Under the pieces are notes generated by a model. That model made no database searches, had not been told where the DNA came from, and was given only the letters and a program-made list of their open reading frames with translations. Shown piece after piece: positions 1-64,000 of a stretch of 64,000 bases of DNA (position 1 is the first letter of the stretch; every line of letters starts with the position of its first letter). The stretch spans positions 11,718,001 through 11,782,000 of the forward strand of contig OU015567.1 of assembly GCA_907165135.1 (NCBI GenBank), given 5' to 3'. Made by a program: the position numbers and the translations under genes. Source of the DNA: Oikopleura dioica (taxonomy: Eukaryota; Animalia; Chordata).

Positions 1-1
1 C

Positions 2-454
2 TATAAAACTTTGACGGAGCGATATCCTGTCTTCGGTGCCTGGTATTACCTATTCTTCTGTTTCACGATGATGTTCCTTATTTTGAACGTACTCGTCGCG
101 ATTATCAACACTTCATGCGAGTTGGGAAGTGAAGAGCTTTTGAGCAAATCGAATGAGTTTGAAATAATGGAATTCATGATGAAATCGTTCAAAACGAAAA
201 TTTCCTGGCTCTCTGGAGAACAAGCCGATCCAGAAGTAGACGATGTTACTGCTGAAGTCCAGCTTAGAGTTGAAAAACTCAAGAGCTCAAGAATTAACAG
301 ACTGCAGAAACAAGAAGCTGAAGCAATGAGCACTTTTGAAAAATCGATGAAAGCGCTGAAACGACTCGACAACGTCAACTTCGAGAGGAGCCTTGGTATC
401 AACCCGGAAATGAAGTACAAAGCATCGACTTTACGAAGACGACCCTCCAAGTAA
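2..454 (+). CDS. 3' end of a polycystin-family (PKD2/PKD1L-type) TRP channel, 5'-truncated by the window
   Basis: Frame open from base 2. FGAWYYLFFCFTMMFLILNVLVAIINTS resembles the S6 helix of polycystin channels (FILLNMFLAIINDTY), followed by a charged coiled-coil-like tail. Subfamily not resolvable. Confidence 0.6.
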   Translation, partial: YKTLTERYPVFGAWYYLFFCFTMMFLILNVLVAIINTSCELGSEELLSKSNEFEIMEFMMKSFKTKISWLSGEQADPEVDDVTAEVQLRVEKLKSSRINRLQKQEAEAMSTFEKSMKALKRLDNVNFERSLGINPEMKYKASTLRRRPSK

Positions 455-1029
455 ACTGAAAATTATTACCGGATTTTATGCCTGAAAAGACAATGATTAT
501 GGACACGGACACTGTTTTTGTACTGTAGTTTGTAGTTCCTTTACTTTCTTCTGCATTTCAAAATAAATTTTCTTTGTGAATTTCCTTTTCAAATTTACAA
601 TTTTCCACAATTCAAGTTCTCGGTTGTCAAGTCAACCACTCTTATCTCAAGATGAAATGTTCCCTTTTTGCCTGAATGCATTTTCCTTGCTTCAAAATTT
701 GTCATAAAATTCTCATCAGAAAAATACTTGTGATCAATCATCGTCCGCCAGACAAGTAGCAAAGTGCGCTTATCAAAAAGGCCTTTCGATTCCATCATTC
801 TTGCGTACGCGCTAATGCATGAAATTGATGAACAAAAAATTAATCTCCGCGCGGCGCAGACAAAAAAATCGCCGACCACTCGTGGCGCAATTCGACGCCG
901 CCTCGCTGTACCCACTCATGATGTTCCTATCATTCTTCTCGGATTCCGTTTTACCCGAGTTTCTTTTCGAGTTATTTATGAAGAATTCACTGCTATAATA
1001 ACCAACAAGAGAAAGAGAGAGAAGTAAAA

Positions 1030-4000
1030 ATGGCCTATCCCGGCATATGGGCGAATTCTTATGGCCAGATGTACCAAGGTAAAGCTATTAAATCGAACAT
1101 TTTTATCATATGCACTAATCTTGACGACAATTGTTTATGGCACATTTATAGAACATTTTTATGGGTCATTCATGATAATATCTCGATGGTGATTCTTCAT
1201 ACATTTAATTTAAGGATATAGCCGTTCTCAAGGCACTTTCGTAGCGCCGAAATGGGGCGATAAAATTTTTTCATTTCAAGACAGGTCCTACCTAAAATTA
1301 TGTCTAGAATTCGATTCTGATGTTTTTTAAAATTTTTTTCAAAGAAAATTTCTCTCTGGAGCGATTTGAAATCTTACGATCACTTTTTCTCGAAATTTTT
1401 CAATTAAATCGCTAAAACTAAACCGTGTTTTATTATAAATAACTGCTAATCTATCTTCCTAAGGCCTCAAAATTTCAAAACCCGAGCAAATTTTCATTCT
1501 AGCGTCCTCTTCTTTTTGGCTTTTCTTTTTCATAAATGCTGCGTTCAGGGCGCTGGGCCAATCAGCGCGCTCTTTCACATGCGCGCCTCACCGCGCGATG
1601 GAGGAGGGCGCCCAGCGCAGCAAACCAGAGCGCTGTCTGACGCTTCGGCTTACTCAAGTAAGCCTCATAAAAATGGCTCTAGAACCATAAATAATTTGAA
1701 TCTATTAAACTTTAAGCCCTAGGAATGTAGAGAAAGGTCCAAATTTTTAATTTATCAAAAAAACTCGACCGATTTAATGGAAAATTCTCGAGAAAAAGTG
1801 ATCGTAAGATTTAAAATTGCTCTAGAGAGAAATTTTTCCATTTAAAAATTAAAAAGAACACTAGAATCGGGTTTCTTAGGCAATTTTAGGTAGGGTTCCT
1901 TTTGAAATGAAAAAATTTTATCGTCCCCTTTTCGCGCTACGAAAGTGCCTTGAGAACGGCTATATCCTTAATAGAAAACAAAACCTTTTCCCCGTTAGAC
2001 TTCACGGGAAAGTCATGGCTAATTTAAATCTGAAACAAATTCCATTATGCGATTGTTGGTGTGAAAAAGGACTTTTACGCAGGAATTGGAGCATAAAAGA
2101 ACAATGATGAAGTGGTTCGTCGCATCAGATTAGATTTCACCTCAAGCAGGTCACACCGCGCCTCAAGATTTAGGCTAAACTGGCGGCACTAATTTGTTGC
2201 AGTTTTAATCCTGTTTCGAATTTTAATATTAAGGTGCACCTGGCAATAATAACAACTATGCCCAACCAGCTCAGTACCCCCCAAGCGCTCAAACTCCGGG
2301 TCAGCAGGCGCCGATCCAAGCTAATGGTCAACCTGAATACGGAGCTCAATATTACGCCGCCCAAGGACACTATCCAAACTATCACAATAACTATTACGTG
2401 AGCAGTACTCAGCCTGCATTGACGGCTACTTCCGGAAGTCAAGTAACGTACCAGTTGCAAGAGCCGCCCCAAGAAGCAATGGGAGAGATAAAATATACAA
2501 TCGATGATACAGACAGGTAAATAAGATTTTTCTTGGCGGATCCCAATATTTCATAGAAGGCGTGGCGGTAAGAAATCCAAGAAGCGGGAAGAAAACGGCG
2601 AGAACGAAATCGACCGTGTTTTCATCTGGGATCTGGACGAGACGATCATCATTTTCCACTCCCTTCTCACGTCTTCTTATGCCCAGCGCTACGGAAAGGT
2701 GACTTCCTCTCTTGGAGCTCATTTGGGCGTCGGGTTTCGACAAATTTCGAGTTTGAAATTCGCAATTATCCTCCCGGATAAGCCGCGACGCCATCTCGCG
2801 CAGAGCCCCAAGTGTTCGGTTTCACAAAGATCGCCAGATTAGACGCGAAAGTCCACGGCTTTCTTTAGCTAATGGATTATCATTTTTCTTGGAAAGAAAT
2901 GGCTCTTCAACTGTTTTTAAGGATACGAATGCAACATTGCAACTTGGGCTGAGGATGGAAGAGCTCATCTTCAATCTCGCAGACAACCATTTGTTCTTCA
3001 ACGATTTGGAAGAGTGCGACCAAGTCCACTGTGATGATGTCGCTGCTGATGATAATGGACAGGATCTCGCGAATTATAATTTCCAGACTGATGGTTTTCG
3101 GTAAATAGCTTTTCTTGCACCTTTTATTAAGGATATACCCGATAAAATTGAACTTTTCTAGCGCCGAAATGCTACGTAGGATCATTTTTATTTCAAAGGC
3201 AATTCTACCGTAAAATGCACGCAGATCTCAAATCTGGTACTTTTTTATATTTTCTCATTTGAATTTTTCTTTTTAGAGCAATTTCAAATCTTACTCTCTC
3301 GATTACTCGAAATTTTTGGTATAAATCGGTCGAGATTTTTCGATAGATAAGTTCTTTAGACCGTTTTCTACAATATTGATGGTTTACTTTTCCTTAATTC
3401 CGAAGGAAACTGATTCTAGAGTCATTTCATTAAGGGCTACCCAGCGCGTGAACGCTCTACAAAGCGGCGCGCTGGGTGCTCACTCAGTCGACTCCTCTTT
3501 TCCGAGAGAAAGTGAGTGGTTGAGCGCACCGCTCTGATTGGTAGCACGCGAAAAAGCGCGCAGAGAAGAAAAACAAGAGTATAAATGAGGAGAACACTAG
3601 AATGAAAATTCAATAGGGTTTAAGAATTTAATCCCATCAATTTCGTAGCTTAGCATTATTCTTATACAGAACACGGGTCATTTTTAGCGATGAAGTGAAA
3701 AAATTTCGAGAAATCGAGAGAGTTCGTTTTCAAATCGCTCTAGAGAGAAAAATTGTAATAAAAATTTTTAAATAAGTAGCAGAATTGAATTTAACGCACA
3801 ATTTTAGGTAGGATTTCTTTTGAAATAAAAATGATCCGACTTCGTATTTAGGCGCTATGAAAGTTTAATTTTATCGGGTATATCCTTAAATTCAATTTAG
3901 AACAGCAAATGCAGCAGGCGCTATCTGTCTCGGGCCGGGAGTTCGAGGAGGAGTGGACTGGATGAGAAAACTAGCTTTTAGATACCGAAGGATCAAAGAA

Positions 4001-4580
4001 CTCTACGACACCTTCAAGGACAATATTCCAGGTAATCCATTCGATAAATTTTTTGTAGGAATTTTTATTTTAGAGCTCCTCTCAAGTCCAGTTGGAGAAG
4101 CTTGGCGGCAGCTAAGAACGGAAATTGACCAGAGCACGGATAACTGGTGTGCCCTCGCGCTGAAAGCGCTTAGTGTCATTCATAATCGGTAAGAACTGAC
4201 TGCCTAAAGCTGCAAATAATTTGAGAATCCTAGACCTGGATGCGTAAATATAATGGTGACAACAACTCAGCTGGTCCCTGCGATAGCGAAGTGCATGCTG
4301 TACGAATTAGGGCCTGTTTTCAATATTGACAACGTCTACTCCGCAACGAAAATCGGAAAGGAGAGCTGCTTCGAAAGAATTATCCAGCGTTTTGGAAAGA
4401 ATGTCACGTACGTCTGTATTGGCGACGGGAGAGAAGAAGAGATTGCTGCAAAAACGGTACCGAAAAATGTTACTTTCATTTTTTAAAAATTGATTTCAGC
4501 ATAACGTTCCATTCTGGCCAATCTCGACGCACAATGACTTGATGGCTCTTCACCAAGCGTTAGAGCTTGAATATCTGTAA
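1030..4580 (+). CDS. EYA: Eyes absent (EYA) transcriptional co-activator / HAD phosphatase, multi-exon
   Basis: Exons read by eye give a P/Q/Y-rich N-terminus with [27 protein letters not shown] (catalytic DxD), [39 protein letters not shown] and the ending [13 protein letters not shown]. First exon at 1030-1078 is tentative. Confidence 0.95.
1214..1967. mobile_element. 754-bp non-autonomous MITE, TTAA-flanked, GG termini (Kolobok-like), in EYA intron 1
   Basis: TTAA at 1210-1213 and 1968-1971. 34-bp perfect terminal inverted repeat GGATATAGCCGTTCTCAAGGCACTTTCGTAGCGC extends imperfectly for over 200 bp. GC-rich core, no coding capacity. Confidence 0.85.
3131..3885. mobile_element. 755-bp MITE related to the 1214-1967 element, in an EYA intron
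   Basis: TTAA at 3127-3130 and 3886-3889. TIR GGATATACCCGATAAAATT(G/A)AACTTT. Shares GGATATA ends and subterminal blocks with 1214-1967. Host intron is 3101-3900. Confidence 0.85.
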
Positions 4581-4754
4581 AATATTGCAAACAATCAAAA
4601 ATACCTGCCGAATAAAGATTCTGACTATATTTTTTTCCTAAATTAGATGACGAAAGAGACAGGAAGAGTTAATCCTGAAAATTGGATTTGCGGCGATTTT
4701 GTCATGGGTTCCGAGTTGTTAGTTACTTGGGAAATTTTTAGAGCAGAAGAGAAG

Positions 4755-7700
4755 ATGAAAGGAAAAGGAAAATGGAAATATTTCTTTTTATTAAATTTTG
4801 CTAGAGCCCAAGACATACTTTCCCGATTTGCGGAAACGAGGGTTTTAGATACTTTATCGATTACGGTTGATAGAGATGGCGCTTGTTTTTATGAAGGCAG
4901 AGAATATGAAGACGGAGAAGTTGCTCAAATAACGGATTGTATTTATCATTCGTGTTCATTTGGATCTTTGACACAGCTTTCATTTTGTGAAGAAATAAAC
5001 GAAATATACGAAGAAATGGAAAATGACGCGACAAAAGATCAAAATCAAGAAAATCGTTATGCATGGACATGTCCAGCCCAACAGGCAATGACTCCGAGCG
5101 GCTTGTGCATCCCTTGCTATGGCCTTATAGATGTTCCACTTGATTCTGAATCCTGTACTTGCATTGACTACGCTTACACGAACCCGATAGATCCTTACGA
5201 GTGCATTTGTCAAGCTGGGTACCAAGAGCAAAATGGGATTTGTGTAGAGAGTGTCAGCACTACTACAACGTCGGTGACTTTGACCACAACCACGCAAGTA
5301 CTCTGCGAGCTCCCATTCGTCAGAAACAGTGATAACGTCTGTGTCAAGTGTGGTGGTGCTTTTGAAACTAGCACAACTGTCTCGCATTGCACTTGCCAGG
5401 AAGAAGCGTCGCTTATCGCCGGACAAAATCGCTGCCGATGCAACTTGGGATACGCTTATGTTTCAGATGAAGACCCTTTACTGCCGGGAAGTTGCACTCT
5501 CTGCAGCGGTCCGATGGATGTTTCGGTAAATGACGGCTCAACTGAATTTTGCTTGTGCGGCGAAAACGCTGAGATAAACCCTGATTACGATCCAAGTAAG
5601 CCTTGGGATTCCAATTCATGGTATTGTAGATGCAAGAGTGGGTATATTTCCGTCCCTGACACAAATTTACCGAGGATAAGTTTTGGCTCATTTGGAAACG
5701 CAAGATATTTTGCAGTTACTAATGATGGTGATGATGGCAATCAAATTCAATCACCATTTCAACACGACTACGGCAAATGCGTTTTGCCAACGGGAGAGTG
5801 TGAAGAAGGCCAAGTCTTTAACTCCGACGGTGTTTGTATTACTTGTTTGGGGATTGTACCTGACGTTTTAACGACCCTTGATTGCTCTTGCAAAGAGAAT
5901 GCATCTTTACAAGCTGGGTCAAACCCGCCAGTGTGCGCTTGCGATGAAGGGTTCACGGAAATTGATGGAGAATGTGAAAGTACTGTTCCAGGAGTTTGTG
6001 GAACATCTGAAGTTCTAAATAGTGATGGAGAGTGCATCATGTGTCTAGGATTGGTTGAATCTCCACTTCCGGGTGTTACGTGTAGCTGTATTGAGAATGC
6101 ATCTATGTCACAATACGCGCCCATCTGTTTTTGCGACAATGGGTTCAAAGAAGAAAATGGAGTTTGCGTTCAAGATTGCGAATCAATCGGCTTAGTTGAA
6201 AATGAAAGCGGAGAGTGTGCTCCTACAACTACGTCTACATCTACAACAACATCCACATCTACTACGACACAGACAACTACTACTTCTACAACTACTTATA
6301 CAACGACGACGTCTTCATCAACTACCACGACGACGACAACGACTACAGAGCTTGGTGAATGTGAAAATGGAATGGTTAGAAACAGCATTGGAATTTGCAT
6401 CCGCTGCTTTGGAGCAATAGAAACTCCGCTGTCAACTGAGCTTTGCACATGCGGTCCAAATGCGACAATTCTATCATATGCTCCTCTATGCGTGTGTAAT
6501 CCTGGGTTCATTGATGATGACGGAGTATGTATTCTGCAGACAACGACTTCATCAACGACAACATCTACGTCGACGACTTCAACAACGACAACACCTACAA
6601 CTTCTACGACATCTGCGACATCTACGACAACGACGACAAGCACATCAACAACCGATCTTGTTTGCTCTGACGACATGGCTTTGAATTCGCTTGGAGTTTG
6701 CATTTTGTGCATAGGAGTCCATGAAGACCCTCTCCCTGGAGAGACTTGCACATGCAAAGAGAATGCCTCCCTTATTGATGGATTGCCCGTATGTCTGTGC
6801 GATGATGGCTTCAACAATAATGATAATTACTGCATTCAAACAACAACCACGTCTACAACATCAACAACTACCACGTCTACGACGCTAGAATCGTGTGAGG
6901 CGGGCCAAGTTCGAAATATGCTTGGCCAGTGTATATCTTGTATGGGAGTTTATGAAGATCCTCTTCCCGGAGAAACATGTTCGTGCAAAGAAAATGCATC
7001 TCTTATTGATGGACTCCCTCTCTGCTTATGTGATGACGGATTCATAAACATTGATGATTACTGTATCTCGACAACAACGTCAACCACAACGACCACAACA
7101 ACTACCCTTGCACCATGTGAATCAGGCCAAGCGCATAATATCAATGGTGATTGTATTCCCTGCATGGGTATTTTTGAGGATCCCCTTCCAGGAGAATTTT
7201 GCACTTGCATTGAAAATGCTTCTCTTGTTGGTGGTTTTCCAGTTTGTTCTTGTGACGACGGATTTGAATTGATAGGTGATGTTTGTTCACCGCTTACAAC
7301 AACGACGACAACAACTACAACAAGCTCATTTCCTACAACAACGGAAGCTTGCGCTACTAATTTTGCGAGGAATATTCTCGGAGATTGCATCCTATGTTTC
7401 GGCGTTATTGAAGAGCCTCTTTCAACAGAAGACTGCACTTGTGGCGCAGATGCGTCTCTTTCTGACCTAGCACCTTGGTGTCAATGTAATGAAGGCTTTA
7501 CAGAAGTTGAAAACTCTTGTACAAGAATGCTTACTACTTCGTCAAGCACAACAACAACAACTTCGACATCTCTTGGCGATTGCGAAAACAACTTTGTCAG
7601 AAATATTTTTGGGGACTGCATCGCATGTTTTGGTAATATTGCGATTCCATTAATGACAGAAGAATGCAGTTGTGCTGAAAATGCCTCCTTATTTGATGGA

Positions 7701-10700
7701 ATGCCGGTTTGCAGTTGTGATTCCGGGTTCATAGATGATAATGGGTTCTGTGTTCCAACCACCACTTCCACAAGCACAACATCTACTTCTTCCACGGTCT
7801 CCTCAACCACATCTCAAGCAGATTGTGAGAATAACTTCGTCAGAAATATTTTTGGCGAGTGCATTGCATGTTTTGGTAATATTGCGATTCCATTAGTGAC
7901 GGAAGGATGCAGTTGTACGGACAATGCCTCATTATTTGAAGGAATGCCGGTTTGTACTTGTGATATTGGGTTCACGGATGATAACGGACTTTGTGTTCCT
8001 ATTACCACTTCAACGACTACCACCGTCATATCTTCATCAACCTCGTTATCATCAACAACATCATCTATTTCATGCCCTGATGGAACGTATCTGACTCCTT
8101 CGGGCGCATGTAAAAATTGTGAAGGACTTTTTGTGCTCCCTATGACTTCTGAAACATGTGAGTGCGTTCCAAATGCTTCTTTAGCGGAATTCGCGCCTGT
8201 TTGCCTCTGCAATGACGGGTATCACGAAAGTAACGGCGGCTGTTTACCGAGCCCAACAACGACTACGAATCCAATCAGCACTACAACTGGTTCGCTCATA
8301 AGCTGCCCAGATGAGCTTGTAATGAACAATGTTGGAGAATGCATCGCTTGTTATGGAGCAATTCCAGCGGTTTTGGCAACAGAAGACTGTTCTTGTGTTG
8401 AAAACGCAGAAATGAGCTCTTTTGCGCCTTTTTGTCAATGTATAACAGGTTATTTCTTCGTAAATAATGAATGTGTCGAGACGCAGGAAGAAGACTGCGA
8501 TATTCATCACGTGAAAAATGCAAATGGAGAGTGTGTTATGTGCATGGGAGCAGTCGCTGAGACTCCACTAAATACTATTGAATGCTCTTGTGGTTATTTT
8601 GCTGAGCTTGTTAGCTACATGCCTTACTGTCGTTGCATCGACGGATATGAAGAAATAGATGGGATTTGCATTATTTTGCAGACTACCACTTCACAATCTC
8701 CAACAACCCCAGAAGGAAGTGGCAACTACGGGGACTACTGTATTGTTAACGGTGTCGTTTATGACAACGGACAAAGCTGGAAAGACGGAAATTGTTGGCT
8801 GTGTGAGTGTGACGAAGGAGTTGTTGCTAAAACTTTCATTTGTGAAACGAATCTAATTGGAGAGGTAAAACACTGCACCTTGCCGAACGGCGCAACAGTT
8901 CAACACGCTCAATACTATCACGTGTCCAACTGTTTTAAATATTTCTGGTATGGTTTTTATACGAAAATTTTATTCAGATGTACAAAGGTTTTTTTAACAT
9001 ACTCAATATCCTCCCCAGCTGCTTCCATTTCTAAATATTGATAGAAAAAATATTGATAAGTGCTGTTACAAGTAAACACGAGAATTAGGCTGCTTCCACT
9101 GATTCGGTAAAGCTTGAAGAGATTTGAAACTTGGACCATCTACTTCAGCCTTTTTGCACAGGTTCGCAAATCCCGAGTCATATTGTTTATGATATTTGTA
9201 TTTTCGAGCCTTTCCTTTGCAGGCTCTTCCATTTCCCAGATCTTCAGATGGCCTCTATTCCGTCGATGTTCATCTAGACATTTTTAATAGAAAATGAGTT
9301 ATCCGTACCGGCATTGACAACGTATTTATTATGCCAGTCTCGGTAAGTTCCTGAGCCAAAGGTTGTGCCTGGCTCATAAGTTCCGCTAACATTAATGCGA
9401 CGTTTTTTCTCAAGATCGGTAAATGCTGCTTCGTTCGATTTGAACTCATCAAGTCGAGCAAATTGTGCATCAAAAGATGGGTTCAGAAAGAATGGCCAGG
9501 AAATTCTATCGGTCTTGTGTGCTCGAACTCGATGCCAAGCGCCCTTTGCCACGCCATAAGTAAAGTACTCAAGCATTCGACCGAGATTGATAATCAATGA
9601 CCCCTCAATTGGCGGGATCGGATACCATTTTCCTTCATATTCCGCCTCAAGTCCTCCCGTCTGATCTTGGTAGAGCAAGGTAATAAGACCCTTGTCCAAG
9701 TGTGACTCGATTCCCCACTCTCCTTTTGGAGTCTTGTCGTAATAATTTCCATGAAGACAGCAAACAGGATCGGTAGCAAATTGTTCCCGAAGACGACCTT
9801 GCTGAAGACTAAAAATTTTCTCGAACCAGGTCTTAAAAGAAATTACAAAATAGGAAATTACATGGTTCTTTTACCAGAAGGTCTAGTCCGGTATTCTTCA
9901 TCGCCAAAAACATTTTCCAAAATTTCTCATCTATTCTTTTGATATCGAGCTTCAGATTCGGATCAACCCTAAATGCGTGAATTGATCTTTACTCAAAAAT
10001 TATTACTTTTGAATGAATTCAGAGTCCATATCAAAGAGGTAGAATGAATGTGCCATGTTCCGAATGTAAGCTTCTAATTTTTTCTGTTCAGCATCTGACG
10101 CAGTAAAGACTTCTCTAGTTAGTGCTTCGATTTCTTGTAGTTCGCTCTCAGAAAGTCCCCAATTTTTGACATAGAAAAAGCCACTAAAATAAGTCGGAAT
10201 CAATTCAGATAACACAGGACCTACACATCAGTTAGGCCTCTTCGTAATTCTTCTCTTTCTGAACTCGAGCTTTCGAGCTTATTTAGATCAATAATCGGGA
10301 AATTAAACATTTTTAATTTTCTTTGATTTGAGCGATTTATTTATTTCAGCACCGGAAGTAGCTGAAATAGTAGTTGATTTCAGATTCTTCCACCACATCC
10401 TTTAAAAATGACCTCAGAGTCTCGAATTTGAAAAACCAAATAAAGTAATGACGAGCAGCTAGAAGAGTTCGACACTTGCGAAGCAGGATACTCGTATCCG
10501 GGCGGATGCAGATTTGAAGGCAAAAATTACATGAATCATCAACAATGGTACAAAGATAGCTGTAACTACTATGTCTGCAAGGAAGGATCCATTGAAGTTG
10601 TTTATTTTTGTACGACAACAACGACTCAATCAACTACCACGAGAGACCCTTCTGCCGGCAGCTGTACGTTCGAAAATGAGGTTTATCAGAACGGGCAAAT

Positions 10701-12301
10701 ATGGTACTTGGATCAGTGTATCGGCTACAGTTGTTACATGGGAGTCGTCCATCAATTCAATAATTGTCATAGCACAACGAAACCACCAAGTTATCCAACT
10801 CAGGTAAATATCCGACAAAAATTATTTTTTACTAATTTTGATATTCATAGTCAACACTTCCACCACAAAAACCTTGTTGGTTCCAAGGTATTGAGTATCA
10901 TTCTGGAGCTCGATGGAACAAGGATCAATGCCATACTTATATTTGCAATGATGGAGAAATCGGATTTTTCAACCACTGTCCGGAAACTCAAACAACTTCT
11001 ACGCCTCCGGTTGGATGTACTACTCCCACCGGTCAGTTCTACTATCATGGGCAGATTTGGAAAACAGGCACTTGTCTTCAGCACACTTGCATATCAGGAG
11101 AAGTGACTACTTCTGATGTCTGCACGGGAGGAGGATATGGGTAAGATCTATATAAAATTGACAAGTCATAAGAAAAATAAGGGTTTCATCGACACGATCA
11201 TGTTGGATGTGCGACGCGCATAGCTACGAAGAATGTCTGCAAATCGGTATGCGCCAAACATGTCCAGGGGACTCTGTCTGCTTTCTCGAAGTAAGATCAC
11301 GTGGTGGTCACATGGAAAGGATGTGCACTGGGTGTCAGCAACGCGAAGCTTGCCAAGGAAACAAACTAAACAATCAGGACCAGTGCTTTATGCATGGCTA
11401 TAACGCAAATGGATCACCAGATTCAGTTTGTCGAGATTGTTGTTCTAGCAGCGACTGTTCTTTGGAAATAAACATGAATCATCCGATGATTGCTGCTTTT
11501 CCACCTCTTCAGACTCATTCCTACAATTCTGGCAAGTCCTGTGATGCAATTTACACACCTGACGAGAAGCATCATTCTCATGGCGACACCTGGGGCGCGG
11601 GAATATGCCCTCATGATTCGACAACACCAATGTACGAGTGGACCTGTCTTGATGGAAAAGTTCATTTTACGGAGCCATGCAAGATTGCATACGCTCAGCC
11701 AGGATCCGAGTAAGTAACAATTGCCAATTTCTGTCTTATAAAATCGTTAGATGTGTGAATGGTGCACCTCACAACGCCGGGTACAATATTGGAACATGCT
11801 CAATTACAGGGGGTCCTCTTGCAACTTGGAAGTGCTCAAATGGCCAGCTTACTTATGAAAATCCATGCTACGAGGCGTTTTTGGGTTCACAAAGCACTTA
11901 CTCGTCAGGTTCAACAAGCCAATACTACCAAACTTATGATTCAAACAATAATCCTTCAACTAATGTTGAGGAAGAGCTACTGATTTTAGCGGTTGATAGT
12001 TCGTTTGGAGTTTATTTGATCAACGGCGCGTACTTGTCTGCAGAACAACACAGGTTTATCTCATACTCGATAATGACTTTATTCAACGACCTCTATATTT
12101 AGTTTTACAGAACAATATCTGTTACAAGAAATGGAGCGATTTGGGCATGCAAGTTGGGTCGAAAACGGATTTCCCGACGACCCAATCACTTCCGTCGACT
12201 ACTACAATCGAATAAACTTCGAAGACGGGACGTCGCTTACTCAAAATGAGCATAATATGAGTGGCGAAGAAATATCATTGCTGCGAGATCTACTAAAATA
12301 A
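4755..12301 (+). CDS. Large secreted extracellular protein with ~15 eight-Cys EGF-like modules separated by Thr-rich mucin linkers, short vWC-like modules and a C-terminal Ly6-like Cys domain (oikosin-like candidate)
   Basis: ORF 4647-9041; likely start MKGKGKWKYFFLLNFARAQD at 4755 (short signal-like peptide). Splicing 8947 to 10446 is in frame and restores the module Cys spacing (CFKYFC-NDEQLEEFDTC). Further exons end at the stop at 12301. Confidence 0.75.
9140..10310 (-). CDS. 2-oxoglutarate/Fe(II) dioxygenase, isopenicillin-N-synthase-like fold, nested antisense in intron 8948-10445
   Basis: MFNFPIIDL (DIOX_N), VGFFYVKNWG, HxD (ESHLDKG), GAWHRV and RISWPFF (RxS). Stop is 9274 if unspliced, or 9140 if a 35-nt GT-AG intron is removed. 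Confidence 0.85.
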
Positions 12302-12420
12302 ATTCTCTACCAATGTCATAGAACTCAACAAACTCTCTCTCAACCCCCAATATCAGAAAGTAAACTCAGTTCTTTTTTTATAAAAATATATTTATTACAA
12401 AATTAAAATAAGGATACATT

Positions 12421-15400
12421 TTATGGATCGGCATGATGGAACGTGCTTTTCCGCGGCTTGCTCTGCAGTCCGATCGCTACTTTCACGCCGCCAGACAGCG
12501 AGAAGTTCACCGTTGTTGTCTCCTCCAGAACTTTGCTCACATCAATCCAGGACTTCGAAAAGTGACCATCTTTAGTGTAATCAATCAATGGCCCATCACC
12601 GGAAGTATCGTGAATGAGAGAAACTCGTGAATGTTTTTGCTTTTCAACCTTCTGCGGCTCTTCTTCTTTAGCTACCAGTTCGAGATTATCGTTGATTTCG
12701 AATTTGACCTTTTGCGTCTTGCTCTTCTTGATGATGTCGATTTTCTTCTGCGAGTCTTGCTTCTTACGTCTGCAGCTGACAATGTTTCTTTTGAGAACAT
12801 TAAGCTTCGGTCTTGGAATGTACTTGTGTCGCGCTTCGCAGAAACTCTTCCAGAAGTTAAGTAAGAGCGGGAACACGTCGATTGTGATATCATGGAAGAG
12901 TGATCTGTTCGCCATTCCAAGCTTGATGTTTTCGATCACTGTCGAGGCGATTTCGGAAGCGACATTGATTCTGCACTTGGGTGGAATAGGCGAGCTCAAG
13001 AACTGGTCTGAAATAAGTCTTGCTTTGGCAGCGAGATTTTTCTCATCCTGTGCATTGTAGACGCCAGAATCGCCCATTTGCGCAACATGTTCCGCTTGAG
13101 TTCTGTAGCATTCAACTTCGAGCCAGAAGCGGAAATCATTAATAAGGAGCTCAGCTATGACATTTCGTCCTTGCATGCGTTTTTGGTGGAACATCTTGTC
13201 ATTCGCCATAAAAGGGTCAATAGTCGTAGCTACCACTTCGACCCAACCTTCTTTGTGGTAGAGAGTTGGGTCGCGGCCAACCGTGAGAAGATACTGTTCA
13301 AATTCTTCTCTCAGTTCTCGTTTCTTCATCGTTGCCACGAATCTAGCTGCTCGTTTGATGAATGCACTGAAGACTTTCCAAATGTTGGTTCCATTTCGCC
13401 CACTGGTCATTTTTAACAAGTCTGTACGATCGCGTCCTATCTCCTTTGGCCCATGTGGTCCAGCTTTTTTGACTTCTGTGAAGGTGGAGAGATAGCGTTC
13501 TCCCCACATATCCTCAAGAGCTTTCATCACACAAGCTTGGGCAGAGATGAGCATTGAAACATTGACTTTCTCCGGAGGAGTCCGCATTATCTCTCTCAGA
13601 ACTTGGCCGTCGATTCCAACGCCGAGAGCACCACTGGAAGCTGAGAAAAACTGACTGACGATGACTTTGATCTTCATTTGTCTGACTTTTGGGTCTTCTA
13701 CGTGCTTCATTACTTCTACAGCTTTCCAAAATCGAACTGATCGCTCAAAATGGTAGGCACGAGCGAATCGCTTGAAGAATTCAAAGTGAACTGGATCGCG
13801 AACACAGTCGACCAAATGTTTCGGTCGCAGAATAGGTCGCTTGAAGACAACCCCGTTCTTCCTGATCGTCGCTTTCATGTAGCTTGGTACTTTTCCAGAG
13901 TCATTTTGTCTAACCATTACGCGTTTCTTGACGACTGATCCTTCCTTTGGATAATCATGAGCTGCCATAAGTGCTAGTGTAGCTGGATCAACTTTCGGCT
14001 TGCGAAGATAAATTGGTGGCGCCTTGTCTGGAATATCTCCATCATCGTCCGACTCTTCTCGGAGAAAGTGTGACTTTGGCAGGTTAGCTGTCAGGCGGCA
14101 AGTTTGCTCAATAAGATAGTATGATCTCTTCGATCGTCGTGCCATTTTAGTTTCTTCAGAGATTTCCTTATCTTTTTGGAAAAGATCAATACGTTGCACA
14201 GTAGATTTTCTACTGGTCATCAGCGCTAGACGATCCTTCATCTTTTTCTCAGCTGCACTCTCTACGAGCGGGTTTCCAGATGACTTTCTCGCTTTAGTTT
14301 TTCGGTTTTTCTCCACGATGGTTCTTGCTCTTCGCGCTTTGACAATTTCGTCTTCTTTTGTTGCCTTGATGTAAGCGCCAAGCGGTATGGGTGGCGCTTC
14401 TTCTCTAAATGCGGTCTTTATTGAGTCCTTGATGAGGGTCGCATTGATTCTGTATTCAACAACATCGAGTATTTTGAGGGCCTCGCAAAAGTTACGCACG
14501 TCAAAGTCGATATAATCCGTCCAGATGGCGCACAAGTAGTCCATGCACTTTCTTTGGACTATCCTCAGCTGCCAGGGGAAGGTGACGGTGTTGAGAATGT
14601 CGATATCTCCGAAATAGTCTGAGTATATGGCCATCCCAGGTATGACCTCCCGCGCGTGATTGTTGAATACGTACTTGTTAATGATATTCTCCATCTCGAG
14701 CTCTAATTCGCTCTGATGCATACATCCAAATTCTTCTCTGAATCGCTCAATGTCCTGCCAAAAGTCGAGAGCGAAGACGGCGGTGTCGTCTTCTTCTTGC
14801 TCGCTCAAGTAAGCCATAAACGGTCCAGCGGCAAACTCGTCTGATCGCAAGGCAGCCTTGAAATGGCGCATCTCGTGCCGGAACACCGAATCTTCGTAAA
14901 TGGAGTATATCGATTCAGGATCTTGATCGCCAGCACCAAAGTTGACTCTAATCTTTTCGGTAAATGTTGACACCTTTAATGCTTTCTCGATGAATTCTTT
15001 CTTCTTGCGACCGAGACGGCGACTTCTTTCGTCCATGATATCGTTTACATCATTTAAATTTTTCCGGGTATGCTCTTTTTTCGGCTCTTGTTTAACTGTC
15101 GGTTCATGTTGCAAGAGATGTCGTTTCTTGAGCGTTTTGAGCGGACGTATTTTCTCAATGGCGTTGCGGCGACGATTCAGAATTTGGGGATTTATACTCG
15201 CCATGAAACTATTTCGGAGTGTATCTTCGTCATTAATCTCATCATCGTGCACTTCCAGACGGTTTTCTCGCTTCGTGATAACCTGAACAAATAATGAGCA
15301 AAGAAAACTCAAGTAAATTATTACGAATTTATTAGTCTAACGATTCGACGGCCACGTAAAAAATATTTTTAAACCATACCTTTACTTTTTGGTTTTCCTC

Positions 15401-17592
15401 ATCTGCGTTTGCTGACATGGCGAACAGCATCTTTGAGCCTGTGATTTTTTCTTCTTTTTGCTTTGGTTGCTCCTCTTCGTTTTTCTTAGCAGCCTTTAGG
15501 GCGGCGAGTAGTCCCTTAGCTCCACCGCCCAACTTTGGCGCTGGACTTGTTGCGCCATCGCGAGATGCCACATCCGTTTCTGAAGTGTTCGCCTTCTTGG
15601 TTGCAACTTTCTTTTTCCAACCAAGAGCTAGTGACTTTGCTTGAATGATTGAGGCAAAACCAGGAGCAGCTTTCTTGGAGGCTCTGAAAAAGATAGTTCA
15701 ACTCAAGGAAGATATTTCAAAAGATTACCTTGGTGGTGGCTCCTCTTTTTCTTCATTTATTGTTTCTTCCTCTTTTTTCTCCTCCGTTTCCTGATCTTTA
15801 TTTTCATCCATTTCCATTATTTCATTTCCCATCTTGTAGCGAATCTTTTTTCCGACAAGGCCGATTGCCTGATTCTGATCATTTGACTTTGTGGCTCTCG
15901 ATTTTTTCGTCGTCCTATTTGGGAGAGAAGCAATCGAGGCACTCTGTCGTACCGTTCCTCTTACAGTTCTTCGTTCATGGTGGTCTACCTTTTCTTCGTC
16001 TTCAGATCGCTCACCTTTGTCGAGTTTTGGCGGAGGTGCTTTTTGTTCTGGCTTTTTGAACTTGTTGATTGCTTTTTTGACACTGAATTACGGTTTAGTT
16101 TTCCGCTACTCGAGCAATAGACTTACTTTGCCATGCGGGAAAATATGTTCGTCATGCTTTGAGCTCCTGGCTTATTGCTATTCTGCTTCTCTTTCTGCTG
16201 AAGATTGATTTGACTCAACTTTTTCCCACGAGTTTCGCCGATTCCAAGTTCTCTTCTTGAATTTCTAAGGATGGAAGCACCGCCATCTCTTCGCTGCCCC
16301 AGTTCGGCAAAGGTTAACCTGCTCTACACAAGTTTGAAATGGCCGTCGAATCAACATTTTCACTAAGGTAAAAAAATTGGACTTACCCTTGTTTGACGGA
16401 ACCCGAGATTATGCTCTGACGTCGGTTTTGCGAAAGTGACGTTGATCCCGATGCCAGAGAAGTTCTTATCAAGTGCGAATCTGGAAGCAGTTTCACGAGA
16501 AGTGAACGAGTCTTGATTGAGTCGACGTATTGGCTGAAAGAGTTTCTATTATTTTTTGGAAAATAATAAAATGACTTACCCTTCTTGAGTTTATCTCTTC
16601 TGTTGGCTCAAAGAACAGATTCATGCTTGGATCGTCATCGATTTTCGTGTTTGAAAAAGCTCTGCCAAGATCTTCACTGCTCAATCTCGAGGTCGAAGCG
16701 ACGAGATTCTTGAGTAAACCGATAATTGACGGATCGTCAGAGTCATTTTCGTCTTTTTGTTCTTCGACCTTGACGTGGAGCAGGTATCGTGGCAGCCAGT
16801 ATGTGCAAAGGCGATTGAGCACTTGTTGGGAGATCTTCTTGCAATGGTCGATTGTCGAAAGACTGTCGTTGAAATAGCCGAGGATCTCGATCAAACTTCG
16901 GGGCAGACACCAGTTTGAAGTCTCGTCGAAGAACTTGTCACGAAGATCTGCGAGGAAAAACTGACTGTCTTGGTCATTCTAAAAGACTTTATTCATTTCT
17001 AGAACATTCAATGTTTTTTACCTCGTGATGATGAAGGAGCACATGCTGAGCAGAAATGAAGAACGCCACCAATTTGATGCCCTCTCCATTCTCGTTCAAA
17101 AACGTGCAGAACTTCGAAAAACGGCTCATTCTGTTGAACGAGCGCTTTTGCAGCTGGCAAAGCTGATTGGCAACGTTTTTGTGGATGGCAGCTTCGGTAG
17201 AGAGGTTGAATTTGGTGAGCATTTTCGCGAGCTTGTACTCCGCATAAATGTAAGATTTTAGGAAAAACTTCATTCTTGTTTCCCAGCACCACTTGAATCA
17301 AAACGTAAATTTATGTTCGATGATAAGTTTTTACCTTCGCAATTTGTTCTTTACTCAGATTATCTTTCATTTCGGGGTCGAGGAAGAAACTTTGTTCAGA
17401 ACGGACATAGACAACGCGCTGGCCAAAGAGGGGCAACGAGCAAAATTTGTTGAAATAATCACAGAATACATCATCCTCTAAGAGCCGCTCGAAGGCCTCA
17501 AAGGGAACTAAAAATCTCTTAGGGACCCATCTAACTACCGTAATTCGCGAACAGACTTCGAAAAAATTGATAAACTTACTTTCGGTCGCCAT
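12421..17592 (-). CDS. RGS22: Regulator of G-protein signalling 22-like (multi-RGS-domain)
   Basis: N-terminal FERLLEDDVFCDYFNKFCSLPLF matches the RGS22 N-terminus. RGS-like segments ALDFWQDIERFR, FEFFKRFARAYHFERSVRFWKAVE and FRFWLEVECYR lie in a 2.9-kb last exon. Confidence 0.8.
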
Positions 17593-17876
17593 ATTCTGCA
17601 ATCCGGGGGCCTGCAATTGATGTTCCTTCGATGCGGCCTCGCCGGCAACTGACGATTATCGGCGAAAATTGCATCCGACAAAACATGTTCTAGAAAAACC
17701 TTGCAAAATTTAAAAAATTGAAAGGTGAGATTACAATTTGTAATCAATTCTCGCAGTTACGACTTGGCACACCCACGACCTGAGACTGTTTACATATCTC
17801 TTGCGAGCCCTTCTCATAATATCTTTTGTTGACGGATCTTATTATTTTCATTCTGTCAGAAGAGAGAAGTTTCAAC

Positions 17877-19718
17877 ATGGAGCCGATAATAATTCAAAAT
17901 TTTATAAATGGCGAGTTTTTCCCTTCCGACGAGTTCATCGATTCTGTTGATCCCGCGACCCTTGAAATCGTTTCCAAAGGTGAAATTAATATTTTATTTC
18001 TTCATAAAACTAGTTTCAAAAGTGCCAAGATCAAGGGCAGATGATGTTGACAAGGCCGTAAAAAGCGCACAAGCAGCCTTCGAGAGTTGGTCTGTTTTGC
18101 CGCCCGCTAAAAGAGCGCAGGAACGGATTAACGCTCTTTTATTGACCTTCCTGGCAAGTTCGTGTGCATAAATCTGCCCGCGGTTGAACTTGTTCGGGAA
18201 ACTCTCTGTTACCCGGTCCAAAGTACATTTTCAAAATTGCTGATCTCATCGACGCGAATCTCGAGCGACTTGCTCTCCTTGAGTCACGAGATCAAGGGAA
18301 AACTGTTGGTGCTGCGAGGATGATTGACATTCCTCGAGCAGCGGAGAACTTTCGATTCTTTGCCAAAGTCATCTCCAATCCTGAACCTGAAAGGACAACT
18401 CTATCCGAAAATGCTCGTGGGACTCCATTCACTGCGATTTCATCAACTAATCGAGTTCCAGTAGGAGTTGCTGGACTCATCTCTCCTTGGGTAAAACCAT
18501 CTCTTTCCAATTTTTACTTGACGATTATTAAAGAATTTGCCCTTGTATTTGCTCTCATGGAAAATTGGCCCAGCGCTCGCGTTTGGAAATACCTGCGTTT
18601 GTAAGCCGTCGGAAATGACATCAACGACGGCTTATGAGCTTTGCAAGCTTATGGTTGAAGCCGGCCTCCCAGCTGGAGTCTGTAACATGGTATTTGGATA
18701 TGGACATGAAGCCGGTGAGGCTCTTGTTTTGCATCCTGATGTACCTCTTGTTTCTTTTACTGGATCAACTGCAATTGGTGCTAGAATCATGGAAAAGACA
18801 GCTCCGATGGTGAAGAAAGTATCACTTGAACTTGGCGGCAAAAACCCTGCTCTCGTCTTCGAGGTAAGTGATTTAAGGTAGTATGTTGTTGAAACTTATT
18901 ATTGTAAGGATGCGGATATTTCCGCAGCAGCAGCTGGCTGTGCCATGAGCAGCTTTACCAACCAAGGCGAAGTCTGTCTTTGCACAGAGCGAATTTATGT
19001 ACACGAGTCCGTCTTCGACGAATTCATGGATAAATTCATCGCTGAAGCTAAAAAATTTACTGTCGGGCATCCCAGAAGTCCAACGACTCGCTGTGGAGCA
19101 CTCTGTGGGAAACCTCATTTTGATAAAGGTTCACAAAGTTGCATTATTGTTTGGGTTTTCTCATTCCTTTTTTTAGTTATGGGATTCTTTGACTATGCTC
19201 ATGAAAAGGGATACGTCGTTTATGGCCACGGAAAGGATCAGCTCGAATTGCCACAGAATGTTTCCAACGGTCTCTTTGTTCATCCGACTATTTGTGCAAA
19301 TGTTCCAGAGGATGATAGAGTAAGTAACTGCTAAAGAGAAAGTTTCATATAGATTACAGATGATGACTGATGAAATCTTTGGCCCGGTCACTGTTGTTAA
19401 TAAATTCTCGACAGAAGCTGAAGCTATTCAAAAAGCAAACGCCACTAAATACGGTCTTTGTGCGACTGTTTGGAGTCAAAATCTATCGCGTGTTCAGCGA
19501 GTTCCGAGGAAAATTAAAGCCGGAACAGTTTGGGTTAACTGCTGGCTCATTCGAGATCTTCACATGCCATTTGGTGAGGTCTCATCATAAATACATTTTT
19601 CAACTCATTTTTAGGTGGCATGAAAGCATCAGGAGTCGGACGAGAATCTGCTATTGAATCGATGGAGTTCTTCACTGAGCAGCAAACAATCTGTTCTCTT
19701 TATGACCCCAGATCATAG
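17877..19718 (+). CDS. ALDH8A1: 2-aminomuconic semialdehyde dehydrogenase
   Basis: QNFINGEF, ESRDQGKT..ARMIDIPRAAENFRFFA, GLISPWN-type segment, SFTGST, SLELGGKNP, NQGEVCLC, DEIFGPV, PFGGMKASG. Confidence 0.92.
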
Positions 19719-19953
19719 AATATTTAATAAAATCATATTTTCTGCCTTGAACTTTTTTACCAATCAACAGAACATTTGCAAATCTATGTCACAGAAATTT
19801 GTTCACCATTGACGAAGTCAAAGTCTAAATTTGACCCCACTCCAGGCAAGAATTTCGTTGAGATCACGCCTTGGCACCAATCTGTCAGAATCGTAGCATT
19901 TACTACTAACAGTCTTCATAATTACTATCTCTATTTTATTCCAAGAGACAAGA

Positions 19954-21449
19954 ATGAAGAAGATCGAAAGCTTGGGCAAGCTCAAAAAGAAATGGGAAGA
20001 TAATCTTGATGAAGTGATTCAATTCTGGTCGAAGAATTCCATTGACGAAGAGTATGGTGGCTATTTTACCTGTATCGACGCGAAAGGCACTGTACTTGAC
20101 AAAACAAAGTACCACTGGCTTCAGGGACAGGCTCTTAAAAGATCAGAATAGTTCTGACTTTCTCTATTCCAGAAAAAGAGCCAACCAAACAGGGTCGTCA
20201 AGTGTGGACTTTCTCAAGACTTTATATCGATTCAGGCAACATGGACTTCTTTGCCGTCGCTTATACTGGCTACAAATTCATGCACAAAGCAAAGGCCGCC
20301 GACGGAACTTTGTTTTTTTCAACGACTCAATCTGGAGAGCATTTGCATTTTCAGCGCAAGCCTTACGCTGCGGTTTTCTATTCAATGGGTCTCTTAGAGT
20401 TCTCCAAGGCAGTTTTGAAGCTGCCAAAGGATCATGAAATGAAGTCCAAACTTGATGCGAAGAAGATAAAGGCGGAAGCTGAAGTTTACTATGATAAACT
20501 TCGAGCTTGGATGGCGGATCCGACCCTCATCGGAGGCCAGGTATGTACCGATGGTGTTCTCAAACTTTATTAATTATATCGTTATTATTAATATCCCTAA
20601 AAAGGCAGCGGATCGAAATACAAGCAAATTGGGCGATGTTATGTGCATTTGTGGACTTGCTGTTGATTTCTATGAGGACGAAACTGATGAGACCAAAAAG
20701 TCCAAATACATGGACATCATGAAGGATGCAGCGAAAACGGCAAAGCTTCATTACTCGACAGAGCATAAAGTTTTCATGGAAAACGCACTCCTTGAAAAAG
20801 GACTGGATTTTTCCACTCCAGCTGGGCGATTGTGTAATCCAGGTGTTGATAAATCCCAAGTGTAATTTTAAAATAAATTTAAGGCCATTCAATTGAGGTG
20901 TCCTGGTTCTTGCTTCATCTGAACAAGTATATTCACGATGAAAGACTTCAAGTAATCGCCCTTGAAGGCCTCTTAGGGACTCTAGACTTAGGCTACGACA
21001 AGAAACATGGAGGCATAACCTACATGCTTGATATTCTCAACATGCCATTGATGGATGCAACTGTAACAGCTGAGAATAAACTCTGGTGGCCGATGTCTGA
21101 AGCTCTTTACGCAACAATTCTAGCTTTTGAGCACACAAATGATACAGTTAGAAAACAAACCAAATATCAGCATCATTTTAAACATTTTAGGTGTTTTACG
21201 ATTGGTGCTTGAAATTGTGGGAATGCATCGAAGACAAGTTCATCGATAAAGTCAACGGAGGTGATTGGTTTGGCTATCTTCGAAAAGATTGCACCGTCTT
21301 TAACCAGCTAAAGGTATTAATTCTTTGAAAAAAAATGGGTTCAATTTAATGATAATAAGGGTGGCAACTACAAGGGATGCTTTCATGTTCCACGAGCGCT
21401 GATTTACTCAATTTCCTCTGCTGATCGAATTATCAAAGCTTCGCAATAA
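19954..21449 (+). CDS. RENBP: N-acylglucosamine 2-epimerase (renin-binding protein)
   Basis: FWSKNSIDEEYGGYFTC, KYHWLQGRQVWTFSRLY, RLCNPG, GYDKKHGG, KLWWPMSEA, DWFGYL, KGCFHVPR. Confidence 0.92.
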
Positions 21450-21886
21450 ATTACTGCTCAGAAAGATGTTTTTTTGGCAGATCATAATTATGGTGCCTCT
21501 TTTGCAAAAGGACTGTCGCTCTTTGTTGTCTTCTTTTCCAAAAACAAAAACTCTTCTATTTTGTGACAAGCATGGGTGTTATTGTTTCCCGAAAAGATCT
21601 CGCGCCGAAAAGAGCAATTCCGGCAGTTCATCAGATAACTCCCCTCTGCTTGCAGATTTATGGAGAGATTTCTCCCGTTAGTCTGCGTTTTGAAGGGCCT
21701 GGAAGAGAGACAGAGAGAGGCGGAGAGAAGCGAGAGATAAATTATCGGAGTAATTATTGACGATTTCAACTGACTTGATCATGAGTGATAAAGTAAGGTA
21801 GCAAAACAATGAACACGAAGGCACATTTCTAGGAAAACGGGCGATACGAATACAGCGGAACAGAAATCGGCTCATATTTCCCTGTG

Positions 21887-24800
21887 ATGCCACATGCCTT
21901 CGCGGCTAATCCCCACGTGAATCCACACATTCACCCTGCTCCACCTCCTCCACACCGCGAGTTCCCAAATCACAGCGCTTTCGCCACTTTCGCACACCCA
22001 GGTAATCATTCGTTCGAGTAAAAAATTGTTTATTCGCATAAAATGGCATACAAAATTAATACGGCTTGAAAAGGGTTTGCATGTTGCCTTGAATTCCTCG
22101 AGCAGAAGCAGTTGGCGTCAGAAAATCGTACATTCCAATCGGTTTTCTAAAAGCAAAAATGAAATTAAACTTGCTCAGAATTTTCAAAAACACTACCCAT
22201 CGTCTCGATAAACCGGTTTTGCTTCTGGCTCCTCAAAAAGCTCGAGTATCATTCCAACAGTTTCTTCTAAAATGGCGAAGATCTTGAACAGAAGGCGGAA
22301 GATTTCTTTTGGAATCATAAAGCCGAGTTTCAAAATCTAAAATTTTCTTTGCGAGATTTATTGCAAATCAAGAAGTCTTACGCGAAAAAGGGTTGCAATT
22401 GTTGAAGTGATGATTCTGAAGATCTTAGTAATGAAATCATAGACGACCATTTCGAGGTTAAAAAATAGACAAAACTGCGTTTTCCCAAAGAGAAAAGGTC
22501 AATCAGCGCTTAAATTCTAGAAAAAATATCTTGGTTTTTCGTTCTAGTTTTGAGAAATTGTCTTTCAATTTGGAAAATTTGCCATTTTGCAGTGACGAAT
22601 AAATTTTTTTGCTTTTTCATGATGTTTTTCTTCCCGATTTTGCAGTGAGAATAAAAGTGATTAGGGATTACTCTCCTTTTCTCACGATAAGAAAGTCCGC
22701 AGCAACGCTCCCGGATTCGTCAATTTCGTTCACTTTCATTTCTCGTCTTTTCAAGTTTTTCCGCCAACTTGGATATTTTCAACGATTTTCGACTTGTTCC
22801 CTGGATCCTAATTTCGCTAGAACAGAAACCGCGCGCGGGGTGTTTTTTATTCCGCCATTCAAAGAGAGACTTTCGCCATTTTTGACAACGATATTCGTCC
22901 TTGAGAGATTTCCGATTTTCTTTTCTGATGGAAGACCTTACTCAAGAAGAGAAAAAGGTTCAGGAGGTCGAAGAGATCGCTCCTGAAGAGACCTTCGACG
23001 CCGAAAATACGGAAAACGCGCCCGAAGACCAAGATGACCAGGCTAGGGCAGATAAACACTCAATTTTTCATGACATTTTTAAACTCTTTTCTTATCCTCT
23101 TGAAAGAACGAAAGCGTAAAATCTGATGAGGCTACACCTGAGCCGTCAGAATCGAAATCCCCTTCCTTTCAACGGGCCATTCCAGCGATTGACTACGCTC
23201 ATAAACCCAAGCATTTGCGCGAGGAACGGGAATAGCAACTCTAGAAACATTTTTATACACTCACACCTAAGATGTGACATCTTGTAATTCCATCGCAGAG
23301 ATCTTTTCGCGGTGACGATGGAGATCGTCTCCATGGATCCTTCGCAACCCCGGGAGGGTTTGCTGAGTTTGCCGCTTCGTACTACCAGCATCAACGGCAT
23401 CATCCTCATTTTATGCATGCAGGTGCACCCATGTTTTACGCGCACGGTCCCGGCGGGGAGCATATGCAGGGCTTTCACTACGGTAATTTGAATGTTAATT
23501 GAAGTTATGTTCGTTCATATGAGCTTTCAGAACCGATGCCCCGAATGGCGCAAGCGCCTATGATGCTAATGCCTCTTGGGAACGGCCAATGGGCGCCTGT
23601 GTTGATGACCTCTGGTCACCTGCCTCACTGGAGCTATCCGTCTCAGTACTACCCTGCGTATCATCCTCACCAGCCTCCAGTAGCGCTTCACCCAGTCGTC
23701 AGCTCCAACGGGAACAACAACTCCACCGGCTCGGTTCCCAACAACTCGACTGACGTAAGTATCTACATCGAGGGCGAGATGGTGACCCTACCTAAGCGCG
23801 ACCAAGCAGGATCCTCGATGCATGACAACTCATCTGACCCGCAGCTCAACCTCAGCGAAGAGAATTTCCCCTCCCTCCCAAAGTCAAACAAGGTGCAAGA
23901 GTTCAATCCAAACGGAACTGTTAAGTAAGTTTCGTATTTTCGAAAGTAACAGTGTTCTTACAGAATCGTAGTCCGCTGCCTATCCCCTGTAAAACGAGCA
24001 CACGCATAGAAGAAAAGAGTTCCATTGGTAAGAATATTTTCTTTTGATTATTCTTACTTTGTATAAATTAGTAATGAAGAATAAAGATGCGGCGATCCGA
24101 GTCAATACAGATAAGCACACTGGATTAGTAACAGTTGAAAATCCCCCCGAATGGGTTAACGAAGAACCCTCCAAACTCGGTAAGTTCATCAGATAAACTC
24201 GAGATGTTCATCCTCGATTTCAGAAAATAACGAGAATAGCAACGAGTACACGACCGAGGATGAACTCGAAATTCGCGATGTCTCCCAGCGACTCTCCTCA
24301 ATCAGATTTCGCGAACACCAGGAACTTCCCCTACGCGAAGTTCACGAGCTGCCACAACTTCGGTAAAGCCTTAGACGAGCGCTGTTTTCTTTATAAATTT
24401 ATTTCAGACCTGCATATCCCGGCCATAAGCCCACAGCTGCGCAATCCCGCCGCTTGCAGGAACTAAAGGCTCAGTAAGTTCCATTTCCATGCGATCTAAG
24501 TTGATGTGCATTTTATAGACCGCGGTCAGTTGATTATTCGGAGCAATCTTCTCTTCAAGATAACCTGGCAGTACCTGTCAATACTCCTTGCACGCCATGT
24601 GATTCTGAATATTCAAAAGGTGCGTTCCTTTATTTTAACTTCTATTTATAAAAGTATGCATAGTAAATATGCCGAATCTCGATAAGTCAGTTGCTCCAGA
24701 CGATCTCGTCAAGGCCACTGAACGGGTCCGACGTGACCGGGAGGATCTTGATGTTACTGCAACTATTCGCCACCACAGGTAATAAAGAAGTTTCATGTCC

Positions 24801-25437
24801 TATCTTTAACGTTCACCTAGGCGATTCTTCAGAGGCTCAGAGCGCGAACTAGAGTGCTATAAAGAAGGACAGCAAAGCGAAGAACGCGAAGTTCAGCAAG
24901 TCCAGATTGAAGAGCAGACCGAAGCACCCCAAGAAGAGCCCTCTGGATTTCGGGTGTGCGTCTGCCAGTATCCACCAGGATCTGAGAGCAACGGGCAAGA
25001 AATGGGACGCTTCATTCACAAGGTTGGTGGTCACCTATTTTTAATGGGCAAGACCTTTACGGCAGGTTGTGAAAGCAGTTTCAAATTTGATTTCAGCCTG
25101 ACTACGATCAATCTGGCCATTCAAAAGACTGGGGCGATCGCCAAGGCGTCCCACCAGTCGCTGCTGGAGGATACGTTGGCCGTCCTTATCGAGGAAGAGG
25201 TCGCGGACGTGGATATCGTGGCAGAGGACGCGGTCATCGTGGAGGACGTGGCGGCTTCCGGGGCAATTTCCGAGGACGGTAAGTCAATTCAAATTGGAAG
25301 TGTGGATCCAAGTCTCACTTAGTTTCTTCAGAGGCGACTCGAACGGCTTCCGACCTCGATTCCGGGAGAGCTCCTTTCCTTCTGAGGAGCTCGGCCCTCC
25401 ACTCCCTCGCCGCCGAAGAAACCCACGATTCGATTAG
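21887..25437 (+). CDS. Uncharacterised low-complexity protein: His/Pro/Tyr-rich N-terminus, NLSEENFPSL motif, C-terminal RG/RGG repeats
   Basis: Spliceable exons give acidic and His/Pro-rich segments, LNLSEENFPSLP, and YRGRGRGRGYRGRGRGHRGGRGGFRGNFRG near the end. No folded RNA-binding domain recognised. Exon boundaries partly uncertain. Confidence 0.6.
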
Positions 25438-27650
25438 ACCCACCAAGTTGTCTGGTTCACATGCAAGTTCAACATTCAGTTAAGTCACCATTTTCTTCCC
25501 TTTAATTCCTGTACCCACTCATCGAACTGCCACCTTTCAACATGCCGCAATTATTTAATACTGACGAATTAACTCAATAAAAATTGATATTCTACTCAAA
25601 CCCATCTGATGTCAAAAAGAGAATGAACCTTGATTCAAAATGCAAATACAGCTTTATAAATGTTTTATGCATAAAAAGCGTCAACGCCGAAAATCGTTGT
25701 ACTTTGATAACAATTTTTGATATTTATTGAAAGTCAGTTATCGCTCGTTTGCTCAGTGGAAACTATTGCGGTCCGTGTTGGGCGCCGTCCAGTTTTACCT
25801 TGCCTAAGATTTCCGGGCAGCAAATTTTAATACGGTTTTTTATTAAAGAGAATTGCTGAGATTCAACTTGCTATAATTTCTGTCTAGCAGCTTTACAACC
25901 GGAATATACGATCGTTATAATCAAATGACTTTTAGTTAACGATCATTGCTTCTCTAAAACCGCGTACTTATCGTTTCTATTAGAGAACCACGGCACATAG
26001 TTCAAATCTCTTACAAGCATACAAACAGTTATTATTTGTTATTTTTCAAAAGCTATGCCGCTGCTTGTCTATCCATCAAGTTTCCATAAAAATGCCGAGA
26101 AGTGATGTTTACACAATCGAATGCAATCGAAGTTTGAGTTTCCACTTTGGCTGAAGGTCACCGAGAAAATATCTAATGGCGAGGAAAATGAGGAGGGGAT
26201 TTTGAGACACCACAATTTGAAGAGCGATAAATTCTAAAATACCAAGAGTAGCCACTCTCAATCAGCGGGGAGCAACCCTAGTTCGCGAGAGAAAGAGAGA
26301 AAGGGATCAAAGTTTCCGGGAATAACAGCTGCTGATCGGTTTGAATTCAATTATTCTGTTGGAAATTATTGATTATTGAATGATAGTTATTTACTTCAAT
26401 TCTTAAAGTTTATTATTTCCTTGGCAGTAATTAAGAGTCTGCAATATCAAAATGATGATCAATCAATGCTCAATTGGAGATTTCAATTAAAACCGCCATT
26501 TTCTTTAACCGCGGTGGAATTGTTAAGCCGGGCATTGTCTCCTAGACGTCGTATTGATTGAAGGGCTTTGAGGCACAATAGACCCTGAAAAAATTCCGAG
26601 GTCCGTGAAAGTCGCTTTTGAAAACAACGACCAAATAATTTTAAAGTTTTTTGCGCTCGCTTGAGAAGATGGCATTTCAACAGGGCTTTTAAAAGTAAAC
26701 CGGAATAACCTCAGAAAGGTTAGACAAGTGTCTGCGTCCCTCAAGACTACTGATAGCTGAGAATGCACTCGTTAGAATTAAAGTGATTAATTGGATTATT
26801 TTCACTGTGCTGAATTGCCCCTGTCCGTAAGTAGTCGAATCCCTCAGAGACTAAGAGATTATTAGTACAAAGCAATTTCAAAAGTAAGACGACGTTCTGT
26901 CAGAATTAGCCAATTTCGTCTAGTTTCTACAGCGGCGAAGATAATTAGCGGCCGATCTTTAAACTTAATGCCTCACAAATTGAGCATTTTCGAAAACTCA
27001 CATTACTCCAAATCTTGAATCTCCCCTAGGGCGGTGGTGCACCCAATCCTCGACCGATCGAGTTCCGATAAAATTTTATAATTCCCCTTTTTGTGACCTC
27101 TTTGATTCGCCGCCATAGTGGAAACCGAACAATTTTTAAATCATTTTACGACGCTACAAGAGAGCTCTGCTGAAAGAAGCGTTAAAAAGACGAGCGTTTT
27201 TACGTATCGCTCAATAACAAATGGACAAAGCAAACGGAAGATTAAACCAACAGTAGACAGATTCCTCGAGAGAAAAAAAAGAGAAGGAGAGAACCCAGTT
27301 TAATTATTCCTTTGAAACTAAATAGTATTCCAACTTGGCAATCATTTGAAAATGATGGCTCCTCCGCTAATTTAATTATTTTTTCAATTCAGCAAATGGC
27401 AGTGGCTCTAGGTTCAGCCTGTAACTTCTCCTCATTTCAGTATTTTTCTTCTACTCTCACGGGGGCGCTCCTCGGCTCCCCTTTTTCTTTTTGGGATTCA
27501 CGCTCTGTTGAGGCTGCCCATATTTAGCCAGGAGCAAGAAGCAAGAGCGAAATTGACGGACCTTTTCTTCAGAGATTGTTGCTCTTGAAATCGCGTTCGA
27601 GCTTGACGAAGTTTTTTTAAAGAAGAAATAAGAGAAATCCCAGAAGAAAA

Positions 27651-30600
27651 ATGGATGGAAATTCGTCCGTCCTGGACGATCCAGCGGCATATCCAACATG
27701 TGCGATGGGAATGATTCTTCCTCTCGTCGACGAATCAAATATGAGCATGAGTATAAGAATACTCATGTATCTCGTAGGAATGTGTCATAATGCAGCTCTT
27801 TTCTGATGACTCATCAGTGATGAGCAACGTTAATTTACGCGCGTTCCCATGAAATAGTTTGAAAACTGGACGTCCGTAAAATGGAGCTTTACTACTTTTT
27901 GTTTTGAGCTGTTATTGAGTAGAAAGAGTTCAGAACATTAATTTTACGATCTAATAAGAACCTTTACTCGACGATTTTAAGGACAAGAGTAATGTGAATA
28001 AGTAATGGTTTATTTTAGATTATTTAAATAATTTCTCAGGCTCATCGATCGCTGCATGTCCGGATTTGACAATGCATCATCTGTTGAACATATTCTCCCT
28101 GACGAGTAGAATTTTAACTTATGACACTTGACCAGGACTCTTTTGGTTTTTTGTTGGCGTCGCTATTGTAGCAGATATTTTTATGGTCAGTATTGAAGTT
28201 ATAACATCGAAAGGATAGGGTTTTATTTGTATTAATTTATACAAAAAACTATGATTGCAATTATTTCATTTAAAGCACAGCGGAGCAATAATTCAACCCG
28301 AAAATAAGAAACGCATATAACTGTCCTTGTTGATGGTCAGCCGGAAAAGCACAAAGTCCGGTTCTGGAACGCAACAGTGGCAAATCTAACCCTGATGGCA
28401 ATGGGTTCTTCTATGCCCGAAATCTTCCTCAATATCATCGAAATCGTCTTTAATAAATTCGAAACTGGTGCGCTCGGTCCAGGTAAAATACAGATTTCCG
28501 AAGAGAGATAAAGAAAGAGAACATCACAAAAGGAGAAATGAAAGATGAATAAGATGGTCAACCATCAACCAAATTATCGAATTTATTAAAAGCGAGCTTT
28601 ACAACATTAATGAGTCTGAAAGTTAGGATCATTTAATTCTAGCGTTGTTTATATAAAATTTAAACATTAAAAAAAAGCAGCTGTTAAATTAGAATTATGA
28701 ATCACCGCAAGAGAGCTTCTTATCAGCAACAAATACCATTTGAAGCGGAACTTTCTATCGCTAGTCAATATTTACTTGACGTAAGTTTTTGCCGGAATTT
28801 TTTGACTGCTTTCCATGATTTTATTTACCCAGCGATTGCAAAATAAAGTTGTAATTTTTACCAGTCCTTTTTGATATCAAGGAAGACTAATGCAAAAACT
28901 TAGGAACCATTGTTGGATCCGCTGCCTTCAATCTTATGGTCATCATTGGAGTCTGTACCTTTGGAATCCCAGATGGAGAGAGTATGTCGATGTCAGTCCG
29001 GCTGAATTTAATTCTAAATTTAAGAGCGAAGAATCGACAGATTCTACGTTTATGGCATTACAGCATTCTTCTCAATCTTTGCCTATGTCTGGCTTTTGAT
29101 TATTCTTCGATTCATCTCTCCTGGCGTTGTTGATCTTTGGGAAGCCTTAGTGACTCTGCTCATGTTTCCCCTTCTCGTCGGTGTTGCTTACTTGGCTGAC
29201 AGAAACATGCTTTGTGGACAAACCAGATCTGACGATGACGATGGTATGTTCCCAGTCCGATAAATAACCCTTAAAAATCACTTACCCGCGACTCAGCAAG
29301 CGTTGCAGCGTTGATAATGAATGTAAAATTGATTTTGCGCATTTATTCAGAGCTATTGTAGTGCTTTAACCTGTAAAAATTGAGCTACAGTTGTTTTCAA
29401 GCTGCAAGTGCAAATGCTCTAGCTCTTAAGCTTCTTGGTCGAAACCCAAATCTGTCAGCTTTACTGACTGTTCCAAATTGTAAAAGCTAAACGCGGCAGT
29501 GCTAAGGAAATATAAATCTATTAGAAAACCAAACATATGCTTTCACGGTGAAAATCCCCTTTGCCGAAGCCATGGTCAGATGGCTAATTAAAACAAAAAT
29601 GATTGAAGTGCTTGCAGTAGCTTTATATCTTTACTTCGTTGAGAAATATGTTAAAGGCTATTTTCAGAAGGACAGAAGCAAATCATGGAATACAATCCAG
29701 ACACTCCCGAGGGTATCGAACTTCTCGGAAAGAACCGACCCAATTCAATCGCACTTGTGGACGAATTCATGAAAGATTTCGAAGGCGATCCACTCACGAT
29801 CGACGAACAAGCTGCTGCTATCGCTGTTGCTTCGAAGATGCAAGGTAGTATCTGTGTCGTTCCGTCATCTCCATGTTCTTACTTCACCTACTGAAATCAT
29901 ATTCATATTCATAGCGTCATTAACATTGACTACAAGTAGCTATCGAAGGAAAATCTTTTACTTTGCCAATTTCAACTTTCTCAGATGGTATTTCATTATT
30001 CAGGCCCATCGCAAGGCCGATCACGAGCTTGGTACCGGGTTCAAGCCACACGAACACTCACCGCCGGCGCAAGAATTGAACCAAACAAAGCCCTCTCCAG
30101 AGTAAGCAAACGATCGCAATTTTATTAAAAAACACTAGAAATAACACGCATAGACTTGCTCTTTTAATAACCCACTCAGAATAATCAGTAGAAATATAGA
30201 CAGTTTCAAATGCTTTCATAAGGCATAATGACCGGAAAGAAGCATTCTAGTGCCAGCCTTCTAAAATCAAAACATAAAACTAAAATCAACATTTCAGGAC
30301 ACAGTAAGTCCCTGTTCACATTCAAAGCTTCACGGTAGACCAAGAACATATATCCTCGAATATTGAACTAGATCCGTTCCGTCTGATTGTATAAATATTT
30401 AACACTTCGCTTTCATTGAATCAATGAAAACTCAGCAGTAAAAAGGTGTATCTAACCGATGCCATTAATCGCATGGCGAGTACCAACTCTGCGCATGTGT
30501 AAATGTGATTTGCGGATAAATACCAATCTTGCCGTCCTCTGCCTTCTAAAAATAATACTCAACCTGGAGGAAAATAACGCAGCAGTTAATTTTGCGCAAT

Positions 30601-33600
30601 ATCAATAGCAAATTAATTCAATTCCGTTTGCTGAAATTTTTGAAAAGAGGATGAGTGAGCCACGTCAGCTTCCATCAACTATTGATAGTGCGTCAATTTA
30701 CTGCTCGGATATTTTTGAGGAAGAACCGAGTCAAAGTGGGAAATTCCACTTGACATTATTTTTGGAGCCCAACACTTTTGGAGGGAGGCGGAGCGACTGG
30801 CCGTCAATTTTTTAGTTTAATCATTAATTCACGTAGATGGCTCGTTCATTCTCCAACTTACCGACTAAGAACAACACTTCCGAATTCGCCATGTTCAACT
30901 TTGCCTGCACTTCTTCTTCGGTCATGGAGAACGCCAAACAGATCGAGCTCAAAGTCATGAGAAGCGGGAATGTTGAAATTCCAGCTAAGTGCAAGTAAGA
31001 AAATCGCTCAAATACTCAACATCGAAAATTATCGGCCGAGATCTCTCGCCGTAAACTAAACTCAACTCTTACTTTAACTTTTAAGAATTAAGTAAGTGAC
31101 CTGAACAAGATTATAAATACAGTTTTTTATGGAATTTCTGGACATCAAATTTCTGGACATTTTTCGAATTTTAAGGGGTTTAATTGGGACACTTTTAAAA
31201 AGCAAAAGTATCAAATTTCTGGACATTTTTTCTCAAAAAAGATTTTCGACTCCGAAATTTATAGTCAAATTTGAGTTATGAATCATAACTTATGATTCAT
31301 AACTTATGATTCATAAGTTATGAAAGGTTATTCTATTTACGAAGAAGACTTTTTCTTGTAGAATCTTAGTATTTTAAGCAAAATTCGCTGCTTCATCGCA
31401 CTTTATTATTGTTTTTAATCAATTTTTTGAAAAAAAAAACGTTTAATTTTCCTCCGTGAAAAATTTTAAGCAATTGTGGTGGGACATTTTTTTCAAGGTT
31501 ATGTATCAAATTTCTGGACATTTTTGTGAAAAGTGTGCGACAAAATATGTCCAGAAATTCCATAATTAACTGTACAGTATGCGTGTATTTTGTAGTTAAT
31601 CACTTTGCAAAGGGTCTAAATTAACTCGCAAATTGACTTGAATTTGCTCAGAGAATATGTCTTTCTTGTTGTATATTTCTATATGGGCCAAATTATTTGG
31701 AAACTCTGAAATTCAGATTATCTGAATTATAAACCAGATGTTCTTGGAATCAAATCATTTATTTAAATTCTAGCTATGAAACGATCGACGGCACAGCGAC
31801 GAAGGGAGAAGACTACGTTGAAAATAAGGGAGTTCTTGAATTCGGCCCAAGAGAGACGCAAAAATCTATAACTGTGGAAATTATTGATGACGACCAATGG
31901 GAGCCTGATGAGACCTTCTTTGTCAAACTTTTCCTGTTCGTAGTCCGACAAACTGAGTGTTTGGGCGATTAAATAATTATTCAGGGGCAACGCAGCAGAT
32001 CCACGAGTCAAGCTTGGTGACAGATCCATTAACCAAGTCACAATCATCAATGATGATGGTAAGATCAAACGATGACTAGCAACATTGAATATCACTTTTT
32101 GATACTCTTCCTTGTTTTCACAATAATTTTAAAGATCCTGGAACCTTCCAATTCAAAGAACCAGCATTCATGTGTAAAGAATCCCAAGGTGTCCTCAAGG
32201 TATCCTCAAAATCAAACAACGAGTGTCTACTAATATTCTATTCTAGCTTCCAGTGTGCCGAACTAATGGTGCTGATGGTACTGTATCTGTTGAATGGCAA
32301 TGTAAAGGCATCACCGCAACACATGTATTCTTGGCTGAACGTATTTTGGTACCCAACTGTTCTTTTTAGGGAAGCGACTTCAAGGAAGACCGCGGTACAC
32401 TCGTTTTTAACCATGGAGAGACTCAGAACGACATCGAGATCACCATCATCCAAACGCCAGACAAAGAGCCCGACGAGACCTTCAAAGTATCCATCGTCAA
32501 TGTTTCCAAGGGCGCTCAAATGGGTCACACGAGAGAAACGGTTGTCACAATTATCGGTGATGAAGAATATAAAAACTTGGTGAAGAGAGTTGCTGCTCAA
32601 ACTCACGTTGCACTGTCGAAGGTAAGTTTGCCCACAAGTCTCACTAGCCAAGTTTTCGGCTACATTTATATAGGATCAATAATTCTTTCTGACCCGTCCT
32701 TTTTTGCGGCCAGTTATTAAAATGCGGTATTCCTCGTATATTCGTCGTTGGCAAGAGTTCGAACTCGGAGCTCGTTATTTTTGTCCAGAAGTTAATATAC
32801 CGTTGTCTGGTTGAGCAGAAGTTGCTATACTCCTGAATAAATGAGCAAGACATGTGGTACATGTCGATAGGCCATCACGTTACCTATACTCGTTAAATAA
32901 TTGAAGGCCGGCCATATTAATTACTCATTTTGTTCTCTAGATGGAAATTGGCGGCGAATCCTGGTACGAGCAGTTCGTTCAAGCAATGAATGTCAATGGG
33001 GGCGATATCGAAAACGCCACAGGCTTTGATTACTTCATGCATCTCATTACCTTCGGCTTCAAGACGATCTTTGCCATCATTCCTCCTGCAAACATGGGCG
33101 GCGGTTTTCCTTGCTTCTTTGGCAGTCTTATTATGATTGGTTTAATGACAACGATTATTTCGGATTTCGCGAATATTTTCGGTTGTCTTGTTGGCCTTAA
33201 ACGCAGGGATTCTAATTCAAACACTTGAATATTTAAACGACTCTAAAAAGAGGTGGTAGATTCAAGAGGAATCTTCAACTTCGAGGAACATGATTATTTA
33301 GACGGACTACGTGGACATATTGTTTGCTATTTCAGCATTAACGAATATGCCAGAAGTTACAGTACTTTCGGATGTTCTAAATCCTCATACGACCATCAAT
33401 ATTAAAGATCTCGTGAATATCTGAATTGAATCCCCTATTCAAGCCGCCGTTAATTCTATCACCCTGGTTGCCCTCGGCACGTCCCTTCCAGATCTTTTTG
33501 CTTCCAAAATCGCTGCTACCAACGAGCCCAACGCCGATGATTCCGTTGGAAACGTGACTGGCTCGAATTCTGTCAATGTATTCCTTGGTCTTGGTTTGCC

Positions 33601-36600
33601 CTGGACGATGGCCGCTATTTACCATGCAAGCCAAGGGTATGTCCTTGCACTTCCACGTTTTATTAAAATATTAGTAGCGCTTAGGGAAGTTTCAGAATTC
33701 TGTGACATGGCAAAAAATTTTTTTTTGATTTTTCAAGTGGATTTTGTTAAGTGATAAAAAAGAAGCATTTTGATATAGATTTCATCGAATTTGAGTCAGT
33801 AAAATGAAAGTTATTGCTCATTTAGTGTCTAAAAATAGCAAAACTTTGCGCGCAGTTTCTGACTCATCCGTGCATGGAATTTCAAATTTCTTTGGATAAA
33901 TAAAACACTCCAGGCCTGAAATTCATGTGTTTTTAATTTTTGTTTTTGATTAGGGAATCGCCGGTAAAATGCATGTTTATTTGATGGTGTCTGGTGATTA
34001 AAAATCGGCTGAAATTTGAGACGAAAACAGGAACGCGCAGCGACAAAACGGCCTCGAAATCAGGCGCTTAAAATAAGGCTCATCCCATTTTCGAAATGGA
34101 AATTTCGGAAAGGAAAGGGCAGCGACTAAACGGGGTCGAAATACGGCACCGCAAAATAAGTTTGGCCCATTTTCATCATGAATATGATCTTGAGTCATAT
34201 CATCCATGTCTCCCCAATTTCGCCTTTTCCAAAAATGAAAAATCGGTCAATCCTAGGAGTTATCAAGTGTTAGACCCACCATTCGACTCGTCTCAACGCG
34301 CTGAACAAAACTGCGCTATCAGTTTTTCAACCTCTTCTTTTACAAATATAGAATCAGACCTTCCACGTCGACGAAAATCTCAATCAAGTTCTTGCCATCT
34401 GCCGAGCTCTGATCTCGCCCGATGAAAACTTTTGATAAAATAATGAAAACCAAAAATGGTTCGGCGCTACAATAGAGGATGCACCATATATGGTGTTCTT
34501 GGCGGGTACTCCAGCCCCGTTCCTTGACTTTTAATTTTAAGGGGCTTGACGGCCCTTCGGGCCGTTTCAGCCCCGTTCCTTGACTTTTAATTTTAAGGGG
34601 CTTGACGGCCCTTCGGGCCGTTTCAGCCCCATTCCTTGACTTTTAATTTTAAGGGGCTTGACGGCCCTTCGGGCCGTTTCAGCCCCATTCCTTGACTTTT
34701 AATTTTAAGGGGCTTGACGGCCCTTCGGGCCGTTTCAGCCCCATTCCTTGACTTTTAATTTTAAGGGGCTTTTAAGGGGCACCGAAGGGCCGTCAAGCCC
34801 CTTAAAATTAAAAGTCAAGGAACGGGGCTGAAACGGCCCGAAGGGCCGTCAAGCCCCTTAAAATTAAAAGTCAAGGAACGGGGCTGAAACGGCCCGAAGG
34901 GCCGTCAAGCCCCTTAAAATTAAAAGTCAAGGAACGGGGCTGAAACGGCCCGAAGGGCCGTCAAGCCCCTTAAAATTAAAAATCAAGGAACGGGGCTGAA
35001 ACGGCCCGAAGGGCCGTCAAGCCCCTTAAAATTAAAAGTCAAGGAACGGGGCTGAAACGGCCCGAAGGGCCGTCAAGCCCTTAAAATTAAAAGTCAAGGA
35101 ACGGGGCTGAAACGGCCCGAAGGGCCGTCAAGCCCCTTAAAATTAAAAGTCAAGGAATGGGGCTGAAACGGCCCGAAGGGCCGTCAAGCCCTTAAAATTA
35201 AAAGTCAAGGAATGGGGCTGAAACGGCCCGAAGGGCCGTCAAGCCCTTAAAATTAAAAGTCAAGGAATGGGGCTGAAACGGCCCGAAGGGCCGTCAAGCC
35301 CTTAAAATTAAAAGTCAAGGAACGGGGCTGAAACGGCCCGAAGGGCCGTCAAGCCCTTAAAATTAAAAGTCAAGGAATGGGGCTGAAACGGCCCGAAGGG
35401 CCGTCAAGCCCTTAAAATTAAAAGTCAAGGAATGGGGCTGAAACGGCCCGAAGGGCCGTCAAGCCCCTTAAAATTAAAAGTCAAGGAACGGGGCTGAAAC
35501 GGCCCGAAGGGCCGTCAAGCCCCTTAAAATTAAAAGTCAAGGAACGGGGCTGGAGTACCCGCCAAGAACACCATATATGGTGCATCCTCTATTGTAGCGC
35601 CGAACCATTTTTGGTTTTCATTATTTTATCAAAAGTTTTCATCGGGCGAGATCAGAGCTCGGCAGATGGCAAGAACTTGATTGAGATTTTCGTCGACGTG
35701 GAAGGTCTGATTCTATATTTGTAAAAGAAGAGGTTGAAAAACTGATAGCGCAGTTTTGTTCAGCGCGTTGAGACGAGTCGAATGGTGGGTCTAACACTTG
35801 ATAACTCCTAGGATTGACCGATTTTTCATTTTTTGGAAAAGGCGAAATTGGGGAGACATGGATGATATGACTCAAGATCATATTCATGATGAAAATGGGC
35901 CAAACTTATTTTGCGGTGCCGTATTTCGACCCCGTTTAGTCGCTGCCCTTTCCTTTCCGAAATTTCCATTTCGAAAATGGGATGAGCCTTATTTTAAGCG
36001 CCTGATTTCGAGGCCGTTTTGTCGCTGCGCGTTCCTGTTTTCGTCTCAAATTTCAGCCGATTTTTAATCACCAGACACCATCAAATAAACATGCATTTTA
36101 CCGGCGATTCCCTAATCAAAAACAAAAATTAAAAAAAACACATGAATTTCAGGCCTGGAGTGTTTTATTTATCCAAAGAAATTTGAAATTCCATGCACGG
36201 ATGAGTCAGAAACTGCGCGCAAAGTTTTGCTATTTTTAGACACTAAATGAGCAATAACTTTCATTTTACTGACTCAAATTCGATGAAATCTATATCAAAA
36301 TGCTTCTTTTTTATCACTTAACAAAATCCACTTGAAAAATCAAAAAAAAATTTTTTGCCATGTCACAGAATTCTGAAACTTCCCTTAGTAAAACGTGCTT
36401 CTTGAGAGCTCATCAAAGTAGATTGGGAGAAACAAAAAAGAATAAAATCATTAATTTTAGATCTGTCTTCCAAGTTCCCGCTGGTAGTTTGGCCTTTTCC
36501 GTCACAGTTTTCTCGATCTGTGCCGTCACAACCATTGGATTCCTTTTCGCAAGGCGGACACTGTCTTATTTCGGCAATGCCGAGTTAGGAGGCCCCAATA

Positions 36601-36698
36601 AACAGAAATGGGCATCCGGCATCTTCCTGATCACGCTGTGGCTATTCTACGTTCTGATGTCCACTCTCCAAGCCTACGATTTCATTCCTGGGTTCTAG
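27651..36698 (+). CDS. Sodium/calcium exchanger (SLC8/NCX family)
   Basis: GVAIVADIFMVSIEVITSK, alpha-1 repeat WNATVANLTLMAMGSSMPE, two Calx-beta domains (YETIDGTA, DDDQWEPDETFFV), alpha-2 repeat LVALGTSLPDLFASKIAA and GNVTGSNSVNVFLGLGLPW. Confidence 0.93.
31120..31572. mobile_element. 453-bp Tc1/mariner-type MITE in an NCX intron
   Basis: TA at 31118-31119 and 31573-31574. 26-bp TIR CAGTT(TT/AA)TTATGGAATTTCTGGACAT. Internal direct copies of ATCAAATTTCTGGACAT. Confidence 0.8.
33684..36384. mobile_element. 2701-bp foldback element with ~830-bp unique inverted arms plus inverted minisatellite arrays; PIF/Harbinger-like ends; non-autonomous
   Basis: Direct TTA at 33681-33683 and 36385-36387. 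Ends GGGAAGTTTCAG...CTGAAACTTCCC. Arms are reverse complements; the only differences seen by eye are homopolymer lengths. Lies in NCX intron 33637-36460. Confidence 0.9.
34512..35552. repeat. 56/55-bp GC-rich minisatellite in two head-to-head arrays (~4.6 copies forward, 14 copies reverse)
   Basis: Unit CAGCCCC(G/A)TTCCTTGACTTTTAATTTTAAGGGGCTTGACGGCCCTTCGGGCCGTTT starts at 34512, 34568, 34624, 34680 and 34736. Reverse-complement units run 34782-35552. Confidence 0.95.
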
Positions 36699-37071
36699 AA
36701 TACTTAAATTCACGAATCTTAAAATAATCAGTAAACAGTTTAAATCAGCATTTATGAGCGCTGTGATATCATGGCGAATTATTTTTTCTATAAATTTGGT
36801 ATCGTTTTTGATACCCTTAGATCTTGCATTCAAGTTCACATGACTGTTTTTGTAGATAAATACTGCCTTACCTCGAACAGAAGCTTCTATTTTCCTTGAA
36901 ATAAAACACGCATTCATTCAAAACAAATCTGACAAAAAAATAAACTTGTTCAAACGAACAAAATATAATCTTTTGTAGTTCTTCTTTGAGGTTGATATCA
37001 TATCTTTGATATGTATTGGATTATACAGTTTTCATAATACAGAAATTGAAGGTCAAAAAATAAATATCAAT

Positions 37072-39355
37072 CTATGATCCGTTCAATTCTTTGTAGAGTG
37101 AGTCGATAACTTCTTGGTAATGTTTCTGAATCGCTGGGCGTTTTGCTTTTTGAGTTGGCGTTAGGAGACCGTTTTCGATCTAAAGCACAATTGAATGTTT
37201 GAGAGAGGACAATTCTCCTACTGAAAAAGGTTCGGTCTCCAAGAAGCACGCCTTCGGAATTTCATGACCCTTGACTCCGTCTTTTCGTGCATAATCATTA
37301 AGCGCGCCGAGAAATTGAGCGGCCGTGTCGATATCGGCACACGCATCCTTGAAGCTTCGTCCTTTTCCATATTGCTTCATGAAGGACTCTTCATTTGGAA
37401 CGATGATTGCCACGTTCATCGCCTAGAATTTATTAGGCGGTTGATTTGATCCTAGTAAATTTACCTGGAGGGAGGATCCCGAGAGGAACATTTGCATGAT
37501 TTGCGTATGCTTCCCGTAGATGCCCTCGATTTTCTCCGGCGCGATATATTCGCCCTTAAAATTTGATTAACACGTCAGACTTGATGAGTGTAATCTACCT
37601 GAGCAGTTTTATAGATGTGCTTCTTCCTGTCAATAATTTTGATGGTCCCGTTCTCCAACCAGGTGCCAATATCGCCCGTGTGCAACCAGCCATCTTCATC
37701 GATAGTCTCAGCAGTCTTGCCAGGATCGTTGTAATAGCCTGATTGAATTATCGATGAGACACTTGACAGTGGTGAAGAGAAATTACCTTGCATGACGTTG
37801 TCGCCACGGAAGCAGATTTCTCCTTTTCCATCGCGCGCATAATAATCCATGTCGGGCACGTCAACAAGTTTAAGTTCGTTCCAAGGCTGGGGCACTCCAA
37901 CGCTGCCGTCTTCCTTTTGATAATTGGTGAAGGATGTCCCAGTGCCGCAGCCAACATTTTCAGTTTGACTATGAAAAGCTTATTATCGATCAAAGTGGCA
38001 ATATCTTACCCGTAGGCTTCGACAATGTAGCAGCCAAAAACCTCCTTTATAAATCCTTTAACTTTTGGATCCAAAGGAGCTGCGCCGCAGACCCAAGTGT
38101 GAACTCTTCCTCCAAGATTTTTCCTTGCTTTTCCTAGCGGAAGCCAATTCCACATGGTAAAACTCTCGACGTTTCCTTTATCAAGATGTTTTCGTTTCGC
38201 TTTTGTCGCTCTGTTGAACATGAAATTCTTTGCTCTGCTGTCTTCCATCTGATTTTGTATTTTTTCGTAGATTCTGTTCATCACTCTTGGGACTGATCCA
38301 AACACCGTTGGCCTAACATTTTTTATCTCCTGCATCATAGTCTTGATGTTGCCAGTGCCAAAGTACCAGGAGCCGCCAGCAAGCATCATAGTACAGTGGA
38401 CGCCGCGTTCGAAAATGTGAGCCATCGGCAAATAGCTGAACCACACATCGCTTGTTTTCCAAGGCTCTTTGACCGAGAAGATTGTAATGCCACAGCAGAC
38501 GGTGCAGATGTTCTTGTGAGTCAAGACGACGCCTTTCGGATCGCCAGTCGTGCCGGATGTATAATTGATCGTAGCAATGTCTGAATAGTGAAAATAAATG
38601 AATGCCCCTTTTTATCATTTTACCTGAAGAAGTCGGCGGAACATTATCAAACGAGCTGTCTTTTCCGATGGCAATGAAATCATCGAAACTTATGATTTTA
38701 TAATTGGAAGACTTGACCTTCTTGAATTTTTGAAACACAACGATTGTTTGAAGATGAGCAGGCTTGATTTTGAGAATGAGGTCAAGTTTCTTTTGATTTT
38801 GAACGAAGCAGATTGGAGCTTCAATCTGAAGAAACAGTATAAACAATCTCGTAAAGAAGTTTTTTACTTACGTGCTCAAGAATGTATTTGACTGCTTGTT
38901 CGCCAAAAGTATCGTAAAGCGAAACATTGCATATATTTTGATAGTATCCTCCAATGATTACTGCGTCGTATTCGTAGCAATTCGACGAGTAGATCGCAAT
39001 TTTGCTTTCTCCACTGATAAGTCCGTGCTTTTTCAGTGAATTCGCCAGGTATTGAGATGTTGCAGCGAACTCGCCATAAGTACGGGTCGTGTAATCTGTC
39101 AAATCTGGCGTCGGAGTGCCACAAATGATAGCATTATCACCGGCGGTTTCTCTTCCTCGTTGGAAGCACTCAAGAATCGTCTGAATAACTGTAAAGAAAG
39201 TTCTGAGTGATACGCTTTACCTGTGGAAAATCAGCTGGCAGAGTCCAAAGTCCTTTCTTCTCGCAGAGAATATTGTGTCTTGCGAAGGTTTCAGAATCTG
39301 CTTCATAACTTTGTGGCGCGTCAACGTAGTCTAATTTCTTGTTTCTGCTTTCCAT
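37072..39355 (-). CDS. Long-chain fatty acid-CoA ligase (ACSL1/5/6 family)
   Basis: [74 protein letters not shown]. Start codon approximate. Confidence 0.92.
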
Positions 39356-39747
39356 CTTTGCTTGAGCTTGATTTTTTCAAAACTGAAGGGAGAACTGTAA
39401 TACATAAATATACAAGCATCTTGTTCTAGAAAAAGAGATATTTTTCCTGGAAAACGGGCTAATGAAATAAAAACACAACACTCCTGCCGTGTCGCTCAAA
39501 CTGGGGCCCAAGTTTTAGTACTCATGAGAACTTGATCATATCATTCAATAGCCAATTTTATGAAATCAAACCGGCAATTTCAATAAATCAAGAGAAACAG
39601 AAGACAGATAAGCTTGTCAAAAAACTATGATTCGGCCAGTTCTACGCGTTTCAAATACCCCGCGGCGATATTTCTCATTCTTCTCCCTTTTTTCACTTTG
39701 CATTTTGTAGTACTCGCACTTTGTCTTATGTCGGGTAAAGAATTCAA

Positions 39748-41402
39748 ATGGAAAGCCCGGCAATTTTTCTCATGCTCTTAGCTTCATCCTTCGTTTTATA
39801 TATTCTTTTTCAAGATGAATTGTCTTCAAATGAGCTCGTCGTAGAGAAAATACCGGAGATTCTGCAGAGACAATGGTCAAAACAAACCTTGATAGCTTTT
39901 CTTCACATTGGAAAGACTGGTGGGACGTCTATCGATGCTACGGTAGAACCAATCGTCCGATTTCTTTCAAAGGCGCCTTACAGAAGAGGCTACCTCGGAC
40001 GCATTCACTTTGACTGGTCTTACTTGAAGAAGGCATTCTATGGTTATGATGTCGATGTGATTACAATGCTCCGTCACCCTGTCGACCGGGCCATCTCACA
40101 GTACTACTTTCACAAAAGTCTTCCTCGACAACAGACTGATTACGATTTCTTAAATTCGACTGTGGAATCGTTTTTTAGCAATTGGACAATGATGATGGAT
40201 CACAGGCGACGGATGTCACGTTTTTCGTGCCTTCGCGAATATGAAAATTTTTGATTGATAAAAGAAAGATTTACATCCTTCTCAGAACAATTTGGCAAGA
40301 CGGTCAGGGCGCTGTAGCCTGGTTTACAGGTACTCAGGGACGGATTTAAATAATAGCTTGTTGCGCACTCAAACGTCATTTGTACCAAAAACAAAAATTA
40401 CAAACCTAGTCATTCAAAATCCTCCAGACTGGCCACGTTGTTCATCACTCCGCAGATATACTAAAAGATAACCACCCATCTTTATGGGCTATTGAACGAG
40501 ATAAGAGAGAGTTGATGCTGTTGAATTCTACCTGGGCATGTCATTTGGCTGCGGACAGGCTGGAAGAGACTCTTTGGTTTGGAATCCTAGAGAAACTTGA
40601 CGAATCAATGGAACAGCTTTCTCGAGCGCTAGGATGGGGAAAGATAAAGATGGCACACAAGAGGCCAACAGTTCACAAAGGTGGAGCATCGGAACAACTC
40701 AAGAAAAGGATAGCTGTCTTGATGCCGATGGACATTTGGCTTTATGATTATGCTCTGGATTTATTTAATGCCAGGTAACTCCTTCTCAAGTTTGAGTTAT
40801 TTGACACTCTTCTGAAAGGAAAAATGACTTGATGCAGCCAAAAAGACCTCCATTACCGCAAACAGGGCCAGACTATTTGCATTCTCAAAGTTATTCTTTT
40901 TGCCGAAGATTCACTATTTATTGCTGTATGAATATTCACGACACGGAAATATTCAAATGAATGGAAAAGAATATCTTCCGTGAATTTTTGAAAAATTCGT
41001 GAATATCTCAAATATTCGCGAATGCTGCGCGCTCTGATTGGTCAAGCTCCGAGCCGGCGGCCGAATTAAATCGGGCCCTCAGGCTCACAGCTCGCGGCCG
41101 CCACCAAAACTGAAGCCCCGTCCCCGTCCGCTCAAAATTTTGTGAATATGCACGAGAATAGGCTAAAATGAATAGGCACGCATTTCTTTTTCGAAAAAGA
41201 ATATTCAAAGGCAATTTCGTGAATTTTTTCAAGAATGCAAATAGTCTGGCCCTGACCGCAAATCCGCTGTAGAGCAACGAGTAAAATATTTGCGTGCGAC
41301 TTGGGAACTGGATTTCCGACGAAGGTTCTTAAAGGAAAGCCGACAAAGAAGTATTTGGAGAAATTCCAGAAAATTGTAGATACAAATAGTACAGATGCAT
41401 GA
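39748..41402 (+). CDS. Type II membrane Golgi sulfotransferase (Sulfotransfer_2 / HS6ST-like motifs); last exon interrupted by a hAT MITE
   Basis: N-terminal anchor, 5'-PSB FLHIGKTGGTS, 3'-PB ITMLRHPVDRAISQY. Removing 40863-41262 restores an open last exon ending at TGA 41400-41402. Confidence 0.8.
40863..41254. mobile_element. 392-bp hAT-type MITE in a coding exon
   Basis: 8-bp TSD ACCGCAAA at 40855-40862 and 41255-41262. 23-bp perfect TIR CAGGGCCAGACTATTTGCATTCT. Confidence 0.92.
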
Positions 41403-41555
41403 ATGTATATTGCCAGCATGATTCTTCACTAAAAACTCAATCAGCCAATAAATGCTTTAGAATATTTTCCGCTTATATTTTAAAGTTCGCGCTTCGGGGA
41501 TTGACCGGTTGATAACATCACCGAAAATTCATTCCTGAATATTTCTTCAAAAATT

Positions 41556-42568
41556 ATGCATCGAGCAAGTTTGTGTTTTCTTGTTTGTCAAGTATTGTTC
41601 ATTTTAATTGCTTATAATATTATTATTTCAAATCGAGGAAAAAGAAAACAAACTAATATTTACATCGGCATTTTCGCCACATTCGACAATTTTGAACGAA
41701 GAGAAGCTCAGCGGGAAACTTGGCTGCTATCATCAAAATTTAAGCACAAGTTTTTAATAGGTAACTGAAATTAGAAATAAAACAGAGATTTAAAATATAG
41801 ATAACTGGACGCCTGAGTGGGCGCTAGAAAATAAAAAATATGGCGATATCATCAGTCTTAACTCAAGCTTCACTGGATACGCTTATGGCTTTGGGGATAA
41901 GCTTTACCGCTGGTTCAGATATGCAAAGGAGAATTTCCCGGAAGGAACGATCGTTGGAAAAAGCGACGATGATTTTTACGCATGCTCGAATCTATACGAA
42001 GTGGTCCTTGAAAACATTCACCCGCGCATGTACTTTGGTTGGTGGCATTTTCTTGAAGAAGCGGGAGAGTTGAAAATGCCGAGCAAAAGAATAAGAGTTG
42101 ACAGCCAGTTTGTTCTCATTGGGTGGGATCTACTTTTGATAGTCCTAAATAAGCCATACTGCCATCCGTCAATCGACGGAGAAACCTGTAACATAACAAA
42201 TCCAGATGTTCGATACGATACAAATAGCGGTGGTTCTGCTTTGGGAACCTGGTTGGGCCATATCGGCGATATTCACGGAATTCAGTAAGAGAACTCTTCA
42301 AAAACACACTGCTAAACGCTTTAGAATGAATAAACGAATGGCACACACGAAGGCATACGAAAGTAAAGCTATTTTTAATGAGTACAAAGATCCGACAACA
42401 AAACCATACTGCGGAGAAATGGTTTCATACCACAAAGCGACACCTGAGCTACAACGATATCTCGAATGCTTCGACCAAGATATCGCCGCTTCAAAAATAT
42501 TCTGTTTAAAAGCTAAAAATCTGACGGCTTATGATCTGATAAAAAGCCCTAAGAAGGGCAAAAATTGA
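41556..42568 (+). CDS. GT31-family (beta-1,3-galactosyltransferase-like) glycosyltransferase
   Basis: N-terminal anchor, RREAQRETW, ENKKYGDI, VGKSDDDFY (DxD). Two short GT-AG introns. Confidence 0.75.
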
Positions 42569-42724
42569 TCCTTCTATCTTGTCTTTAGTTTCGAGTCGAC
42601 TGTCTGCTAGGATAAATTCCGACGTCATAATTTAGTTTTTTAACCGGGTATACATCTTATTAGGAAAATCAGCATATAAACAGCTTTTTCTCCGCATTTG
42701 TCTATTTCTCTTCATTTGCAGAGT

Positions 42725-44916
42725 ATGTCCGGCAATATCAGCATCGCCCATGAAAATTATACCGAAAACTTTTTTCTACAGAATATTACTTTGACTGATT
42801 ACCTCACAGAGCGTGAAATAAGAGCGTTTAAAAATCGTTGGAATGCCAAGAATATTTGCAACAAGCATATAGAAAGATACCACGAAAGTGTATCAAAGGG
42901 AGCTAGAAGTAAATCACACTGCCCTCCACTTCACCATAAACTCAGCTGCCTTCAAGCTGATTCGGACTATCGTTACGGAGATGTTGTCAGGTAACTCTTG
43001 AGAGTGATTTTTTAATAAATCGAAAAAGACAAGTTTGGGATGAATCGCAAGATCTGTGCATGTGGTTCTGTTGTGGAACAAAAGAAAGCTGCTGTACGAA
43101 CCATGAACCTATCCCGAATCAATCCGGGCACAGATACAATTGGTTTGAGCTTTCCAGTATCGAATGCACGAAAACTATTCCCGTATCTTGCGACTCCAAG
43201 CTGATGTTAAAAAACTATACAGAAATCATAGAAGAAGAAATCCTTCCTGAAGAGAGTCTTCAGTCCGATGCAATTAAAAAACACTTGACAATAGCTTATA
43301 TTGGCTTCGCTTCTTCTATGGTCGCCTTGGTCCCTGCCTTCATTATTTTTATTGTCATGGTTCAGTTAACTATACTTCTATAAAAATATACAAAACAGAA
43401 CCATACCAAGCTGTGAAGTCTTTAAGACACCTGATCAATTTTATACACTGCAATCTTATGATTTCGTTCATAATTCGCAGCGCTTTTTTCATCCCAGGAA
43501 TAGTTATTATCGATAAATTATGATCGAGGCGATACGTTTTTTGACGCTTTGAGTAACTGTCGCTCAGCCTTCGATTCCGCTGATGAAACAAGAACTCACC
43601 TCATTGAAAACCTAAGAATAATTTCTAATGGAACAAAAGATTTCCGCAACGTTGATGCTCAAGAACTACCTGGTCAGGTCCATGGTTAAGAATATTTTAA
43701 GTTCTGCGAAATCAAAGAGACTGAAAAATTCTGACCATCGGAAGATCTTGGTAAAAGAAAACTCAAACTACGAGCTCGTGGAAATCGGGAATTTTGTGTC
43801 GAGATGTCGAGTTTTATGGAAATGATTTCTTAGAAAACCTGACATTGCAAGTCCTTTCAAAGGTTTTGAAATCACAGAAGATTGTTTTTCTTTTCGCGAG
43901 GATGTCGAATCACTTCTGGCTTCTAAATGAGGGTCTCTTTCTTTTAGAGCGGCTTGTTTTGAATGTTTTTGAGCCCTCAAACTCAGGTAGATTTTGAACC
44001 AATTCTTCGTTTATGAACATTTTCAGGAATATTGAGGCGATGGCAAACTTACGCTATAATTGGCTGGGTTGTTCCCTTCGTTTATATTTCCTCGTGCATT
44101 TGGGTTTTAGCAAAAGATAACGGTCAAAATAATAATTAATTTAAATCATAAATGTTTTGGTTTAGACGCAGCATGCTGGGATGACCTCTACGACGATCAG
44201 TACACCTTCAAGATGATAAATATTCCAATCATCATATGCGTTGTGGTCAATTTTCTCATCTTTGCCCGGCTCATGTGCTTGATGGTGCCGTTGAATAATT
44301 ATGGAAATCCATCATCAGCGCTTTTGAACAATCACATGATGCGCTTGATTCGCTCCATTTTTATGCTAATTCCTCTCCTAGGCCTCCACTTTATGTAACT
44401 TCAATAACGCTAAAAAGAGACGAGAGACGTTTTAGAGTTTTTCTTTTTATCAATCTCGGCGCTGTTCTGAGCAAGAAAGATGGCAAGCTACCCGAATCGC
44501 TCCAAACAGTCAACCTCTTCTTTGATGTCATCCTCACTTCCTTTGAAGGCCTGGCCGTAGCACTGCTTTACTGTTATTTCAACACTGAGGTTCGGAAAGC
44601 GCTGTGGAATATGATTTTCAGTTCTTGGTCCAAAAATAAACAGCGGTTGAAAGGAAGTAGTTCGTTTTTGATCAAGACTCAGATCTGGAATGTCAGCCTC
44701 GAGAAGAATGTCTACTGTGTTGTCAACGAAGAACAGTATCTTACGAAAGCAGAGCACTCAAGGTATCCATCAGGAAAGTTCTGGGAATAAGGCCTATTAG
44801 ATTCGGATACGATCTCACAAAGCTTCGACAGAAGAAGATCAACAGATACTCGACGCTCAATCTTTTCGGCAAGACCGTCAATTGCTTATGAAAATTCTGG
44901 TTCGACTCTAACCTGA
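42725..44916 (+). CDS. Class B1 (secretin/calcitonin-like) GPCR with divergent ectodomain
   Basis: TM1 IAYIGFASSMVALVPAFIIF, TM2 LINFIHCNLMISF, ACWD, NIPII..VVNF, LIPLLGLHF, SFEGLAVALLYCYFNTEV, Ser/Thr-rich tail. Confidence 0.85.
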
Positions 44917-45134
44917 ACTTCCTGAACTCAAAATATAAGACTTTACATGTCAATTATTAAGAAGTAAATACTTAATCAAGATTCCTCAAAAATAAAAGAA
45001 GAGTTTTCAGTTATTTCCTAAAAGACAAGTTTATTGCGGATCCAAGAAAATAGAGCGTTAAAGATCAGTGAAAAATTTCTTTCGATAAATGACAAGTAAG
45101 GTGCAGGGATAATTAAATAACTTGATAGAACGAA

Positions 45135-47255
45135 TCAAACGAGTAAGTGGAGCTTGTTCCCCTCCATAAAACCAATGTCACATTGCTCAGGGTCAAGATC
45201 TTCGGACAAGTCTTCATATTTTTCAATGCATAACTCGTCTGAAAGTATAAGAAAAAGCTGAGGGCTACTTTGATTACCAAGTTTAATAAGCGGCAGTGTA
45301 GTTTCTTCATCACTTTCCTGCGGAAAGTCAATTTTTGTCGACAGCTTGTCAGACTTTGCCATCAACTGCTCGATAACGTCAATCGTGAATGTAAACACTT
45401 TAGATTTTTTGTGTTCCGGCTTCAAAGCAAGATGAACAAATCCTCTGGTACCGATTTTGACAAGAGCTTCTTTCGTCATTTCTCCTCGCTCAAAAAAGCA
45501 GAGATAGCTAACACAGTCCGGATTCTCTTCACAATCGTCAGTATCCGGGTTCTGCAAGTATCCAAAAACTAGCTGCTTCGATAGGGTGCAATAAGGATTA
45601 TCCACTTCTCTCACGTAGTAAATACGGGATCCATAGAGGCCATAAAATGCAGTCTCTGCCCAGAAACATGTTGGGAAGATGTAGGAACTTACTTTTCTCT
45701 GCTTCAAGTCGACGTGGACCATTTTGTCATCTCCTTCATTGTCGAAGACTTCAGCGATGATAAGCCAATGACTATCGTCGATGAACCTGGCGAACATGTT
45801 ATAACAACCGCGGTATTTGCCCTTGAGATTCAAATCATACGTCCAGATATTTTTCCTCTTTCCGCCAGAAAAACTCACAAAGTCGACAGTTCTTGTGATT
45901 GATCGAACCTCGTTGTCGTCATCATCACTGTCCTCATCATCGTCATCTTCAGATGGATCACTCTTCACAACGGGATGAATACTTTTTTGTGGGTTGGCGA
46001 TAAAATCACGCCACGTTCTTTGGCGAGAAAAGTTGAAGCTCATCTTTTTAATATCGCTATCTGACAAGCACCACGTTGTTGAATCGGTGTCTAAACGAAA
46101 TTGCGGTTGACAGAGAGATTCAAACGAATTCGTACCTTCAACAAGCATCTGAAGATTGATTTGCTTTGCTGTCAATGCCTGTGAGAAGAAGATAAAAGGC
46201 TCAAGCATTCCGGAAAACATTGTCCCGGCGAGAGAGAAGGAATTTTTAACAAGTTCAACTTTTGGTTCGTTGTCGTCTCGATTGATTTTGAAGAAGAGCA
46301 AATCACCCTCCGTGGCAGGGCGGTATAATTTGCATTCTTGTAAATAGTCTTTTTTCCGAAGACTATTCATTTATTCTTATAAGATTAATCTCGACGCGAG
46401 ATTAGTCTGTTTGAATAAAAAAGATTAATTCGGGAAATTTTCGAAATAGTTCCGAGATTATTTCAAATAATCTTGAAACGCGCGCTGTGATTGGTGGACC
46501 AATGGCCGACGGCGCGAGAGAAAAATGAAACTCAAACATGCTTGGAGCGCAGCTTGAAATTTTGTCCGCGCCGCCTCGCACTGCTCACAGCTCGCCAGCG
46601 CCACCAAAATTTTTCCCCCGAGCCACGCGACCCTCGCTAAAAAGATTAATCTCGAAACTAGTCCAGTCTTGACTAATCTCAGAATCTTTTTCCAAAGAAG
46701 ATTAATCTCGCAAATTTTCGAGATTATTTACAAGAATGCAAATTATACCGCCCTGCTCCGTGGACTCATTCTCAAAACCCTTCGGTTTTGACTCTTTCGT
46801 TGTTACAAGCTACAAACAACTTTCAATGCTTATCAAATGAGTTCTATTTACATATGATCGAGAGAACTTGACAAACGGTTCATCTTTGCTGAATTCAATG
46901 CTTGCTTTCCGCTTCAAACTTTTTTGTTGTTTTTCAAGTCAAGTCGTTTTTGGATGATCTTAGCAACTTCCGATAGTCTATCAGGCTTTCTTTTGTTTTC
47001 CATGTAAAATTCCTGTCCAAGGAGCTCAAGAATTACATCGCTCTTGTAATGGCGATTGAGAAGGTAGCTACAGAAGTCGACGCTGGTGAGTGAATCGAAG
47101 CTACTGTACCCATCTTCGATTTTTTCCAACACTAATGGTGCAATAAGCGCGAGGACATCAAATGACATGCGTTTGAAAATAAGCTCAGACAAAATAACAG
47201 AGTGCGGATGATCCTGCATCCCTTTGAGGATCGAACGACGAGCCTTGTCCGCCAT
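45135..47255 (-). pseudogene. Unknown protein gene, apparently one locus split by a homopolymer frameshift and a hAT MITE (pseudogene, null allele or assembly error)
   Basis: ORF 46914-47255 joins the next frame with one extra A in the run at 46920-46925. A 42-nt GT-AG intron follows. Removing the MITE joins ..FENEST to EGDLLFFK.. of ORF 45135-46370. No family recognised. Confidence 0.5.
46316..46755. mobile_element. 440-bp hAT-type MITE in a coding exon, same family as 40863-41254
   Basis: 8-bp TSD CTCCGTGG at 46308-46315 and 46756-46763. 31-bp perfect TIR CAGGGCGGTATAATTTGCATTCTTGTAAATA. Confidence 0.92.
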
Positions 47256-48361
47256 TCTAACGCACCTTTCATAATGTTTTGTGAAACCTGCATAGAAATG
47301 AAAACAAAAATGACTGATCGTCGAGCCAGAGCAGCCAAAAATGAGATATTATATTTTGAATTTAATAATTTTGATAAAATAGTACAGGACTGAATTTGAA
47401 AAAAGATGATCTACGTGGTGCAACCCGGCAAGTTTCAAAGGCAGAGCATATCGCGGAGCTGTATTGTTAACATAATATGGGATTGAGTGCTGTATATTTT
47501 CTCGCAGAAATTATTCTTTTTTTTTTACTTTGATGCCGAAATGAGTGCTTTAGTTTTTTGTTTGTTTCGAAGGAATCAGTAACTGTTATTTTAAGAGTGG
47601 AGCAGTGTTCATAACGAGGGGCTTTCGAGTTTTGAGCTGATAGAGAATGATAGTTTAGATCTAACTTGTGAATAAAAGCGTAGCTAAAAACGTCTTTGAA
47701 ATCAAGGAAGAGAATGTCTTAGAACATAGTTCAAAGTTCAAAAAGAATGTAATGGAATAAATAAAAAGTAAAAAAGTATGGTAGATGTAGATAGGTTCAA
47801 ATTGATGATCACAGTATTGAATACCGTGAATGGAATTATTCAAGGACTTACTTTCATAGTTGATTAAAATTTAAAGAGCGTGTGTTCAAGTCAAAATGCT
47901 TTTATTGTGTTGAATTTTGAATGAATGAATGATAATTCGAAAATTCGTCATGTAGCGGCCGGTAAAATACTTTGAGTACAAGTTTGTTATATATTTACAG
48001 GTAGAGCAGTATTTCGAATGCATATATATTTTTATTTGGTTTTGTTGATGGGTTTGATCACGTGACAGCGAAAGAAACAAAGATGTGGTTTTAGTAAAGT
48101 TAGAAATAGTAAACTTGATGACGGTGATAAAAGCGAAATGGGACGAAGAAGAGGACACCGCCAGCTGGAGTAGTTTGCGATTTACAGTGAGGTCATTTTA
48201 ATAAAAAAGAAGAGTGAACATTATTATTTTTTACCAACAGAAAAAGAGGGTTGAGCCTAGCACAGACTAGAACGTCACAAAACATGTACCAAAAATAAGA
48301 AGAACCACTGTTTTAGCAGTATCAGCACTAGTGAAAGCAGTTGACAGCGGGCGAAAGCGGC

Positions 48362-49280
48362 TCATGCGTCGCCGGGATCTTGGTTTTGGTCCTCTTCATC
48401 TTAAGTCAAAAACGTTAGAAGGTAAGCTGACAGAAAGGGCTCACCTTCGATGATGACACTTCGGAAGATCACGGTTATTGTGGGCGACTTTTCCTTCTTG
48501 CGCTTAGGAACGGCATGCTTCCAATTCCTTTGCATTGGGTCGTGCATGATCACAACTGTGCCGTCCTTTATTGGAATATTAAAAGTATCTTCTTTATTAT
48601 TGTTTGGCTTGAACTTATAATCTCGCCGCGCTCCGAAAGATACTAAAATCAGAAATAAAGAGGCAATAATGAAAAAAGCGGCTTACTTGAGGCGATTGGA
48701 ACTGACTGGTCGACGTCTTCCTCGTCGTGTGCAAAGACGCCGAGGCTGTTCTCGCCGTCGTCGAATTTGTTTATGATACACATGTTGTATTTAACATTGT
48801 GCAGCGCCTCCATTTGGACCTTTAGCTTCGTTAGGACGGGGCACCAGTCGGAGCAGGCGAGGGGTGCTCGTTTGGTTTGTTTGAATTCGAGTCCCTTGTC
48901 GGCGTACAAGGCTTTGTCGTGAGGGAGGTTGTAGTTCTTGCCGTATACCGATACACAAGTTTCTTCGGGACTAGGAATACAGTAGGACAAAGGCTATAAT
49001 TCAGGGCTTACTTCAAGTACTCGATTTGATCCTGCAGCTCTTCATAGTAAGTCTTGCACTCGTCGGCAGTAAAATAGGTAGCGTGCTCGACCTTGCCCTC
49101 CGCTCGTCGGAAGCTCAGCGTTTCCCATTTTAATTTCTTCGTCTTTTTGACTTCTTGCGCTGGTTTTTCTGTGATTTCTGGTTCGACCTCATCGTTCTTA
49201 CGCTTCCTCGATACGAGATTCTCGGTTGATGGCTTTGAGTTCTCCAGCGGGTTGGGCAATTTTCCGATGGGCTCTTCCAT
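48362..49280 (-). CDS. ALKBH2-like AlkB-family protein with degenerate catalytic residues
   Basis: YYEELQDQIEY, VSVYGK, WCPVL, YNMCIINKFDDG, VPIASISFGARRD, WKHAVP..TITVIFR align without gaps around the motifs to ALKBH2 as recalled. Confidence 0.75.
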
Positions 49281-49433
49281 GGCCGCGTTCAGTCTAAAAT
49301 ACTTTAAGTTAGGATTTTGTTTCTGAAGAATGCCCGTTGACTTTATTTAAATAAGAGGTAAAGTAATTTCACTCGTTTTTCATGTTTTATCGTTTCCCTC
49401 TTGAACTGTGCTTGAAATTCAACTTGAATGGGC

Positions 49434-51366
49434 TTATAGAATCTCGAGATCCACATGCTTCACAAAAGGAAAGGCTTTTTTGACGGAGACTTCGATGTTG
49501 TCGATTTCTTTGCCGAGATGGTCGATGCCCCCGTTTATATGGAGCGTGAGGTATTCATCGATTTGGCGCAGCCTCTAGAAATGAATCGGTGACTCATCGC
49601 ACTAGTGATTCGGCTAGTAAGCAGTGGAATGCCTAGATCAATCACCGATTTTTACCTTGAAGGGGAGTTTTGCTTCCCCAGCGTTTTGGAACTCTGCATA
49701 AACTTCCGCGGCGTCCAGCTCGCTCAAATAAGCGGAACCAATCACCCCACCGTCGATATCGATTTCCGCTTTTAGTCGCACAACCTCGGGCCCAATATAC
49801 GTCGCCTTTACGTCGTACACGCCTTTGATTGCAGGATGAAGCTCTAAAGTTCGTTTAAATTCGCGAAAAATTAACAGGCTAGCGTACCGAGATGATCCTG
49901 GATTGCGAGCACTTGTTTTTGCGGGATACTCTTGCCAATGAGAAAGCGCGAGTTTTGGGTCATGAGAAAACTAGCAACCCCGCCAAGCATGAAACCGATT
50001 ATGACGGAACCCGAGGCGTCGAACAAGTGATTGCCAGTTATTTGGGTCAGACCTAAGCAAACGCTTTAGGTTTCAGAAAATACATTAAAATTCTTACCCA
50101 TACAAACACCAGCGACAACACAACCCAAAACAGCGCAACTGTCTTCTAGCAAAACCACATTTACTGACGGATTTTTTCCTTCGCTAATATATTTCCAAAA
50201 GGAAGTATTTTCTTTTGAAGCCTGCTCACTTGCCGTCATCATTGCCTATTTATTGTTAAGAGACGTCGAAGACCGAGTTTACCTTTATCAAAACGATCGA
50301 GTCTATAAGCGCCGATCCAGCGAGAACAAGATACGCCATCTGCAGCTCTGAACCGATAAGTTCATGGGGAAAGACGGCACTCGTTGCGCCATGCCAAACC
50401 GATACTCCTGCCCCGAGGCAAAAGATCCCCACGCCAGATACAAGCGATGTTACTAGCAGTGAACGTTAGTTACAGTTATATTCAAGAAGCTCCTACCGTA
50501 ACGCATGTTTTCATACCCATACGGGTGGTCTACTGAAGGTTGTCTACGAGCCATATAAACGCCATAATATAGAACAACTGAATTCGCTGTATCCACGAGG
50601 GAATGAATTGCTTCCGATAACATTGAAGCAGAACCAGTTTTAATTGCAAAGATAGTCTTAACGGCAAAAATACTAAAAACTCGTCAAGAATTTTACATTT
50701 TTCAGAAACTCACGATGCATTTCCACAGAATTGCCAAATCACGACTGTATCTCCTTCATTAACTTTTGCACTTTGCCCTTTCGTTTGTTGCGCCATCCGG
50801 GTATTCTGTCGATTTCGATACTTTTCCAAGTCATTCTTTGAGGCCTTGACATTCCGCCCGGCCATTCTTTGCCCAACTTCTATAACCTTATCTTCCAGAA
50901 AGACCTTGATCTCCTTTCCATCTTCATACGGACTTCGTACCATGAAGAAGTCCAAGTCTTTCAAATCTTCCTCGGTCACACCGTACTCGTCCTTAGCTCG
51001 GGAAAGCGTAATGGTATTATTTTCTGAAAGGCTTTATAGACTTATCGGCAAGTTCTGTTTTTATTCGCGTACTTGAGGGAACCGGAGGGATCAGTTTCTT
51101 CCGATAGTCCAGCCGGGTGGTGTAGGATCTTGAAGTCGATAGAAAACATATTCGAGGGGGCCGTATTCGACGCATCATTCTAGTAAGTTGAAAACTTTGA
51201 TGGTTGTAAGAAGGGCACGGGTGTAACAGATCACGATGACCTGGACGACGGAAAGCCGAGCTAATTAATAGCGGAGGGTTTCAAGACGAAAGGCACCACC
51301 AGATGGTACCCCCGCTCTGACCACTCCATAATCATTCGAGCTGATCCCGGTTAGTTTTGACACCAT
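49434..51366 (-). CDS. SLC30A9: Zinc transporter 9 (mitochondrial CDF family); start codon uncertain
   Basis: NNTITLSRAKDEY..RSPY, GSASMLSEAIHSLVDT, HPYGYENMRY, VVLLEDSCAV, HLFDASGSVIIG, VYDVKATYIG, ending VKHVDLEIL*. Confidence 0.88.
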
Positions 51367-51487
51367 ATGAGAAATTTAAACGGTCAGTTATGATTTTTCG
51401 TGTTGTTCGGCACAGCGGCCGCTCATATTTATATTTATTCCTTCAATAAAAAAGATCCTTCGATGTTCTCATTCAAAAAACGTTCGT

Positions 51488-52620
51488 TTAGTTATTTACA
51501 AAGATTTCATCCGTAACGTGCTTCGGCGCTTCTGGCAGGTTCTTCTTGTGCTCTTCCTTTGCTTCTCTTTCGATGACCTTGTTCATGTAACTCTTGCCCT
51601 TTTGGCCGTAGCCTTGGGCGCGTCTTCGCTCGTTCGGGCTCACATAATCTAGAACACAAATATTCACATCAATCACAAGAGCGAGGATAATAGCAACAAA
51701 TAAAAAAACAATATGCGTATTTTACCTGGATTGAGATAGATCGCTGGCCCCGAAAACGGTCCCTCCTGAATCCTTTGCAAGTTCAGCACCAGTCGCGGTC
51801 CGATTTCAACCGTCTCAGGCTCAAACTTCTGATCCTTGACCTTGTTCGTTCCTTCCAAGATGATCTGATAGTTTCTGATCCAGATTCTGTCGTCGAGGAT
51901 GGAGAAGTTGAGGACGTGGTCGATGAATGGCTGCGATTTGGGGTGATAGCGGGGAGTGCCGAAGACCTGAGTGAACATTTCTTTGATGAGGGCGTAGTGA
52001 GGTTCTTCGTCGAAGTGATGGTCGAAGACGAGCAGGGGGCGAGAGCCCTTTAATAGAAATACTTGGACGGTTGAAGTTTTTTTAATACCTTTAGGCAGTT
52101 TCCTGAAAATTTCAATTCACCCATCGTGTTCAACCCCTCGACATTGAATCGAATCGTCGGCCCTTCATCAACATCAGCCACTGTTATGTAGAGATCCTTC
52201 TTTTTACGCCCTTCAAAATACAGGATTTTCGAGCAGTTCTTCATTTCTGCGATTTCTTTTATGATCGCCTAAATTTTTTGAGATTCACTAGAAATTTATT
52301 GAAAGATGAGTTTTACCCGGTCGTTTTTCTTTTCGAGCTTGACATCGGCTTTGGAATGTGGCATAATGTTTCGAAGGTCTTGCATAAAATGACGAGTTCG
52401 GTAATCTAAGATCAATTGAAAACACTTGATTTCGATGATTTTTCCTACCAAGGCCTCTTGATCCAAAGATCAAGCATCTGGTCTTGTTCTTCCACTTTCC
52501 CTGCGACATGGTAGGCATGTCGTTGACCTCCAATATTTCGCCAAGTGTGGCGCTAATTTCCTCATTTTTCGCCTTCTTCGCGCTGTCAGCATCTGTCACT
52601 TTTTCGCCGTCTCTCTTCAT
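51488..52620 (-). CDS. BRIX1: Ribosome biogenesis protein BRX1 (Brix domain)
   Basis: KWKNKTRCLIFGSRG, RNIMPHSKADVK, YFEGRKKKDLY, TMGELKFSGNCLKGSRPLL, FGTPRYHPKSQPFIDHV, EIGPRLVLN. Confidence 0.93.
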
Positions 52621-52935
52621 CTCCTCTAATTCTGTTTATCTAAAGCGGTGTCTTGTTAGGCGCGTCTTATTAGTACTGTACGATTCTTTTCTATCTACAG
52701 TCGGGGAGTGGCGCAAAACAGCCAAGAAAAAGGAGCGGCGGGCGACCGAGCACCCTTTTTTGCGTGGGGAGAGATCGAACCAGTCCGACTGCGCCCAATC
52801 AATAGCACAAAATAAGACAGTCAATTGTCTGTCTCCTTGCAGCGCGTTTTTATCGTTTTTCGATAGCTAGATACGGACAGTAAGAACTTTTATACAGGCA
52901 GTGAATATTTCTAATTTCTAGGAACTTTGGTTTGT

Positions 52936-54033
52936 TCACATGTCTTTTGAAAACTCTTCCATGTAAATTTTGTACAGTTTCTTGTGCTCTTCTGCAGCTT
53001 TAACAGCTAGGAAAGAGTTAAAACAATATTCCAATTTGAATAATAAATGTACCCAGCTTATCTGCTTTTTCATTGCCGAGTTCTCCATTGTGGCCCTTGA
53101 CGTGTCTGAATTCAATGTCCACAAAGTTTCTCCGGATGTCGTCTATTTTCTGGAAGATTTCCTGGTGGATAATTGGGCTCTTGTCGTACTTAGTCCACTT
53201 TCCATCCTTCGCAAATCGCTTCCACTTGATTATCCAGACGTCCAGGGCGCTGATGCAGAATTTCGAGTCCGTCCGCACTTCGATTTTTTTGAACCCCTTT
53301 TCTTTCGCATGCCTTAACATTTCCATAATGTGTTTCGACAGTAATTTGCTCACTTGACAGCGGCGAGGATGGCCCTTGCCTCGCCAAAATTGTTCGTCGA
53401 GTATTCATTTTCAAAGCGGTCGTTCGGGATGGAATCCGCTTTCGCCGGGCCCCACCAAACACCTGACCCGCTGAAGCGTAGCCCCTTCTTGTTTTGATTG
53501 CCCGGGCAGGCGCCGTCTGTGTAAACCACATATGTTTCGCCGTCTTTTTTCAGCAAATATCCGTCTTCTGTCTCTTTAAGTGTGTTGTAGGGCTCATAAT
53601 CGGCATCTTTGTCACTCTTGCCTTCTGGATAATCAGACTTTTTATCATCGTTCTTCGATTTTTTGAACTGGTTAAAATTTGGTTTCGCATCTCCTTTTCT
53701 CTTCGAAGGACCATTTTTCCGTTGGGAAGTGCTAAGAATATCATTCTCCTTATCAACTCGTTCTTCTTTGACTGAATCTTCCGTTGATGTTCCACTTCCG
53801 AATTTCTTGACAAAGTCTGAAGCTGCCAATCGATCTGGAAACTTCTTAAATTTCGCGCCACTGAAGCCATTCACATTTGCTTGACATTCTGCCCATGTTA
53901 GATAAACTCCAGGATTTTTGCCTTTTGCGACTGCGTAAAATGGCATACTGAAGAGCCTTGATGCAGATTATCACGACTTGGTGCTACTTTACGTGTATGT
54001 GAAGATGTTACGACGAATAAATCTATTTAGCAT
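52936..54033 (-). CDS. RNASEH1: Ribonuclease H1 with upstream mitochondrial-targeting exon
   Basis: HBD MPFYAVAKGKNPGVYLTWAEC..FKKF; catalytic YTDGAC, TNNFGEARA, RTDSKF, HVKGHNGELGNEKADKLA. An in-frame upstream ATG at 54033 joins via a 45-nt intron (53948-53992). Confidence 0.93.
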
Positions 54034-54133
54034 ACATCCATTCAATCTTAAAACTAGAGTGAAAATATTTACTAAGAATTGTAGAAAGTGATGAACTATT
54101 GAAAATTGTGGCAGTAAAATGAGAAGATGCTTT

Positions 54134-54643
54134 TTAGAGAGATTTTTTCGGTTTTCTAGGAGTCAGGAAGAGGGATCTTTTCGCTGTTTTCTCCTCTTTA
54201 GATGCGGATTCGAGATTCTTCCTGAGAGTGGTGAGTTCTTTAGCGATTTTCGACTTTCGGTTTTCGAAAAACTTGATCTTGTTTTGGACAATAGTCTGTT
54301 CCGCCTCAAGTTTATGAATTGAAAGCTTGATTTCTTCGGCTTTGCTCAGAACCTTGCGCCGTTTGGTCAATCTTGGAGTTTCAGGTGTTCTTGAAATCGA
54401 CAAATCACGCGTTGAAACGCATCGTTTTCGCTTATCCGAGAGAACAGGAGTTGAGTTGTCCTGTTCTTTTCGAAGGTACTCGAGTGCGCCTTTGAGCGAC
54501 TTGAATTCTTCAAATCGCGCGCCTGGGTATCCATTAACTTGGGCGTACAGCTCGTCCCAGGTCTGAAAGAGTCCGGTTTTACGACCCACAGCGACTGCGT
54601 AAAACTCCTGCTGCACTGGTAAACTCATTCGCCGCCCGTCCAT
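54134..54643 (-). CDS. RNase H1 N-terminal hybrid-binding-domain (Cauli_VI)-only protein with basic NLS-like segments and a coiled coil
   Basis: FYAVAVGRKTGLFQTWDELYAQVNGYPGARFEEF matches the HBD. No RNase H catalytic motifs in the remaining ~110 aa. Single exon. Confidence 0.8.
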   Translation of the reverse strand: MDGRRMSLPVQQEFYAVAVGRKTGLFQTWDELYAQVNGYPGARFEEFKSLKGALEYLRKEQDNSTPVLSDKRKRCVSTRDLSISRTPETPRLTKRRKVLSKAEEIKLSIHKLEAEQTIVQNKIKFFENRKSKIAKELTTLRKNLESASKEEKTAKRSLFLTPRKPKKSL

Positions 54644-54922
54644 ATGGAATAGATAAAAGCAAGATTTCTATAAAAGATTTTCGTTTATTTTCTTTCTAGG
54701 ATTCATTTGAATCGAATTTCATATTTCATTGAATACAGAAAGAGTGTGAAAATAGCAAAAGAAGGCAACAGTATGTTCAGATATGATTCATATCATATGA
54801 TTATGAAATAAACAATCTCAGTCAGGGCGGGATTCAAACAGAGCACTTTTTGAACGTTATGAATTTTTACTTTCCGATTTAGAGCAACGACCCGTGTTAA
54901 GATGGCAAGCTTAAAGATATCA

Positions 54923-56118
54923 TCATAATTTAGTGGGTGGTTTATTATTGTTAGTAAGAGCTTTCTGCTTCACTCGTGTGTTCCATGCGAGTAGATCTTG
55001 TAGCGTGTTGAACCAGTCGTGATCCATGCGGGATACGGTAGGTAACGAATGCTGAGATTGTTGATTAAATTATTTATCGATGAAGAGATCGAGTTTACCT
55101 CTGAAGCCTTGATAATTAAATCTTGATTCTTCTGCAACTCTGGTCCAAGACGTCCATCGAAGCTAACAACGGCGTGTTTCCTCGCCTCAGGAACGACTTT
55201 AATTTTTATTACGGAAGTGGAAGGGACAACGATAGGCCTGAAAGACAACGAATGCGGACAAATAGGAGTGATGAGAATAGCCGGGACGGCTGGATGAACC
55301 ATTCCTGCGCCAGCCGAGAGCGAATACGCGGTTGAACCGGTTGGTGTCGCTATGATGATGCCATCAGCTTGAACTTGCGTGACCAAGTTGTCGTTGACAT
55401 ACAGCTCGAGATTGCTGAGGTAGTGATGAGAGCCGCGATCGACGACGATTTCGTTCAGAGCGGTGTTTGAAACATCGGGCGAGTCGGAGCCCGGAGTAAT
55501 GAGTTCGGCATGCAGTCTGGAGCGAAGAAGAACCTTTGATATACAGTGTTGGCAAATATTAATAGAAGCGTGTAGCGTCTAGGCAGTCTGTTTACCTTCA
55601 TGTTCCCTCCTATCACGTCATTTATGTGTTCTTTGAACTCAGTGAAGTCAAATGGGGTCAAGAACCCAAGCGATCCCAAGTTGAAAGACATCACGGGAGG
55701 AATACACGAGGGAAACAAGGAGGAAGCGTAAAGCAGGGTTCCATCGCCACCGAGGCAAACAACGAAATCGATCTTTTCCGAGATCTTTTCGAACCCCGTC
55801 ATGCCTTGAAAGACTTTCAATTCTGATTTGATCTCTTCGAACTTCTCAGAATGCTCTGACGATGAAATATCATCATCTGTTAATGTTTTTTCTTCCACAA
55901 AGACAAACATGTTCTTTTCTTTCAAGAGCTAAATCGGATAGTAAAAACAATTTCTAAAACAATTTTACCCATTCCGCAAGTTCAACGAAGGGTCCAACAG
56001 TATCGTAATGGAGCTTTCGAATAACCAAGACAGAATCAGGCGACACTTCCCATTCCATCCTGCCCTTCGAACTGATCTTTTCTCGATTATGAAAATTTTC
56101 AAGTCCAAGTGGAGGCAT
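54923..56118 (-). CDS. NADK: NAD kinase
   Basis: W..SPDSVLVIRK, VCLGGDGTLL, SFNLGSLGFL, ALNEIVVDRG, QADGIIIATPTGSTAYSLSAG, PICPHSLSFRP, SFDGR. Further upstream exons possible. Confidence 0.93.
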
Positions 56119-56903
56119 TTCAATTTATGGGTGGATGATAATAATGAGAACGCTCTTTTATGATGTGAAAAAAGGCACCTTGCTTCCTAGACAAACAACA
56201 AATAGTCTATTCAAGTGTAATGTAATATTACTAATGTTCCATTAATCAGAATCTTCTAGGCCGTCCATGAGAAACGTTTCATAGTCGAAGAAATTGAACA
56301 ATAGGGCGATTAAGTAGTGCAAAGAAAGCTAGCTCTAACCGAGACCTGAGGAGAACTCAGAGTAGGCATGATATTGACATGACGCCCATGCCGGGAGGGT
56401 CGCCTATGGGCAGTCCCAGTTGGCTTTTACAGGGTCAAGATATGAATCAACAACGGATGAGTTCACTTGACAATGTGGAGATGGTGGTCGGTTTTTCTTT
56501 TAAGAGTGCTCGAGTCACAGAATACAGGCGGGCTATTACTTCTCTCCAGTAAAAAGATTTTTATGAGCCCTTCTTAGGGCTTTTTGAAGCTATGAATTCT
56601 ATTCAAGTGTTTATTTTGTCTGCCGAAAATGTCTAGAGTCCTGTAAAATCAAAACCGACCAACACCCCTTCAGATTAATATTCATCCTTATTCAGTAATC
56701 ATTGACCCCTAATCAAAGGTAAATGCTCCATTACAAACCCAGCCCGGTCCGACCGATATCTATGCTGAAATTTATAACTAAAAATCATTTTCGTAATCGT
56801 AAATAAATAGAATCAGGCAGGGTTCTGGAAATCTCTCCAAAAAGGACATAAAATACAGTAGATGAAGATCTACAAATCACGTTGATCTACAGTGTGGTAA
56901 TCT

Positions 56904-58775
56904 TTAGTCAAGTTTGACACAAATCTTGCCAATTGATTTCTTGGAGTAAAGATAATCAACTCCATCAGGAATGGCTTCGATTCCCTGCAAATTTGGGCCG
57001 AAGTCAACTTTGCTCGAGATTGCGCCGCTATCGACAAGACGCACAAGATTTTGATAAGCATCGGACATCAGGTGAGGGTAGTGCATCAAGAAAAAACCGT
57101 TCATGGAGGCGGATTTGGTTAGGAGTTTGACAGGAATCACGGACGCTGAACAATATTGAATTCTTTGTCGTTGTTGTTTGGCTTTTAGTAAAATAAAGAT
57201 GAATTACCATAAGAATTTTTTGGCCGGAAATTTTTTTTGCGAGTTATCACTATATTCTGAAAGCCCATATCAGAATTAGTGGATTCCCAAAATTCTAGCG
57301 CCCGATGACGTCATTATGACGTCAGAAAAGATGATAAAATCATCAAGATAGGCAAAACTTTTTAACCGTTTTTGAGAGGGTTCTTGTTTGAAATTCGTGT
57401 TTTTCTTTTCAGAATATTGTTCAGCATGAAAAACTGAATAATCACCCGACATTAAACCGTCCGATATCGTAGTTAACCGACCGGTAATTTCGCCAGTTAA
57501 AAATAAAACCGGTCGGTTCGATGAAATTTTGCTGGGTGATTGTTCAGTTTTTCATGCTGAACAAGATTCCAAAAAGAAAAAATTGAATTTAAAACAAAAT
57601 CCATGTCAAAAACGGTTAAAAAGTTTCATCATTTGGGGCCTTTTTTTAACCTTAAATCATCATAAATGACGTCATAATGACGTCATTAGGCGCTAGAAAT
57701 TTGGGAATCCACTAATTCTGATGCGGGCTTTCACAATATAGTGATAACTCGAAAAGAAATTTTCTGCCAAAAAAATTCTTATGGTAATTCATCTAAACAT
57801 GAGTTAGATTTATTAATCGATTTCCTGTGGATATTGCTTTGCAGGTATGATTCTATAATTCTGTCTGGTGAGATTACTTGAGGCTCGTCTTGGTGGCCGC
57901 GTGCGAATTCCTCGTACGATTGATCGTTTACCTTGCGGGGACACGCCTCGAGCCATTCCACCCTTCTCCAAGTAGCTTGAGATAAATCCGATTTGAACAC
58001 ATTTGCCAGCAGTTGCCAAATTGTCAATAACAGAGTCGAGAACTTTTCCACCAACACTTTCGTAAGCCACGTTGACGCCGCTCGGGGCGAGTTCTGGCAA
58101 TGCCACGCCTAGTTTCTCTTCGGAAAGATTGATCACGTGCGTAGCGCCAATGCTCTTGAGAAAGTCGGCCTTCTTTTGATTAGAGCAAGTCGCAATGACT
58201 TTGCTCGCGCCGGAGTGAGCGAGCAACTGGGTCGCAAACTGGCCAGTGCCACCAGCAGCGGCAGTAACGAGACCGACTCTTGGAGGCTTGCTTGAAGCAT
58301 CCTTCTTGAAAACGTCGACTCCGTTGACATTCAGAGAAATTGCTGCGGTCAGGCCTGAAACCAAAAGGGGAATGTATTTTGGGTCGGCAGTGGGGACCGG
58401 AAACACTAAAATAATACTTGAAAGAAAGATCGAAAAGAAAGTATCGTTACCTTTGGAAGTGGTGTGATAGTCGGAGAATGCGCCGTATTCCATGTAGCAC
58501 ACGTGATCTCCTTCTTTTGCCATCGCTTTAGGTCCTGCTGCAACGACTGTTCCTACAGCTTCGAATCCGCAAGGAAAAGGAGGTTGCACTCCAGGCATGT
58601 ATGCGCCAGAAGTAAAGTTAACATCAGACGCGTTGATTCCAACAGCGTGATTCTTAATGACCATTTCTCGACCGCTGGGTTCCGCAAGTGGCACTTCTTG
58701 AAGAGCTACTGACTCGCGAAAGTTCTGAGATAACTTTTGGACTAGCCATTGCCGAGTTACTCTAGGCAAGCTCAT
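56904..58775 (-). CDS. PTGR3: Prostaglandin reductase 3 / ZADH2 (MDR family)
   Basis: KLSQNFRESV, VGINASDVNFTSG, PFPCGFEAVG, LVTAAAGGTGQFA, YESVGG, IPVKLLTKSASMNGFFL, KSIGKICV. Confidence 0.88.
57198..57793. mobile_element. 596-bp near-palindromic MITE in a PTGR3 intron; superfamily unassigned
   Basis: Direct TAAA at 57194-57197 and 57794-57797. Ends GATGAATTACCATAAGAATTTTTT. Arms pair imperfectly for about 250 bp. Host intron is 57146-57931. Confidence 0.8.
57306..57685. promoter_or_regulatory. Four perfect CRE palindromes (TGACGTCA), two per MITE arm
   Basis: TGACGTCA at 57306, 57317, 57667 and 57678. The motifs are certain; function is not shown. Confidence 0.4.
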
Positions 58776-58896
58776 TCTGAATAAAGTCAAGTTTAGGCCA
58801 AGGGTTAAATTAAGCGTTCATTGTTTCGGCAGTTGGCTCAGCCACGCGGAAAAGTTCAAGTTCTCTCGTTCTCAAATTATTGGACATCTATTGGTT

Positions 58897-60236
58897 TTAA
58901 ATACAGCCAGGGCAGGAGTGCAGATGATCATCTATGAAGCCGTCACAATCGCCACACAGGGAGCTCTGGCACTTGTCGCAGACGACAAATTGTCGACCCT
59001 GCTCAACAGTAGAAGGAGCGAAATTGCAGCCGACGCAGGGTTTGATCTGATCGAACTGACTGCGCTCGAGCTCAAGATCGATCTCTTCGTCTTTCTGCTC
59101 CGGAATAGAAGGCGTAACTGTTGACGGAGGAAAGAGGTGATGGTAGCACCGAGCGAGATGAGCTGCAGAAACGAGGGATAACCTGCAGACGTCACATAAC
59201 GTTGGGATTGCTAGAATGTGGTATTTTTGATCATTTGGCCTCTCGATATACCTTTAACTCTTGTTCTGCACTGGGGGCAAATATATTTATCATCTGTTTC
59301 TTTCTGTGGGAATCCCATCTTCACTAGAACACCCTGTCTGGCAGACGACTCAACAGGCGGCCTCGTCAGCTCCTCAAGCTTGTCGGAAATGTCGATAGGA
59401 TCAAGAGGCACAAAATACTTTCCATCAGTCCGCTCTGTCAGCTTCTTCCAAATATTCACTTCTGCCGAGAGAGACACAACGGAGCAACGAATTCCTCCAT
59501 TTGCCACTGTAAAAAAAGTAAATATTAATTCAAGTACTCATCTAAAAAAACTGTCGTACCCGTCTCAATGGTCGAAAATGGACTCGTAACATCGATGGTG
59601 TTTAACGATCCGACAACGAAAATAATCTCCCGATTTGAGTGATCGCCGACTGCGGAGAGCATCGATTTCGCTGCCGCGATTCCGTTTACCATTGAACACT
59701 GTCCACCCGTTTTGAAACCCTTCACTTCGATGTCTTTTAACGCGTTGAGCAAGCGCGCTTCGGATCCCCCAAGAGGAACTAGAAAGCACCTTCATCAACC
59801 ATTCTGTGTAACCAAGTCAACATACCCACAATATTAGCTCGTTTATTCTGCAGAATAACAAGTGCAAGCTGGCCAAGCGGACATGCTGCGAAAAACTTGG
59901 GAACAAACTCTTTCAAACTTCGTATCGCGCATCCAGCTCTATTCGGATAGCGATCTATCCGAAGATCGGGATCTGCCATCGAACGTGACAAGTCAAGCGC
60001 CAAAACACAATGCCTAGATTTATTTTTATAGAGGCACTTTCCACCGACTGCAGCTACCTGACGATGTGGATACGCTTTCCCGCTTCTTGGGCCAGCCGTT
60101 TCTTGGCAAAGAGCCGTTTTGCCGCGGAAGAACCGGAGATTAATGCACCAGTATCATCCTCTCTGAGCGCCTCCCAGGTTCTCTCATACCCTCCTTCCCA
60201 ACGATAACCACTATGTTTGTCTCCACCTTCATCCAT
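58897..60236 (-). CDS. GTF2H2: TFIIH subunit p44
   Basis: RWEGGYERTWE, LDLSRSM.D.DL..PNR, SREIIF, GIRCSVVSLSAEV, MGFP, YICPQC, LVSAAHLARCYHHLFP, C-terminal C4C4 finger ending LHSCPGCI*. Confidence 0.93.
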
Positions 60237-60491
60237 CAGTCTGAAGGTGTTTTCAAGTTTATTCAGAATCGGAGAAAAGCACAGATATAATAATCCTACT
60301 GTATAAATAATTAAAACATGACAGGCATTATTCGATAAGGGGTTATGATTCATAACTTATGAATACTTCGCTAAAAAGATGACTATTTCTAGCCTATTGC
60401 ACCGTTGAAAATTGAACTAATTTTTTGTTTGTTTGGGAGTTTCTGGGAAGACACTTGTGGGCTGAAACGTTTTTCAGTTGTCGAATTCGAT

Positions 60492-61401
60492 TTAGAGTTC
60501 ATCTTGCTTGGAGAAGTATTTGACCTTGTCGTTAGGGTTGGGGATGATGGTAGCTTTGCCTGGCTTCCATCCGGCTGGGCAGACCTCTCCGTGCTTGTCG
60601 ACGTACTGGAAGGCTTGGACGAGTCGAAGGGTTTCGTCGACATCGCTACGAAAAAATATTATATTAGTGCTGAATACACCGTTGATATCTTACCGGCCGA
60701 CTGGGAGATCGTTGATGGTAATTTGTCGGATGACCTGATCAGGATCGATGATGAAAAGACCTCGGAGAGTGATTCCTTGATCCTCAAGAAGAACACCATA
60801 GTCACGCGAGATCGATTTGGTCAAGTCTGATACAAGAGGGATGTTCATCTTTCCGAGACCACCTTCTTTTCGTGGAGTCTTGGTCCAGGCAAGATGGGTA
60901 AAGTGAGAGTCAACAGAAGCGGCAACGACTTCGGCGCCAATGGCTCGGAATTCTTCGACTCGGTCGCTAAAATCGGTGAAAAATTGAAGGTCTAAGGGGA
61001 CGAGCTACCTGAAGGCGATAATTTCAGTGGGGCAGACAAATGTGAAGTCGAGGGGATAGAAGAAGAAGACAAGGTACTTGCCCTTGTAATCAGAGAGCGA
61101 GACCTGCTGGAAATCACCGTCAACGACAGCTTCGGCAGTAAATGCTGGAGCAGGCTTGCCAATGGCAGCCTAAAACACTTTGAGCCTTTCAATTTTCAAT
61201 GGAGTACTGAAATGAGTACAAATTCTTATGATAACTGAGTAAATTTAATCCCTACACATCACCTAAACTTACAGTATGAGTCTTAATCTTTCGTGACTTC
61301 TTTATTCGCAAAATTTGAGCTTCATAATCTAAACTTTAAGCTCCTACCTTGAGATCTCCAACGGCAGCGGCCAAAGCAACAAAAATCGAGAGCAACTTCA
61401 T
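60492..61401 (-). CDS. PRDX4: Typical 2-Cys peroxiredoxin with signal peptide (PRDX4-type)
   Basis: [15 protein letters not shown] signal, [40 protein letters not shown], ending KYFSKQDEL*. Confidence 0.85.
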
Positions 61402-62091
61402 TCTGATGCAAAAAATCATCATCAAAAAGTTTTTTTGTGAATTGCATAAATGCTCTTTATAAATATAAAAAAGGCGTTGATTGCGAGTTTGTTTGTTCTA
61501 AATTTTAAGAAATGATTTCTTACAATGGCGGGTCTAGCAAGAATAAGGATTTTGGATAGTGTTAGATCGAGGAGGATAGGCAAGAATATTGTCGTCGGTG
61601 ATAAATATATTTTAGGACCGACTCAAAAATTAATCATTTTTCTCAAATAACCAGTTGCGGCTTCTGTTAGATAAGATTATTATTTATAATTAAGATAATC
61701 TAAATAGATTCAATAATCCTTTGAATCTAATTCCGAATAGATCATTTTCTGCAACTTATAAAAATAAAATAACGAGAATAAATTGAAAACGATGATAAAA
61801 GTCTCTTTTATAATTGAAGAATATCGGCACAGCAATGAAAATATAAAGAAAGACTCAATTGCACTTAGATTATAAAGACGCGAAGGTAAAAAGCGTTTCA
61901 AGTGAGGTGAGAATTGTTCAAGAACACACAATGATAAAATAAAGTATAAAAACCAGCGCGTTTTATCTGAGTTTTAGGTCATAAGTGCGCAGATGATAAG
62001 ATAGGTTTTGAACAGTGAGGAAATAAATTAATTCCCGAAAACTGTCGTCTCAGACCAAGAAAGAAAAGCAATCAAGGGGAGATGCCCTTAA

Positions 62092-62772
62092 GGGGGTCCC
62101 CAACGATTTTTCCGAAATTGGCCATTTTCGACCGGCGCTCACGCCGACACAGACTTATATTTTTCAAAAATTTTTTCACGTACAAGTAGGTCAAACCTAG
62201 ATCTAGTGAAGCGTATCTCAGATTCTTTAAAATTCAACCACATCTTGCGCAACGGCGCCGAGAAGGAAAGCATCTCGCAGATAATCGCGTGTTTGGCCAT
62301 TTTTTCACCTGAGATTACTCCAAAAATTTAGGTTACAAAAAAAATTTTTTCTGCTGTTTCTTAAAGCTCTAACACTAATCTAGTGAAGCGTCTCTCAGTT
62401 TTTTCTATTTCCAGAAAATGATTATGTAACAAAGACGATCAAAAAAATGTACGATTTCGGAAATTTCAATCATGTAAATTGCCCTCTGGGCATAACCCAA
62501 ACCCATATTTTCGGGCATTTTCAGAAAGCTTAGCTCATAGCCTTTCTAAAAAGGTGCTATGTGCGACCCTTAGACAACTATAAAAAAGGGTTGATTTTTC
62601 AATTTTTATGAAGATGAAGCAAAATTGGTAACTTCAAGGTCGATTTTAGACACTTTTTTCTACAAAAATCGAAAAATGCTAGAGACCTTTTTTGCAGCTT
62701 TTTGCACGAGGAATTCAGATCTGAAGAGAAAAAAATCTAATTCGCAAAATCGCAAAATCGTGGGGGACCCCC
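62092..62772. mobile_element. 681-bp TTAA-flanked MITE with GG termini (Kolobok-like), intergenic
   Basis: TTAA at 62088-62091 and 62773-62776. 19-bp TIR GGGGGTCCCC(A/C)ACGATTTT. Internal direct repeat ATCTAGTGAAGCGT at ~62201 and ~62378. Confidence 0.8.
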
Positions 62773-63135
62773 TTAATTCAATTCCAAGCACTGATAACGA
62801 GCATTGGTGCAATTGTAAAATATAGAAATAGAAAAGGCCTCTCTTATAGCCGATTAGAAACAGAAAGCCTGATAGCGGTTATTTTTTTTTTTTTGAAATT
62901 TTAAATATATAAATTGCTAGAAATTTTCGATAAGGCTAGAGTTTTGGTTGAGATTGTTGAGCTGGTAATACAGATTCAGTCCGATCTCGAGCGATCTCTT
63001 GGTTTGTGGCAGTAGTGGATTCGGCAGCGTCGTTTTTATCAGTTTTTTTTGTTACTCGGCGAGACAGAGCGGAGATGGGGTTTAGGTAAGGTCTTTCCGA
63101 GCAATTCAAAAGGGCATCAAGGGAGCTCACGCGTA

Positions 63136-64000
63136 TCACGTGTCGTCGCTGTTTACTTCGTCTGGGAACAGCTTCATCGCAAGTTGCGTTCTCGTTCCAA
63201 GCCCTAGATTATCAATTTTACGATTGATTCAATCAATGAACTTCAGAAGTTCATTTAGCATTGAGTTAGTTTAGCAATCTTAAAATAGGGCAAATCCGAC
63301 AATCAATCCGCTTGATTGATTTCACGACAATTAACCCGCCGTAAATGTCAAAGACAGGGAGCTTATGACATTAAGTCTACTCTTTTTACCTTCGGCATTA
63401 GACCGTTCACATCTATCCACCGCTCCATCGCCTCTCTTCACGCTGCACTGGCGCAGCGTCCATCTTCTCTTCAACGCAGGTTCTACTGCTCGGAAAACAT
63501 GGAGCTCCGAGTTTTCCATAAACAATTCGTATCTAGATTGAATCCGTTAAGAGCGGGTCATACGAGTTTGGCGCTTACAAGTCGATGTTATCAATGAGAT
63601 CTTGATTCTTTTGACTCTTCTGAGCAAATTTGCTACGGGCTGCCATGTAGTCCGAGTTAAAGAAGCATGTTTCGTCGAAGCTAGAAATGACAGTATTACT
63701 CACTATCGTTAGGTGTCGTTGGTACCTATAGATATCGAAATGGCCAGTTGATCCTTTGATTTCGATCTCTTCCTTGACATCAGGCGCTATCTCCTTGTTA
63801 AACTGCGTAAAAGGCACGGGGAAGTACGCTTGCCATCCTGAATTCCAGTTTCAATGGCTGGTAATCCTAATGGTCAATTACCTGCTATCGCGTTCATTCG
63901 ACACCTGTCAAACAGATCTGCATTGACGTCTGCGTGGGGTGAGGCGAGGAAGAAGAGAGAGTCCGCCGTGAACTTCTTAGTTCGGACAATCACGTCCAGA
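63136..64000 (-). CDS. CHPF: Chondroitin polymerising factor (CHPF/CHPF2), C-terminal part; 5' end outside the window
   Basis: DRCRMNAIAGWQAYFPVPFTQFN, CFFNSDYMAARSK, LHVFRAVEPAL, RCERSNAEGLGTRTQLAMKLF. Confidence 0.9.

Follow-up and report, generated by a model that had tools for sequence, protein, structure and literature searches.

A 2,701-bp foldback element in the last intron of a Na/Ca-exchanger (NCX) gene of Oikopleura dioica is probably a non-autonomous cut-and-paste DNA transposon. It is a member of a small foldback family of this species, which would be mobilised by the protein P0012 and kept symmetrical by copying between arms; in this copy the inverted repeats would have extended inward into a tandem array. 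The element occupies positions 33684-36384 of the window, that is, of the whole stretch of 64,000 nucleotides analysed here (contig OU015567.1, positions 11,718,001 to 11,782,000 of the forward strand). The genome of O. dioica is among the smallest of animals (PMC8008620), and its DNA transposons have been little described. We class it as a cut-and-paste transposon of foldback form and unassigned superfamily; it works like Tc4, and membership in the Tc4 family is not claimed.

The element and its flanks read TTA|GGGAAG...CTTCCC|TTA, with the duplicated TTA at 33681-33683 on the left, where the target is rebuilt as C|TTA|G, and read again at 36385-36387 on the right. These are the boundaries drawn in the initial annotation, a first reading of the same DNA. 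The unique arms measure 828 bp on the left (33684-34511, plus strand, first letters GGGAAGTTTCAGA) and 832 bp on the right (35553-36384, minus strand), the right arm being the reverse complement of the left. A repeat search finds them 97-100% complementary in three gap-free inverted blocks. Gapped alignment of one arm with the other contains no substitutions, and its 4 indel columns all fall within two homopolymer runs, which bears out the earlier description of ~830-bp arms that differ in homopolymer length only.

Inside the arms lie two arrays on the plus strand: 4.6 units of 56 bp on the left (34512-34771) and 13.9 units of 55/56 bp on the right (34782-35552), the latter the reverse complement of the former. 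Coordinates and unit counts were obtained with Tandem Repeats Finder, and because the assembly is Nanopore-based, array lengths and homopolymer runs may be inaccurate. The left array mirrors the inner end of the right one, including the junction between array and arm, and ~9 units (~510 nt) of the right half are left partnerless. Between the arrays is an unpaired centre of 23 nt (34772-34794), in which a microduplication of 11 nt (TTTTAAGGGGC) marks the strand-switch junction. The initial annotation had seen head-to-head 56-bp arrays around an unpaired centre of ~25 nt and had called the foldback near-perfect. Arrays and centre are present, the arrays being unequal, and near-perfect symmetry extends over the arms and 260 bp of array. 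Inverted arms and mirrored array together make up ~2.2 of the 2.7 kb of the element, and tandem repeats are held inside its inverted repeats on both sides, both of which are features of the foldback class.

The element itself appears to be unable to provide for its own movement. Its biggest open reading frames (109, 89, 82 and 69 aa) are mirror images of one another, a Pfam scan of them returned no match, and an Rfam search of the element returned no family. With reading frames of 109 aa at most and no Pfam match, it encodes no transposase, as had been stated before. The arms, judged from their sequence, are modular, as described for Tetris (PMC4079207), since two stretches recur in dispersed repeats, positions 558-644 of the arm in a MITE of ~650 bp and positions 742-826 in a second dispersed family.

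The surrounding gene could be reconstructed across the element. The host intron runs on the plus strand from 33637 to 36460 (GT...AG) and measures 2,824 nt as it stands; 120 nt remain once the element and one TTA are subtracted. The upstream exon, whose end lies at 33554-33636, corresponds to positions 71-97 of the Na_Ca_ex profile, and the last exon, including the stop codon (36461-36698, plus strand), to positions 102-150. The two exons thus fit consecutive parts of the profile and join in frame across GT 33637 and AG 36460, which places the element in the last intron of the NCX gene and confirms the location first proposed for it. The element entered this intron at C|TTA|G, duplicating TTA.

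Is this a solitary structure or one member of a family? We searched the OKI2018_I69 genome (64,281,565 bases in 19 contigs) with the left arm, the search for further copies having been suggested at the outset. The closest relative is a 5.8-kb element on C1, whose arms are 95-96% identical, followed by a partial copy on C3 (86%) and, at 78%, a foldback of 1.9 kb on C5; further relatives measure 2.1 kb (C2), 1.8 kb (C1, again a foldback) and 13 kb (C4). Six of these, including the window element, are complete. In the 1.8-1.9-kb members a short loop separates arms of 755-870 bp. GGGARRTTTCARA forms both ends of every complete member. All six complete members are flanked by 3-bp duplications, of TTA in three cases and of TAA, TGA and TTT in one each. 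The targets are C|TTA|G for the window element, C|TAA|G for the 5.8-kb member, T|TTA|G for the 13-kb member, G|TTT|G for the 1.8-kb member, C|TGA|G for the 1.9-kb member and C|TTA|C for the 2.1-kb member. Five of the six therefore duplicate TNA, and three sit in an exact C|TNA|G. Constant duplication length combined with precise common termini at independent loci (6/6) is what cut-and-paste transposition produces; it establishes transposition and is a strong argument against an assembly artefact.

A pattern search of the genome with the terminal motif gave 19 sites and its reversed control 1, which indicates about ten elements. The part best conserved across all subfamilies (82-94%) is a subterminal block of ~70 nt, located in the window element at 34022-34092 on the plus strand, with a diverged tandem copy at ~34111-34185, and mirrored at 35973-36043 on the minus strand; we regard it as the putative transposase-binding region. 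The family had been proposed as possibly undescribed, and nothing in the literature searched matches it: a search on Oikopleura together with foldback found no papers. An empty site was not encountered either. The right flank, searched in the assembly, matched the locus itself and no empty haplotig, and a scan of metagenome contigs for the empty-site 22-mer found none.

Why are the arms of the window element free of substitutions? The initial annotation had taken their identity as a sign of recent insertion. A four-arm alignment of a single pair of copies, the window element and the 5.8-kb C1 copy, argues for another cause. The two copies differ by 32 substitutions and 5 indel columns, and all of these differences are mirrored in both arms, whereas arm substitutions within an element number 0 in the window copy and 1 in the C1 copy. 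Independent decay of the arms cannot explain differences that are mirrored between copies; one arm has to serve as the template for the other. We infer that arm identity is kept by templated copying from arm to arm, by gene conversion or else by repair inside a hairpin or cruciform. Large palindromes, such as those of the human Y chromosome, are known to undergo arm-to-arm gene conversion. The resemblance lies in the near-identity maintained between arms as divergence accumulates between whole palindromes; the Y-chromosome palindromes are far larger, and they are not mobile elements. Since the arms evolve in concert, their identity cannot date the insertion, and recency cannot be read from it. 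The same holds for dating foldback insertions by arm identity at large, and the pair of copies offers a clean natural case of concerted evolution of transposon arms, a process usually inferred only indirectly.

The 56-bp unit has a history outside the foldback family. It gives more than 329 matches in the genome, with arrays at more than 20 loci, and the leader that precedes the array in the 5.8-kb C1 copy also precedes it at many of these loci. Comparison of the array loci revealed a carrier element with inverted ends TAGGGGG...CCCCCTA (TAGGGGGTGCACAGTGGG...CTA) and with 8-bp duplications in both complete copies (2/2), TATATGCA and CCGATAAG. On the strength of these ends and duplications, the carrier is classified from its sequence as an abundant non-autonomous family of hAT type, separate from the foldback family; the 8-bp duplications are confined to the carrier, and the foldback family duplicates 3 bp. 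The head motif of the carrier family, searched for in the window, is absent, and what the foldback carries is, by sequence comparison, a captured internal fragment only. The capture is old, because the 1.9-kb member on C5, only 78% identical to the window element, has the same leader and unit in its loop.

How did a captured array come to stand head to head? The 5.8-kb C1 copy has a different layout, consisting of an arm, a unique spacer of 264 bp, 70.9 units all in one orientation, and the second arm. In the window element the unique spacer is missing, and the left junction of arm and array is an exact mirror of the right one. A sister copy with a one-sided array suggests that the head-to-head arrays arose by inward spreading of the inverted repeat. 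A tract of arm-to-arm copying would have overrun the arm by ~260 bp into the one-sided 56-bp array and ended in a template or strand switch; the switch would have cost the window copy its unique spacer and created the opposed arrays. An inward copying tract followed by a template switch is the simplest reading of these arrays. The minisatellite core, taken earlier for a symmetric and original feature, is thus neither, the sister array being one-sided and the array itself belonging to a separate hAT-type family. An inverted repeat that grows inward into a borrowed minisatellite, again a process usually inferred only indirectly, would here be caught in the act.

Growth of this kind has parallels in Drosophila. 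Galileo, which belongs to the P superfamily, Tetris and FB likewise have long inverted repeats that hold tandem repeats, and most of their copies are non-autonomous. Their target-site duplications are 7-9 bp long. The present family differs from them in its termini, in its 3-bp duplication and in an array borrowed from a hAT-type element, and the transposase of Galileo is P-like. The inverted repeats of the Drosophila elements grow by expansion of arrays and by recruitment of internal sequence, as documented for the terminal inverted repeats of Galileo (PMC4168063), and Tetris has a modular build, with ends common to a MITE (PMC4079207).

Which protein moves the family? The search for an autonomous partner, also suggested in the initial annotation, succeeded in part: the element on C4 is a coding member and a candidate, and it has no recognisable transposase domain. 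It measures 13,055 bp, is flanked by a TTA duplication and has inverted repeats of ~775 bp that are 97-98% identical. Its first 13 bases are the same as those of the window element, identity across the first 93 bases is 76%, and a 69-nt subterminal block, present in two tandem copies per arm, is 94% identical; apart from these termini and the subterminal block, the two elements do not align. The rule that Repbase applies to non-autonomous elements, equal duplication length and termini that match over bases 1-11 (PMC4455052), groups the window and C4 elements together.

The minus strand of the C4 element contains a multi-exon gene, for which a profile search returned the public annotation P0012, a protein of 1,543 aa annotated in OKI2018_I69 as chr1.g1528; the full-length protein is the database annotation. 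We propose P0012 as a candidate transposase that would mobilise the family in trans. By eye, it has clusters of Cys and His that resemble zinc fingers, together with three acidic motifs that are conserved (DYAS...QS, SDNAPSEFKS and HGKSSVDG). A homologue along most of its length is P0003, an ENA metagenome protein of 1,461 aa. An element of at least 9.7 kb, represented by two retrieved copies that are 99.9% identical, contains paralogues of the P0012 gene (27-31% identity), and its exons have matches of identical score at additional loci, for a total of four contigs. Occurrence of the paralogues in near-identical dispersed copies is typical of proteins that mobile elements encode.

Domain and structure searches give this protein little company. 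A Pfam scan of P0012, P0003 and all large open reading frames of the C4 element revealed no transposase domain, and P0012 gave a single significant match, to an MCM3-like winged helix at its C-terminal end. An exhaustive HMMER search of 1.84 billion representative proteins with a 272-aa exon found just three true relatives, next to one spurious repeat protein. With P0003, a sequence search of the PDB returned nothing, a metagenome scan found no relatives, and a word-indexed search with residues 700-1100 returned only P0003 itself. An AlphaFold model of one 272-aa exon, made from its alignment, was poor (pLDDT 55), and a fold search with it returned nothing above noise (best Z 6.2). In the ESM Atlas, residues 700-1110 of P0003 fall near clusters of DUF7869 (language-model score 0.95, 27 of 30 hits), the one link to a named family. 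HMMs did not confirm an assignment to the putative transposases that contain DUF7869 (PF25273, curated threshold): neither P0003 nor the exons gave a hit, and the best E-value in the genome was 0.43, at an unrelated locus; a literature search on DUF7869 found no papers.

Could the family nevertheless belong to a known superfamily? The initial annotation had described the ends as Harbinger-type, and a non-autonomous PIF/Harbinger (Tourist-like) element with unusually long inverted repeats is an alternative we consider unlikely. The ends (GGGAAGTTTCA) begin with GGG, as PIF/Harbinger elements and Tourist MITEs have G-initial ends, and the 3-bp duplications, in 6/6 members, are TTA or TAA in 4/6, again as often seen in that group. 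The PIF target is an extended palindrome, which the CTTAG and CTAAG sites of two members may resemble. Against this assignment, the TGA and TTT duplications (2/6) are not TWA, arms of ~830 bp far exceed the usual Harbinger repeats, a whole-genome search for PF13359 (DDE_Tnp_4) gave 0 candidates, and P0012, encoded by the sole coding member, lacks the domain, with no Myb-like second reading frame seen. A second comparison is with Tc4. The arms of the 1.8-1.9-kb members (755-870 bp around a short loop) recall the inverted repeats of Tc4, which are reportedly roughly 770 bp long and separated by a short loop. Both have mostly non-coding copies and a fold-back shape, and the TNA duplications (5/6) and exact CTNAG targets (3/6) agree with those of Tc4, one member duplicating TTT in GTTTG. 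C is found at position -1 in 4/6 members and G at +1 in 5/6, where base composition (~20%) would give ~1.2/6 each (binomial estimates, p ~0.02 and ~0.002). The combination of a foldback with such duplications had been called unfamiliar; its precedent is Tc4 of C. elegans, which has fold-back form and whose TNA duplications arise inside CTNAG targets (PMC11071193, citing Yuan et al. 1991). Membership of Tc1/mariner itself, as a Tc4-like element, seems to us rather improbable. Tc4 has a DDD Tc1/mariner transposase, and P0012 is without any Tc1/mariner Pfam domain; a genome search for DDE_3 gave no hit above cut-off, and all seven DDE_1 loci are far from any family terminus. An internal minisatellite is not described for Tc4, and Tc4 is known from nematodes, arthropods and tardigrades only, that is, from Ecdysozoa (PMC11071193). 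We therefore assign the foldback family to neither group. It is possible, though we would not put it higher, that it stands for an undescribed superfamily or for a deeply diverged lineage of cut-and-paste transposons in larvaceans. Its transposase would then be a P0012-type protein of ~1,500 aa, with N-terminal zinc fingers followed by a core with acidic motifs, which would cut C|TNA|G, the foldbacks persisting by hairpin-templated re-copying of their arms. The annotated 1,543-aa gene is a testable candidate for a new type of transposase.

A palindrome in a long-read assembly also raises the question of its own reality. The published OKI2018_I69 assembly (64.3 Mb, 19 scaffolds) was made from Nanopore reads with Illumina polishing (PMC8008620); assemblies of this kind are error-prone at palindromes and tandem arrays, and the differences between the arms are restricted to homopolymers. 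We nonetheless judge a fold-back chimeric read or a collapsed inverted duplication to be very improbable. Six members at separate loci share precise ends and 3-bp duplications, the 32 substitutions that separate the window element from its nearest relative show that it is not a misplaced duplicate, the unequal arrays are unlike the outcome of a simple read fold-back, and the flanks rejoin to a normal intron with the exon junction in frame.

The median intron of the published assembly is 49 nt (PMC8008620). For the intron holding the foldback transposon, we predicted the fold of 2,825 nt, nearly the entire intron. The thermodynamic prediction has a minimum free energy of -2346 kcal/mol and contains 1,086 arm-to-arm pairs, in agreement with the dsRNA stem of over 1 kb that had been claimed for the NCX pre-mRNA. 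If transcribed, the intron would form a duplex of ~1.09 kb and bring the splice sites within ~120 nt of each other in this model, which makes a 2.8-kb intron with such a predicted structure an obvious spot to look for effects on splicing, editing and small RNAs. Uninterrupted helices in the predicted fold reach 251, 302 and 416 bp.

Where does the minisatellite inside the foldback come from? The 56-bp array is derived from a hAT-type non-autonomous family that is abundant in the O. dioica genome (G000). Members of this carrier family, exemplified by the copies L056:1167-2324 and L055:1207-2460, possess the inverted ends TAGGGGGTGCACAGTGGG, are flanked by 8-bp duplications, and enclose a leader of ~440 bp together with the 56-bp array. 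The array varies in size: the smallest has 4 units, and the largest exceed 3 kb. Examples are found at G000:C4:7427983-7431034 and C1:8700133-8703747.

The shorter members of the foldback family seem to be composites of the ends and an internal piece of the long element. The gene for P0012, an annotated protein of 1,543 residues, sits inside the 13-kb element (L034/L036, G000:C4:5755114-5768168). A stretch between exons of this gene, L034:8006-8494, has related sequence in the 1.8-kb C1 foldback, in its inner arms (L035:2689-3444), hence our view that short foldbacks combine the termini with that internal piece. A putative miniature member at G000:C2:9606784-9607034 is marked by a pair of family termini 251 bp apart. 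The 13-kb element also harbors tandem repeats of 140/280 bp (L036:100-1940, G000:C4:5763100-5764940).

The C-terminal end of P0012 as annotated is an MCM3-like winged-helix domain (residues 1472-1540; PF23191, 31.9 bits, cut-off 27), which may have been captured from the host or may reflect a gene model extended too far. A paralogue of P0012, with 27–31% identity, is encoded by a second repeated element. Its two compared loci, L051 (G000:C2:5050500-5060499) and L052 (G000:C5:4900000-4909999), are 99.9% identical over a length exceeding 9.7 kb, with the repeat continuing past both ends of the compared stretches. Its exons find identical-score matches at further loci, on four contigs in total.

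A MITE family of ~650 bp with the ends GATAATTTCAAAAAAATTTTTGCGGGTC is present in many near-identical copies (L010-L021, for example G000:C5:10286650-10287300). Its subterminal 88 bp are 80–88% identical to positions 558-644 of the foldback arm, in reversed orientation relative to the end. The same 558-644 block is shared by a small inverted-repeat insertion at c4 coordinates 13056-13540.

What the first reader, a model, noticed from the sequence alone, without database searches (positions are those of the whole stretch)
54134..54643. Hybrid-binding-domain-only paralog directly upstream of RNASEH1, with charge-reversed binding residues
Seen: the HBD keeps FYAV..G..G.F.TW but has RFEEF where the neighbouring RNase H1 has KFKKF. 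There is no catalytic domain. The rest contains basic NLS-like stretches (KRKR, KRRK), several TP/TPRK CDK-type sites and a heptad coiled coil. Its stop is about 100 bp from the RNASEH1 start. Established: the Trp and the two Lys of FKKF in the human HBD mediate RNA/DNA hybrid binding. Inference: a tandem partial duplicate repurposed as a cell-cycle-regulated adaptor or decoy co-expressed with RNase H1, possibly an undescribed R-loop regulator.
Basis: partly seen in the sequence, partly recalled or inferred. Interest (0 to 1): 0.7.

Follow-up and report, generated by a model that had tools for sequence, protein, structure and literature searches.

The report
Charge-reversed hybrid-binding-domain coiled-coil gene
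Next to the RNase H1 gene, this small marine chordate genome (Oikopleura-type) has a real, strongly conserved 169-residue gene that pairs an RNase H1-type hybrid-binding domain, whose two DNA-gripping lysines have become glutamates, with a self-pairing coiled coil; its function is unknown.

Summary
[quoted passage not shown] It has no catalytic domain. It reads RFEEF where human K59/K60 lie and where the neighbouring RNase H1 has KFKKF. One correction: the stop is 187 nt from the RNase H1 ATG, not about 100.

It is a functional gene and not a repeat. The genome holds only five HBD units. Four sister-lineage orthologues (71-98% identity) keep the length, the stop, EE and the tail. dN/dS is 0.09-0.13, and its HBD changes more slowly than RNase H1's own HBD. 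A metatranscriptome contig covers its 3' half.

A net charge of -2 at positions 59/60 occurs only in this gene among 378 HBDs. The HBD-plus-tail architecture was found in one cluster among 1.84 billion representatives. The tail is predicted to form a homodimeric coiled coil (0.66 against a control of 0.01).

A sister lineage has four tandem HBD units at this locus, which supports origin by local duplication.

Still untested: loss of canonical hybrid binding, a decoy or adaptor role, cell-cycle control and co-expression with RNase H1.

Earlier notes of this scan record two other HBD-derived genes elsewhere in this genome.

The parts
54134..54643 (-). Complete single-exon CDS of the HBD plus coiled-coil protein ('HBD-CC', 169 aa, stop codon at 54134-54136)
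   Evidence: ORF list. Orthologues have the same start, stop and length. dN/dS is 0.09-0.13. Metatranscriptome contig at 54098-54430.
54476..54604 (-). Hybrid-binding-domain fold, residues 14-56
   Evidence: Pfam PF01693 at E 4.7e-16. PDB 3BSU at E 2e-9. AF2 model pLDDT 83. Foldseek against 3BSU gives TM 0.80/0.91 and rmsd 0.7 A.
54506..54511 (-). Codons of E45 and E46, at the positions of human K59 and K60
   Evidence: Alignment. Invariant in 5 sequences, with GAA/GAG synonymous variation at E46. It is the only -2 case among 378 HBDs.
54353..54433 (-). Low-complexity linker with two conserved basic clusters (KRKR 71-74, KRRK 94-97), RKRxxS and a conserved TP (86-87). These look like nuclear localisation signals and phosphosites.
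   Evidence: Invariant columns in alignment A1. AF2 pLDDT is below 50 over residues 65-90. The linker dN/dS of 0.1-0.36 is higher than in the two domains.
54182..54343 (-). Long alpha-helix and heptad coiled coil, residues 101-154
   Evidence: AF2 helix 101-154 with pLDDT about 90. Predicted homodimer: ipSAE 0.66 against a best control of 0.01, with contacts at a/d positions 105-147 in antiparallel register.
54137..54181 (-). Conserved C-terminal tail (K/R)SLFLTPRKxKKS(L/V): an RxL-like motif next to a full S/T-P-x-K site
   Evidence: The amino acids are invariant although nearly every codon differs synonymously between lineages.
54668..54689 (-). Invariant AATAAA followed by a TTTTATAG acceptor-like site, 24 nt upstream of the ATG. 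This is a candidate poly(A) signal for the upstream NAD kinase gene plus a trans-splice acceptor for HBD-CC.
   Evidence: Alignment of five upstream regions. Coordinates checked. The function is inferred, not shown.
53350..53946 (-). Exon 1 of the neighbouring bona fide RNase H1: HBD with KFKKF, linker and the start of the catalytic domain. The catalytic domain continues in ORF 53018-53353.
   Evidence: Pfam Cauli_VI at E 5.9e-20, and RNase_H in two pieces. Metatranscriptome contig at 53674-53982. The orthologue in L027 starts at 4101.
54923..56118 (-). Upstream co-oriented NAD kinase gene, with its stop at 54923-54925
   Evidence: Pfam NAD_kinase and NAD_kinase_C. Spliced contigs and reads. 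The same order is seen in L011, L027 and L028.

Best explanation
HBD-CC is a real protein-coding gene under selection, found so far only in Oikopleura-type lineages. It belongs to a tandem array of HBD-encoding units that sits next to RNase H1. The protein has four parts. First, an intact RNase H1-type HBD fold that keeps the aromatic residues (Y/F15, W29, F44) and the GARF loop but has two glutamates where the canonical domain clamps DNA phosphates with two lysines. Second, a disordered basic linker that resembles a nuclear localisation signal. Third, a coiled coil of about 50 residues that is predicted to pair two chains. Fourth, an invariant SLFLTPRK tail. My reading of the mechanism is inference: it is a nuclear, dimeric scaffold whose HBD face no longer binds RNA/DNA hybrids in the canonical way and has been retuned for another ligand, most likely a protein. 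HBDs are known protein-docking sites, for example for P32. The coiled-coil surface and the tail recruit or regulate partners. Shown here: the gene's reality, selective constraint, fold, the uniqueness of the charge reversal, the uniqueness of the architecture and the tandem array. Inferred: loss of hybrid binding, nuclear location, dimerisation in vivo, and any link to RNase H1 or R-loops.
For: Domain and fold. E45/E46 fall on K59/K60, and KK59/60AA compromises hybrid binding in the RHINO sensor, citing Nowotny 2008 (PMC10639055). Among 378 HBDs from the 153 best profile hits, 324 carry a net positive charge at these two positions, and -2 occurs only in the four HBD-CC orthologues, even though the query profile favours EE. 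EE, L32 and Y33 are invariant in HBD-CC and absent or nearly absent in 61 other HBDs. Purifying selection: omega is 0.09-0.13 overall, 0.04-0.13 in the HBD and 0.04-0.12 in the coil and tail. Between the same two lineages, the HBD-CC HBD has dN 0.14 against 0.25 for the RNase H1 HBD. The genome has only five HBD units, so this is not a repeat. Only one full-length cluster appears among 1.84e9 representatives, and the tail profile hits nothing else. Synteny NADK - HBD-CC - HBD unit(s) - RNase H1 holds in the sister lineages. An RNA-library contig covers codons 72-169, and the same library contains spliced NADK contigs from this lineage. Helix 101-154 has pLDDT about 90. The homodimer scores 0.66 against a best control of 0.01, with partner pLDDT at least 86 and 100% contact agreement between runs. 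That mark was reached by 17 of 29 eukaryotic proteins solved as homodimers and 0 of 30 solved as single chains. Many non-core coil positions are invariant, which suggests a partner-binding surface. P32 binds human RNase H1 through its HBD (PMC3750045).
Against: No binding measurement exists. W29, F44 and the RNA-contacting loop are kept, which would be odd if the nucleic-acid face were simply abandoned. The basic linker clusters could supply phosphate contacts. The overall HBD charge (0 to +1) is not unusual, since 29% of other HBDs are at or below 0. Transcription rests on one low-depth contig of an intronless gene, so DNA carry-over cannot be excluded for that contig. The three raw RNA-seq runs came from a diverged lineage and did not lie on the gene. 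The dimer is a model; amphipathic helices pair easily in silico, and the antiparallel register is model-only. The NLS, CDK and RxL motifs are short patterns.
Confidence: 0.5

Rival explanations
1. HBD-CC still binds RNA/DNA hybrids or dsRNA. The aromatic platform and RNA-contacting loop do the recognition, the basic linker clusters replace the lost lysines, and dimerisation gives a bivalent reader or protector of hybrids. The EE pair only lowers affinity or shifts specificity.
For: Y/F15, W29, F44, R43 and the GARF loop are invariant. KRKR and KRRK are conserved next to the domain. A dimer is predicted. Other HBDs tolerate KS, KG or QK at 59/60.
Against: Even neutral alanines at 59/60 give a non-binding sensor (PMC10639055), and here the charge is reversed. 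No other HBD of 374 has -2 at these positions. Strict conservation of EE, with synonymous codon change, argues that the acidic pair itself is selected.
Confidence: 0.3
2. This is the first reader's version: a decoy or adaptor that acts directly on RNase H1. It could pair its acidic HBD face with the basic face of the RNase H1 HBD, or compete for RNase H1's HBD-binding partners. It would be co-transcribed with RNase H1 in an operon and gated by CDK phosphorylation.
For: It is adjacent and co-oriented with RNase H1 in every lineage seen. Charge complementarity: EE against KK. A conserved AATAAA plus acceptor-like site lies before HBD-CC, and a CTCTTCAG acceptor-like site lies directly before the RNase H1 ATG in two lineages. 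TPRK and RSLF are invariant. O. dioica resolves operons with a single spliced leader (PMC7986045).
Against: No interaction test was run. The CDS-to-CDS gaps (279 and 187 nt) exceed the 60-bp criterion used for O. dioica operons unless the UTRs fill them. No contig bridges the two genes. In sister lineages two further genes lie between them. HBD-HBD pairing has no precedent that I could verify.
Confidence: 0.12
3. It is not a functional gene but a decaying partial duplicate, a retroelement fragment or an annotation artefact.
For: It is intronless, short and next to its presumed source gene. RNA evidence is thin.
Against: dN/dS is about 0.1 across lineages whose synonymous sites are near saturation. 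Start, stop and length are identical. It is single-copy in the genome. Its HBD is more conserved than that of RNase H1 itself.
Confidence: 0.02

Closest known systems
Hybrid-binding domain of eukaryotic RNase H1 (human 3BSU, yeast 1QHK; Pfam PF01693 Cauli_VI)
   Same: It has the same fold, 50% identity to the human domain without gaps, and the same aromatic residues (Y29, W43, F58 equivalents) and loop.
   Different: It is not attached to an RNase H catalytic domain. K59/K60 are replaced by E/E, and the conserved Cys after W-x-E is replaced by Leu-Tyr.
Engineered HBD-only R-loop sensors (GFP-HB, RHINO) and their KK59/60AA non-binding controls
   Same: It is an HBD without nuclease, made multivalent: the sensors use tandem copies, and here dimerisation is predicted.
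   Different: At the two lysine positions the natural protein resembles the non-binding control, not the sensor, and goes further by reversing the charge.
HBD-only micro-ORFs and other HBD genes of the same organism group
   Same: These are small intronless genes encoding one HBD, in the same tandem array: ORF A (64 aa) and ORF B (68 aa) in L027. ORF A has omega 0.06-0.12. Two further HBD ORFs lie on contig 2 of this genome.
   Different: Those keep K at position 59 (KGF or KKF) and lack the linker, coiled coil and tail. ORFs A and B are absent from this window's lineage.
Caulimovirus P6 (viroplasmin), after which the Pfam family is named
   Same: It shares the Cauli_VI domain placed in a non-nuclease protein. 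JGI's automatic name for the orthologues uses this label.
   Different: There is no other similarity. The viral protein is large and multifunctional. The comparison rests on the Pfam family definition only and was not tested here.

Membership tests
RNase H1 N-terminal hybrid-binding domain (PF01693) | Sequence match above the curated threshold | tested here: met
   59.2 bits against a cut-off of 21, E 4.7e-16, profile positions 2-44 of 44.
RNase H1 N-terminal hybrid-binding domain (PF01693) | Beta-beta-alpha-beta-alpha fold superposable on a solved HBD | tested here: met
   AF2 with a 65-sequence alignment gives pLDDT 83. Foldseek against 3BSU_A gives TM 0.80/0.91 and rmsd 0.7 A over 46 residues.
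RNase H1 N-terminal hybrid-binding domain (PF01693) | Aromatic residues of the DNA-contact face (human Y29, W43, F58) | tested here: met
   Y15 (F in sister lineages), W29 and F44 are invariant.
RNase H1 N-terminal hybrid-binding domain (PF01693) | Basic pair at human K59/K60 needed for hybrid binding | tested here: not met
   E45/E46. A net charge of -2 occurs only in this gene among 378 HBDs. KK59/60AA compromises binding (PMC10639055).
RNase H1 N-terminal hybrid-binding domain (PF01693) | Measured preference for RNA/DNA hybrid over dsRNA and dsDNA | not testable with these tools
   Needs EMSA or anisotropy. The human reference values are 0.2, 4.9 and 23 uM, as cited in PMC5737507.
RNase H1 enzyme (type 1 RNase H) | RNase H catalytic domain with the acidic active-site residues | tested here: not met
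   There is no PF00075 match in the 169 aa, and the ORF ends at a conserved stop. The neighbouring gene has the catalytic domain.
Oikopleura operon member (SL trans-spliced polycistron) | Co-oriented genes with an intercistronic distance of at most about 60 bp between transcript ends | tested here: inconclusive
   The genes are co-oriented. The CDS-to-CDS gaps are 279 and 187 nt. A conserved AATAAA lies 8 nt before an acceptor-like TTTTATAG. The criterion comes from PMC7986045.
Oikopleura operon member (SL trans-spliced polycistron) | Spliced leader on the mRNA 5' end | not tested
CDK substrate / cell-cycle-regulated protein | S/T-P-x-K/R site(s), a cyclin-docking RxL, and periodic expression or phosphorylation | tested here: inconclusive
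   T161-P-R-K and (K/R)-S-L-F are invariant, and T86-P is invariant. Expression and phosphorylation are not testable here.
Homodimeric coiled coil | Continuous heptad register and a self-association interface | tested here: met
   The a/d positions are 105, 109, 112, 116, 119, 123, 126, 130, 133, 137, 140, 144 and 147. ipSAE is 0.66 against a best control of 0.01. The helix has pLDDT about 90. This is a model only.

The most novel reading that the evidence does not exclude
HBD-CC is a natural 'hybrid-blind' HBD: a dimeric nuclear regulator that uses an acidic, DNA-mimicking version of the hybrid-binding face to engage RNase H1's own HBD or its HBD-docking partners. It would thereby gate R-loop removal, possibly under CDK control. 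That would make it a new class of RNase H1 antagonist or adaptor, born by partial tandem duplication.
Probability: 0.1. Interest if true: 0.75.

Novelty: new variant of a known kind. Interest (0 to 1): 0.45.

Why it matters
The HBD is the standard module for recognising RNA/DNA hybrids, and it is the basis of R-loop sensors. Here evolution has kept the fold and the aromatic platform under strong constraint while fixing a charge reversal at the two lysines that experimenters mutate to kill binding. It has also fused the domain to a dimerising helix. The protein therefore offers a direct test of what else an HBD surface can do, whether protein docking, altered nucleic-acid specificity or regulation of RNase H1. 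The locus also shows an evolutionary process in progress. Partial duplicates of the RNase H1 5' end persist as independent small genes, and their number differs between closely related plankton lineages.

Tried and rejected
1) Retroelement or repeat origin is rejected. The genome has only five HBD units, and the full protein matches only itself.

2) Neutral evolution is rejected.

3) I searched for the tail in other proteins three ways: a word search on residues 62-169, an HMM of the tail against the 153 best hits and an ESM Atlas search of residues 92-169. All found only the orthologues or nothing. Weak Pfam coiled-coil hits (ACBP4_C, TMF_TATA_bd) are far below their cut-offs.

4) The first AF2 run, on a 5-sequence alignment, mis-modelled the HBD as helices. 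I discarded it for the HBD and kept it only for helix 101-154.

5) Raw RNA-seq runs X8-X10 are labelled as the same species, but they are 90-95% alike, lie only on conserved NAD kinase exons and give no information on HBD-CC.

6) From L014 I first thought that the 64-aa ORF was an upstream exon of a two-HBD RNase H1. The longer contig L027 shows separate ORFs, each with its own ATG and stop, before an RNase H1 that starts with its own ATG. I dropped the idea.

7) I tried to decide the donor of the duplication by HBD identity. It is not resolvable: 41% to the neighbour, 47% to a contig-2 HBD and 50% to human.

8) I looked for the RPA-HBD literature (R57A) and Nowotny 2008.

9) RNase H1 was searched exon by exon only.

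Full report
WHAT IS THERE

On the minus strand, 54134-54643 is an uninterrupted ORF of 169 codons. Pfam places an RNase H1 N-terminal domain (Cauli_VI, the hybrid-binding domain or HBD) at residues 14-56. The match scores E 4.7e-16 and 59.2 bits against a cut-off of 21, and there is no RNase H catalytic domain.

The next gene downstream on the same strand is a bona fide RNase H1. Its exon 1 starts at 53946 and holds an HBD (E 5.9e-20) and the start of the catalytic domain. The catalytic domain continues in ORF 53018-53353. I searched its exons separately and built no joined model.

The two HBDs are 36% identical. The gap from the HBD-CC stop to the RNase H1 ATG is 187 nt, not about 100. Upstream, co-oriented, lies an NAD kinase gene.

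The window is contig 5:11718001-11782000 of a 64.3-Mb, 19-contig genome. From memory, that size and contig count fit an Oikopleura dioica assembly, and earlier notes of this scan call it Oikopleura.

THE CHARGE REVERSAL

phmmer against the PDB aligns residues 13-60 without gaps to the human HBD in 3BSU (E 2e-9). The correspondences are:
- Y15 = Y29
- W29 = W43
- R43 = R57
- F44 = F58
- E45/E46 = K59/K60

W43A and KK59/60AA are the substitutions used to make non-binding controls of HBD-based R-loop sensors. [quoted passage not shown] 2008).

With a 65-sequence alignment, AlphaFold gives a beta-beta-alpha-beta-alpha domain at pLDDT 83. It superposes on 3BSU at TM 0.80/0.91 and rmsd 0.7 A. The fold is therefore intact.

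I extracted 378 HBDs from the 153 proteins that best match a profile of this gene. At positions 59/60 the net charge was:

| Net charge | HBDs |
|---|---|
| +2 | 174 |
| +1 | 150 |
| 0 | 42 |
| -1 | 8 |
| -2 | 4 (the four orthologues of this gene only) |

This holds even though the profile itself rewards EE. Compared with 61 other HBDs, the positions that are invariant here and absent or nearly absent elsewhere are L32 (Cys in 42 of 61), Y33, E45 and E46. The overall domain charge (0 to +1) is not exceptional.

IT IS A REAL, CONSTRAINED GENE

The genome has only five HBD units: this one, RNase H1, and three on contig 2. A repeat or retroelement origin is therefore excluded.

The word-indexed protein search found four orthologue clusters at 98, 72, 71 and 71% identity, all 166-173 aa, from Tara and other marine metagenomes and one Logan run. 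All keep the start, the stop, RFEEF, both basic clusters, the helix and the tail.

Nei-Gojobori dN/dS:

| Region | dN/dS |
|---|---|
| Whole protein | 0.09-0.13 |
| HBD | 0.04-0.13 |
| Coil plus tail | 0.04-0.12 |
| Linker | 0.1-0.36 |

Synonymous sites between the window lineage and the others are near saturation. The E46 codon alternates between GAA and GAG. Nearly every codon of SLFLTPRK differs synonymously between lineages while the peptide is invariant.

Between the window and the L027 lineage, the HBD-CC HBD is 79% identical with dN 0.14. The HBD of RNase H1 itself is 64% identical with dN 0.25. The paralogue is thus the more constrained of the two.

TRANSCRIPTION

A marine metatranscriptome (X1) holds a 333-nt contig at 54098-54430 with 8 differences. 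It covers codons 72-169 and 36 nt of 3' UTR. A 309-nt contig covers RNase H1 exon 1. In the same library the NAD kinase contigs are spliced (55051>55099 and 55928>55969, with GT..AG on the minus strand), so RNA of this lineage is present.

This is modest support. The gene has no intron, so DNA carry-over cannot be excluded for that contig. The three raw-read runs labelled with the species name are only 90-95% alike and lie only on NAD kinase.

ARCHITECTURE AND ITS RANGE

A full HMMER scan of 1.84 billion cluster representatives with the orthologue profile gave 3193 hits. Only one is full length, and it is the gene's own cluster. All others match profile positions of about 10-65 only. A tail-only profile hits nothing else among the best 153, and neither do the word search on residues 62-169 or the Atlas search. 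The next-best single HBD scores 63 bits against 125-128 for the orthologues.

The window protein is present, unnamed, in NCBI and UniRef. JGI's automatic name for the orthologues is 'viroplasmin and RNaseH domain-containing protein'. No held paper mentions both Oikopleura and RNase H1. Unannotated appendicularian genomes may not be in these protein libraries, so 'restricted to these lineages' is a lower bound on its range.

THE REST OF THE PROTEIN

- Residues 65-90 are predicted disordered. They carry invariant R72-K73-R74, S77, T86-P87 and K94-R95-R96.
- Residues 101-154 form one helix at pLDDT about 90, with an unbroken a/d register from I105 to A147.
- Two copies of residues 95-160 are predicted to pair. 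ipSAE is 0.66 against a best control of 0.01, partner pLDDT is at least 86, and contacts agree 100% between runs. The mark was reached by 17 of 29 eukaryotic proteins solved as homodimers and by 0 of 30 solved as single chains.
- The listed contacts (105 with 140/144, 109 with 137/140, 123 with 123, 126 with 126) imply an antiparallel dimer. That is a model feature only.
- Many solvent-facing coil positions are invariant, more than a bare zipper needs. This suggests a partner surface.
- The tail (K/R)SLFLTPRK combines an RxL-like motif and a full S/T-P-x-K site. This is pattern-level evidence only.

ORIGIN AND NEIGHBOURHOOD

A 4.7-kb sister-lineage contig (L027) reads, in order: NAD kinase, HBD-CC, a 64-aa HBD-only ORF (A, 3287-3481), a 68-aa HBD-only ORF (B, 3663-3869), then RNase H1 with its own ATG at 4101. 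That is four tandem HBD units, against two in this window.

ORF A is conserved in three lineages with omega 0.06-0.12. In L014 the ORF B start codon reads ATA. The 3' flanks of ORFs A and B share an ACTGCC(T/A)TTTATCTTCAA motif, and a weaker CACTGCC lies after HBD-CC. This fits duplication of whole units.

The best match of ORF A in this genome is the RNase H1 HBD itself, at 46%. ORFs A and B are therefore missing here.

Sequence identity cannot say which unit gave rise to HBD-CC.

OPERON QUESTION

Twenty-four nt before the HBD-CC ATG, an AATAAA (54684-54689) followed by TTTTATAG (54668-54675) is invariant in all five sequences, while the surrounding DNA has diverged. CTCTTCAG sits directly before the RNase H1 ATG in two lineages.

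This is the layout expected at junctions of O. dioica operons. Those operons use one spliced leader and are defined by intercistronic distances of at most 60 bp (PMC7986045). No read with a leader and no bridging contig was obtained, so co-transcription remains an inference.

HOW IT MOST LIKELY WORKS

Shown: an intact HBD fold under strong constraint, a fixed acidic pair where the canonical domain needs a basic pair, a constrained helix that is predicted to self-associate, and a constrained tail.

Inferred: the protein is nuclear and dimeric. Its HBD face no longer clamps the DNA strand of a hybrid but serves another ligand, most plausibly a protein. HBDs are known docking sites; P32 binds human RNase H1 through it (PMC3750045).

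I give this reading about 0.5. The main rival (0.3) is that it remains a bivalent hybrid or dsRNA binder helped by its basic linker. A dead gene is excluded (0.02).

VERDICT

- The gene is a new variant of a known kind: an HBD protein with a novel architecture and a unique charge reversal.
- Its interest is moderate and its function is unknown.
- Earlier notes of this scan record two other HBD-derived genes in the same genome: an HBD microprotein next to OGG1 and a catalytically disarmed RNase H1-like gene. I did not test these. They fit a picture of repeated re-use of this domain in this lineage.

Noticed in passing
L027:3287-3481 and L027:3663-3869 (sister lineage; also L010, L011, L014, L021, L022): Two extra HBD-only micro-ORFs (64 and 68 aa, both with KGF at positions 59-61) lie between HBD-CC and RNase H1, giving four tandem HBD units. 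ORF A has dN/dS 0.06-0.12 across three lineages. In L014 the ORF B start codon reads ATA. Both are absent from this window's 187-nt spacer.
   Followed up: partly
window 54813-54836 (-): A 24-nt block, TGAATCC(C)GCCCTGACTGAGATTG, lies between the NAD kinase stop and HBD-CC. Its 14-nt core is invariant in five sequences whose synonymous sites are near saturation. It may be a 3' UTR element or a promoter element; its function is unknown.
   Followed up: no
window 54668-54689 (-) and 53947-53954 (-): An invariant AATAAA plus TTTTATAG lies before the HBD-CC ATG, and a CTCTTCAG lies directly before the RNase H1 ATG. These are operon-junction-like signals suggesting an NADK - HBD-CC - RNase H1 polycistron. 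No spliced-leader reads were available.
   Followed up: partly
L003:1486-1902 (G000 contig 2, about 948.7 kb) and L005:1441-1833 (contig 2, about 8.651 Mb): There are two more HBD genes in this genome. One is a 138-aa ORF with two HBDs, in which the Trp is replaced in both copies. The other is a 130-aa ORF with one divergent HBD (FFKGF). They are probably the genes described in earlier notes s1-378114 and s1-350393, but I did not establish which is which.
   Followed up: partly
L027:3540-3570 and 3935-3960; window 54100-54115 (-): The motif ACTGCC(T/A)TTTATCTTCAA is shared in the 3' flanks of micro-ORFs A and B, and a shorter CACTGCC follows HBD-CC. It is either a trace of duplication of whole units or a common 3' UTR signal.
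   Followed up: no
Read-laying runs X8-X10 on window 52500-56500: RNA-seq runs filed under the same species label are only 90-95% identical to this genome and lie only on conserved exons. The label covers deeply diverged cryptic lineages, so expression checks for this genome need same-lineage data.
   Followed up: no
proteins P0005-P0008, P0010 (database hits): Proteins of unknown origin carry 4-8 tandem HBDs separated by very acidic linkers; a few repeats have RMDTF or RMEQF in place of the KKF motif. They are natural multi-HBD arrays reminiscent of engineered tandem-HBD sensors.
   Followed up: no
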